Of a stretch of 64,000 nucleotides of DNA, positions 1 through 64,000 are shown one piece after another. The notes under the pieces are model-generated. The model saw only the letters and a list, made by a program, of their open reading frames with translations, was not told the DNA's origin and searched no databases. Position 1 is the stretch's first letter. Every line of letters begins with the position of its first letter. Both the position numbers and the translations under genes were made by a program. The stretch comes from Octopus vulgaris. Its lineage: Eukaryota. The DNA lies in the NCBI GenBank assembly GCA_951406725.2, contig OX597822.1, positions 45,818,001 to 45,882,000 of the forward strand, in the 5' to 3' direction.

Positions 1-94
1 CGGTCTCTTTTGCCGAAACGTTAAGTTACGGGGGATGTAAACACACCAGCATCAGTTGTCAAGCGATGTTGGGGGACAAACACAGACATACAAA

Positions 95-152
<58 letters not shown>

Positions 153-557
153 TACGATGGGCTTCTTTCAGTTTCCGTCTACCAAACCCACTCACAAGGC
201 TTTGGTCATCCCAAGGCTATAATAGAAGACACTTGCCCAAGGTGTCACACAGTGGGACTGAACCCATAACCATGTGGTTGGTAAGCAAGCTACTTACCAC
301 ACAGCCACTCCTGCACCAATATTTACATTGTTTTGAATTCATCAAGCATTATCTTGTGGCTTTGAGATTTGAATGATGTGATTGTTTATTTTTAGAATGG
401 CATTGTAGGGTAGGTATAAAAGGTTGGACCTGGCAAGTTTGAACTTAAACAGGTAGAATATTTGGGCCAGATATGGCTGGTTTAAATGAGTTGTGTAAAT
501 ATGTTGGACTACAAGTGCTTATCTCTCTTCTCACTTTGTCTCTGTTGCACCTTACAG

Positions 558-691
558 GACCAGACATACAGCTACTTGCAAGTTGCTGAGCTTGACTATG
601 ACAACATGCAGATCCTACACAATGCCAGACTGAAGCCATCCATAGCTTTTGCACCAATGCCTGATGACATATCTGCATACAAGCTGCATAA
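558..691 (+). CDS. CHPF: CHPF-like (chondroitin polymerizing factor) internal coding exon; first exon visible in the window, 5' exons lie upstream
   Basis: Acceptor ttacag|GAC and donor CATAA|gtaagt. Encodes DQTYSYLQ...IAFAPMPDDISAYKLH(K), resembling CHPF 'TAHPV.D...MYQLHK'. Phase 2 joins the next exon in frame. Confidence 0.85.
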
Positions 692-980
692 GTAAGTCCC
701 TTCTTTTTCACTTTACTGTCATCATCATCATTATCATTTTCATTTTACATCTGTTTTCCATGCTGGCATGGGTTGGACTGGTCATCTCATGGTTGGTCAT
801 TTCTTATCGGTTTATGTGTGTCATTTGGCTTAGTTTCCATAGCTGGATACATTCCCTGTCATCAAACAGTTTCCAGAGTAAACATGGTTCATTTTGTCAT
901 GGCACCAAGTTGACTATGTCTCAGAATTAAATAGACTTGAAACAATTTCACAACTCAGTGCTTTTCTGCTTATTTGATTA

Positions 981-3120
981 CACTGGTTTACAAAAATTTG
1001 TTTTTGCTCTGAGGTAAAGATGCGAATAGGTGGGTTTTTTTTTACTAATTTTGATGTGGTGTGTTCAATTTTCTGAACAGTTTTGCTCTATCACCTCTAG
1101 ATTTTTTTTTGTTTTCACATATCTCATTTTAATTATAAATTTGCATATAAATTCAAAATATGTTTATTTCATGTTATAAAGGCATATTGCAGAAAAAAAA
1201 CAACATAGATACAGAACATTGATAGAAGTAAATTGGATAATACAAGACACACAAATCATAGTACAGCAGACAGTTGGAAGTGTTTGGGGTGGGGGGATGA
1301 TCTTGTGTACTTTGCCTCTGGGATGTCACGCAAGAGCATCCTGCAAAAGTCCCCCATCATGCTGGGGTTCCACTTGCCTCGGTAGTTGCTCTCCATTTTA
1401 GTGATATCTTAGTGAAACCTTTCTCCATGCTCATCCCTCACTGCTCCAAGCTTTGGAAGGAAGAGGTTAAGGTGGGAGTGGAGAAAGTGAATTTTGAGTG
1501 ACATTCAGCTTCTGATATCCTCATAAGACTGTAACAATTTCTTGATATACTCTTAGCAATCTAGTACCCATTTGTTACCAAGAAACCATGGCAGACTGAC
1601 TTAAATGCTTCCCATGCTCTCAGTCTCTTAAAGGTAAGAACCTCCTCAAAGTTCTTATCCTTCAGCACCTCTCTGATCTGAGGTCCAACAAAGATGCCCT
1701 CCTTGAGCTTAGCAGAACTCAAAGCTTGGAACAGAGTGTTGGAAGGCAATGCCATTTTCATCCATGGCTTTCTCGAAATTCTTCATTAAACCAAGTTTGA
1801 TATGAAGAGGAGGAAGAAGCACTTTATTCATGTCCACCAGTGGATTTTCATGGACACTGTGTTCACTAGGCATGAAAGTGCTCTTAGATTCCCTGTGCTT
1901 CTGCTTGTAGTGCTTGGACACAGCCCAACTGTCTCAGAGCTTGCATACCAATAAGGAGCCCAATGACCTCAAGTCCCCACAAACTCCACTGGTGCTGGTT
2001 GTATTTGACAGCTTCCAAGAGGAGCTCAATATTGTCATACGATTCCTTTAGATGGACTGAGTAGACAATGGGAATGCTGGGGTATTTATGTCCATTGTGC
2101 AAAAGCACAGCCTTCAGACTTCACTTGGAAGAGACTGAAAAGAAGCCAGTCTGAGGAATTGTGTGGGAAACCAAGGAATGTGGACTAGCCAGAGACTTTT
2201 GTGCAGTAGCACAACCTGTTTTCCATGTCAAAGAATGAAGCAAAGTCCTGGTTCCATGTCCTGAAACTGGTGATCCTCACATCTGCCTTGACTAGGTTCC
2301 ACTGCTTAAGCCGGGATGCCAGGAGCTCTGACTACTGCTTAGATAGATACAAATCACGGGCATAGTCATTCAGGTTTTCCTGTGTGATCCAGTGGGGCTC
2401 ATTGCCACTTGCTTCTAAATAAACAGAGACATTGTCTTTAGAAGAGATCTGCTTGGCAGAATCTTCTGCTGAAGGCATTTCTTTATTTGATGAAGGAAGA
2501 AGATCCTTATTTGCTGGGGGTGTAGGGACAGGGAGATCATCAGAGTGGGGAGCAGGTCTTATAGCTGAGGGAAGGTTAGGATATTTGATCTTTTTCTAGA
2601 TGAAGTATTGAAACCTGTTATATTTGTTAGGCAAAAATAACAATCATCCTCATGGCTTCATGGCTCTCTCCAGACCATCGGGACAGCAAAGTTGAAAGCT
2701 GCTTTCTTGCCGTTAAACCATGCAGATAGTCCATTGTAGCAGGGTTTACAACAGATGTGTGGAGCCCAGGACTTGTTCTGATCTCCAATTTTACAGTCAA
2801 AATAATGAAAGAAAGCGTTTCTCAAGAGGGAAGTAATTGTTCTGTGCTGTGCAACTGTTGTGAAATTCCCACACACACAGCAGAATGAATTTGCCTTGTT
2901 GATGCATCCTCGGTGTTTTGAAGTGCTTGAAGCCATTGTAGAGATATGTATTATATGTATCACAAAAATCTGGAAAACAAAATAAAGATTGATCATGTAT
3001 ATGGTTACGTGAATGGTCACAAAATCATAATAATGTATATCTCAAAAACTAGAGGTGATGAGTGAAAATTGGTTTTGTATATGAAATCAGCACCCAAAAT
3101 TAGGCTAGAACAACTATTTT
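981..3120 (-). mobile_element. Decayed CMC/Chapaev3-like DNA transposon with a frameshifted transposase
   Basis: Minus-strand ORF pieces: C...SFC.VCG...YF.CKIGDQNKSWAPHICC...AVPMVWREP, VLLHNG.KYPSIP, LLPPLHIKLGLMKNF, KLKEGIFVGPQIR. Imperfect subterminal inverted repeat (ctatcacctctag about 1087 / ctagaggtgat about 3049). Left end CACTG at 981. Family assignment is from recall. Confidence 0.7.
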
Positions 3121-3155
3121 TTTAATAATTATTGTTATTATTATTATTATTATTA

Positions 3156-3186
<31 letters not shown>

Positions 3187-3187
3187 A

Positions 3188-5177
3188 CTGGAATTTCTTG
3201 AATCTTGTCAAGCAGGCATTAGAGAAAGCCTTAAAACAAGTGGAAAGAAATCCTGGAACAACCTCACAAATTCCCAACGTTACGCACTCCAACGTCTAGC
3301 TAATAACAATTCTATTGTTATTAAGATGGCGGATAAGAGAGGCGCTATCGTAATTATGGACAAAAGTGAGTATATTTCGGCTTGTGAAGAAGTTTTACAT
3401 GACAAAACTTCATATGAAGAATTACCTGTCGATCCAAAACCCAATTACAGAGAGGAGCTTGACAAAATAATTCTGGAAATGGAGGAAAACAATTTCGTTA
3501 ATAAGGCTGAATCTAAGATTTTAAGGTCAAAAAGAACACCTGTATTTTATGGTCTCCCTAAAATACACAAAAAGTTCGAAAGATTTCCTCCAATGCGCCC
3601 AATTTGCAGCAGATATGAATGTTACACAGCCAAAATTTCGGAATGGCTGGATGGCTTTCTACTCCCCGGTGCAAAACAATCAAGTTCCTATATTCAGGAT
3701 ACCTTTGATTTTGTATCTAAAATCAACTACTTTTTCAAGCACCGAGGCCATATTGAAAACTGTTTTTTTGGTAACCATGGATGTTTCTTCCTTATATCCC
3801 AATATTGACCACAATGAAGGGGTAGAAGCATGCATGGATGCCTTCGAAAAGCAGTCAAACAAAAGTGTTCCATCAAATTTTTTCTGTAGATTATTGAGGT
3901 TTGTGTTAGAAAGTAACACAATAAAGTTTAGACAAAGATTTTACAACCAGACCAAGGGTTGCGCCATGGGTACCCCCATGGCAGTTAATTTCGCTAATGT
4001 CTTCATGATGAAATTCGAGACACAGTTACTGAAGACATTCAAATCCCTTCATGGTCATGAATCAATACTCTGGTTACAGTTCATTGACGATGTATTTTTT
4101 GTCTGTAATGGACTTCTTGCATTTCTGTGACTGTTATGCTAGAAACTATGGCTTTAAATCCAACATAAAATTTACGTCTAGTTTTTCAAAAACTAGCGTT
4201 GAATTTTTGGACACAAAAGTCAAGTTTTCTGGAGGCAGAATAACAACAGAATTATTTTGTAAGCCCATGTCATCCCACATTTATCCCCAACACCGCTCCG
4301 ATCATCCACATCATCTTATTTGGTCAAATCCGAAATCCCAATTTATGAGGATAAAACGCATTTGTACTGACATAGGGGATTACTGGAAACATGCAAATGC
4401 TTTTGTATGTCATTATGTCAAACGCGGTTACAGTGAATCACGATTAAAGGAAATAGCAAATGAAATAGCTAAGATTGGCAAAGATGGTCAAACCTATATG
4501 CATAATTTTAGCAAACACAATACAATAGATGACAGAATTTCTTTAGTGATTAACTGGCACCAACATTTCGCTCGCATTTCAAAAGTTTTGCATGAAAGTT
4601 ACCAGCATGTGGCGAAAAAATATCCTTGCTTCAAACAGATGTTTCCTCAGCTGCCTATTGTAGCCTTTAGACGGAATAAGAATATAAGAGAAATATTGAC
4701 CTCTATATCTGACTCCAAGAAAACAAACATTGGAGTATCTACATGCTGTACCTTAAAGAACAGCCGCAAGAGAGGTAAGCCCTGTTCATTGTGCAACAAC
4801 ATGAGTGAAGTGAATTCCATCAGAAATCATAACAGAAATGTTATGATTTATACAGAAGGTGGAACACGTAAAGATTCCCATTTGGTGTACGCTGCAGAAT
4901 GCACAAAACACAACTTAATTTAATTTGGTTGCACAACGGAACAATTAAACAAAAAGTTTAATGGGCACAGATTCGACATTAGGCACAATAACAGTAGTTC
5001 GACAGAACTTGCTGAACATTTCGTTTCAAGCTGCTGCAATTTTGAAGAAGACTTGAAAGTGCATATTCTCAGAAAATATTCTGAATCTACTTTGCTTTCA
5101 CTTCTCAGAATGTATGAGGAGAAATATGTTTTCAGGTTATTAACATCATGCCCTGGAGGAATGAATAAGATGACAGA
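3188..5177 (+). mobile_element. Penelope-like retroelement (RT + GIY-YIG endonuclease), 5'-truncated and frameshifted
   Basis: ADKRGAIVIMD, FYGLPKIHK, RPICS, MDVSSLYPNI, GCAMGTPMA, FIDD, FLDTKV, PKSQFMRIKRIC, and the GIY-YIG region LVYAAEC...*FGCT...H. Begins right after an (ATT)n tract. Confidence 0.9.
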
Positions 5178-5823
5178 TACACAAGTTTGCAACAGTGAAT
5201 GATTTGGGAACCACTGACACTCCTATTTATCCTTGCTGTACTCTTGAGATTGCACAATACAATATTTCCCCTCTCAAGAAAACTGGCAGTGACCTGAATA
5301 ATAATAATGTCAAGACAGGTGTGTAAAGGAAACCTGTTCAAGGATGGGCACGTCTGTCGGGACAAGCCAGGCTAGCTGTGTCACACTGGGACAAGTCAGG
5401 CTGGCTGTGGCAAGCTTGCAGTATCATTTACATCATCATCATTTAACGTCCACTCTCCATGCCAGCATGGGTTGGATGGTTTGACATGGAGCTAATGAGC
5501 AGGGAACTGTCTAGTCTCCAACTGTCTGTTGTGGCATGGTTTCTATGGCTGGATGCCTTTCCTTAATGCCAACCACTTTACAGAGTGTACCAGGTGTGCT
5601 TATGAAGCACCAGCACAGATGCTTTTTAAGTGACACTAGCACCTGAAATGACAATCCTGTATATGTGGAAGATAATGATTTTACTTAGGTTGATGTGTCT
5701 TACCAAGTACAGCAAATTGCCACATCTCTTGGTCCTTTGCCGTTTCTTCTGTGGGCCCCAGTGTCCAAAGGTATTTTCTCACCATTTCGCTCTGTCATCT
5801 TGGGTCTGCTTATGTTTGGCTTG

Positions 5824-5849
<26 letters not shown>

Positions 5850-5855
<6 letters not shown>

Positions 5856-6103
5856 TGCTTTGGCAGACTGGTATCTATAATTTTTGTTGTGATTTCTAAC
5901 ACTGTAAACTACAATTGTTGTTGTTCAGTTCTATATTTAAGAGATGAGGAATTATGTACATTATTTACATTTGACAGATATTTGTCCTCATTTTGTTTGT
6001 TGTTAACAATGTTTCGGCTGATATACCCTCCAGCCTTCATCAGGTGTCTTGGGGAAATTTCAAACCTGGGTTCTCATTCCTAAGGTATTTTTCAATGTTG
6101 TTG

Positions 6104-6144
<41 letters not shown>

Positions 6145-6204
6145 CTCACTGCTTGGAATCTTGGGGTTAGTAGCCCATGCTCTTAACCACTATGCCATAT
6201 GCCC
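5850..6204 (-). mobile_element. tRNA-headed SINE-like element carrying a hammerhead motif
   Basis: Minus strand begins GGGCATATGGCATAGTGGTTAAGAGC (Pol III A-box TGGCATAGTGG), then an (AAT)n tract, then the HHR core at 6003-6048. The left boundary is approximate. Confidence 0.6.
6003..6048 (-). ncRNA. Minimal hammerhead ribozyme motif (partly decayed)
   Basis: Minus strand: gacac CTGATGA A GGCTG-gagggtatat-CAGCC GAAA CA TT gttaa. Core and 5-bp stem II are intact; stems I and III are weakened. Confidence 0.6.
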
Positions 6205-6286
6205 ACAAGCTTTGTTTCTCTTTCTTCTTTGTTGTTGTTGTTGTTGTTGTTAATCCCAAACTACTTATTTTTGTCATTGCTGTCAG

Positions 6287-6405
6287 GTACTTCTGCCAAA
6301 TGGACTTAAATACCACTCTGCAAGAGATCGAACAAACAAAAGAGGAGATACTTTATCTCAGTCAGTTTGCCCCCGGTGGTAAAAGTAGTCTATCATGGCC
6401 AATCG
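6287..6405 (+). CDS. CHPF: CHPF-like internal coding exon
   Basis: tgtcag|G...ATCG|gtaagt. Encodes YFCQMDLNTTLQEIEQTKEEILYLSQFAPGGKSSLSWPI(G), matching CHPF 'ELERTYQEIQELQ.EI...WPVG'. Phases are consistent on both sides. Confidence 0.9.
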
Positions 6406-6855
6406 GTAAGTGTCTCGTTGTGGTCTTCATTCACCAACTCCAACAAATGGGGGTAGGGGTGCTCATTCTCTAACATTCCATTAAACCGATCCCTTGCACT
6501 TTTCGCTGTGTTACACATCATTGTCTAAGGGTGTTATAGTGCACTTCATTACAGGAACTTGTTCACCCCAGCACATTCCACCATGCAGCACCTTCAGAAC
6601 AATCCCCCACACTCCACACCTCGTCTTATATCATACTGCAGCTCTGATCTACCATACTGTATTACACAGTATTTCATTGCACCTTCAATGTTGTATGTCC
6701 ATTGTGTGGTCATTTTCATATTGCTCCTGTCCACTCTACTCACAAAGGTAGGTAATCCTATGATGGACTGTCATCCCATTCAGGGAGGAATACACACACA
6801 TCACAAAAACCAGATTGTATTGCAGTCTACACCTCATGTTCAAAGCCCTGCACCA

Positions 6856-7167
6856 CAGTGGTTCCTAAATTTGTTCTACTCACAGCATACTTGAAAATAA
6901 ATATATCTATTTTGGTGATCTTTATACACGAAGTTGAAAAAACATTAAAAAAATTTATTTTTAAATGTATTTTACCTGCAATTATAAATAATTTTCGTTT
7001 ACAAATTATTATTTTGTACTTTACATTGTTTTTAATAATTAAAACATTCATTAAGACTTTTGAAATTTGCTTTTTGTTTTTAAGCATAAATTTATTACTT
7101 TTACCTCTCACTTAGCCATATCTTGCAGTACACAAGTTTGCAACAGTGAATGATTTGGGAACCACTG
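6856..7167. mobile_element. hAT-type MITE
   Basis: Terminal inverted repeats cagtggttcctaaa / tttgggaaccactg around an AT-rich interior. No clear TSD. Confidence 0.6.
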
Positions 7168-9837
7168 ACACTCCCATTTATCCTTGCTGTACTCTTGAGA
7201 TTGCACAATACAATATTTCCCCTCTCAAGAAAACAGTTTCATCCCACTTCTCCACACTGTGGCCTTAGAATACACACACTTCTCCAAAGTGCTACCCTTC
7301 ATCCATTACCGTGCATACATGTTAACACATTCTTAACAGAGTCTGTCATGCTGTGTCTTATATTGTTTAACAAATGTCTGCTAATGTCATAAGTTTATCA
7401 TTAACATCGGCCTGCCTGTAACATGCAGCTGCTTGTGGTAAAAGTTTACTTATGATATGTATCTACCTATGACACAGGTAGGCTTATGATATATCTATTT
7501 ATGACATATGTCTGTTTGTCTGCCTCTGACAGAAGTATGTTTGACAAAGTATGTGCGTAACATAGATCTGACTGTGACATGTCCGGTTATGACATAAGCA
7601 TGATCGTAGCTGTAGCACCAATGTCACTTCAGTGTATACTAAGTAGGGACAACCTTTTGTAGATGTAGTGTCACAAACTGGCACTCCATTAGTTCTAATG
7701 GTTCCAGTTGATCCAACCAGCAGAACAGCCTGCTCATGAATTTAATGTGCAAGTGGCTGAGCACTCCACAGACACATGTACCCTTAATGCATTTCTCAGG
7801 GAGATTCAACGGGACACAGAATGTGACGAGGCTGGTCCTTTGGATTACAGGTACATTTAATTATTGAACCTGAGTGAACAGGAGCAATGTGAAATAAAGT
7901 GTCTTGCTCAAGGACACATGTTGGAATTGAACTTACAACCTTATGACTGTGAACTGAACAGCCTAACCACTAAGCCATGTGCCTTCACCCAAATGTGACA
8001 AACTGTTCCTTGTATATCAGACCACACCACTGAAATAATAATTTGACAAAGTACATTGTTTTAGTGGAGGTTACGTGATGTAATACATTGTTGATAATCT
8101 AGACCAGGGCTGGCCAACCTGAGGCTTACAGCCCGCAGACTTTTATCTTGTGGCCTGCTTGATGCTTTCTTGAAATGGGTTTATTTAAACAAATATTTTT
8201 TTAATTTTATCAAAAATTAAAGATTGTAATGAAAAATAAAAAAGAAAGATACTACTGTTTTTGCAACGATAATATTTCATGTTGAATCAACGATCCTTCA
8301 TTCATTATTGCAATAATCGCATGAGAAAGCAAAATGCTTTCAATTCTGTCAGTATACAAATGGCCTTCAAAAAACTTAGCCTGCAATGTAATTCAAGATA
8401 GCCAGGCCTGATTGTGACACTCGTCAAGTTACACCAAACTTGGATAGAGAGAAAATGTAACTGAACAACAGAGGAGAAAGAAGCTGGTTGGTTTGACCTG
8501 AAAAAGTTGGACCTAAATATTATCTTTTCCCTCTTACTTGTTTCAATCATTGGACTACAACCATGCTTGAGCATCACTTTAACCGTTTAGCATTTGAACC
8601 AACCAGATCCAGCCTCTCACACCTACCCTACAATGTCATTGTAGAAAGAGACAATGGCATCATTGATATTTCCACATGATTAATTCCAAACAATGAGAAT
8701 GAATAAGAATTACATTTGACAGAGTGATCTGAATGCTGAAGGGTTAAAAGATATTAGTCAAACAAATCGGCCCCAATTCTTAATTTAAGTCTGCTTTTTA
8801 CTCAGTCCCTTTTGCTGAACCACAAAGTTACAAGGACATAAACAAACCAACACTGGTTGTCAATCAGTGGTTGGGACAAGACACACATACACACACACAC
8901 ACACACACATGCGCGTGCGACAGACTTCCACACAGTTTCCGTCTACCAAATTCACTCACAAGGCATCGGTTGGCCCAGGCCTATAGTAGAAGACATTTGC
9001 CAAAGGTGCTGCTTAATGGGATTAAACCCCAAACTACATACTGATAGGAAAGCACCATGTGGCCCCACATGAAGCAGGTTGTCCAAGCACCATGTAGACA
9101 GTAAGACTGTTAGACCAATGTAAATTACTTTTTCACCAAAACCCCTTCGACAATGTAGTCTCTCCCTATGTCTGTACCTGTGAGTGTATGTAACAGAGAG
9201 AAGGAAGGAGAATATTGTCTATTACAAAATACATTTACTAACCATACTAATTATGAATGTCTTAATTTATTTCACCTGCTCAATCAGGATGTACACACAT
9301 GTAAGTCATACCTTTCTTTATAATTTGTGTCACCTTCATTATATTAATTTTCAGTTGTTGTTGTTGGGCAATTGAGGTATGGGTGAGAAAGAACTGGGAT
9401 GGTTTCTTTGCTTCTGTCTTGAGGTATGTCAGTGTGTGTAAAATTTTATCCTTGATTACCCTTAGTCTTATCCGGTTTCTATAGTTGTCACATGCTCTTC
9501 TCTCAAACACATTCTTCTTTCATTATAGTCATGGCCTCACACATTTCCCATCTCATTCTCTCTTACACTCTTGCAATCTCTACCACTCACCCCACACTCC
9601 CTATCCTTCTGTCTCCCACTCACTTGTCTCAACTTGTACATTGAGGTAATACCTGCAATTCAAAAGGCCAGCCTTGTCACATTCTGTGTTGTGCTAAATC
9701 TTCCTGAAAACTATGTTAAGGACACACACGTCTGTGGGGTGCTCAGCAACTGATACATAAATTTCGCAAGTCGGTAGTTCCATTGATTGGATCAACTGGA
9801 ACCCTCATCATCATAACCAAATAACCAACAGAGTGCC

Positions 9838-9894
<57 letters not shown>

Positions 9895-9898
<4 letters not shown>

Positions 9899-10256
9899 TG
9901 GCGCATATTTGCCATTTGAATATGGCTCACCCATAAGGGTGGATGCTACTGTAGTTTGTAGCCCCAGGAAGATATCTCCTCCAGCTGGCTATAGACAAAC
10001 TATCTGTGTCCTCTCAGTATTTGTGAAGGGAGTCATCCTCCCCGTCTTCAACACATGATACACACGTACCCGAGTTTCAAGGTGTTTACCTTTCATCAGC
10101 GTGTGACAATCATGGTTGTCGACGAGAAGTTAGATCCCTTCACAAATACATATACTTTTTCCAGTGTCGATTGACACTGATATTGAAAAAGTGAAATCAA
10201 ACAATGATTCACCCTTATGGGTGAGCCATATTCAAATGGCAAATATGCGTCATGAT
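9895..10256. mobile_element. Fold-back element with a perfect 40-bp inverted repeat enclosing a hammerhead motif
   Basis: 9902-9941 is the exact reverse complement of 10210-10249. (TA)n tracts lie on both sides. Confidence 0.8.
10061..10105 (-). ncRNA. Minimal type I hammerhead ribozyme
   Basis: Minus strand: CACACG CTGATGA AAGGT-aaac-ACCTT GAAA CTCGGG TA CGTGTG. 6-bp stem I, full core, 5-bp stem II, near-palindromic stem III, GUA cleavage triplet. Confidence 0.85.
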
Positions 10257-10296
10257 GTGTTACCGCTACTGTTTATAACTCGCTCTGAGATTTATC

Positions 10297-10338
<42 letters not shown>

Positions 10339-10383
10339 TAAATAACAGTTGGAGCGTGGATTTACTTCAGCATTTAAATTTAA

Positions 10384-10434
10384 TTTGTCAAAATATTTTC
10401 GGCGCTTTGACATCGCGACCTATTCACTGACAAA
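10384..10434 (-). ncRNA. Hammerhead-like motif, G3 core variant (decayed copy)
   Basis: Minus strand: tttgtca GTGAATA G gtcgc-gatgtcaaa-gcgcc GAAA ATAT TT tgacaaa. Confidence 0.45.
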
Positions 10435-10450
10435 ATTCCGTGCTGCATGG

Positions 10451-10505
10451 AATTTGTCAGTGAACAGGTTGCAGTCTCAAAACAACGAAAATATTTTGGC
10501 AAATT
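10451..10505 (+). ncRNA. Hammerhead-like motif with a G3-C8 swapped core
   Basis: aatttgtca GTGAACA G GTTG-cagtctcaaaa-CAAC GAAA ATAT TT tggcaaatt. 9-bp stem I, 4-bp stem II, palindromic AATATT stem III. Confidence 0.55.
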
Positions 10506-11189
10506 AAATTTTATACATTTTTATTATTTTTTTGCAATTTACTTAATCATTGGTATTTTATTGTTATTTTAATTTTAATATTTCTATTATATGTAATTCT
10601 CTAGATGGTGTAATTTAATTGTTCGTTTTGAATTGATAAAAGGTGGAGTTTTTTTCTAATTTTATATATATATATATATATCTTGTTAAGGTTATCTCTA
10701 CAGAATTTCTATAGAAATGATAGCCACCACTGATTTTGTTATGACGTTTCATATCTACGATGCCTGATGTAAACAACAATAAGATTAAAGATGAGAAATG
10801 GGTAATAGCCATATATGACATACCTCATGAGTGATACAATAACACTGCTAACACAGTAGAACATGGTATTGACTTATAAAAACTTTTTATATACTTTATA
10901 GTATATTATGCTTGCATAATGAAACACCGTGTCCCTACAAGTCATCATCATTCAACGGCCATTGTCCATGCTGGCATGGGTTGGACATTTTGGCCCGGGC
11001 TGGAAGGCTACACCAGACTCCAGTCTGATTTGGCATGGTTTTCTATGGTTGGATGCTCTTCCTAATGCCAACTACTCTGAGAGTGTAATGGGTGCCATTT
11101 TCATGACACCAGTATCTGTCATGACTACGATTTTTCTTTGCTTGATGTGTCTTCTTCTCAAGCACAATGTAATGCCAAAGGTCTTGGTC

Positions 11190-11372
11190 ATTGTCTCTGT
11201 GAGGCCCAACACTTGAAAAGAACTCAGCCACTTTGCCTCCGTGAGGCCCAACTCTCAAAAGGAACTCAGCCATTTTGCCTCCATGAAGCCCAACACTTGA
11301 AAGGAACTCATCTGCTTTGCCTCTGTGTGGCCCAACACTTGAAAGGAACTCAGCCTCTTTGCCTCCATGAGG
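11190..11372. repeat. About 39-bp tandem repeat (about 4.5 copies) in the 3' region of an RTE-like LINE remnant (about 10945-11640, minus strand)
   Basis: Unit ~ttgcctcYgtgaggcccaacacttgaaaggaactcagcc. The adjacent minus-strand ORF piece VEGTCDRGRPRKTWEEVVKHDL is an RTE C-terminus. Confidence 0.75.
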
Positions 11373-11656
11373 CACAATGCTCCAACGGTGCTCTTTGCAT
11401 GCCTCCAGCATGAGTGCCAATTGTGTAACACTAACATCAGCCATGACTACAATTTCACTTTGCTTGACGAGTCTTCTGAAGCACAGCATATTGCCAAAGA
11501 TCTCAGTCACTAGTCATTGCCTCTGTGAGGCTCAAAGTGCAAAGATCATGCTTCACCACTTCCTCCCAAGTCTTCCTGGGTCTGCCTCTATCACAGGTTC
11601 CCTCCACAGTTAGAGATTGGCATTCATCCATCTCTTGCGCACTACATCTGATGTCA

Positions 11657-11751
<95 letters not shown>

Positions 11752-12199
11752 TAGCCACTTTAACATGGCTATCCATTCAAATAACCTTTACTAAAAAATT
11801 TTAACCCCAAAAGGACATCTCCAGCTGGTTAACAATGCACAGCTGCATCCAATATATTGTGAGTAGGGGAATGAACCCCTACCACCTTTTAGGGACGGGA
11901 CCTGCAGACCAGCCTGGTTTAGAGCTATTTCTGCCTCTCTTCAGTACTGGACACCTTGTCTGCTAGAGATAACAGCAGCTCACTTCTGCTTGCAATATAT
12001 ATAATTTCAAGCAAATACAGTCGCTAATTTTGCAACAAGCAAAAAGGCTAGTTCTAAAATCACTCTAAGAGACCAACCCAGAGACTTTACTCTTCAAAGG
12101 GACTTTACTGAACACACATATACATACCCTCTTACTCACGTACACGCCCATATTATATATAACACAATTCATACATACACATACATACCAAACTTAGTA

Positions 12200-12417
12200 C
12201 AGTAATCCCTCGACTATCACGGGTGTTACATTCCATAAATCCCTGCAATAGGTAAAAATCTGAGTAGAAACAGTACTATACTGTATATTTTTTTTTCTAT
12301 TTTTATGATTTGTACATATTTATTTTATTATAAATGCAAAGCAGCACCATGGAGCATCGACATATAATAATATAATAAACCGCAACAGGTGAATCGTGAT
12401 ACAGTGAGGGATGGCTG
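12200..12417. mobile_element. Tc1/mariner-pogo-type MITE; a partial second copy lies at about 12997-13130
   Basis: TA|cagtaatccctcg ... gagggatggctg|TA, i.e. imperfect TIR plus TA TSD. Confidence 0.7.
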
Positions 12418-13232
12418 TACTTTCACACTCCTTTACTGCAAGAGTAGCCCTCCTTTGTATGTTGTATTTTTGTCATTGTTGGTTTTTGTACTTATTGTGT
12501 ATGTGTGAGAGAGAAAGAATTTATTCTTCTGCTAAGATCAGAACTTGAATTTCTGTGTTCACTCCCAAGTCTTGCACTCTAATGTAACAAATAGTATCCT
12601 TTTACAGTCTTCTGGTATTTGTTCAACAGTATTTCTCTAACTTTTATTTATCTGTCTTTTTATTTATTTATTTTTAATTTTTCAGTTCAGTTGTCATATT
12701 TAAAACTTGTTTTTTTTACACTTTGTAAATATTTACTTTTTTAGTTTCCTTTATTTGCTTTATCTGTTTATTCTTTTTTATTTAGTGTTGCCTTATTTTT
12801 TTTTTTTTTTCACAATGGTCCTTCTACATTTTCATGTTTCTAAGCACTTCTTTCACTACACCCACCATTGCTACTTCTAATACTCAAGCTATGACAGAAT
12901 GTTTATCATGGCCTGATCCAGTAGTAATAACAACCAGATCTCCCTCACTTCAGCTCTTACCATCTTTAGAATAGGAAGGACATATGGAACAATGTTCAGT
13001 AATCCCTCAACTATCATGGGTGTTACATTCCAAAACCCTTCATGATAGGTGAAAATCTGCAAAATAGAAACAGTAATGTACTGTATATTGTTTTTATTAT
13101 TTTTATAATTTGTATGTATATGTTTTATTACCTTAACCACTGTGCTATGTGGCCCTCCCCCTCTTAAACCCTCAACACAGCTAAGTATTCCTCATTGGTC
13201 TGTCATTGCCTCATATTTCATACTATATTCTC

Positions 13233-13594
13233 AACAAGAGCACTCAGAGAGCGCAAACCTCCACCAAGGCAACACCAATGTCCTCTCAACGATTAGCCAA
13301 AGATGATTTTTAGAATGAGAGTATCTGAAATAAACTCAGCTGCTGTCAAACGAAAATACTAAAAATGATTCCAATCACTTTCAAAAATTAAGTAAAAAAC
13401 AGGAAAAATAATCCAGAATCCTCATCCCATATCGGATCGATCCCAAAATCTAATCAGTTTGTGCCAGTCACGAGGCCAAACATCCCTGAAAGTTTCATCT
13501 GAATATATCCTGCAGTTCTTGAGACATCCTGTCCACAGACAAACAAACATGACTGAAAACAGTACCTCTGCCTTCACTAAGGCAGAGGTAATAA
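13233..13594 (+). mobile_element. Non-autonomous Helentron/Helitron-like element
   Basis: Terminal 12-bp hairpin tacctctgcctt-cact-aaggcagaggta (13563-13590), preceded by acagacaaacaaac. A related motif acctccaccaagg lies near the 5' end. Confidence 0.5.
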
Positions 13595-14796
13595 TCAAGA
13601 CCAAAAGCAATCAGGGTTTTGTTGTTTTTTAAATAAGAGGTAAATAAGAGCAAAGAAGACCCAACACTTATGAACTTCTTGCATTTCATTTCATGGTTCA
13701 CATTAAACTAACTTCAAGGTATTTCTTATTAATTTCTAAGCCAGTAGACATTCTTTGTGTTGTTGGTCATGGTCGTTGTTGTTCTATTTTTAATTGTTAG
13801 TTTGTTTGTTTGTTTGTTTTTTGGGGTTTTTCTTTTGTGAGATCACAATGATATTCTGTTTTGTACATAAATCAAGACATAGAAGACTCAAAACAAAGTT
13901 TGGATTTGGTTGTGACTTGCTGCTCTTCTTTTTTCTCCTCTTCCTCCTCCCTTTCCTCCTGCTATGCTTTTGTCGTTGTTGCTGTCTCATTGTATGCTTC
14001 CACAACATGCAGCTATCTGTGGCTTGGTTATGTATTGTCTTAGGATTTTATTTTTTATTTTATCCTTTTGTGGTGCAGGCATGGCTTATAGGATTTGGCA
14101 TAGCTTGCTTCCCAACCACATGGTTTTCGGATCAGTTCCATTGCAGGACACCTTAGATAAGTGTTTTCGCTATAGCCCCAGGCTGACCAAAGCCTTATAA
14201 GCGGATCTGGTCAGTAGAAACTCAAAGAAGCCCATCAGGTGTATATATGTGTGTGTTTGTGTCTCCTTGCATGATTGTTGTAAAGGAGTGTCACTGTCAA
14301 ACGTGCAATGTCATTTCCAATATTCTGCAAACACATGTCTGGCCATGGGGGAGACATTTCCTTGCTTGGAAGCAGATAAAGGCTGGTGATAGGAATGACT
14401 TTGTCTAGCTGCAAAAAATCTGCCTCAACAAGTTCTACCTGACCCATGCAAGAATGGCACAGTGGACTTTAAATGGTGATGATGAAAGGACTCTACATAA
14501 TATCTGCACAATACCTACTGGTGCTATTTTCCATATGTTCTAAGTCCCAAACTATTCTATGTAGTGTGTGTGTGTGTGTGTGTGTGTGTAGTGCTTTGTG
14601 ATGCTGTTCTCATGTGTTAATATGCAGGTTATTTCTGTTTCCAGTCCCTACTTTTTGGTTATCTCTCTTTCCAAGACTATATATGAAGAATTTCTCAATA
14701 TTTTTCCAAAGATATATTTGTCCTCTATGTTTATTTTTAATTTCAGAAAAAAGGGGCAAAAAAGACATAGTTATCATTGTTGTTATTATTATTATT

Positions 14797-15145
14797 AAGG
14801 CAGCGAGCTGGCAGAATCGTTAGCATGCTAGGCTAAATGCTTAGCAGTATTTCGTCTACCATTATGTTCTGAGTTCAGATTCCGCTGAGGTTGACTTTGC
14901 TTTTCATCCTTTCGGGGTTGATTAAATAAGTACCAGTGAAACACTGGGGTTGATGTAATCGACTAGTCCCTTCCCTCCAAATTTCAGGCCTTGTGCCTAG
15001 AGTAGAAAATATTATTATTATTGAAGGCAGTGAGCTGGCAGAATTGTTTGCACACCGGGTGAAATGCTTAGCGGTATTTCGTCCATCTGCACATTCTGAG
15101 TTCAAATTCTGCCAAGGTCAACTTTACCTTTTTTCCTTTCAGGGG
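14797..15145 (+). mobile_element. tRNA-derived SINE family B, two tandem copies; other copies at about 24800-25340, 48505-48740, 49820-50205 (-) and 62107-62320
   Basis: aaggcRgcgagctggcagaa (A-box) ... gagttcaaattc (B-box) ... ctttgcctttcatcctttcggggtcgat, a conserved core repeated across the window. Confidence 0.8.
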
Positions 15146-15527
15146 GTTGCATTCTATGCCTTGACCCAAGCATAGAATAGGGCTCGCCTTTCTGAGATGG
15201 GAGATGAATGGAATGCCTGGTGTGTGTCTTGTGACTACCCTCTCCTAAAAAAATGGGGAAAAGGCCTGGGTATATATATATAAAAAAAAAATGAGTTTAA
15301 GCTGAGCTGCACAGATGTTTTCCCTGCAGCTTCTGCTGTTGTTATTAAATACTGTGACCCACTCAGTGAAAGGTTTCCAAGGAATTTGATTGCTAACACT
15401 ATTGTTCACAATAATGTACCATAAAAACTAGGAGAAATAAATACTACTATTTTTACCATTACTACTACTACTGCTGCTATTGTTTAATTGAATTGAATAT
15501 TTTCTTTTTATTTAATTTGTTTTTCAG

Positions 15528-15641
15528 GTGTGCCAGAGCCATTCAAGCCAAAGAATCGTTTTGATGTCATACATTGGCAATACTTCACAGCTACACACCT
15601 GTATTTTGATAATGATTATTCAAATGAGAAAGTTCTTTCAG
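15528..15641 (+). CDS. CHPF: CHPF-like internal coding exon
   Basis: Polypyrimidine ttttcag|GT...TCAG|gtaaac, 114 nt, phase 1-1. Encodes (G)VPEPFKPKNRFDVIHWQYFTATHLYFDNDYSNEKVLS, matching the CHPF 'P.P..P..RF.V..W.YFT' motif. The real frame is not the one in the ORF track. Confidence 0.9.
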
Positions 15642-16019
15642 GTAAACTATACAAACATGTTTTGTGGTGGTGGCGGTGCAACAGGGTGTGGATGGATTGG
15701 TGAAAGATGCCTACCCACACACAACCTGTTTTATTCTTCCATGAATATGTTCCCTTTTATTTTCTTCTATTATTTCATTTTTTGTTTGTTTGTGTTATTT
15801 GTTACTGTACTCTGGGTATTCTTTTGTTTATCTCTACCACTTTTGCTCTTTCTGATGCAGTTCACATGTACTAGATCAGAACTACAGTACCTAATTTTCT
15901 CATCTCAGCACTCTTGAATTATCAGTCTTTACACATTATATACTTACATTTAACACTAACCAAACTAGTAAATTACTATTTTAAAATCTCACAGCAGGAG
16001 ATATTCAGCAAGAATACTT

Positions 16020-16411
16020 TGTAGTAAAGATTGTTTGCCAACATAACATGGCAGTCCTGGTTTAGGACTAATGTTGCTGTAATTTAGCCCCGGGAGACAT
16101 CGTCTCCAGCTGGCTATATGACACGATCTGTATCCTTTTATTTTCGAACAAGGGAATCTAGCATCCTCACTCAGCTCAAAACAATATCTGTGTATCATGA
16201 TTTCTGGGTTATTTCCCTTCATCAGCACAGAATAATTACACAGATATTGTTCTGAGCTGAGTGGGGATGCTAGATTCCTTTGTTTGAAAATATAAGGACA
16301 CAGATCATGTCATATAGCCAGCTGGAGACGATGTCTCCTGGAGCTAAATTACAGCAACATTCGTCCTAAACCAGGACTGCCATGTTATGTTGGCAAACAA
16401 TCTTTACTACA
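16020..16411. mobile_element. Fold-back element: about 175-bp inverted arms with a 42-nt spacer containing a hammerhead core
   Basis: 16020-16194 pairs with 16237-16411, with about 10 mismatches counted by eye. Confidence 0.88.
16187..16231 (-). ncRNA. Minimal type I hammerhead ribozyme
   Basis: Minus strand: TCTGTG CTGATGA aGGG-aaataa-CCCa GAAA TCATGA TA CACAGA. 6-bp stem I, palindromic ATCATGAT stem III, AUA triplet. Stem II has an A.A mismatch at its base. Confidence 0.75.
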
Positions 16412-16669
16412 CAAACCAAACTGTTCTCCAAATCCCTTTTCTTCAAAACAATCTCTTCTGGAATTCTATCCCTGTCAATGCTTTGGCAGCTAGTACAATA
16501 ATACCCACATCACTTTGGCAGCAGTGCCCCAAATATCATAGCCACTTCCCCATCTTCCTTCATTACCTGTCTAATAAATAAAACATGTCTCATCTTTCTT
16601 TCTTTTGTCTGTCTTTTTCTTATCATTTTGATGCTGTTTCCTTCATTTCTGTACTTTTTCTTCTTGCAG

Positions 16670-17805
16670 GAGTCAATAAACTTGATGTCAATGAAGTCAT
16701 CAAATTAGCACAAGATAAACTGGCCAAGAAGTACAAGAAACGCTACTCATTCTCACGCTTGGTCAATGGTTACCGTCGATTCGATCCATATCGGGGAATG
16801 GAGTACATTGTTGATTTTGCACTGGTTGACAACATTGAAAAGAAAACCATTGAAAAACGTCTTCACATGGTGCGTCCACTGGGCCACGTGGAAATCATCC
16901 CTATGCCCTACGTAACAGAGAACACACAGGTGAATCTTATCTTGCCAGTGTCAGACGAGGACAAAAATGAGTTGGGTAGCTTTCTGGACTCTTACGCACA
17001 GAACTGCCTGGATGCTGGCGACAACACCAACCTGCTAATTGTATTCATTTACAAGAACAACTCACACTTGTTGGATGAAGATAAGTTCTACGTACTTAAA
17101 TCAATGATCACATACTATAACAATAAATACCATAAAGAGAAAATCAGATGGGTGAACTACGAAACTGCCAGCATATATGTCCCTGATTTAATGTTAATGG
17201 ATTCTGTCTCACAACATTTCCTACCAGAGTCCCTACTACTTTTGTCAACAGTTGGCATGGACCTAGCAACAGAGTTTTTCAACCGTGTTCGTATGAACAG
17301 CATCCTAAATTGGCAAGTGTTCTTCCCAATTGGTTTCTGGCAATACAAACCAAACTTGATTTACGACAAGCGACCGTACCCTACGTCAATTGACCTCAAG
17401 AGAAATGTCGGCCACTTTGATGTGTATTCCTATGAACACAGCAGCTTCTACAACAAGGACTACCAGGAAGCTCGCAAAAGCATCCCTTCAAAAGAAGTAA
17501 ATAACTATGATCTATTCAGAATGTTCCTCAAACACAAAAAAGTCCATGTGTTGCGTGCAATCGAACCAACGCTGAAGCACCGCTACAAAACAATCAGCTG
17601 CATACAGTCATCACCAAAATACATCTATGAGCGATGCAGGATTCGTCGGCTGGAGGCATTGGCAAACCGGTCTCAACTGGCTCGACTTATATTTGAATAT
17701 GAAGAAAAAATGGAAAAATTAAAGTTGAAGAAAAAGGTGATTTTTAAGGCTGATGAGTCACCAGCAGCCAACAGCAAGAACAAGAAGACAGCACAGAAAT
17801 CTTAG
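16670..17805 (+). CDS. CHPF: CHPF-like terminal coding exon (C-terminal glycosyltransferase-like domain)
   Basis: Acceptor ttcttgcag|GA, open to TAG at 17803-17805. Motifs LVNGYRRFDPYRGMEYIVD, RPLGHVEIIPMPYVTE, FFNRVRMNSILNWQVFFPIGFWQYKP and GHFDVYSYEHSSFYNKDY are diagnostic of CHPF/CHPF2. Confidence 0.95.
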
Positions 17806-18137
17806 ACTGAAATAAGCAAGACTGAGGAACTGGCCTGAGAACAACCTCATTAATTTAAGGCTGTTACTCTCATACACATACAGTTTAGAACATTGTTACA
17901 TACATACATACAGCCACCCATATAAACACGCATCTAAGTTGACATTCACAAACAATAACAAAAGCAAATGCACACAACTAACATTTGTGTATATTTTTAT
18001 GTCTACGCACACACACACATATATATGTTTATGACTGATTAAGATATAAGACATCTATGAGCACAATCTAAAACAGAAGGAAAAAGGGATGGTTGTGTTT
18101 TCTTTTATCAGTTTGTGTAAGTGCTTTTAAATGTCTT

Positions 18138-18168
<31 letters not shown>

Positions 18169-18321
18169 ATGTATATATATATATATATATATGTATATGT
18201 ATGTGTGTGTATGTATATATATATATGTATATGTGTGTGTGTATGTATATATATATATATGTATATGTATGTGTGTGTATGTATATATATATATATATAT
18301 GTATATGTATGTGTGTGTATG

Positions 18322-18358
<37 letters not shown>

Positions 18359-18422
18359 GTATATATATATATATGTATATGTATGTGTGTGTGTATGTAT
18401 ATATATATATATATATGTATAT

Positions 18423-18456
<34 letters not shown>

Positions 18457-18473
18457 GTCTGTTTATATGTATA

Positions 18474-18554
<81 letters not shown>

Positions 18555-18624
18555 GTATGTGTGTGTATGTATATATATATATATGTATATGTATGTGTGT
18601 GTATATATATATATATATGTATAT

Positions 18625-18674
<50 letters not shown>

Positions 18675-18967
18675 ATGTATATATATATATATATGTATAT
18701 GTGTGTGTATGTATATATATATATATATATGTATATGTGTGTGTATGTATATATATATATATATGTATATGTGTGTGTATGTATATATATATATGTGTAT
18801 GTGTGTGTATGTATATATATATATGTGTATGTGTGTGTATGTATATATATATATGTGTATGTGTGTGTATGTATATATATATATGTGTATGTATATATAT
18901 ATATATGTGTGTGTATGTATATATATATATGTGTGTGTATGTATATATATATATGTGTGTGTGTATG

Positions 18968-19022
<55 letters not shown>
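18138..19022. repeat. About 0.9-kb compound (TA)n/(TG)n microsatellite with higher-order unit
   Basis: Recurring unit ~gtatatgtatgtgtgtgtatg(ta)n, about 330 nt downstream of the CHPF stop. Confidence 0.95.
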
Positions 19023-22000
19023 GGCATGTATATGCTTGCACACAAACCCTCAATCTCTCACAAACAATATTTATTCTTCACAAAAACTCAGCAAGATGTT
19101 GACACAAAGAATTGTGAAGTCCCAATTTCTCACTGGTGCCAATCACAGATAATTCACTGTCTGTTGTATTTCTAGCATTATTTGCAGACAGCTTGCATGC
19201 CATTGTCTCATGTCAGATACTGTCGCACACACATAGATCTTGCATTGCATTTGGTGAATTTCAGCTATTGGTGTGTGTGACTACCCCTTCCCTCTGGTGC
19301 TGGAGCAAAACCAACAAAAAAAACGATATTTTCCATATGGCTCTTGGGAAATTGCCAAAAGAAGACATGCTTAAATCATGACTTCCTCTTTGTTATATGT
19401 TTGTTTGAGTTTCCTGCAGATGTCTCTGAGGCGTCTGCTGTCAAATGTAACTTCAATGGAGTGTTGCTATAACTGAATTCAACGTAGAGGCGCATGATTG
19501 GAATGGAAGAGACACTAAAGAGACTTTGAAATGTTGGATGATATTGCATGCAACACAAGTGTGACCAAAAGCTCGTTTCTAAATTATAGTATACCAAAAT
19601 GCATAGAATTTCCTATTATCACAAACTCTGTCTGTCTTTAAAGAAAAAAAAAGGAAAGATACACAAAAGATAATTGTAGTCCTTGATACAGCACTATACC
19701 AATTTTAAAAAAAAAGGCAAAACAAACACAGAATTACTACCACACAATCATCTTAGATCTGTTCAACCAGACTGGCTTAAAAAACGAGTCCATTTTAAAT
19801 ATCTATTTAAGCCAAGTTATTGTAAATAATATCAATTTTTGGGGGCTGTGTGATGAGAAATGGTGTGATGAGAAATCTTGGCGTTTGCACATTTTGATTT
19901 GTCTGCTCTCTGATCTTGATTTGGGTTTCTTATTTCTGGATGGTTTTTGGAACATTATCTCTAAACAATGGAGGCCAAAAATATATATATAATCATTTTC
20001 TAATATCACACAACAGGTTAGGGTTTTAGTCTTCTGAACTGGGCAATGCTGTATGTTCTTGAGCAAAAAACTTCATTTGATGTTGCTCCAGTTTTCTCAG
20101 CTGGCAAAACTCCTGCGACGGACTGGCATCCTGTCCAAAGAGGGAATATATATGCCATGGAAAATGGGAAACCAGTCTTGTGAGAGTGTATGACTTGGGA
20201 AGGAGCTTATCTTTTTTATATCCTTTCTATTTCCTGCATTATAGAAAGCATTGCATGAATCAAAAATCTAGCTGTAACATGAAACCTTAACATTTCCCCA
20301 TCATATTATATTACACCAATTTTGAGTAGCATGGTAAGCAATGGGGAAATAGTCTTCACCTTAGAGCAATATTTTTAGATAGGAAACCCTTCCTTCTGCG
20401 ATGTGGTGTGTGCTGCCGTCTCGGTGTCTGGAGTTATAATGTCTTGTTTTCTTAGGGATGGTTTTTAATGATCTTTTTGTAATGTTTATGTTATTCAAAT
20501 AGTTTGGGATTGCTTCAGCTTTTTGGATTAGAAGATTGCATCTCATCTTCATCTTCATCACCATCATCATCACCATCAAATACTTCTCCTGATGTTAGTA
20601 AAGTTATGCAGTTCAATTTCATTGTTGACCAGTTTTGAAATTTAGTCCATTACAATGACTATGTCTTCTTTAACCTTCCCTTTTTGTCAACCTTAAGGTC
20701 ATGTTTTTGTTCGCTGTTTGCCAAAAAACATAAATTGTAGAGACAAGGAGCCTCTATGTGCTAGAAATAGCTCCCAAAATCTCGAAAAAACAACTCATAA
20801 TATAATGTAGTCCTAAAAACAAAGCAATCATGGCTAGTATGCTTTCATTAGAGGCCTTCTGCTGGATCAGATGTGACCTGGGGATAAACAACAGCTGAAG
20901 CTATCAAGGGAGTGTCTCAGCCAGCAGTTCTGAACTGCAGCTCCCAGGGCTGTATATGCAGCCCACAAGCATCTTTCAGGTGGCCCTCAACAGTCTTCTC
21001 TCTATAAATATAATAAATTTCCCTTTAATTGATATGCATATATATATATATTTTTTTTTGTGCAGCCCCCTAAAAAAAAATCCAGGTTTGGATCCGGCCT
21101 GGATATTAAAAAGGTTGAGTATAGAACCATCGGTCTAGATAGTCATTTGAGCTGCTAGAAATAGCAACTTAATCTCCTTCAAATCATGCGACCTACTATC
21201 TTAAACACACACACAAAATGTTTGTCAAAAGAAAAACATAATGGTGTTGGTTATAAATGTATGTGAACATTATAAATATGTCTGCCTATGGCTAAACAGC
21301 GACCACATAAGCTGTAGATGTTATACTACAGTAACTTTTTAAGTATATTCCAGAACCCTTCATATGTAGACATAACTCTTTCCTTAATGTTAGGGATATG
21401 ACAGATTTGGACAAGCATCAGCCTAAATACTTTGCAGTATTATTAGCTCTTGTTTACATTGTTTTCCAATTCTGCCCAGGTCACCTGTTTCTTTCAACTT
21501 TCCTTGGGTAGGGTTAATTCACAACACCTTTTAGAATGAAGGAAAGCCATTTTGTGTTGTTAAACAAAAAAGCTATCAGTTTATGGAACAACATCTGTGT
21601 AATAAAACATTTTTGGTTCTTCTTCTTCTTTAGTGGTGCAATGATAATTCTGAGCTTTTCACTCTTTAGAAAAGATCCCTTTCAAATTTTTCGATGCAAA
21701 GTTTACAGTTCTTTGCAGGATTCCTTTTCTTCCATAGTTCAGTGAAAACTGACAAGTATTTCACTCACAGAAAAAGGAAAGGTTAGATTTAATATGATGT
21801 ATTATGTAGGTTTCTGTATGATTCACAGATCATATCTGAACATCAAAGATGGTATTACGAGAGCTTGCAATACTTTAACTTCTCACCTGTATTAAAAAAT
21901 TTGTTTCTTAATACTTCCCTTTTCCCTCTAAAAACTCGCACCAAGTTTCTACTTGATGTTCTTTGCTCTGAAGATTGTTTCTGTATATATTCTGAACTTT

Positions 22001-22185
22001 ATTTTACTTCACCTTGTTTTGTGATATAGCTATAACAGTTTCAGTTCTACATTACCTTAAAGCTTCATGGATGTATGACACAGTGTCTCTGAACATCTGA
22101 CTAATGTGGCTCTGTCATTAAATACATGTAACTCTAACCAAACGTATTGGATGCTACTTTCTTTTGTCTGTTCAGACACACACAC

Positions 22186-22219
<34 letters not shown>

Positions 22220-22491
22220 TAAACTGTTTTTTCTGTCTCATGCTTGACACTCAAAGAAACTATTCTGTCCTCTCTACCATATTCTACTAACCTGGTGCTA
22301 TTTCGTTTTCCTGGACAAATGATTGTCCAGCCAGAAACGCTTCATTTACATTTAACATTCACGTCTACAAATGTTATTGCTGGAGAAGAATACATGTTTA
22401 ATTTTCACTTATTTTGTTTTTTATTCTCTATATTCTTCAACAACATTTAATATCAAATGTTGTATAGCTTTCTTCTGTTTTTAACATATAT

Positions 22492-22720
22492 TTAACCCCA
22501 TCAGTACCAACCTGGATGAAACTGCCGCTGGCTCTGTAGTACAAATGTCTTGTTTTTCATAAGTTTTGAATTAAAATCTTCCTCCAAAGCTTAGTTACAA
22601 TCTATGTTCCGAACACTAGCTTAATGATAACTAAGTTATTTTACTAAATTCTTTATTATATTGAAAATTAATTGAAAGAAACAGAGCATCTCAACAGAAA
22701 TACAGTAACAAAAGGCTTAA
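22492..22720. mobile_element. piggyBac-type MITE; similar TTAA-bounded elements at about 8578-8747, 40469-40671 and 44416-44527
   Basis: Ends TTAA-CC(C)... and ...GG(G/C)-TTAA with imperfect TIRs. Confidence 0.5.
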
Positions 22721-25700
22721 ATTTCAACTGCTGAGGAAGTGTTGGTTATATATTACACAACCCTATAAAAATTCTGTTGTGGAAACATTTGTCACTAGTG
22801 CTTCAAATCTTTTACCGGGATATATTATTTCTAGGATTTTTTTTAAAATGCCAACAGTTTAACTAATGACATAGGTTTTTTTTTCGTAATTCACATCTTA
22901 TTCATTCTGAGTTTCTAAGTGAATATTCCGTTTTTTCATTGAAATTGAACTCCGTGCATGTGTGTGTGTATGTGTGTGTTGTTTCAGTCATAAGATTGCA
23001 GCTATGCTGTAGTCATCATCATCGTTTAACATCTGCTTTCCATGTTAGCATGGGTTGGACGATTTGACTGAGGACTGGCGAACCAGATTGTTGCACCAGG
23101 TTCCAATCTGATCTGGCAGAGTTTCTACAGCTGGATGCCCTTCCTAATAGTGAAAGGTTTTAATTGAATGAATCAATCCCAATTTGTTTTTTTTTTAAGC
23201 CTTGCTACTTATTCTGTTGGCCTCTCTTGCCAAACCACTAAGTTATGGGACGTAAACTAACCAACGTCATTTGTCAAGAGGTTGGAGGGTGGGGACAAGT
23301 GCAAAGACAGTCACTCACCAAAGGTACCAGTCAGGGGGAGTGAACCTGCACTCATGTGGTTTGAGAAGCAAACTTCTTACCATGCAGTCATATATATAAA
23401 ATTATAACCAAGGCAAATGGAGTGGACCAGTCCTTCATTTCATTGATAGTAAATCAATGAAATGAAGGATTTATTCACTCCATTCTTCTTGTATAAATGT
23501 AGAAACTCTAGATATTTGTATAGTTTTGAGTATGTATTTGAATAAAACAATCTTTGGAGTACTGTGTCTGATAGCCTGAACCCATGGATGAGCTTAATGT
23601 GAAATTGCTAAGTAAATACGTGTGTCTATGTGTACCTGTTTCGACATCATTTCCTATTTTCTGGTAGAACTATAACATGGAATTTTTGTTTGCTATTCTT
23701 TTCCAACCCCCATTTCCTTGTTTCACATTTAAAAAAAATAATTTTGTAGGGTGGAGGTGTTCCCCTTCATTTGACAATTTGATATTTCAATTTGTGTAAA
23801 CTTCAAAGGATGAAATATTTGAACCGAACAAATTTTTTTCTTTTTTTTCCCACTGAAATTGCTATTCAAATGTGAATCAAAATTTAATATTAAAACATCA
23901 TAAACAATATTTACTCCTATATAAATCACATTGTTTTGTACTTAATTTAAACTGGAAAACTGGGTATGACTTATGCACAAGTAAATGTGTGTGTGTGTGT
24001 GTGTGTGTGGATGTTTAAAACCAATTCAGGTAATTTTAGTTGAATCATTAATACAGTTTAGACTTTTATATTATTGTAATTTTTTTTTTGTTGATTTCTC
24101 ATGCATTTACGTTCTGAAATTTACTGAATTTCATTAATTTCAAATTGAAAAAAATAAAACAAAATGTAAATATATATATACATTTTTTTTTTCCTCCCCT
24201 AATCATTTGTAACATTTTTTATGCTTTTCTCAACCAAAAAAAAAAAAAAAACCCACCCATAAAGGCCTTTGTGTTAGACTTCATTTGTGGTTTCATCTCT
24301 GGTTCAGTTCTAATTGGTTGTTTGATAAATTTGAGTTCAGTTTCATAGAGGATTTTTTTTTATTGTTTTGATATACAATCACTGTTTTCCCTGGAAAGAT
24401 GGCTTTCTTTAAGGTTTTATTTATTTTGTGGATTTATATTACTTTCTGTTAGAATCTAGTTTGATCCATTGGTGACTGGATCAAACCCGTTATTTGTCTA
24501 TTCGTTTAGAATTAGCAGCAATGTGATCCATTTTATTTAAAGTGTTTTTTTTTTCTCTCTCCTTCCATTTCATTGACACCATGTTCATTGTGGTCCTTCT
24601 CTCTGACAAAAATGAGATTGTAACTTTAAGAAATTTTTGAACAGAAATTAAATACCATTCTCTATCGTTATTTTTTGTTGTTATTATTAATACGTTGCAG
24701 AAGACAACTTTGCCTTTTGGAGTCAATACTATCAACTAGCCCCTCCCATCAAAATTTCAGGTTTTATACTTATAGTAGAATTATTATTACAATAAAGGCA
24801 AAGGCGGCAAGTTGGCAGAGTTGTTAGCATGCTGGACGAAATGCATAGCGGTATTTCACCCATCATTACATTCAGTTCAAATTCTGCCAAGGTTGACTTT
24901 GCTTTTCATCCTTTCAGGGTCAATAAAACGAGCACCATTTGAGCTCTGGGGGGGTCAATCTAATCAATTCTTCCCCTCCCGCCAAATTTCAGGCCTTTTG
25001 CTTATTGCAGAAAGGATTATTATAGTAGAGGTGATGGGCTGGCAGAATGGTTAGCACACCAGACAAAATACCTAACAGCAATTTTGTCCAGCTGTGCATT
25101 CTGAATTCAAATGCCTCCGAGGTTAACTTTGTCTTTCATCCTTCCAGGGGTTGATGCAGTCAACTGGCACCCTCCCCATAAATTTCAGGCCTTGTGCCTC
25201 CAGAATTATTAAAGTAAAGGCAGTGAGCTGGCTGAACTGTTAGCACACATAACAAAATGCTTTGACTTTTCATCCAGAGATCAAATGCTGCTGGGTTAAC
25301 TTTGCCTCTCAACCTTTTGGGGTCAATACAATACCAGTTGATCAGTGGGGATAAGGTCTCAAAAAGTAGAAACAGCAGTCTGATCTTCAGATTACATTTT
25401 GTCTCAAGAAAAAAAAAAAAAAATCGAAATCAACAATCGTCAGCACAAAATTAAGCTGTGACATGAAATAGTAAAAACCTGCAGGAAATAGCAGCTGAAA
25501 CTCCTTAAACGTTTTTTAAATTACATATAGATTGGATTGTGTAATCCACTGGTCAAATTGAAAATAAATAAAAGGTTTATTTTCACAGCTGTAACATCAA
25601 CCATAGGTCTACAAATTTGTTTAGTGAAAACTGGAGTTAAATGACGATGTTTTATTTATTTATTTATCAAAATCAAGAGGAAAAAATATGATTTCATAAT

Positions 25701-26360
25701 TACAATTTTTAGCACCTTCAGTTGCTGTAGAGAAGAACTTTAATTAAAGTACATTTTTGAATTAAAAAGAAAAAAAAAGTATTACTGGGTGGCAATAGAC
25801 AACTTGGTTTATTAAATTGGTTAATTAAATTTTGTTAATTTAGTAATGGAGGAGAAAGTCTGCTAAGTCAAAAAGTATTTTCTTGCATTAAATTTATTTG
25901 AAGATGGATGGAGATAAATTTTAAGGTTTTCTCTACAATTAATCAATTTCTTGACCTAGGAATGAAATCACAAATTTCAAAGGAAGGGTCATGGTTGGTT
26001 GGTTTAGTCTATTAAATCCACTCTATAACTAGACTGGTGCTTTATTGATATTGGGAAGGATTAGAGGATAAGTCCACCCTGGTGGAATTTAAGCTAAATA
26101 AAATAAAAGAAAGGAATATAATGTAAATACTGCCACCTACCACCCAAAAGTAAAATAATTTCTTAACTTGGTATGAGATCGTAAGTTGAACTTTTGCATG
26201 AGAATATTTCTACTGAAATGCAGTTCTCATAAATTTCTATTAATTTTGAAAACAAGCAAGTATTTACATTCAGGAAAAAAAAAAGACTGATTTTTGCTTT
26301 TATTTCTATATTAACCCAATATTTGTGGCATAATTTTATACAAAGAAATAAAAAAAGATT

Positions 26361-26366
26361 TTTATT
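26361..26366 (-). promoter_or_regulatory. Candidate AATAAA polyadenylation signal of the AKR gene
   Basis: tttatt on + about 140 nt downstream of the AKR stop. The background is AT-rich, so this is weak. Confidence 0.3.
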
Positions 26367-26502
26367 ATGGAAGGTCTTAATTTAAAAAATAAACAATTCA
26401 CAGTTACATCATAGAACCAAGGTTGGTTGAAAGAGTTCAGCAATTTTTCCACAGGTGAGATAGTCACAATAAATGCAATGTGCAACAACACGGAGCTCTT
26501 GT

Positions 26503-26598
26503 TTACTCACAACGGTCAGGTGTTACCCACGCATCAAGAGTTTTGCCAAGAGCTTGCTTCAGATCATCAGTAGCTTCAGTCATCTTCTTCAAAACATC
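26503..26598 (-). CDS. Aldo-keto reductase exon 8 (stop codon)
   Basis: CAG|GAT. Encodes DVLKKMTEATDDLKQALGKTLDAWVTPDRCE then TAA. The assembled protein is 336 aa, a normal AKR length. Confidence 0.88.
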   Translation of the reverse strand, partial: DVLKKMTEATDDLKQALGKTLDAWVTPDRCE

Positions 26599-27729
26599 CT
26601 GTAATGGCACAGAAATGTAACAAACTTAACACTTAAAAAGAAAAATAATCATCATAACAATTTACTCTTTTACTTGTTTCAGTCATTTGACTGCGGCCAT
26701 GCTGGAGCACCAACTTTAGTCGAGCAAATCAAACCCAGGACTTATTCTTTGTAAGCCTAGTATTTATTCTATCAGTCTCTTTTGCCGAACTGCTAATTTA
26801 CAGGAATGTAAACACACCACTATCAGTTGTCAAGCAATGTTTGGGGGACAAACATATACACACACATATATCATGTGATCACATGACTGACCAGGTTATC
26901 AGATGTTGCTACACATCGCTGGTCACAATGCGCTTCACATTGTTTTAGCCTTCAAATAACACCTACACGCTGGCTAAGCGAGCAGGCCAACAGAAGAAAG
27001 AGTGAGAGAAAGTTGTGGTGAAAGAATACAGCAGGGATCGCCGCCACACCCTGCCGGAGCCTTGTAGAGCTTTGTGTTTTTGCTCAATAAACACTCACAA
27101 TGCCCAGTCTGGGAATCAAAACCGCGAGTCCGCTGCCCTAACCACTGGACCATTATGCCTCCACACACATACATTATATATATATACGACGAGCTTCCAA
27201 ATCCACTTACAAGGCTTAGGTGCTCAAGGCTATAGTAGTAGACACTTGCCCAAGGTGCTACGCAGTAGGACTGAACCCAGAACCATGTGGTTGGTTAGCA
27301 AGCTTGGATGGTTCAGCAGGAGCTGGTAAGCCACAGTGTAAATTGGGACATAGAAGGGCTACCAACTACTTCTTAGAGTGTGCTGGGTGCATTTTGTGTG
27401 GCACTGGACCCAGTGAGGTCACCAAGAAACTTCTAAGACAAGACTGCCTCCGCTCTCACCTTAGGTGGAATGTAGAATACCATGTTATGAGTGGGAGACA
27501 GGAACAAGTGTCTTGCAGTATGGAACATATACACGTATATGCAGGTTTATTCTTCAACAAGGATATTGTTGGCAGTCTGACAATGGCTTAATTGGCCAAA
27601 ACTTCAAAGTCACTGTCAGCAATATTCTTGTTTAAGAATAAATTTGTCCTTTACAAAAGTATAGGGTAACCCCTCAGATTCGTGTAAATTTGTTTTTATT
27701 ATGACAAAGCATAAAAATAAACATTAACA

Positions 27730-27928
27730 CAAGGGGGTGCTGAAAAGTTCTTGGCTTTGGGTAAAAGAAAATACAGGAGAATCAGTTAATTATGATTGTA
27801 TTCAACATATTCCCCACTCAGATTCCACATTCATTGCAGCAATCCTTCAATTTTTCTAAGCCCTGTAAAAACTTGGAAAGTTGGGCCTTGTGATACCCTT
27901 AAAGCCAGGAACTTTTTCAGCACCCCTG
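27730..27928. mobile_element. Mariner-derived MITE
   Basis: TIR ggggtgctgaaaagttcttggcttt / aaagccaggaactttttcagcacccc. Confidence 0.7.
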
Positions 27929-28024
27929 CATATGTATAAACATACAACAAATGAAATAAATATATGGTAATCAGAGAGCGGCTGTATTAATGCCAATGCA
28001 GTATTTAGTTTTGTCCAGAGGCAT

Positions 28025-28405
28025 AGGAGTGGCTGAGTGGTAAGTAGCTTGCTTACAAACCACATGGTTCTGGGTTCAGTCCCACTGCATGGCAGCTTGG
28101 GCAAGTGTCTTCTACTATAGCCTCGGGTCGTTAAACGATGATGATGATGATGATATATATATGTATGTGTATGTATGTATGTGTGTGTGTGTATATGTTT
28201 GTGTGTCTGTGTTTGACCCCCCCCCCCAACATCACTTGACAACCGATGCTGGTGTGTTTACATCTCCATAACTTAGCAGTTTGGCAAAAGAGACCGATAG
28301 AATAAGTACTAGGCATGCAAAGAATAAGTCCTGGGGTCGATTTGCTTGACTAAAGGTGGTGCTCCAGCATGGCCACAGTTAAATGACTGAAAGAAGTAAA
28401 AGAGT
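28025..28405 (+). mobile_element. tRNA-derived SINE family A (most abundant); other copies include 1-311 (-), 31780-32105 (-), 32403-32790, 39445-39850 (-), 49195-49540, 58688-59040 and 60180-60515
   Basis: Head ggagtggctgtgtggtaag...ggttcagtcccactgc (A/B boxes), core ccttgggcaagtgtcttctactatagcc, an internal (TA)/(TG) tract, and tail ccagcatggccgcagtcaaatgactgaaacaagtaaaagagta. Confidence 0.85.
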
Positions 28406-29169
28406 AATCTTATCCTCTCGTCATCGTGCTTTCTTCTCACTTTTCTATGCTTGTACAGGTTAGATGAAATGCATTGAGGCAGATTTTCTACAGCCAGCCG
28501 CTCTTGTTGTCAACATGCATGTTTTCAAGCAAGGTAATATTTCCTCACAGCACAAGGGCTAAATGTGTTTTACAGAAGGTTGCAAACAATGTTAAAAGTA
28601 CATGTCTGTGGAGTGTTCAGCCACTTGCAAGTTATTTTCAAGAGCAAGCTGTTCCATTAATCAGATCAACTGGAACCCTCATCATCAAAAGTGACAGAGT
28701 GTAAATTACATGAGTGTGTGTCTCTTCATGATGGCATTGCACAATGGTGTCACTGTCATAGAAGCAGTGTCATTAATTTCCAACTGTCCATGAAAGCACC
28801 ATGGAAAAATATTACCTTGCTTGGAAACAAAGGTTGATGATGGGAAAGGCAGACATTTGACCACAGAAAATCTGCTTCAACAAATCATCTGATCCATGCA
28901 AGTAAAGAAAAGCAGCAGTACTATCCCAGATCTATGAGCAATACTCAACACTCTAGTGGAAGTCTTACTTGAGTTCTGTAGAGAAAAAGTAGAGCGGGAT
29001 TATTTTCTGGTCCTGAAGAGAAGGCTGGTTTTTGGGATAAAAAAATATTTAAGTTCGCTCAACATGAGAGATCAGAAAAAATTAAAACTCCATTAGAGTA
29101 TCTCAGAATTAATTAGCTATTAACTGCCTACAATTAATCAGCTTTAATTATCTAATGATTAACTGTACC

Positions 29170-29712
29170 CAATTATACAGTTTTAATTAGCAATTGATTG
29201 ACTGTACAGTTTTACTGTTTATCCTTTATCTTTCACTTGTTTCAGTCATTAGACTGTGGCCAAGCTGGAACACTGTCTTGAAGAAATTTTTAGTTAAACG
29301 AATCAACCCCAGTACTTATGTTTTTTAAGCTTGGTACTCATTCTATTAGTGTCTTTTGCCGAACTGCTAAGTTACAAGAACATAAACACAACACCAGTTG
29401 CCAAGAGGTGGTAGCAGACAGACACACAGTTTTATATATATATTACTAGCTGACCACGTGCCATTGATAATGACAGCTAATTATAGTATTTTATATATAA
29501 ATAAGGTACAAAATAAGGCACATAATAACCACACATACAAACATTCACATACTTCCCTTGTACATGCACACACATACACTAACACAAAATTGAAATGTTG
29601 ATTTTTTCACCCTTTCCTTTCTCCCACTCCCTCTTAGTCAAGGCTATTACTCTCACTACTTCACCTTCACTGAATTACTAGTTTCTGTCCTCTGCATCCA
29701 GCATGATTCTGG

Positions 29713-29717
<5 letters not shown>
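29170..29717. repeat. Left arm of a local ~550-bp inverted duplication (partner at 35605-36144)
   Basis: Reverse-complement match that includes non-SINE flanks (caattatacagttttaattagcaattgat...; ctctgcatccagcatgattctg) and the same SINE variant. Confidence 0.85.
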
Positions 29718-29755
<38 letters not shown>

Positions 29756-29762
29756 CATACAT

Positions 29763-29795
<33 letters not shown>

Positions 29796-30112
29796 AATAT
29801 ATAAAAACACTACGCTCATTATTATATTAGGAGATATATATATATAAATGATATATATGTTCAATGGGCTTCTTTCAGTTTCTGTAGACCAAATCCACTC
29901 ACAAGGATTTGGTTGCACAGTGGGACTGAACCTGGAACCATATGGTTAAAAACGAAACTTACCTTAATCATGCCTACACTTAATTATACAGCTTTAATTA
30001 GCTGTTGATTAATTGTACAGAATTATACACACACCATTGCAGAACACACTCATCTGATTCTGCCTTTCAGAGAAAAAGAAAAGAAAAGACCACCAATAAA
30101 GAAAGTACGTAC

Positions 30113-30274
30113 CTGGGACAATTTCACAATATTAACATTCTGTTCAATTTGTTCTGGGTTACGAGCCCCAACGATGATAGACCGGACGTTCTGCTGTTGC
30201 AGTAACCACGACAGACTGGCCACAGACATATTGATGTCAGCTTCTGTACAGATTTCTTTCAACTTCCCAAGTGT
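30113..30274 (-). CDS. Aldo-keto reductase exon 7
   Basis: TAG|ACA...CAG|GTAC, 162 nt. Encodes TLGKLKEIC...SLSWLLQQQNVRSIIVGARNPEQIEQNVNIVKLSQ (I.GAR..EQ...N motif). Confidence 0.93.
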
Positions 30275-32919
30275 CTACAAAGAGAAAATAGGATAAAGTC
30301 AGATTTATTTCCACATGATTTCACTCTTTCAAATTGTGACCTGACCTACCTATCCACTCATCCAATCCTCCTCTGTTCAATTCCATATGACGCCCTGACA
30401 CCTTTTCACCAATGTCTTCTCTCCTTTAATACTTCACTCCTACTCAGTTGAGGAGGTTTGTCTTGCAAGTGACTGGTGCTGGTATAACATGAAATGCACT
30501 CAGTATATTCTGTGAAGTGGTTGGCGTTGGGAAGGGCGTCCAGGTGCAGAAACCATACCAAAGTAGACATATTAAAACTTGGCACAATCCTTTCGTTCAT
30601 CAGCACCTCTTAAAATGCCCAACCCATGGAAAACAAACATTAAACAATGATGATGATACTGCAAAGACAATAGCAAAATCAATCTATATTATTAAGGTAT
30701 TAATCGGATTTAATGGGGACTCACAGAGGCAAAGTGGCTGAGTTCCTTTCAAGCATTGGGCCTCACAGAGGTAAAAACCAAAACCTCTGGCATTATGTTG
30801 TGCTTGTGAAGAAAACCCATCAAGCCTAGCAAAATCGCAGTTGTGACAGATACTGGTGTCACGCAAATGACACCCATGCCTGTGGCACATAAAAGTACCC
30901 ATTACACTCTCAGAGTGGTTGGCATTAGGAAGGGAATCCAACCATAGAAAACCATGCCAAATCAGATTGGAGTCTAGTGCAGCCTTCCAGCTTACCAACC
31001 CTAGTCAAACCATCCAACCCATGCCAGCATAGACAACAGATGTTAAAAGATGATGTGTGGGGTGTAAGGATGGAAGTAGCACAGAGAAGAAGGCAAGATA
31101 CCAGGAGTTGGTAGAGAACTTTTGAAAGAAAATATGGAAAATCAGATTTTAGTCAACAGAGGTATGTAACTAAAGATTCACTTGTTATTCATTCAGTAGG
31201 GCCTAAGGAGCTCTAGGCAATGCAGAGAGAGATTGTCGAGAAAGCATCTAGTTGGCTCTGGTTAAAAAAGAGATGGCCCAAAACACTCAGTGACTCCATG
31301 AGACAACACAAGCAATCATATTTAAGAAATTCTTTATGTAGTTACTTGGCCTGCTAGAAACAATAGCCAAATATCTCATTGTTTCAAAAAGAGGAAAGGC
31401 ACATTCAACATTAAGATGAGACAGTCATCTTTGAATGCAAACCTGCTCAATCAGCTTAGACCCAGGGCTAAACAACAACGTTCAACATGTGTAGACACCA
31501 AAACACTCATTGATGGGAATAAATCCATTGTTGGTTCCTTGACAAGAGATTGAGAGACTTGGCATTTGATAACATCTCAGAGGGTTTCTTATTGTCCATA
31601 CCCACCTCTCCTGGACCTATTAATCGATGTTTAAACCCAAATAGACACACAGGTACGAGACGTTTTGACACCGTCATATTGGTGTTGCTGATTCAATGCT
31701 GACCGATTTCAATTCAGATGTTTTAAGCTTTCTCTTTCTCTCTCTTATATATATTCTTTATTCTTCTATTTGTTTCCGCCCTAAAGAGTTTTAGTTGAAC
31801 AAATCAACCCCAAGACTTATTTATTTTTAAGCCTTGCATTTATTCTATCGGTCTCTTTTGCCAAACTGCTACGTCACAGGGATGTAAACACACCAACACC
31901 AGTTGTCAAGTGGTGATGTGAGGACAAACACAGACACAAAGACACATACATACAGATATCTACAACAGGCTTCTTTCAGTTTCCATTTACCAAATCCACT
32001 CACATGGCTTTGGTTGACCCAAGGGTATAGAAGACAGTGCCACGCGGTGGAACTGAACCTAGGACCATGCGACTAGGAAGCAAGCTTCTTACCACACAGC
32101 CATGCCTAAATATATCTATATCTACGTTTCTGTATTATACTAAAACTCAAAGTTTGTTTTCCAGACATTTCATTAATGATGATAAAGATTACAAATAAAA
32201 TAGTCATTTCCCCCTTTAAGAAAAAAAAAATCAATATGAAAATACTGACACTTCAAAGAGTCCTGTTAGCTACCGCTGCCCACCCTTTTTTGTTACTTTA
32301 TTTTTTCTTTGTGAGTGCCATAGATTTGAAAGATAGAAATTCTTTCAATATTTATACAAGATATTTTCGAATAACTGGTACTAGATATTTTTTTTTCTTA
32401 AAGTAGCTTGCTTACAAACCACATGGTTCTGGGTTCAGTCCCACTGCATGGTACCTTGGGCAAGTGTCTTCTACTATAGCCTCGAGCTGACCAAAGCCTT
32501 GTGAGTGGATTTGGTAGACAGAAGCTGAAAGAAGCCCGTCATATATATGTATATATATGTATGTGTGTGTGTGTATATAAGTTTGTGTGTCTGTGTTTGT
32601 CCCCACAACATCGCTTGACAACTGATGGCGTGTTTGCATCCCAGTAACTTATGGTTCGACAAAAGTGACCGATAGAATAAGTACTAGGCTTACAATAAGT
32701 ACTAGGCTTACAAAGATTTGCTCAACTAAAGGCGGTGCTGCAGCATGGCCACAGTCAAATGACTGAAACAAGTAAAAGAGTAAAAAGAGTAAAAGGGAAA
32801 ATTACTATTTTATTTAAGATAAAATATTAATCTTTACCATCTTAATCAAAAGACAGACAGACTACCTCTTTATAGACAAAGATCAGTTGCAATGGAGGAG
32901 TTGAATCTCATAAGAATGG

Positions 32920-33470
32920 AAAAAGAAACAACAAATGGGTTGTGCCTTATAATGAGACTCTTTTAAGAGCATTCAAATGCCACTGCAATGTTGAAATCGT
33001 TGCTTCAGTGAGGTCAATTAAGTACATCAAGTACACACTGAAAGAAAATGTCAAAGCTGTTATGATAGCAAAATCAGTCAATATCTAATGGGTTGGTATA
33101 TTGGACCATCCGAAGCAGTTGCAACCATTTTAGGATTTTCAGTTCAGGAAAGAACACCTGCAATAGTGAGACTGCAAGTTCATCTACCAGATGAACAAAG
33201 ATGGTTGTCAATGAGCAACATATGAGAACAACACTGACAGAATTCTTTTCACTGTGTATCAATAATGATTTTGTGAAAACATTATTTTATGCTGAAATAT
33301 CCATGTATTTCACTTGGAACAGTAGTAACAAAGAATAGCAAAGAAGAAAGCCAGGGAAAAAGTTGAAGGCCATTTGAACATTTTCAAAGAAGAAACACTA
33401 GGTTGTGTTTATGTTGTCACACCAAGGACAGAAGAACTGTATTATTTAAGAATTTTATTGCATGAAGTTG
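32920..33470 (+). mobile_element. Helitron Rep/helicase gene remnant
   Basis: Translates in pieces to NKWVVPYNETLLRAFKCHCNVEIVASVRSIKYI, RTTLTEFF and LGCVYVVTPRTEELYYLRILLHEV, which are Helitron RepHel motifs. Contains stops and deletions. Confidence 0.8.
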
Positions 33471-33689
33471 AAAATAGCATTTTTGCTTTTCCCATTGCGC
33501 ATCAACATTTTCAACTTGGGGTTGTTGTGACCCAACAGGTCAAAGCAAGTACGTCTAGTATATAGATGTGTTTGTGTGTGTGTGTGTAAATATATTTCTC
33601 TATATCAAAGGAGGTAGAAACTCCATAAGATGTACCCAGTGTAAGCTATGGGGACACAAGAGGTACAGCAATATCAAAGGAAGGCTAAC

Positions 33690-34956
33690 TGGGAAGATAG
33701 TTTTTGTGTGGCAAATGCTCAGGAGCAATAAACACTGAAAATATGCAGAAAACAGCTTGCATCACATTCCAGGGAGAAAAACTAGAAGTAGTTGATAGCT
33801 TCCGTTACCTAGGTGACCAAGTTAGTAGCTGGGGTGGATGCTCTGAAAGTATAGTTGCTAGAATAAGAATAGCCAGAGCAAAGTTCAGAGAGCTCCTACC
33901 TTTACTGGTGACAAAGAGTCTCTCGTTCAGAGTAAAAAGGGAGACTGTATGATGCATGTGTACGAACAGCTATGCCACATGGCAGTGAAACAAGGGCCGT
34001 GACTGCTGAGGACATGCGTAAGCTCGCAAGGAATGAAGTCAGTATGCTCAGATGGATGTGTAATGTCAGTGTGCATACTCAGCAGAGTGTAAGTACCTTG
34101 AGGGAAAAGTTGGATCTAAGAAGCATCAGATGTGGTGTGCAAGAGAGCAACTGCACTGATATGGTCATATGTTGCGGATGGATGAGGACAGTTGTGTGAA
34201 AAAGTGCCACACCCAAGAAGTGGAGGGAACCAGTGGAAGGGGTAGACCCAGGAAGACGTGGAATGAGGTGGTGAAACATGACCTTTGAACAAGTGACCAA
34301 GACCTTTGGAGATATGCTGTGCTTGAGAAGACTCGGCAAGCCAAGTGAGACCATAACCATGACCTATGCCAGTGCAACATAACCAGACCATTTAAGAGTA
34401 CCCTTCAATCATTGGGCAATAAACTGTGCTTGTGAAAACCTGTGGAGTCAAGTGAAATCGTTGTCATGGCCAATGATAGTACCGCCTGATTGGCACCTGT
34501 GCCAGTGACACGTTAAAAATACCATTTGAACATGATCATTGCCAGTGTCACCTGACTGGCTCCCGTGCCGGTGGAATGTAAAAAACACCATGCAAGCATG
34601 ATCAATGCCAGTGCTGGCTGACTGGTCCCTTGCTGGTGGCATGTAAAAAGCACCATTCAAGCATGGTCATTACCAGTGCCGCCTGACTGGCTCCCATACT
34701 GGTCGCACATAAAAAGCACTATTCAAGCGTGGTCAATGCCAGTACCACCCGACTAGCCCTCGTGCCAGTGGTAAGTAAAAAGCACCCACTACACTCTGGG
34801 AGTGGTTGGCATTAAGGAGGGCATCTAATCTAGCTGTAGAAACTTTGCCAGATCAGATTGGAGCCTGATACAGCCTTCTGGCTTGCCAGCCCCCAGTCAA
34901 TCTGTCCAACCCATGCCAGCATGGAAAGTGGATATTAAATGATAATGATGATGATG
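33690..34956 (+). mobile_element. RTE-clade LINE 3' fragment with a ~60-bp tandemly repeated 3' UTR and (GAT)n tail
   Basis: GEKLEVVDSFRYLG, HGSET, MLRWMC, GRPRKTW. The tail ccaacccatgccagcatggaaag...aaatgatgatgat recurs as short 3' copies at many other sites in the window. Confidence 0.85.
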
Positions 34957-35246
34957 TATAAGGGGAGGGAAACTGTTCATGTCAACTGTGTTCAATTAAT
35001 AAATTGTAATGACTTTCTCTCTCTCTGTTTTTGTGTATATTTCTGCACACCCATACATGTGTGTGAGTGTGTGTTTGTCTGCCTCCAATGCCAAAAAAGT
35101 CCTGTCATCAAAACTGGTTGAACCTCCAATCAGCCATACCAGCTCATCTTAATCCATGGACATAGCTAGACCCACGACTAAATACCTACACACATGGACC
35201 CAAGTTGAGAACCACTGGTTAAAGTTTAAAATCTAAAAATACTTAC

Positions 35247-35298
35247 TTCAAATAGAAGTTTTTCGTGGCCATCCTGACCATGGCGAGACATTGTAGTA
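35247..35298 (-). CDS. Aldo-keto reductase exon 6 (52-nt small exon)
   Basis: CAG|T ACT ACA ATG TCT CGC CAT GGT CAG GAT GGC CAC GAA AAA CTT CTA TTT GAA|GTAAGT = (S)TTMSRHGQDGHEKLLFE. It exactly bridges phase 2 of exon 5 to phase 0 of exon 7. Confidence 0.88.
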
Positions 35299-35495
35299 CT
35301 GGAAAATAAAACATAAATGTAATAGCAAGATTATTATTATTATTTTTGTTACCTTTACTACATAGTCAAAACGACTCCAGCTATGTCCCTTCCATCCTTT
35401 ATTCAGATATTATATCTAGGACTACATAATCTGCTCTATATCTTTACAGGTTAGAAGCTTCTTTCTCAATCACATGGTCCTGTATGTATGTATGA

Positions 35496-35553
<58 letters not shown>

Positions 35554-35604
35554 CCTAATATAATAATGAGTATAGTGTTTTATATAATTGTATATATATA
35601 TATT

Positions 35605-36144
35605 TTTGTTCAGAATCACGCTGGATGCAGAGAAAGAAAGTGAAGGAGAAGTAGTGAGAGTAACAGACCTGACTGAGAGGGAGTGAGAGAAAAAAAGGGG
35701 TGATAGATGAATAAGGAAGGAAGGGGTGTAAAAAAAAATCAGCATTTCAACTGTGTGTATGTAAATGTTTGTATGTGTGATTATTATGTACCTTATTTAT
35801 ATATAAAATACTATAATTAGTCATCATTATCAATGACATGTGGTCAGTTAGTAGTATATATATATATATATATATATAACTGTGTGTCTGTCTGTCTGCT
35901 ACCACCTCTTGACAACTGGTGTTGTGTTTATGTTCTTGTAACTTAGCAGTTCGGCAAAAGAAACCAATGGAATGAGTACCAAGCTTAAAAAACATAAGTA
36001 CTGGAGTTGATTCCTTTAACTAAAAATTTCTTCAAGACAAGTGTTCCATCTTGGCCACAGTCTAATGACTGAAACAAGTGAAAGATAAAGGATTAACAGT
36101 AAAACTGTACAGTAAATCAATTGCTAATTAAAACTGTATAATTG
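35605..36144. repeat. Right arm of the local inverted duplication (partner at 29170-29717)
   Basis: cagaatcacgctggatgcagag ... atcaattgctaattaaaactgtataattg. Confidence 0.85.
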
Positions 36145-36626
36145 TCATCTGTATAAAAAATTGTCAAACTGTATAAAACTGTCAAATTGTCAAACTGTAT
36201 AAAAAGTCAAGGGATGACTATATATTTATTACATATTTTGCTTATTTGAATAACATTTGCTGACAACTTTATCATTATTTTTATAGATAATGATGACTTA
36301 TTTGAATTTTTAAAATAAAGATATATAGACACAGGTGAGCACTTAAGTGCAAAACAATGTGGTAAAAATAATACCTGAATACTGAAGGTAGAATAATATC
36401 TATTTATTAAAGCTGCAAAATTATCACAAGACTGTTGCTCAGAGTCTCATGTTCCAAACGAAACTGAATAAGTCTTGTGATAATTATGCAACTTTAGGAA
36501 GGCCTGTAGAAACTTCAGCATATCAGATTGGAATCTGGCACAGCTCCCCAGCTTTTAGTCAAACTGCCCAACCCATGCCAGTATGGAAAATGGGCGATAA
36601 ACAATGATGATGATGTAATTCTTCTA

Positions 36627-37913
36627 TCAGGTCATCCCGTAAGTTCTGTCCGAATTTTGAATAAAGAAAACAAGTGATCAAATGTTATATTTAATTGAAA
36701 TTTAATCATCAATGTACTTTCCTTGATTATCTATGACTTCCATCTATTTACAAGCTTTTTAATCCCATCAATGTAAAACTCCCTTGGTTTCAAAGCAAAG
36801 AACTCTGAAATGTCAGTTTCGATCTCCTCCTGGTTTGCGAAAGTTATGTCCCCCAAATGATTCTGTAAGCTACAAAACAAATGGTACTCTGAAGGAGCAA
36901 GATCAGGATAATAAGGTGGATGGGGAATTTTTTTCCCAACCAAGCTATTCAATCTTCTGTGATGTGATCTTTGCAGTGTGGGGTCACACATTGTCCTGAT
37001 GAAACATCACTCCTTTTTGATTCACTAAAACGGGTCTTTTTTTCTTCAAAGCTTGGTTCAAAGGCTCTAATTGCTGACAATAGACTTGAGCATTGATTGT
37101 TGCATTAGGTGGTAACAATTCAAAGTGAATTACTCCTTTGCAATCCCACCTAATAGAGAGAAGAGCCTTTTTCCCATGAAGTTCCCTTCTCAGTTGTGAT
37201 AGAAATTTTATACCCTTTTACCTAGCCACTGTTTACGACATTTAACATTTCAATAGAAGATCCATTTTGCGTCACCAGTCACAAGTATATCCAAAAAGGG
37301 TGAAATGAATTTGCGAGAATGGAGAGAAGAGCAGATGTCAACTCGGGATTTGTGGTTACTTTTGGACAATTCATGAGGCACCCATTTTCCAAGTTTAGGA
37401 ACCTTTCGAAATTGTTGAAGATGATGATGAACAGTTTTATGGTTTGAACTAAGCTTTATTGCCAATTCTTCAACTGATAATGAAGGATTTTCTTCAAGTA
37501 ATGCCTCAAAGAGCTTATCATCAAACTCAACTGGACGTCCTGTTCGATCTTCATCTTCAAGTCTGAAATCTCTACTTCTGAATTTTGCAAACCATCTTCT
37601 GCAAGTTCTTTCATTCAAGCATTCTTTCCCATAAACTGAGTGTATGTTTCGAGTCACTTCGGTTGAAGAGTTTCCTTTTTTGTACTCATAAAGCATTATG
37701 TGCCTTAAATGCTCTTTGGATATATCCATTTTAGAAAGGGTTTTAATCAAAGAAATTTTAATTCAATTATTCTGTGAAATAATATCTAATTAGTTTAAAT
37801 GTACACAAATGCATAAAAATAATTTTTAATTCCATTAGACATTCTAAAATACTATTAAATTTCATTCAATTTTAAAAAAGGTAAAATCGGACAGAACTTA
37901 TGGGATGACCTGA
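36627..37913 (-). mobile_element. Full-length (1287 bp) mariner transposon with an inactivated transposase
   Basis: TA|tcaggtcatcccgtaagttctgtccga ... tcggacagaacttatgggatgacctga|TA. Motifs WVPHEL, VTGDAKW, HQDNV*PH and YYPDLAPSEYHLF. Contains stops and frameshifts, and the third Asp is changed to Glu. Confidence 0.95.
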
Positions 37914-39029
37914 TATTTGTTTCAGTCATCAGACTGTGGCCATGCTGGGGCACCGCTCGAAGAATTTTACTTGAATGAATCAACCCCAGTACATATTTCA
38001 TTTTTAAGCTGGGTACTTATTCTGCGAATCTCTTTTGCTGAATTGCTAAGTTACAGGGAGATAAATACACCAACACCAGTTGTAAAACGGTGTGTGGGAG
38101 ACATGTATGTATGTATATATGTATGTGTGCGCGCGCGTGTGTGCGTGTGTAAAACAGAAAGAGACTGTGTATACCAGTGTAACAAATTGGTAGTATTTAC
38201 CAAGGGAAGATAACTCGTGAAAGAATAAGTGAACACAGCCCTCTGATATAAAATTAATATAACTATTACCAGTAAGTTTTAGGGGTCTTCACATCCATAG
38301 TTTAAATCCCACCAACTTTAACCTTGCCTGTTAGGGTCTGTAAATTACAGTAGCAGACGAAATGCCACACATGAATTGCCTTGATGTCACCCGACAATTA
38401 TAGACGATAATGTCCTTTGTTCCCAATCTTCCATGAAAACCTGTCTGAAGATGGGCAAATATTACATTATTTGGAAACAGGAGTAGGTTGGCAACAAGGG
38501 CATGAAGCCATTGAAAATTTGCCTCAGCAAATTCCACCTGACCCATGAAATGCGATAAGAAGCTTGCTTCCCAACTACATGGTTCCAGGTTCAGTCCCAT
38601 GGCATGGCAATGTGGGTAAGTGTCTTCTAGTATAGCCTAGTGGCTAACCAAAGCCCTGTGAGTGGATTTAGTATATGGAAACTGAATGAAGACTATCGTG
38701 TGTGTGTTTATTCTTCACCACCACATGACAACTGGTGTTGGTGTGTGTATTTATGTCTCTGTAACTTAACAGTTGAGCAAAATGAGACCGATAGAACAAG
38801 TAACAAGCTTTCAAGAAAATATAAGTTCTGGAGTCAATTCATTCAAATAAAACTTCTTCAAGGCAGTGCCCCAGCATGGCCACAGTCTAATGACCGAAAC
38901 AGGTAAAAAACAAAAGATGCAAGCAAGGAAAAGTAGGCACGAAAATGATAATGATGAATGAAAAGGAGTAAAAAAAAATAAAACAACTCAAAATTTAAGA
39001 GTTTTATGGTTTCAGTCACAAGTCCTTAC

Positions 39030-39208
39030 CTGGATTTAGAGAAGAGCTTGCCACGTCGTCGACCCTCAGGTAAACTGTCAGGGGTCAGGTATTTGCCAGA
39101 AAGAAGACCTTGCTGTAGAGGTGAGTAGGCCAAAATGGAAATGTTTTTCTCCATACAAATTGGTTTAACTTCGTGTTCGATTGAACGCCACAGTAAATTG
39201 TACCCTAT
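39030..39208 (-). CDS. Aldo-keto reductase exon 5
   Basis: CAG|ATA...AG|GTAAG. Encodes IGYNLLWRSIEHEVKPICMEKNISILAYSPLQQGLLSGKY...KLFSKS with the AYSPL..G.L.GK cofactor-binding motif. Confidence 0.93.
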
Positions 39209-40039
39209 CTGCAACGACAAAGAATGGTTAAGTTGAACAGGTTGTATATGAATGTGTACGTAGGTGGAACGGATGTGTGTATACGGGTGAATGCAGATGT
39301 AGGTGTATAGGCAAGAGTATGTGCGTGAGTGTGTCATCATCATTTAAGCCAGGGATTTTCCACCATGTTTTCCTTATGGACCCCTTTGATTACCATTTTA
39401 TTCTGATAGACCCCCATAGCCATTCGATGTATCTCTTTTACTCTTTTTTCTTTTACTTGTTTCAGTCATTTGACTGTGGTCATGCTGGAGCACCACCTTT
39501 AGTCGAGCAAATTGACCCCAGGACTTATTCTTTGTAAGCCTAGTACTTAATCTATCAGTCACTTTTGCCGAACCACTAAGTTACGGGGACGTAAACACAC
39601 CACCATCGGTTGTTAAGTGATGCTGGGGGAGGGGGGAAACACAGACACACAAACATATACACACACATACATATATATATACATACATATATACGACGGG
39701 CTTCTTTCAGTTTTCGTCTACCAAATCCACTCACAAGGCTTTGGTTGGCCCGAGGCTATAGTAGAAGACACTTGCCCAAGCTGCCACGCAGTGGGACTGA
39801 ACCCGGAACCATGCGGTTCGTAAGCAAACTACTTACCACACAGCCACTCCTATGCCTATATAGTTTTATAGAAACGTTTTTCAGAATTTCCATTTTGTTT
39901 ATCACACATCAATTTTAGTAGGTTGAAGTATAATAATAATACTAATGAAATTATTGTGCATAGTACTCAGGTGCACTACAACTCATCAAAGGTGCATGTA
40001 CAGTACACAGAATTATGTACAAAAGTCAGGAAAGTGAGC

Positions 40040-40315
40040 AGTGTATGAGTCATAATATACATGTGTGCACGCGTATGGAAGGCAGGATATCAGGTGTAGT
40101 GTTGGCAAATTTCAGGAAGCATGGAGGGTTTAAAGGATGCAATGCTTTGGCAGCTAACAACTGATGCAGGTAGTTTGTTCCATGCTTCAGCAACTTTGAG
40201 TGTGAAAAATTGTTTCTGAAAGTCATGGGATCTGTGCTGTTTTCTGACTTTGTAGCCATGCCCACATGTGTTAGACACATGTAGCTCAAAAAGGTGCTCA
40301 AGATAGTTGTAAAAC
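40040..40315 (-). mobile_element. CR1/L2-like LINE 3' fragment
   Basis: TCGHGYKV...FFTLKVAEAWNKLPASVV....IASFK is the conserved ORF2 C-terminus of CR1-group LINEs. Confidence 0.7.
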
Positions 40316-42004
40316 ATTAAAGAAACCTAGCTGTTTCTTGCAACACATACATCTAACGCAAAATTTTTCAAGGGGCCTCAAAAAACTATTTTGGAGCCAC
40401 AATCTACTATTGTATACTACACAATCTACCCACCAAAATATTATATGGACCCCTGTTGAAAACCATGATTTAATCCCATAGCAGTATTATAACACATATT
40501 TATTACCATTGTTTTGAATTAATCAAGCATTATCTCATAGCTTTGATATTTTAATAACGTGATTGTTTATTTTTAGAATGACATAGTAGTAGGTGTGAGA
40601 GGCCAGATCTAGCCAGTGTGAACATAAAACAGGTGAAATATTTTGGCTGGATTTAAATGCTAAAGGGTTAACATCTGTATTATACGCTGAAATCATCAGC
40701 ATTGTTTAACGTCCGTTTTCCATGCTGGCATAGGTTGGACAGTTTGACCGGGGACTGGCAAGCCAGAAGGCCTCACCAGGCTCCAATCTGATCTTGCAAT
40801 GTTTCTATAGCTGGATGTCCTTCTTAATGCCAACCACTCCGAGAGTGTAGTGGGTGCTTTTTACATGCCACCGGCATGGAAGCCAGTCAGGTAGCACTGG
40901 CATCAGCCATATTAGGATGGTGCTTTTTACATGCTACCGGCACGGGGAGCCAGTCAGGTGGCACTGGCATCAGCCATAATTACAATTTCCATTTGATTGA
41001 GTTGATTTATAATTTTACTTGACTCAATAAGTCTCCTGAAGCATAGCATGTTGCCCAACAATTCAAAGGTACTTTTTAAATGGGTTGGTTATGCGACACT
41101 GGTATAGGCTATGGCTGTGATCTCACTTTACTTGCCAGGTATTCTCAATCACAGCATATCTCTAGAGGTCTCGGTCTTTCATCATTGCCTCTGTAATGCC
41201 CAATGTTCAAAGATTGTTGGACAAAAAATATGGAATGCTTCAGAATTTTGCATGTCATCCTTGCACAGAGGCCACATTAATTTTTTCAGTATCTTCCCAA
41301 TTTTTGTATACGTACTGCCATGTAAATGTGTGTGTGTCTCAGTGTTTAGCATATTCGGCTTGTGCTCAGTTGCAGAACTTCCATAAATCTTGAGTGAAAC
41401 TCACATTAGAATACAGTTCCCTTATTTAAGATGATGTTGTTGAGACACCAACAAACATCTTTGATCGCATCTCCAAATTAAGACCATCCAGCTGATTACC
41501 AAGCTCTCACTCACCAACATATAACAACCAATCCTGAAGATGTGCTGACTCCTCACTCAGCCGATTCTACAGTTATTACAACAGCCTCTGATCCTGGAAA
41601 CTAACAAGATGCACACCAACAATTCCCAGACCAAACCCCATCTTTGCACTACTCCTATGGTAAATCCTTCATCACCAAAACATTATCCCTCTGAAACACC
41701 CAACCAGTCCATGTTTTTTCCTGCAGTCATTGACTTATAATGTTCAAGCTAAATACTCATATTTATCTTAAGAGTCTCACATGACAAGTGAAGGTCATTG
41801 ATGGACCGACTCCTTCCTCATGAATAAAATATTAAAAGACAAAAAAAAAACACATTGCAACACCACCATTATCTCCCATGACCTACACCAACACCCATCA
41901 CTTCCACCACCATCATCCTCCACCATTTTCACTATTCCACTAACACCCCCCTCCAACACCATCTACCCAAAAATCACTATTCACCTCTTCCAGCATCACT
42001 ATAC

Positions 42005-42163
42005 CTGATTAGAAATAGGCTGACCACCAGCTTCAAGAATGCTCTTCATGTTTTTCGGTCCAAAGTTGCAGACACCATAGTAATGTATCCTTCCTTTAGC
42101 AACTTGTCTCTTCAATTCTTCAACAGTGGCTGTATAGTCAGCAACCATGTCTGGCCAATGGAT
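42005..42163 (-). CDS. Aldo-keto reductase exon 4
   Basis: TAG|ATC...CAG|GTAT, 159 nt. Encodes IHWPDMVADYTATVEELKRQVAKGRIHYYGVCNFGPKNMKSILEAGGQPISNQ (catalytic His, G.CNF). Not in the ORF track. Confidence 0.93.
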
Positions 42164-42987
42164 CTAAAAAGACAACAGAGCAACAGAATGGAATTAGGGA
42201 GAAGCAATCACAGAGAACAGATATGGGCAAGATTAACAAAGCCATTGATTTGGGGAGATGTCTTTCTTTCTATTTTTTAGTTTAGTTTTAACATTTTCAA
42301 ATAATATTTTCCAGCATACAAGTCAAAGTTTACAGATCAAAATTTAAAGCTCAAAAACATAGGCCTACTTATATACCAAGACTACTTTAGAGGGCCAAAA
42401 GTTACATGCGAAATGCAGCAGTATTTGCAAAGATAATGACAATGTTTGAATATTTACACCATATACTAAGTCAACTCGTATGCCAGAAAATATGGCAGAT
42501 ATATATATACATACATATATAAACATACACAGAGAGACACACACACACAAGTGAGTGACAAATGAAAGAAAAAAGCACTCAAGACATTTAAGTGTTATAT
42601 AAATTATTATTTAAAACTGTTTGATTTGTCTCCATGCAACTAAAAGTTGTACAGGATTTTAATAGAAACTTGGCTTCTCCAGTCTCAGAATCTGAGTCTG
42701 ATCAAGCCAGTGGGGGTACATGTGTGTATGTGTGTGTGCGCGTGTGCTTTTGCACGTGCAATGGAAGTGGGGTGGTTCATCTTTGTTCACTTAGTATTTG
42801 GGTTTATTTTTTGATTTGGTTGAATCTTGGTTAGTTTTATTTTGATGGTCAGTTATTTTTAGCATTTTGAAGGAAAAGAGTAATTCTAAAATTGTTTTTT
42901 AATGTAAGCATGCCCAAACAAGTCGAATGCTTACACAGAGCAGGTTTTACAGCCACATAATCCAAACCAACTGGGTGAAACTAGGCT

Positions 42988-43060
42988 TGGCTGATGAAGA
43001 TAGATCAAGTTTATGGGTGGCAGACATATCTTGAAAAATCTGAAACCTGCGCAGGTCCCA
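42988..43060 (+). ncRNA. Hammerhead ribozyme motif with a long loop II
   Basis: TGG CTGATGA AGAT-[36 nt]-ATCT GAAA CCTGCGCAGG TC CCA. Perfect palindromic stem III ACCTGCGCAGGT and GUC triplet, but only a 3-bp stem I. Confidence 0.65.
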
Positions 43061-43749
43061 CATTATCCTTTTCCAGGTATTTCATCTTTCAGATGTTCTC
43101 CCTGGAGGTAAGACAATTTTTTCTAGTTTGTTGCACACACACATTTTTGCTAGTACATACGCGGTGAAGCTATACATTAGCGTCGTATTATTACATTCGC
43201 TATTTCCAGTAAATATCGGTACTTCGTTGTGCCATATATTTACTTCTTTGTATATTTTCCCTCACGGACTATTCTTTACTGGAAAGCAATACTCTAGTAT
43301 TGCATTACTATATATATATATATATATATAATGTGAATTTATATATTATATAATGATCTCCACACTAGCAAAAAATAATCAAACAAATGAATACAGAACT
43401 GATAAACTTACAGGTTTGTACCACAAATTTTGAAATCAATACTTAAAACAACCATATTTGCTAATGTATAACGCACACACTCACATAACACAAACACCTT
43501 GCTTTTTAGTGGAAAAAAGCAATATTTCATCATATACTTAGTATCTCAACTATAATAGTCTCATTAGACACATAGCAATTCTTTTGTTACATTTAAGAAT
43601 AAAAAAAGCACATCTTATACACAGGTATATATGGCAAATTTTCAAGAAAGTGGATCAATGAAGGTTTTATTTTAAAGAACATACATTTGGAGATAGGTCC
43701 TTGGCCTGACTCTTCATTAACACTACCAATGCTTAATGTTATATCTTAC

Positions 43750-43935
43750 CTGATAGATATCGATGTAGTTGGTTTTTAAGCTCTGTAGGGAGGTAGTGAT
43801 AGCAGCATCAATAGCTTCAGCTGTGTAGCTCTCACTGGGACCAGTGGAACGGAAACCATACTTGGTTGCAATCACAGCATTGTGGCGTCTTCCTTCTAGA
43901 CATTTTCCAAGGACACCTTCAGAGCGGGGATATGC
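43750..43935 (-). CDS. Aldo-keto reductase exon 3
   Basis: CAG|GCA...CAG|GTAAG, 186 nt. Encodes AYPRSE...VIATKYG...SLQSLKTNYIDIYQ, containing the catalytic Tyr and Lys. Confidence 0.93.
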
Positions 43936-44874
43936 CTGGTTCAGAATAGAAAGATTCATAAGACTTACAAATGATGGAAAAAAATAAATACATTATGTCA
44001 TGCAAGTGGCACCTGTGCCGGTGGCACGTAAAAGCACCCATTACACTCTTGGAGTGGTTGGTGTTAGGAAGAGCATCCAGCTGTAGAAACCATGCCAAAT
44101 CAGACTGGAGTCTGATGTAGCCCCTCGGATTACCAGCTCTAGTCAAACCATCCAACCCATGCCAGCATGGACAGCAGACGTTAAATGATGATGATGGTGA
44201 TTCCAGCACAAATATACACACTAGAGAAAGACATGCATTGGGATGTCAGATCAAAATTTTTCTGTACTTGGCATTCCATTTTCCTATGTCTGAGGTAAAC
44301 TTTATTTGAATTCCAAAAACAATAAGCACAAGTTGTAGAAGAATAGAGCTACAAAAACCCCATAAAACACTGCAATAAAAATATTTCTGTCTTTATTCAG
44401 ATGACATTGGAAAGATTAACCTTTCAGCATTCAGATTACTGTCAAACCTAAGGTTTATTTATTCACAAAGGTTTGTATTAATCCTGCATTATCTTGTTTA
44501 AGGCGGGTTTGAATGTTAAAGGGTTAAAATAAATGGAAAAAAACAAATTTATCTGACAATATTACAAGTACACACACACACACACCTGCTCATATATTCA
44601 CACATGCACTTACATATATGTACACAAGCATATATAGAAGCATACACATATTTACACATATTATGCAGAACATGCAAAAACTAAAATATATATTCACATA
44701 TTAATTACAATTAGTAATTATCCAAAGTATTTATTGTACAATGAACAATAAATTTAGTTACGTCAGCAACACACACATTCCTTTACTGATTTGTCCACAC
44801 ACACGTAGACATTTTCACACATACATCCACAGAGATGCATCAACACATGCTTTAACACATTTGTGCAAATGTGT

Positions 44875-44995
44875 GTAAACACACACACACACACAGCCTC
44901 AAGCATCCTCTCACACACATACCCACAGGGATCTACAGGTATACCTGCACACACACACACAAGTCTACACCACACATATCCACACACAGATATAC

Positions 44996-45036
<41 letters not shown>

Positions 45037-45265
45037 AGTCTACATCACACATATCCACACACACACAGAGATCCAGATATACCTACACACACACACAAAC
45101 AAGTCTACCCCACACATATCCACACACACACACACACACACAGATATACCTGCACATGCGCACACACACAGATATACCTGCACACGTGCACACACACACA
45201 AACAAGTCTACACCACACATATCCACACACACACATAAGTCTACACCACATGTCCACGCACACCT
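44875..45265. repeat. CA-rich minisatellite
   Basis: Repeated modules acaagtctacaccacacatatccacacac and cagatatacctgcacac next to AKR exon 2. Confidence 0.85.
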
Positions 45266-45305
45266 CTAAATACAAACATAATAAACAAACAAAACGTCTG
45301 CTTAC

Positions 45306-45368
45306 CTCAGCTGTGTCAAAGAAATTGATGCCAACTTGGAAAGCTTTGTCTACAATTGTCTTTGACAA
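45306..45368 (-). CDS. Aldo-keto reductase exon 2
   Basis: CAG|TTG...GAG|GTAAG, 63 nt. Encodes LSKTIVDKAFQVGINFFDTAE with the catalytic Asp motif GINFFDTA. Confidence 0.93.
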
Positions 45369-47385
45369 CTGAAAAGAAAGAGAAAGAAAGAGATAAACCA
45401 TTATCATTTTTATGTCTGTTTTTCTATTCTTGGTGAATTGAACAAATCCTCTTCAACACAGCATCCCATCACTTGTTGCGTTCCTTTGTCCAGCTTTCTG
45501 AGACAGCCTTCACTATTTCTGCCCATGTCTTCTTTGGTTTTCCTCCTCTATTAAACCCTTCCAAATAAAATCTCCTGGCACTGCACCACTTGTATTTACC
45601 TGTTGTCCTCCTTACACATCACATGTCCAGACCAGTATAGTCATCACTCTTGTACACTACAATTGACACCTCTTTTTGATGCCAATTTTTCTGTATCTCA
45701 TCATTCTAGCACAATAACACTACACCCCAGTGAGTCATGCTTCCTTCATTTCCTTCCAACCCTTACACAGCCCCTACATTCAGTACCCATGTCTCACTAT
45801 CATGCAGCACCACAGTTCATACACATCCCTTGTTGTCAAAAAGATAATAGCACCCTAAACTTTCCCATTCAATTCTAATTCATCAGCATCTTTTAACATC
45901 CGCTTTCCATGCTAGCATGGGTTGGTTTGGTTTCTACAGCTGGATGCCCTTCCTAATGCCAACCACTTCACAAAATGTGCTTTTAATGTGACATTGGCAC
46001 AAGTGCTTTTTATGTGGCACTGACAAGACTCTTGCATGCTGATCCTCTTCACCAAGGCCAAATGTAATATATGTAAATGCATATGTGTGTATGTGTGTGT
46101 GTGTACATAGTCACCACCATTTAATGTCATTTTCAGATGGAATTTTGTTAAGTCAGATTTTCTACAGCTGGATGCTCTTCCTGTTACCAACTCTCACTTG
46201 TTTCCAAGTAAGGAAATGGCCATGCTCCATATACAGAAGAGGGGTATATAAAGATTCCATTCAGTGAACCCTATGTAATCTATAGTTCCATAAGAGGTAT
46301 AGCGGAATCAAAAGCAAATGATAGACAAGAGCCTTGCTTGTTGTAGATATACAGAAGTAGTGAGCCCCCCCCCCCCTCCTGGAACACAAGTATAATAAGT
46401 TCTTTGTAATGCTCAGAAGGTTGATAGCTTCTCTTATCTAAGTGACCTAATCTAGCAAGACAACTAAGGATATAGTAGCCGATGCCAGTGCCACCTGACT
46501 GGCTCCCATGCCGGTGGCATGTAAAAAACACCATCTGAAAGTGGTTGATGCCAGTGCTGCCTGACTGGTTCTTGTGCTGGTGGCATGTAAAAAGCACCAT
46601 TTGATCATGGTCATTGTCAGTGCTGCCTGACTGGCTCCATGCCGGTGGCATGTAAAAAGCACCCACTACACTCTTGGAGTGGTTGGCATTAGGAAGGGCA
46701 TCCAGCTGTAGAAACCTTGCCAGAACAGATTGGAGCCTGGTGCAGCCTCCCGGCTTACCAGTCCCCAATCAAACCGTCCAACCCATGCCAGCATGGAAAA
46801 CAGACGTTAAACGATGATGATGATACATACATATATATAATTGAAACCCAAGAGGAGAATGGAGATTTATTCACATTCAAAACTTTATTAAAAAGTTTCT
46901 GACAGCATATATAACAATGACCAACATATGTTCCTACTGCAGCAACTGCACATTGCTCTGTATGCAATTATGCATCCTAGTCACTGCAATTTCATCAAGA
47001 CCCATCACATACGATGTTTTCAAAGTGAACTAATTCAAACAAACTTCCTTCATTGGTATTCAGTTGAAGATGATAGCATTATTTTTAAAAATCAAATTGA
47101 ATTCTGGTCTTATAATCACCTCTATTGGTATTACAGTTGAATTGTGGTTCTAAAATGTTCATTTATATCATAGTTAATTGTAGCAGTTTTGTTTACATTT
47201 TACTGTATGGAGTACATTATTTATTCAGAGGTACTTCACTTATTTTGGGTTTATACCCTCAATTATTATTATTGTCATTATTATTATTATATCTACTAGT
47301 ATTATTTACATAAATATCATTAATTATCACAATCATTATTTTAACTCGTATAATTACTATAAATGGTATATTATGTTTATTCAAA

Positions 47386-47830
47386 TCATTTAAACGTATA
47401 TTTTGTCCAGTGTGGACATCCTATAGCCTGTTCCTGCCTGGTATTTATAAGAGTAAATTTAGAAGTGAAAATTTGGTACATTTCTTCCACATAAAAGTCA
47501 CATCTATTATCACCACTTCTATAAGGTTTTGCCTTACTAATTATTTTCCAAGCAATAGAAAATACTTTGTTACTATCTTTTAGTGCCCAAATTAGCTTAC
47601 TAAGGCTGGTAGTATTAATTTTGTTCCTATTTCTAAATGAGCTTAAATGATTGGTAATTCTCTGCATAATATAACATGAGCTAGCTCCTATATAGAAATA
47701 CTCTCCATTCTCTGAAGTAGTCTTACATCTGTATATGATATTTTTATACCTACAATTAGAGTTAAGCGGACAGATCTATTCCTTGCACAATTGCATTTAA
47801 AAGTTCTACTATTAATAGTATCCACTTCAC
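47386..47830 (-). mobile_element. Penelope-like element 3' remnant (GIY-YIG C-terminus)
   Basis: CNC..., RITNHLSSFR....NTTSLSKLIWALK....I.WKII.KAKPY....RCD....E...I.......IN.R.E....CPH. Confidence 0.8.
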
Positions 47831-50800
47831 ATTCTCTAGATGTGATTTCTATATTTTCCTGCCTGTTTTCCAAGCTATAAGCCTTATGCACATATGCAAC
47901 ATTCTGAGTACTGTACTTTTCAGGATTCACATCTTCTACTTCCAGGATAATGGAAGAGTTCACTCAGGTCTCTTCTATTTTATTGGTTGTCAAACCATAG
48001 TTCCTAGTATATACAGAGAGAGAGAGAGAGAAATGGTGCACAGTTCCATTTTAATAAGGATTGTAATATTTTTGGTTGACTAATCTTACTTCAAAAATAT
48101 TATCTCAGATCTTTGTCTGTCTAGAACAACTGAGTGCAAAATAATTAACACAAGATAACTAAATATTTGTGATTGATTGATTGATTGAGATAGACAGACA
48201 GATAAATAAACAGATAGATAAATAAATAAATATAGACAGATAGTGATACATAGAACTAGTGGATCTGGGTCTTGGGCCAAGTTTATTTAGCAAGGCTTAG
48301 GACTCCTTCAATTCACTACTATGGGATCAGAAATGAGTGAGTTGGCTCAAATTTTTTTTTTAAAGCATATGCATGGCTATATGGTAAGAAGCTCACTTTG
48401 CAGTCACATGGTTTTGGGCTCACATTCATTGCTTGGCACCTCAGGCAAGTGTCTTCTATTATGTTTCTAAGCTGACCAATGCCTTGTGAGTGGCAGAAAC
48501 TGAGTGGAAGCGAGCTGGCAGAAACATTAGCACGCTGGGCGAAATGCTTAGCGGTATTTCGTCTGCCGCAACGTTCTGAGTTCAAATTCCGCTGAGGTCA
48601 ACTTTGCCTTTCATCCTTTTAGGGTCAATTAAATAAGTACCAGTTCCGCACTGGGGTCGATATAATCGACTTAATCCGTTTGTCTGTCCTTGTTTGTTCC
48701 CTCTGTGTGTAGCCCCTTGTGGGCAGTAAAGAAATAAGAAACTGAGTGGAAGCTCCATGTAAGCATGGAAAAGTCGAAGTTGAAACGAGGATGATGAATA
48801 CATATGTGTGTGTGTGTGTGTGTGCATTTTTACCCCACTACTACCACCATCACCACTAGACAACCGATGTTGGTTTGTTAATGATCCCATTACTTAGTGG
48901 TTCAGCAAAAGTAAATGATAGAATGAGCACCACACATAAAAATAAGTTCTGGGGTCGATTTGTACAATGGAACCTTTCAGGGTGGTGCCCCAGAATGGCA
49001 GCAATCCAATGACTGAAACAAATGATGAATGATTAAGAGAGTATTGCCATGGATGAAAAGCCTTTCATTGAACATAAGTATGCTGGATCAGGGCTGATCT
49101 GAGCATGAATAAACAGTAGACATGAAGGGAAATAACTGACATTGGGAATTTTAAATTGTGTCAAAATAACTATTTTGGAGTATACATAAAGTTAGTGGTA
49201 AGAAGCTTACTTTCTACCCACATGGTTTCAGGTTCAGTCCCACTGCGTAGCACCTTGGGCAAGTGTCTTCTACTATAGTCTTGGGCTGACCAAGCTTGTG
49301 AATGGATTTGGTAGATGGAAACTGAAAGAAACTCGTGTGTATGTCTGTCTGTCTGTCCCCCCACCATTGCTTGACAATTGATATTGGTGTGTTTACATCC
49401 CTGTAAACTAGTAGTTCAGCAAAAGGAACCGATAGAATAAGTACTAGGCTTACAAAGAATAAATCCTGGGGTCAATTTGTTCAACTACAGTCAGTGCTAC
49501 AGCATGGCCACAGTCAAATGACTGAAACAAGTAAAAGAAATAAGAGATCAACTTTGCCTTTCATTCTTTTAAGGGTGGATGAAATAAGTACCAGTCATCT
49601 ACTAGGGAAGATGTGATTGACTTATCATTCCCCTAAACTTGTTGGCCTTGTGCCAAAATTAAAACGAATTATCTTAAAGGGGTCTTTTACCCAGTACTAT
49701 GTCCTTCATTCACAAACCAGTGAGGCAGCCTATACAATCACTCAGCCTGATAGAAATAAAAACTAAATCTCCCTTAAATTACTTATCTAAAAAGAATAAA
49801 AAACACCTTGGATAATAATAATCTTTTCTACTCTAGGCACAAGGCCTGAAATTTTGGAGGAGGGGGCCAGTCAAATAGATCGACCTCAGTACACAACTGG
49901 TATTTAATTTATCAACCCTGAAAGGATGAAAGGCAAAGTTGACCTCAGTGGAATTTGAAGGACAGACAAAATACCTATTTCTTTATTACCCACAAGGGGC
50001 TAAACACAGAGGGGACAAACAAGGACAGACATAGGTATTAAGTCGATTACATCGACCCCAGTGCGTAACTGGTACTTAATTTATCGACCCCGAAAGGATG
50101 AAAGGCAAAGTGAACCTCGGCAGAATTTGAACTTACAACGTAACGCAGACAAAATACCGTTAAGCATTTTGCCCAGTGTGCTAACATTTCTGCCAGCTCG
50201 CCGCCTTAACCTTGGATACTGTCTGAATAAAATATGGACGGGTCATGTCTAGAATACTTTTTGATTACCAGTCTGCTGGATTGGAGCTGACCTACAGCTA
50301 TATTCATTTGTTGGCCCTCGTTTTAATTTCTGCCGCTAAAATATAAAATATTCTACACTCTCTTTCTGTATGGAAGTTGTCAAGTTTTCTACAGCAGTGG
50401 CTCTCAAACGGTGTACTTCAAGTGATGTATCTAGGTGCACCGAGGAGTTTTCAAAAATATAATTGAAGGTTATATTTAGAAAATCAATACTAATTATCGA
50501 CTGGGTGTCTTGAAAAACAAGTTAAACAAAATTTTGATATACACGAGTGGTAGAGGTTTGCAGTTAAGAAACTGGCTTTGCCACCACACAGTTTCAGGCT
50601 CAGCCTCACTGCGCAGAATCTTGGGCAAGTGTCTTCTACTATAGCCCTGGGCCTTGTGAAGGGATTTGATAGACTGAAACTGTGTGGAAGCCTATTATGT
50701 ATGTGTGTCTATGTATTCGCTCCCACACACACACCGCTTCACAATAGGTGCTGCTTTGATTACATCCCCGTAACTTGACAGTTTGGCAAAAGAGAACAAT

Positions 50801-51424
50801 AAGAACCAGGCATTAAAAATTGACTAAACTCTTGGAAGTGATGCCCCAGCATGGCCACGGTCCAATGACTGGAACAAGTAAGAGAAAGAGAAAAGGAGGT
50901 TTTTTTTAATTCTATTTTTCCACATTTACAACTTTAAAACACAAGAAGTGTGCTGTGAAGTCCAATTGAGAACCACTTTTAACCCCATGGCTGTGGAGTC
51001 GAAGTCGGAAACAATTAATTACATAGAGGAGTCAAAGGTGCCAATAGTAGAGAAGTCGGAGTCAAAGTTTTTTGTTTCAACTCCACAGCCCTGGTTAAAC
51101 TGATGTCAACCCTAGAGTGTTTGAAGAATAATCTAAAAATTAAGAAGAAACCTGTGTACACAAAAATATTGGTATTCTTTCAAACCAACAAAACATAGCT
51201 AAGAGGGTGATCCCCCAAAATATATGAAGTACCAGTAATTCTCAAATTTTGCAGTGAATGTTCAATGTTTCCCTGAGGTTTGGCCTCCAAATCTGTGATC
51301 CTCACAAATGCTGTTGCAGATCCACTGTGGATTGTTTCGGCCTCAGCCCATTGTCATGCCATTATAGTGCCGGCTGCTTCCATGCCAAGCTGCTCTCAAT
51401 GAGATCATAAAGCATGGTCTAGAC

Positions 51425-51730
51425 CAAGCCTGGCCAACATAAATTACATTGCAGGCCACTTTAATCAAAGAACGTTTTTTGAGGGCCACTTGTATAGTTC
51501 ATGCACTAAGAGTCAAATAATCAAATTACAGAATCAAGAATTTTTCATACTTTTCATTTATTTAAAATGATAAAATAATATTGCTTTATTGCCACTTATA
51601 AATTTAAAATTTATTTTGAAACAAATGTTTTACACAAACAATTTTATTTTGAAATTAAACACAATACTTCAAGAAAGCATCAAGCGGGCCGCAAGATAAA
51701 AGTCTGCAGACCTCAGGTTGGCCAGCCCTG
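51425..51730. mobile_element. hAT/Charlie-type MITE; a one-ended copy lies at about 8105-8260
   Basis: TIR caagcctggccaac / gttggccagccctg, with 8-bp TSD gtctagac / gtctagat (NTCTAGAN target). Confidence 0.8.
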
Positions 51731-52315
51731 GTCTAGATACTGCAGGCTTCCCTTCCCAGCTCTGTCTAGCAGGGCTGGATAGAGGGGACGGTAAAAAACC
51801 AAATACCATGACAATTTTTGGGTCCTGTGGTGGTAAACCCCACACGTTCTCCAGCAGCCCTGACTTCTCTCCTTGTCAAACAAAGAAAGACAAAATTTCA
51901 AAATATTAGCTGCAGATTTGTGTTTGAGCCTATGGCAGTGGAGAACTCCAGCGTTCTTGGCCCACCTGACTTGCTCACTTCTATCGGGCCAGAGATAGCT
52001 ATCCGTAAGTGCAATCCCCAGAGTGGCTGTTCCAGCATGTCTCCCTCGCCAACTTTCAGGGCAACGCCTTTTCCATTTTGTCCGTCGGTACAATGAGGCT
52101 TAGTTATAGCTGTTGTATCTCTTAAAACTACACATATCCTTTTAAATGTTCACACAAAAATATGTAGCTGTTATTTTCCAACGCTCAAAACCTGCAAGCT
52201 CACCTATAGCATAAGATTAAAGAAAGCGCATCATAAAGTTATAGACACGGTGGCACCTGACAGTCACTTCGTATACTTGAAACAACAGGTAGATCTTTTC
52301 AAATGCCATCCACTC

Positions 52316-52452
52316 CAGAGTCGTCTTAGAGGCATGGGCAGAATGGGCAATTGCCTAGGGGCTCATGAGTCTAGGGGCCAATTCTAATCTATGTATGTTG
52401 TGGCTACTATCAATAAATACTAGTCTGATTCATTGACTGCAAAGACGGCTCT
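52316..52452. mobile_element. Short hAT-like MITE
   Basis: TIR cagagtcgtctt / aagacggctctg. Confidence 0.55.
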
Positions 52453-53232
52453 GACCTAAACATACTAATTAAGAACACATTTGATAATGTAGCCCTAGGT
52501 ATACACTTTTCTTTTTAGTGCTTACTCAAAGCGAGAAAGGCAACACCCAAGTCCTTTCGTGAGTGGGGACTCTGAGACTGAATGGAAGGGAGGATGTTAT
52601 CATCAAACCATAAATATAGCACAAATTCTGTAAAAGGACCAAATGGTGACATAAAACTGAGCGATGGATTAAGTCCATTACACAAGAATACAGAATAAAT
52701 TACCACAAGGTATCTTTATCCTACGTTCTAACAATTCCATCCTTGGTCTGACACGGTTCGAACGCATTTTATCATAGATCCGTTGCATTACAGTAAGCCT
52801 GTGGTTAAACAGTAGCAGTTAACGTAGTGGCGCAAACAAAACAAAATAAGACTTGGAGACGAGTGAAGCCTTTACGTGGTCACTTGATCTGTTAGAAATA
52901 GCAGCCAAATCTCCTTGCCATCACTAAAATAGGACATGTACCGAAATGTGATGTTCATGGATCAATGTAAGTTGTCGGGTGTAGAAGATAATGCATCCGG
53001 TATCGATGGAAAAGAAAGAATAGGAATGAAGTTTAAATAATTTTGATTTCAAATCTCAGACAGGGCCAAGCGAGGTCCCTACAGACACATTGGATAGCGT
53101 AGTCCGGCGGAAGTAAAAAACACGCACACTCGGTGTTCAGGGTTAGAGTTAGGATCAGGGTTTTTGTTACGCTGAAAACGGGTGGTGTACCACCGTGTAG
53201 TTTTATATGTAAAATTCCCCTCAATAATACGA

Positions 53233-53267
<35 letters not shown>

Positions 53268-53767
53268 TGACGGTACTGCCACGGCTGGAATGCCATTTAT
53301 CATAGACAGCTTTGATGAGACTGAAGGCCAAATAATGGAACCTCTATAACAGGCATGGGCAACCTTTTCCAAAAAGCTAGCAGTACGGGACAAGGCTCGT
53401 CGTCAGGCAGACAATACTAAAAACATGTAATTTTTTCGTAGGCGTGTCATTCAGGATGTCTCGCGGGCCACAGTTTGCCCACGGTGCTACGTACTTGCTC
53501 GAGTAGCCAGAAACAGCAACGAAATTCCTTTCACTCTACTGTTTTATATTTAAAACAGACATCAATTATTGCAAACTGATATGAACTACGCCTAAGAAGG
53601 TGGATGGTCTTGACTTGAATATCTTTCGATAATAGCCGGCCTGGTGCTAAAACAACAACAACATGGGACAAAGAGGAGGAGAACTGAAACAGCAGCAACA
53701 TGGCACGAGGTGGTGCTGTAATGATATTAAATAATAACGAACGACGACTGACAAAAACATCGCTCAC

Positions 53768-53881
53768 CTCTTCTGTCTGTGCATCCCAAGTATTGTTGGT
53801 GATACCATTGTTAAATTGCCATGTACCGAGACACACAGGAGTCACTTTCAGATCGGTGCCGGGAAGGGTTATGTGTTCCAT
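53768..53881 (-). CDS. Aldo-keto reductase exon 1 (start codon)
   Basis: ATG at 53881. Encodes MEHITLPGTDLKVTPVCLGTWQFNNGITNNTWDAQTEE, then donor GTGAG. Typical AKR N-terminus 'LG.WQF'. Confidence 0.92.
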
Positions 53882-56800
53882 GGTTGATTCGATCTTGAAT
53901 AAAGAAATCCGAAGTTACGAGTTCTAAGCCGGGAAAGAAGAAATGGTGTGGTGAAAGGAGAACTATAAGTGAAAGTGGGAGGAGGAGAACTGAAAGAGAA
54001 TGTAGCGATGGTGGTTGTGGTGCTGAGGGTTATAACAGGAGGAGGAGGAGAAGGAAGAATATTATGGTAATGTTACAGATGGATAAAGAAGCAGGAGAAG
54101 ATATGTAAGAAGTAGTGAGAGATGGGAAGAGGAGGTGTTCATAGTGGTAGTAGAGGAAGGGAAATAAAGATATTTTAATATGGTAGTTGTGGTAGGAGGG
54201 AATTCACACGCTAGTCATGAGGGTAGCGGTGGTGGAGATGTAAGCTATAGTAGGGGGAAGAAGAAACATTAAAAGTATTCTAGGTAGGGGTCACAATGGT
54301 GGTGATTGTAACAGTGGTGGTAGTAGTAAGAGATAGAAACATTAGGTAACCCTAGGTCAGCCCCGATCAAACCGGCATGTAATAAAAAATGTTCCTTTTG
54401 TGACAATCCAGCCTTTGTTTGTTATTTTTTTTTAAACATAATGTACCCTGGACTATCCTATATGTCATTAGTTTTCTTTAGGCAGATAGGGTATGATTTG
54501 AAGGAGATTTGGCTGCCATTTCTAGCATGCTGAACGACCACGTAGAAACACCACTTGACTACTTACTGCTGCTGGTGGTGGTGATAGTGAGTGGTGGAGA
54601 CAGAAATAAAGTGAGTTACAATGTAGTAAACGTGCTGAGAATATATATATATTTCTTTACTACCCACAAGGGGCTAAAATGCTGAGAATATATATAGTTA
54701 TGTTGGTGGTACCCTGTAGTGATAGCGAGAGATGGAAATATAAGGTGACATTGTCTGAAAGTAGTAGTCACAGATAAGATCAAAGTGGAAGTTGTCTTAG
54801 TAAAAGGACGATGCAAGGAAATGATGTCGCTGGTGCGGAAATGAAACTTATGAAAGCTTTATTGTAATTCCACTCACGTCTGGGATGTGTCAGAGAAATA
54901 ATAATATCGTCCCTTGTACTTGAGTTTATTTTACCGACTCTTCAAAGCTCACTTCGGCGGAACGTGAATGAACTCAGAATTTAAAAGGCTGTTGTAATTA
55001 GATTCTGAAAAGGTATTATTGTGAAACAACGATCTGCGTCGAACAAACCACATCTGTAAGATTGTCAAGATGGTTGAGGGTGTCTTAGCACCACTCAGCC
55101 GCTTAAAAAAAATTTGTCCGACGCGCACACAAGAATGATAGTCCGTGTTGAGAAAAGTCCAGTAAGTTTACTTTCTGTGAACATGACGGTCTCAGTAGCA
55201 TTATAAACCCCCAGGCAAACCACTACAGCTGGGCCCTTTGGTATTTATTCATTGACAGCAAGCCACAGCATACGTAGATAAGAATTGGCCCCTAGATCTA
55301 TGAGGCTCCCAAGCAACTGCAAAAATGTGCTCGTGACTTAAGATGGTACTAACTGTGAGATTCCTAAGTTACGCACTGGCCTTGTTTGTCCCCTCTGTGT
55401 TTAGCCCCTTGGGTAGTAAAGAAATAGGTACTAACTGTGAGACATTTCTCTTTAAGATGTACGTATGTGCGCCCGCACAAAAATTAATATTCATACGAAA
55501 CAGTATATGCGAGGACAGTTGAACAAAACAGAATTACCGAAAAACGATTGACCGAATTGCTCAAATCAATAATCAATCGAATTATAGTATGTAGTTTCGA
55601 GTTCAGTCCCACTGCGCAGTACCTTGGGTATGTGCCTTCTACAATAGCCCCAAGGATGTCCGATGCCTTGTGAGTGGATTTGGCAGACGAAAACTGTTTA
55701 CCCTTCACATGTGTGTGTATTTGCTGCCCATCACCGCTCAACAGCCGTGCTGGTTTGTTTCCATCCTCGTAACTTAGCTGTTCACCAAAAGGAACAGAAC
55801 AAGTAGCAGATTTTAAAATAAGTACTGGGGTCGATTGCTTCAACTAAAACCCGTCAAGTTGGTACCTCCGCGTCGCTGTAGTCCAATGACTGAAACAAGA
55901 AAAAGATAAAAGAAAATATTAAAAAATAAATTAATAAATACAACGGTGTAATTTACTTATCTTTGAGCAAGTTAGTTTTATCAGGCCAAAAACAAATGTG
56001 TTTTAACTGTAAGCGTGACAGATATATAAGCATATGTGCAGATACCGAAATATGAGATTTCATATGTTCGAGAAGTATTTGAATTTTTTTTTTAAAGTCA
56101 GTTTGTAAGAAAATGTGACAATATAGCATTTAAACAATTCCTCTATATTCTGAAACTTGTAATTCGATTTTTAGTTTATTTGAGCAGGTGTGATATGAGT
56201 CTTTTATCTTCTACTTGTTTCAGTTAATGGAATGTGGTCATGCTGGGGCACCGCATTCAATGGTTTAATAGAACAAATTACTCCAAGTACGTTTTTTTTT
56301 TCCTTTGAAAGTCTGGTACTTATTCTATCGTTCTCTTTTGCCGAACTGCTATGTTACGGGGACGTAAACAAAGCAACACCAGTTGCCAAGCAGTTGGGAG
56401 ACAAACACACGCGCGCGCACACATGCATGTATATATTTATAATGAATGAGTGAAGTGGAAAATGGAATTACCAGGAATCTTTATTCAACACAATGATCAT
56501 TTCAACCGACCCTGCATCTGTCCCCTTACGGGTGGGATATTGCACAGCTAGTTATGTTTTTGCATCCATATTTGCAGGTTGCATTACGTCAGGTGTCGTG
56601 TTTTAAATAAGATACTACGCTGAATACACCCACTTTTGCTAGTCATGCTGTGGTCACCTGCAGGATGTTGGCTATACTATATATGTAAATATACTACATA
56701 AGTAATATTTTTATTAACAAACCCGAAAGGTTTTGCGAGTTACAGAGAGAAAGCTACTATGGAAGGCCCATAGTATAATAACTGTATAATATTAACTAAA

Positions 56801-57470
56801 TTTGACTGAAATTGATAGGTGAGCGATTTGTGAGTTCAATTCAGCCTGAGGTTAGCTCATCATTTTTCGTTCATTTATTTATATTTAAAAATTGTCACTT
56901 CAAATTGGAGAATGAATATCATTATAATATATATTAAATACACTTATTATATATATATATATATAGACGGTGCTGAGTTGTCAAACATTTAAACCAAATT
57001 TTCTCAAAACAATTTGTCCGACCGTCCCATAGGCCTCCCCTTTGAGAAACACTGATTTAACCTAAATTTGAGACACCGGCAAAAGAAGAAATAAAGATAG
57101 AATTTTCTTCTATTTCAAAGAATGCTTTATCGATTGCATTCTTACCTGGAATCGATTTTTGTAATTTTTTCAAGACTTATACACGCCCTGATACCGTCGT
57201 TATCTACATATCAAATTTGAGCGCGATCGGATGGAGGATGCCCGAGATCCTAGATGACACAGACAGACAGAACGGATTTAATATAATAATAATAATAATA
57301 TATATATATATATATATATATTTTCACTTTATTCAAATATATATATATATTGTTATATTTCGGAATGGTCATATTGCCAGTTTAGCCAATAAAAACACAC
57401 GCACTATATATTTGGTGTTATTTTGCTTCAGTGTTATTTATTTTTTACATCTTAATCTTAATCTTATTTT

Positions 57471-57515
57471 GGCCAGAGTTATTTCGTCACACTCCTGTGA
57501 CCGCATCAGTGGTCC
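57471..57515 (-). ncRNA. Degenerate hammerhead-like motif
   Basis: Minus strand: ggacca CTGATGC G GTCAC-aggagt-GTGAC GAAA TAAC TC tggcc. Stem II is intact, A9 is replaced by C, and stem III is poor. Confidence 0.4.
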
Positions 57516-57924
57516 TTTGTTTTCTTCTTTCTTATTTGTGTCTCCTTACTAACCATTTTGTATTTCTATTGTATGTCTTCATTTGCGCATGCGTATATCT
57601 CTATGTGCGTCTATGTTTATTTAGTGTGTGTATGTGGGGGGATGCCTGTAATATTTGTATCTTCTGTTTATATATGTTCATGTAATTTGTATTTTGTTTT
57701 TGTTGTTTTTGTTTATTCTTATTTTGTTCATGTGTTTACATCCACTTATTATTATCATTACGTATGCTTGTATGTATGTATGTATAACAACAATACTAGT
57801 AATAATAATAAATCGAATCGAAAAAAAAATATATATATATATATAGTTATTTATTTCTATTTGTTTATTTATCTGTGTATTTATTATTTTTATTTTATTT
57901 ATCTGTGTATTTATTATTTTTTTT

Positions 57925-58210
57925 TCGAGCAAATAGATAAAACTAGAACTGTACTCGAAAACAAACTTGATAATTTTTCAATCTTTTATATGTTAGGGGA
58001 AAAATATGGAGTCGATGCAGGAATCGGAATTCAGAGATCCAAGAATATATCTATTGAGCCCCAACGACATTATAAAATGCTTTATAACAAAATTATCAGT
58101 ACAATAGTTGACCAAATAAAAGCACAATATTCATCCTTAGAAGAGTTTAAATTCATGGAACTTTCGAATTTCAACAAGTTTGATGAGTATTGCAAACAAT
58201 TTAAAAATCA
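57925..58210 (+). mobile_element. Probable hAT transposase fragment
   Basis: Non-low-complexity stretch ...YKMLYNKIISTIVDQIKAQYSSLEEFKFMEL... resembles hAT C-terminal regions. An hAT-like end (cgcacgccactg) lies at about 58636-58646. Confidence 0.45.
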
Positions 58211-58212
58211 TG

Positions 58213-58472
58213 GGTACTATTTAAGAAGAGTGGTCCCGGTGCATGCACCCGAGCATCCACGCCAGCTAGTCGTGACTAGTCGATGCTTACTTTGTGTTTT
58301 TGTGTTTTATTTACTTTGTTTAAAACATTATTTACTTTGTGTTTTTGTGTTTTATATATTTTGTTTAAAAAATTTATTTACTTTGCTAGATAGTCGTAGG
58401 ATCGCCTAGTCACGACTAGCCAGCGCGGATGCATGAGCAAGCACAACGGGACCACTCTTCTTAAATAGTACC
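58213..58472. mobile_element. MITE with long terminal inverted repeats
   Basis: ggtactatttaagaagagtggtcccg / cgggaccactcttcttaaatagtacc is a perfect 26-bp match, and imperfect pairing extends to about 70 bp. Confidence 0.85.
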
Positions 58473-60113
58473 AGGGCAACGTTTTTTTTTAATTCTAGGT
58501 CATATGGGGGTGATTGCATATTCAGAATCTCCCATATGTAAATCGTAGGAATTCAAAAATTTTTTTACTGAAAAATTGCCGGGGGGTGGGGGGGAGGCAA
58601 AGAAATTCATTGCATGCCCAACCCCAGAAGTCACCGCACGCCACTGGTATGTATATATGTATGTGTGTATATATATATATATATATAGGAGTGGCTGTGT
58701 GGTAAATAGCTTGCTTACCAACCACATGGTCCCAGGTTCAGTCCCACTGCATGGCACCTTGGGCAAGTGTCTTCTACTATAGCCTTGTGAATGGATTTGG
58801 TAAATGGAAACTGGAAGAAGCCCATCATATATGTATATATATGTATGTGTGTCTGTGTTTGCCCCCCAACATCACCTGACAACCGATGCTGGTGTGTTTA
58901 CGTCCCCGTAACTTAGCTGTTCGGCAAAAGAGACCGATAGAATAATTATTAAGCTTACAAAGAATATGCTCTGGGGCCAATTTGCTCAACTAAAGGTGGT
59001 GCTCCAGCATGGCTGCAGTCAAATGACTGAAACAAGTAAGATAGTATGTATGTGTATATATTTGTTATCTGCTTCTGTGTTTGTCCCTACACCATTGCCG
59101 GACAACTGATGTTGGTGTGTTTACGTCCCTGTAACTTAGTGCTTCAGCAAAAAGATATGTACTAGGCTTACAAAGAATAAGTCCTGTGGTCGATTTGTTC
59201 GACTAAAAGGCAGTGCTCCAGCATGGCGGCAGTCAAATGACTGAAACAAGTAACAGAATAAAAGAATAACATAAGAACCCAGAAATTTGGTTCAAGGAGT
59301 TTTAGTACTTTTAATGATAACAAACACTTTGAAAGAGAACATTTGAAGGTATTTAATGTGAAGATTCAATCGTGCAACTGATAAGAACACATTATCATAT
59401 GTCCTGATAATGATTATTTGCAGTAATAGGTGTTCTTTTATCAGCTATTTTTTAATTGTTTTAGTTATTGGGCTGAGACCCTGCTGGGGCACTGCTTTGA
59501 AGAAAGAACTTCAGTTGAACAAATCCATCGTGGTACATTTTTTGTCCTTTTTTTTTTCCTAAGCCTGGTACTTACTCGATTGGTCTCTTATTGCTGAACT
59601 GCTAAGTTACAGAAGGGTAAGGCAAAAACAGACACAAAGACACAGATGTGAAATTACATTTGACCCTCTGGCCAATAACTGATGAGGACTTGCTGACAAA
59701 TGTTGTGATCAATAATAAATTCTCATATATTCCATCTTCCGTCTTTCATTTGCCATATCATCATCATCATCATCGTTTAACGTCTGTTTCCATGCTAGCA
59801 TGGGTTGGACGGTTCGATTGGGGTCTGGGAAGCCAGGGGGCAGCACCAGGCTCCAGTCTGATCTGGCAGTGTTTCTACTGCTGGATGCCCTTCCTAATGC
59901 CAACAACTCCATGAGTGTACTGGGTGCTTTTTATGTGCCACCAGCACAGGGGCCAGGGGAGGCCGGCAATCGGTTGGTGCTTTTTACATGTCACTGGCAC
60001 AGGAGCCAGTCAAGGCAGTGCTGGCATCAGCCATCATGTCCGGATGGTGCTTATTACATGCCACCAGCATAGAGATCACAACTCCGATTTCCATTTGATT
60101 TGCATTTTGATGT

Positions 60114-60179
<66 letters not shown>

Positions 60180-61712
60180 CCGGGTTCAGTCCCACTGCGT
60201 GGCATCTTGGGCAAATGTCTTCTGCTATAGCCTCGGGCCGACCAATGCCTTGTGAGTGGATTTGGTAGACAGAAACTGAAAGAAGCCTGTCGTATATATG
60301 TATGTGTGTGTATGTGTTTGTGTGTTTGTCCTCCTAGCATTGCTTGACAACCGATGCTGGTGTGTTTGCGTCCCCGTCACTTAGCGGTTCGGCAAAAGAG
60401 ACCGATAGAATAAGTACTGGGCTTACAAAGAATAAGTCCCGGGGTCGATATGGTCAACTAAAGGCGGTGCTCCAGCATGGCCGCAGTCAAATGACTGAAA
60501 CAAGTAAAAGAGTAAAAAAGAATATGTATGTATGTATGTATGTGAAGGTGCATGGTTCAGTAGTTAGAGCGGCGAACTTACAATCGTGAGGTTGTGAGTT
60601 CAATTCCCAGACTGGGCTATGTGTTGTGTTCTTGAGCAAGCATGGGTGGGATGGTTTGACAGGAGCCAGCCAGGCCAAAGCCTGTACCAGACTTCTGTGA
60701 CTGTTTTGGCAGGATTTTTACAGCTGGATGCCCTTACTAACACCAACAACTTTAAAGTGTGGACTGCGTAGCACCTGCACTGACAGGGTCACCAAGTACT
60801 TGCAACACAAAACAAAGAAAGAAAAGAAAATGCTAAAATCTTTTTTAGGATGCTTTATTGTTAAAAAGTATAGAAGCAGATGTGTTGTGTAAGGTTAATT
60901 TTGAAGATCTGATCACAGATTTTGCAATTAAAAAAATTTTTTCAGATATAAATAGAGTGGAAGTATACAAAAATAAACGTTATTTTCTGTATTACTCTTT
61001 GTAAATTTTGTTTCATTTTGGAAAGTAAAAATTTATCTTATGGTTTGTTATTGCATGTATTTTGAATTACATGCAGGTGGCACGTAAAAAACACCGTTTG
61101 AGTGTGGCCGTTGCCAGTACCGCCTGACTAGCCCTCATGCCGGTAGCACGTAAAAAGCACCCACTATACTCTCAGAGCTATAGAAACTCTGCCAGATCAG
61201 ATTGGAGCTTGGTGCAGCAATCTGAATCACAAGTCCCCAGTCAAACCGTCCAACCCATGCCAGCATGGAAAGTGGATGTTAAACGATAATGATGATGGGA
61301 GCACCAAAATATTTTTAAGTACTTAGGCTACTATGTGTCTTAATCCAGCCCTGGATGAAAGAGTCTACTGGGAGAAAAGTTTTAGGGTCCTTGGCATAGA
61401 GCTTTCTTCATTAACTTGTCTAAAGTATAGTGATGAGAAGAGAGGGAGGAGGAGAGAAAGACAAGTAAGTAAGAAATGCTTGAGAATAGATTACATAAGC
61501 TTAACAACATCCAGAGCAGAGACAATTATCATTGCTGTCAAAAAGGAAGAGATAGAGGAGGTGGCACACCAGTGTGTGGGAGGCTTGAGTGCATCTGAGA
61601 ATGACTTTATGAATGAGTCAGATGAATGACTCTTTTCTGGATGAAGTCAAGAATGTCTGTGTACAGCAGCAGCAGCTGCATTCCAACTGTGAGAGCAATA
61701 TACTCCACTGAG

Positions 61713-62045
61713 TGGAGGCGCAATGGCCCAGTGGTTAGGGCAGTGGACTCGCGGTTTCGATTCCCAGACCGGACGTTGTGAGTGTTTATTGAGCGAAAAC
61801 ACCTAAAGCTCCACGAGGCTCCGGCAGGGGATGGTGGTGATCCCTGCTGTACTCTTTCACCACAACTTTCTCTCACTCTTACTTCCTGTTTCTGTTGTAC
61901 CTGTATTTCAAAGGGCCGGCCTTGTCACTCTCTGTGTCACGCTGAATATCCCCGAGAACTACGTTAAGGGTACACGTGTCTGTGGAGTACTCAGCCACTT
62001 ACACGTTAATTTCACGAGCAGGCTGTTCCGTAACCGACGGAGTGC
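61713..62045 (+). mobile_element. tRNA-derived SINE family C; related copies at about 26990-27162 (-) and 7685-7990 (-)
   Basis: ggaggcgcaatggcccagtggttagggc (A-box) ... ggtttcgattccc (B-box). The body is shared with the other copies. Confidence 0.75.
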
Positions 62046-64000
62046 TTCCATACTCCAGTGAAGTCTTTGTCTGAGTTTTTTAGAGTGTCAATTATTATTG
62101 AGGACTGAGGCGGCGAGCTGGTAGAAACGTTAGTATGCCGGGCAAAATGCTTAGCGGCATTTTGTCTGTCTTTATGTTTTGAGTTCAAATTCTGCTGAGG
62201 TCGACTTTGCTTTTCATCCTTTTGGGGTCGATAAATTAAGTACTAGATATGTACTGGGTCGATCTAATCGACTGGCCCCTCCCCCCAAATTTCAGGCCTT
62301 GTGCCTAGAGTAGAAAAGAATAATTATTGAGGACTGAATCTATGTTTGCATGCTCGTGAATTAGTCGATTTGTGTAGCTTTCATCCATCAGAGTGTCTTT
62401 GAAAGATGGTAATACTCAGTGTGTCATTGCTCCTCACAGGAATACTATGGCTGTTGGGGTTTATACCCTCACCCTCCCTTAAAGCACAAACAACAGTAAT
62501 AATGTTTATACAGGGTTATCAGTCATTGATCTTTTGTTTGAAGAAATTATGGAGACACTACTTGATAAGGGCTGACTTGGGTTTAAACGACAACAACCAC
62601 CTTTGCCCTTGTTTTGATTAGAAATTCAGTACAGAAATCAGTTTATAGATTAAGAAAAGGTCCATTAAGGACTACCTGAAGTTGAAAAGTACTTGAACAT
62701 CATATTTTTATCTGTTGACTGTGACCTTGGATTTATATAAGCTGTCTATTTGGACTGTTGATAGGGGAAGGAATTGAAGTGGGTTAGAGAAATCATTCAT
62801 TAATGGGCTTTTGTTGTCGTAAAGGATTAAGATAAAAGATCCCTGTAACCCTAACTGTTGGTCTTTAGCCCCAGGTTAGTTCAAGAACTGATATATAATC
62901 AAGGCTGTTCTAGATGTGACAATTTTTTTTTCTCAGATATACTATATGTAGGACTATATTATGTAACATTTCTCCCCATTTTTAAGTAGATGTGATTTGA
63001 GAGAGATTTAACTGCTATTTCTAGTAGTTTTTGTTACCAGTTTATTAAGGTGACAGAGGTAAAGCATGAATGTGACACAATTTAATCTTCTGTGTGTTGG
63101 GAATTAGTGGGCTTGTCCCTTAGTAACAAAGCAGTTAGTGGGAGTGAGAAATTAGCTGAAATAACCAAGTGACTAATTAAATCCATCATATTAGTATCCA
63201 GTTATTTTGGGTTCTGAGTTCAAATGATGCCTCAGCCAACTTTTGTCTTCCCTCCAGTAGTAAATAAATTAAGATATAATTAAAAAATAAAACTCATCAA
63301 TAATTAACCAAAATCCATGCAGCCAATTTATAATAATCATCCACTTATGAAAACTGGCCCTGGACTGCTGTGCTTGAGAAGACACCTCACACTTATTGAA
63401 ACGATGGGCATAGTTGGTGCTGGTGACATGTTATAGACACTCTGTTAAGTGGTTGGCGTTAGGAATGGCATTCAGCCATAAAAACCATGCCGCAACAGGT
63501 GACTGAAGCCTAGTGCAGCACTCCAGCTTATCAGCTCCTGTCAAACCATCCAACCCATGCCAGCATGGAGAGCAGATGTTAAATGATGATGATGATGATA
63601 TTTAAGCAGAAAATGTTTCAATTCTCAGTTAAGCTCTTTCGCTTTACTGAATGTACTAAATTCATTTTTGAAAGCTAACACAACACATTGCATTTCTCCA
63701 TTCTTCTTGGTAGAATCTTGAATCCCAAAAAGACGATTCTGCAATTCCTTGATGAATGTCTCCACGACCACCAAGACAAACGGTTTGTTTATAGTGATCA
63801 AAGTCTTGTATCATACATTAGCTCACTCCCTCCATCAAATGTAAAAATGATTGCAGAACAATACACGATGAAGTGTTTTGCTTAAGAATACAATGAACTG
63901 CCTGGGGTAGGAATTGAAACCACAATTTTATGATTGTGAGTGCAACACTTCAACCACCAATATTTCAATTCATCAACTGAATTGGGCTGTTAAGTATTTA

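What the first reader, a model, noticed from the sequence alone, without database searches (positions are those of the whole stretch)
16020..16411. 175-bp fold-back whose arms begin at a hammerhead cleavage site
Seen: the apparent MITE has an HHR in its spacer. The duplicated arm starts at TACACAGAT, within 2 nt of the predicted AUA|CACAGA cleavage point, so the sequence 3' of the cut is what is present twice in inverted orientation. Inference: the palindrome may have formed by reverse transcription of a ribozyme-processed RNA, like the inverted pseudo-LTRs of Penelope, rather than by DNA transposition. It would also form a long dsRNA about 260 nt upstream of the last CHPF exon, a plausible ADAR substrate.
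Basis: partly seen in the sequence, partly recalled or inferred. Interest (0 to 1): 0.72.

Follow-up and report, generated by a model that had tools for sequence, protein, structure and literature searches.

The report
Octopus hammerhead retrozyme, back-to-back insertion
This fold-back in an intron of an octopus gene is one of hundreds or more back-to-back insertions of a 353-base protein-less repeat carrying a predicted self-cutting RNA motif, likely copied into the genome by the enzyme of a Penelope-like jumping gene, and in most copies the arms do not begin at the predicted cut site.

Summary
The fold-back is real: 175-bp arms, 94% complementary, with a minus-strand hammerhead motif whose predicted cut lies 2 nt inside one arm. 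The element is larger than reported. It has a one-sided 55-nt tail (15965-16019) and a 14-bp target-site duplication. It is not a MITE. It is a truncated, head-to-head insertion of a 353-nt non-coding repeat unit (756 exact hits of one 35-mer) that joins head to tail and folds as a rod-like circle conserved in two sister families. Across copies the outer ends are two fixed sites (59 of 62), TSDs are about 13 bp (37 of 62), and the inner junctions are scattered. Only 7 of 159 arms stop within 5 nt of the cut (4.5-6.5 expected), and 59 of 66 that reach it read through. So retro-origin is supported and cut-defined arms are not, though a small excess exists in one subset. Best reading: a non-LTR retrozyme inserted by a Penelope-like enzyme priming from both target strands. 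The partner enzyme, ribozyme activity, circular RNA and ADAR editing are unshown. The scan noted this kind of element before on other DNA.

The parts
15953..15966 (+). left target-site duplication (last 2 nt overlap the tail end)
   Evidence: direct repeat D2, 13/14 identical to 16409-16422; TSD scan
15965..16019 (-). 55-nt one-sided tail (unit positions +174 to +228 from the predicted cut)
   Evidence: present on one side in 27 of 28 best copies and on both in 1
16020..16192 (-). sense arm, unit positions +1 to +173 downstream of the predicted cut
16187..16231 (-). minimal type I hammerhead motif: stem I 16231-16226 with 16192-16187; core 16225-16219; stem II GGG/CCC with an A.A mismatch next to the core; GAAA 16204-16201; palindromic stem III; predicted cut 16193|16192. 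Antisense to the host gene
   Evidence: pattern scan and folds; column conservation; activity not tested
16232..16236 (-). remnant of the linker upstream of the hammerhead; the sense arm starts at unit position -44, where it meets the inverted arm
16237..16411 (+). inverted arm, unit positions -1 to +173, no tail
16409..16422 (+). right target-site duplication (first 3 nt overlap the arm end)
15642..16669 (+). host intron (GT..AG, 1028 nt) holding the insertion
   Evidence: spliced reads in all 4 runs laid
16670..17805 (+). last coding exon of chondroitin sulfate synthase 2 / CHPF
   Evidence: ORF, PF05679, homologues
9893..10300 (.). sister family B insertion with the same back-to-back layout, hammerhead core at 10099 (-), set in TA repeats

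Best explanation
This is a 5'-truncated, head-to-head insertion of a 353-nt non-coding hammerhead repeat (a non-LTR retrozyme), likely made by a Penelope-like reverse transcriptase-endonuclease acting in trans on a multimeric or circular RNA. Shown: a unit that joins head to tail, two fixed outer ends (+173 and +228), a TSD of about 13 bp, scattered inner junctions with 2-3 nt overlaps, and arms that run through the predicted cut, some for more than one unit. Inferred: the endonuclease nicks both target strands about 13 bp apart; each 3'-OH primes its own cDNA, one at the +173 site and one at the +228 site; each cDNA stops at a variable point; the two are joined by microhomology. The hammerhead would serve upstream of this, cutting multimeric transcripts as a dimer into monomers that circularise; it does not set the arm length. 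This copy is most likely inert: it has a single motif, antisense to the host gene, and its stem I is outcompeted by the 175-bp arms.
For: Outer ends one of each kind in 59 of 62 insertions; TSD in 37 of 62 (9-17 bp, mode 13) against 1 of 310 mismatched controls. Inverted arm in 74 of 88 loci chosen without regard to the junction. Upstream of the hammerhead lies the unit's own linker and tail; a real 353-nt cut-to-cut dimer exists in L011. Four arms pass a second cut site and none stops within 10 nt of it; in sister B one locus has arms of 725 and 804 nt at about 100% identity. Circular fold z -6.95. Of the pairs predicted from A alone, 82 of 108 hold in B and 83 of 110 in C, 23 each with changes on both sides, against 37-51 when slid. 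Stem III is a different palindrome in each family and pairs as a dimer in cofolding. Junction overlap of 2 nt or more in 35 of 60 against 26% of 562 simulated blunt joins. In 18 of 45 insertions neither arm is nested in the other, so one is not a snap-back copy of the other. In young family B the two arms differ at 1.13 per 100 sites against 3.50 between insertions (14 insertions; lowest of 200 shuffles 2.82). PMC11167929: a Penelope-type protein cuts and extends both strands and starts at two internal RNA sites that bound the tail.
Against: No autonomous partner sharing this sequence was found: 54 loci of Penelope-like ORFs examined out of 6136 GIY-YIG candidates. The ORF families checked for their ends finish in TA repeats, while family A does not. 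No evidence of cleavage or of circular RNA. The pair closing stem II is a mismatch in family A, so activity is uncertain. The same-template test is inconclusive for family A (6.8 against 7.3 differences per 100, lowest shuffle 6.77), and arm-to-arm gene conversion could mimic it in B. The tail (55 nt) is longer than the 30-40 nt described. 25 of 62 insertions failed my TSD rule, and 14 of 88 loci had no inverted arm. Long arms fit linear multimers as well as circles.
Confidence: 0.75

Rival explanations
1. Stump of an ordinary autonomous Penelope-like element: inverted pLTR plus tail, with no separate retrozyme unit.
For: Inverted pLTR, one-sided tail and 8-10 bp TSD are the described layout (PMC3846280 passages; PMC8557442 passages). 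The hammerhead is of the minimal, palindromic type found in pLTRs (PMC4209133 passages). The genome is rich in such elements.
Against: Arms that extend upstream continue through a fixed linker into their own tail (23 of 112 arms start at or before -135). The 40 hammerhead-anchored loci with about 2.5 kb upstream share no junction-proximal sequence, and only 2 of 177 family-A loci hold a short endonuclease fragment, away from the element. The rod pairs across the unit junction and the unit length is kept in three families.
Confidence: 0.1
2. One reading: the arm starts where reverse transcriptase runs off the 5' end of a hammerhead-cleaved RNA. It may be true for this one copy and a minority of others.
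For: This copy's arm starts 2 nt from the cut. In insertions whose other arm spans the hammerhead, 5 of 47 arms stop within 5 nt (1.2-1.7 expected; uncorrected P 0.007-0.03).
Against: 2 of 112 in the junction-blind set; pooled 7 of 159, not above background; 59 of 66 read through. Run-off would end at +1, whereas this arm includes 2 nt upstream of the cut (one may be microhomology). PMC11167929: hammerhead mutants insert normally in vitro. Stem I self-complementarity can itself place junctions near the cut.
Confidence: 0.12
3. Self-priming: one cDNA folds back and copies itself (proposed for Penelope inverted junctions in PMC3846280).
For: Arms share a template in family B; 27 of 45 insertions are nested, this copy's geometry is nested too; short junction overlaps.
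Against: 18 of 45 insertions have neither arm nested in the other; two fixed outer ends are more simply two priming events.
Confidence: 0.07
4. DNA-transposon MITE with long terminal inverted repeats.
For: The 40 best hits to the full 392-bp query look like fixed-length palindromes.
Against: That is selection by the query. Junctions differ per copy, arm lengths vary widely, the two ends are unequal, and the TSD is 9-17 bp.
Confidence: 0.01

Closest known systems
Metazoan non-LTR retrozymes (Cervera and de la Pena 2020, PMC7229834, parts 2-4 of 6 read; Li, Clavereau and Pollet 2026, bioRxiv 10.64898/2026.07.22.740005, parts 1-3 of 5 read)
   Same: Non-coding head-to-tail unit of 170-400 nt (mussel 350-390, axolotl 330 and 350) with one type I hammerhead, self-paired predicted circle, GC under 50%, TSD longer than 4 bp; proposed to depend on Penelope-like elements.
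   Different: Here most copies are dispersed, sub-unit, head-to-head insertions with two fixed ends, not long tandem arrays. The words 'inverted' (outside one reference title), 'tail' and 'octopus' do not occur in either main text. Their link to Penelope-like elements rests on co-occurrence and pLTR homology, not on insertion signature. Cleavage and circles were shown for coral, mussel and axolotl, not here. Supplements were not seen.
Insertions of endonuclease-bearing Penelope-like elements (Arkhipova et al. 2013, PMC3846280; Craig et al. 2021, PMC8557442; passages only)
   Same: Head-to-head inverted 5'-truncated copy, tail on one end only, TSD of about 8-10 bp, microhomology junctions, hammerhead in the terminal repeat.
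   Different: No ORF; the unit closes on itself; the tail is 55 nt rather than 30-40; TSD mode 13.
Poseidon element of Anolis in vitro (Frangieh et al. 2024, PMC11167929, parts 1-2 of 4 read)
   Same: Two internal initiation sites that bound the tail, both target strands cut and extended, AT-rich targets (TSDs here 73% AT), hammerhead cleavage not needed for insertion.
   Different: Autonomous and protein-coding; start sites lie about 85-125 nt after the cut (my estimate from their numbering), against 173 and 228 here; a circular template was not part of what I read.
Minimal dimer-type hammerheads of Penelope-like elements (PMC4209133, passages)
   Same: Short palindromic helix III, predicted to work as a dimer; pairs of motifs on opposite strands 100-700 bp apart were noted in Schistosoma.
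   Different: The conserved G10.1-C11.1 pair is not present in family A (A opposite G or A).

Membership tests
Non-LTR retrozyme | Head-to-tail unit of 150-450 nt with one type I hammerhead | tested here: met
   353-nt cut-to-cut unit, real dimer in L011; linker joins tail to hammerhead
Non-LTR retrozyme | Non-coding, no LTR/PBS/PPT, no linked ORF | tested here: met
   longest stop-free stretch about 75 codons; no shared upstream sequence in 40 loci; PBS and PPT were not searched separately
Non-LTR retrozyme | Highly self-paired predicted circle with the hammerhead free | tested here: met
   z -6.95; conserved with compensatory changes in B and C
Non-LTR retrozyme | Self-cleavage of the RNA | not testable with these tools
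   motif only; stem II closing pair is a mismatch
Non-LTR retrozyme | Expressed as monomeric linear and circular RNA | tested here: inconclusive
   raw reads differ from the window by fixed exon changes; family reads present on both arms, no pile-up at the cut listed; family B barely covered
Penelope-like insertion signature | Head-to-head inverted 5'-truncated copy | tested here: met
   74 of 88 loci
Penelope-like insertion signature | Tail on one end only (two start sites) | tested here: met
   59 of 62; 55 nt, longer than the 30-40 described
Penelope-like insertion signature | TSD of variable length | tested here: met
   37 of 62, 9-17 bp; control 1 of 310
Autonomous Penelope-like element | RT plus GIY-YIG ORF between pLTRs | tested here: not met
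Non-autonomous partner of a named Penelope-like family | Shares terminal sequence with an autonomous element in the genome | tested here: inconclusive
   no match in 54 loci other than separate insertions; 150 of 6136 candidates scored
MITE / DNA transposon | Fixed symmetric termini and a uniform superfamily TSD | tested here: not met
   unequal ends, variable arms and junctions, 9-17 bp TSD; superfamily TSD lengths are recalled
ADAR substrate | A-to-G changes in reads from this locus | tested here: inconclusive
   depth was zero or near zero in the intron on both sides, so reads on the arms come from other copies; no matched DNA

The most novel reading that the evidence does not exclude
Octopus carries a clan of at least three related 353-357-nt circular hammerhead RNAs that are inserted by a Penelope-like enzyme priming both strands of the target on one RNA molecule at two fixed sites, reading round the circle. 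This would be insertion-level evidence that Penelope-like elements mobilise retrozymes, would explain Penelope's inverted repeats and tail as two-strand priming, and would make these families a source of thousands of long intronic RNA duplexes in an animal known for heavy RNA editing.
Probability: 0.45. Interest if true: 0.65.

Novelty: new member of a known kind. Interest (0 to 1): 0.42.

Why it matters
Which enzyme moves animal retrozymes is stated as a hypothesis in PMC7229834 and argued from co-occurrence and homology in the 2026 preprint; how Penelope-like elements make inverted repeats with a one-sided tail is also unsettled. These families carry the full Penelope-type signature on a protein-less, self-closing unit. 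Young family B and intact 781- and 785-codon Penelope-like ORFs coexist in the genome, so both questions can be tested in vitro. For annotation, such palindromes are easily filed as MITEs. For the host gene, this copy is most likely neutral.

Tried and rejected
Rfam scan of the window: no hammerhead family hit. The first 28 loci came from the full 392-bp query and are biased towards this copy's geometry, so they were not used for junction statistics. Partner search: GIY-YIG family search, 48 loci compared with the units, RT search and 6 loci of a second intact family; no shared terminal sequence. The match in L174 is a separate family-C insertion about 600 nt beyond the ORF element's end; the one in L178 is a separate family-A insertion. 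The look-up of sequencing runs: no RNA holder listed. Reads on family B: 14-34 reads per raw run, mostly under 90% alike, no joints or pile-ups; uninformative. Same-template test in family A: inconclusive. Look-up of earlier findings by sequence: nothing. L093 and L129 were dropped as duplicates of L092 and L128; L295 has the same junction as L128 and was left in the pooled count; L047 was left out as the same locus as L014. Complex junctions (18 of 88; 16 of 92 anchored loci) and loci without an inverted arm (14 of 88; 29 of 92) were not in breakpoint counts. Literature searches found no paper on octopus retrozymes or on head-to-head retrozyme insertions; the library lacks most subscription papers and Repbase/Dfam were not available.

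Full report
Observation. The arms are at 16020-16194 and 16237-16411, 175 nt with 10 mismatches and a 42-nt spacer. A type I hammerhead pattern lies on the minus strand, with the predicted cut between 16193 and 16192; the duplicated arm begins 2 nt upstream of it. Rfam did not detect it. The element sits in the 1028-nt intron 15642-16669, confirmed by spliced reads, 258 nt before the last coding exon of a chondroitin synthase gene that is 100% identical to an Octopus sinensis entry.

True limits. The genome holds 3235 candidates, of which 40 were scored. In the 28 loci returned, the spacer differs between copies. One arm continues for a further 55 nt in 27 of 28 and both do in one. With this tail included, 21 of 28 have a flanking direct repeat scoring 8 or more, against 1.7% of 526 mismatched pairs. 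Here the tail is 15965-16019 and the TSD is 15953-15966 / 16409-16422.

The unit. In the copies anchored just upstream of the hammerhead, the sequence further upstream is a linker that runs back into the element's own tail (19 matches). L011 holds a real cut-to-cut unit of 353 nt. The family majority sequence has no long ORF and folds as a circle at -118.7 kcal/mol, z -6.95 against 100 shuffles, as a rod that extends stem I and leaves the hammerhead open. Two sister families exist: B, with a copy at window 9893-10300, and C. They are 353 and 357 nt and 59% and 57% identical to A. Of the pairs predicted from A alone, 82 of 108 hold in B and 83 of 110 in C, 23 each with changes on both sides, against 37-51 when the partner is slid by 1-3 columns. 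Stem III is a different palindrome in each family and forms an 8-bp helix in dimer cofolds, the type described as working as a dimer (PMC4209133, passages). In A the pair closing stem II is a mismatch, so activity is open.

To avoid selecting on the junction I took loci by an exact 35-mer near the arm end (756 matches). I examined 90 loci from the first 100 listed matches and dropped 2 duplicates. Of 88, 56 are simple fold-backs, 18 complex and 14 have no inverted arm. Outer ends are one short (about +173) and one tail end (about +228) in 59 of 62; 37 of 62 have a TSD of 9-17 bp, mode 13, against 1 of 310 controls. Inner breakpoints run from -493 to +210; 2 of 112 lie within 5 nt of the cut, 3.4 expected. 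A further 92 loci anchored on or beside the hammerhead gave 47 simple inverted arms, 5 within 5 nt (1.2-1.7 expected, uncorrected P 0.007-0.03). Pooled, 7 of 159 do (4.5-6.5 expected, P 0.17-0.47), and 59 of 66 arms that reach the cut read through. Breakpoints are BLAST ends, good to a few nt. The cut is therefore not the rule; a minor run-off component is not excluded, and this copy could be such a case.

Mechanism. The layout is what two cDNAs would give if primed from staggered nicks on opposite strands at two fixed RNA sites and joined at their far ends (inference). Junctions overlap by 2 nt or more in 35 of 60, against 26% of 562 simulated blunt joins. In 18 of 45 insertions neither arm is contained in the other, which excludes snap-back copying as the sole route; snap-back on an antisense template was the proposal in PMC3846280 (passages). 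In young family B the two arms of an insertion differ at 1.13 per 100 non-CpG sites against 3.50 between insertions, suggesting one template; in older family A the test is inconclusive. Four A arms pass a second cut site, and one B locus has arms of 725 and 804 nt, so the template was a multimer or a circle; the data do not tell these apart. A purified Penelope-type protein cuts and extends both strands, starts at two internal sites that bound the tail, and inserts normally with a dead hammerhead (PMC11167929).

Partner. The genome has 6136 GIY-YIG candidates, 150 scored, including intact 781- and 785-codon ORFs. The proteins printed carry the cysteine linker before the endonuclease that PMC8557442 ties to Neptune. 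None of 54 loci shares terminal sequence with the units except as separate insertions. The ORF families checked and sisters B and C mostly end in TA repeats; family A inserts in AT-rich unique sites. The driver of A is not identified.

This copy in its gene. The hammerhead is antisense to the pre-mRNA, single, and in the minus-strand fold with longer flanks the arms displace stem I, so it should not cut the host RNA (inference). The + strand forms a 175-bp duplex of -308.8 kcal/mol. Heavy A-to-I editing in octopus is recalled knowledge. The raw reads differ from the window at many fixed exon positions and have almost no depth in the flanking intron, so reads on the arms come from other copies and editing is untested.

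Comparison and verdict. It works like, and by the testable features is, a non-LTR retrozyme (PMC7229834), bearing the known Penelope-type signature of inverted copy, tail and TSD. A 2026 preprint argues that animal retrozymes are non-autonomous Penelope-like sequences, from co-occurrence and pLTR homology in vertebrates. Neither retrozyme paper's main text mentions inverted insertions, tails or octopus; supplements were not seen. Searches found no such report. Earlier notes of this scan describe the same kind of element in this genome and in others; they are not independent support. Verdict: a new member of a known kind; interest 0.42, chiefly for the junction statistics that make the Penelope mechanism testable.

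Noticed in passing
window 9893-10300: Sister retrozyme family B, head-to-head in TA repeats; 2447 candidates, best copies 97-98% alike; L204 has arms of more than two units each at about 100% identity, so it is probably still active.
   Followed up: yes
window 11743-11888 (-): Degraded match to the three-family profile (E 3e-8), next to CA/TA repeats: an older related family.
   Followed up: partly
L168:2245-4587 (G000:C16:20834500-20841500): Intact 781-codon Penelope-like RT/GIY-YIG ORF with many near-identical copies, an upstream 359-codon frame, a 40-nt tail and TA-repeat ends. Relatives carry a hammerhead-like core with U and A in place of C3 and G8.
   Followed up: partly
L226-L231: Second intact Penelope-like family (about 785 codons, 74% identical in the RT), several copies with inverted 5' segments.
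   Followed up: partly
L174:1821-4983: Older ORF-bearing element with the same head-to-head layout (766-nt arms, 100% identical, tail on one side) and a palindromic-stem-III hammerhead seen in its relative L185.
   Followed up: partly
window 41224-41329 (-): Full-length diverged U6 snRNA match (63 bits, above the gathering score), probably a retrocopy.
   Followed up: no
window 14797-14917 and 15024-15144: 121-nt direct repeat, 77% identical, 227 nt apart.
   Followed up: no
L092/L093 and L128/L129/L295: Copies with the same junction at nearby loci, probably local segmental duplications.
   Followed up: no
L179, L181, L184: Further hammerhead motifs of other families near Penelope-like ORFs; in L179 two lie on opposite strands 40 nt apart.
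   Followed up: no
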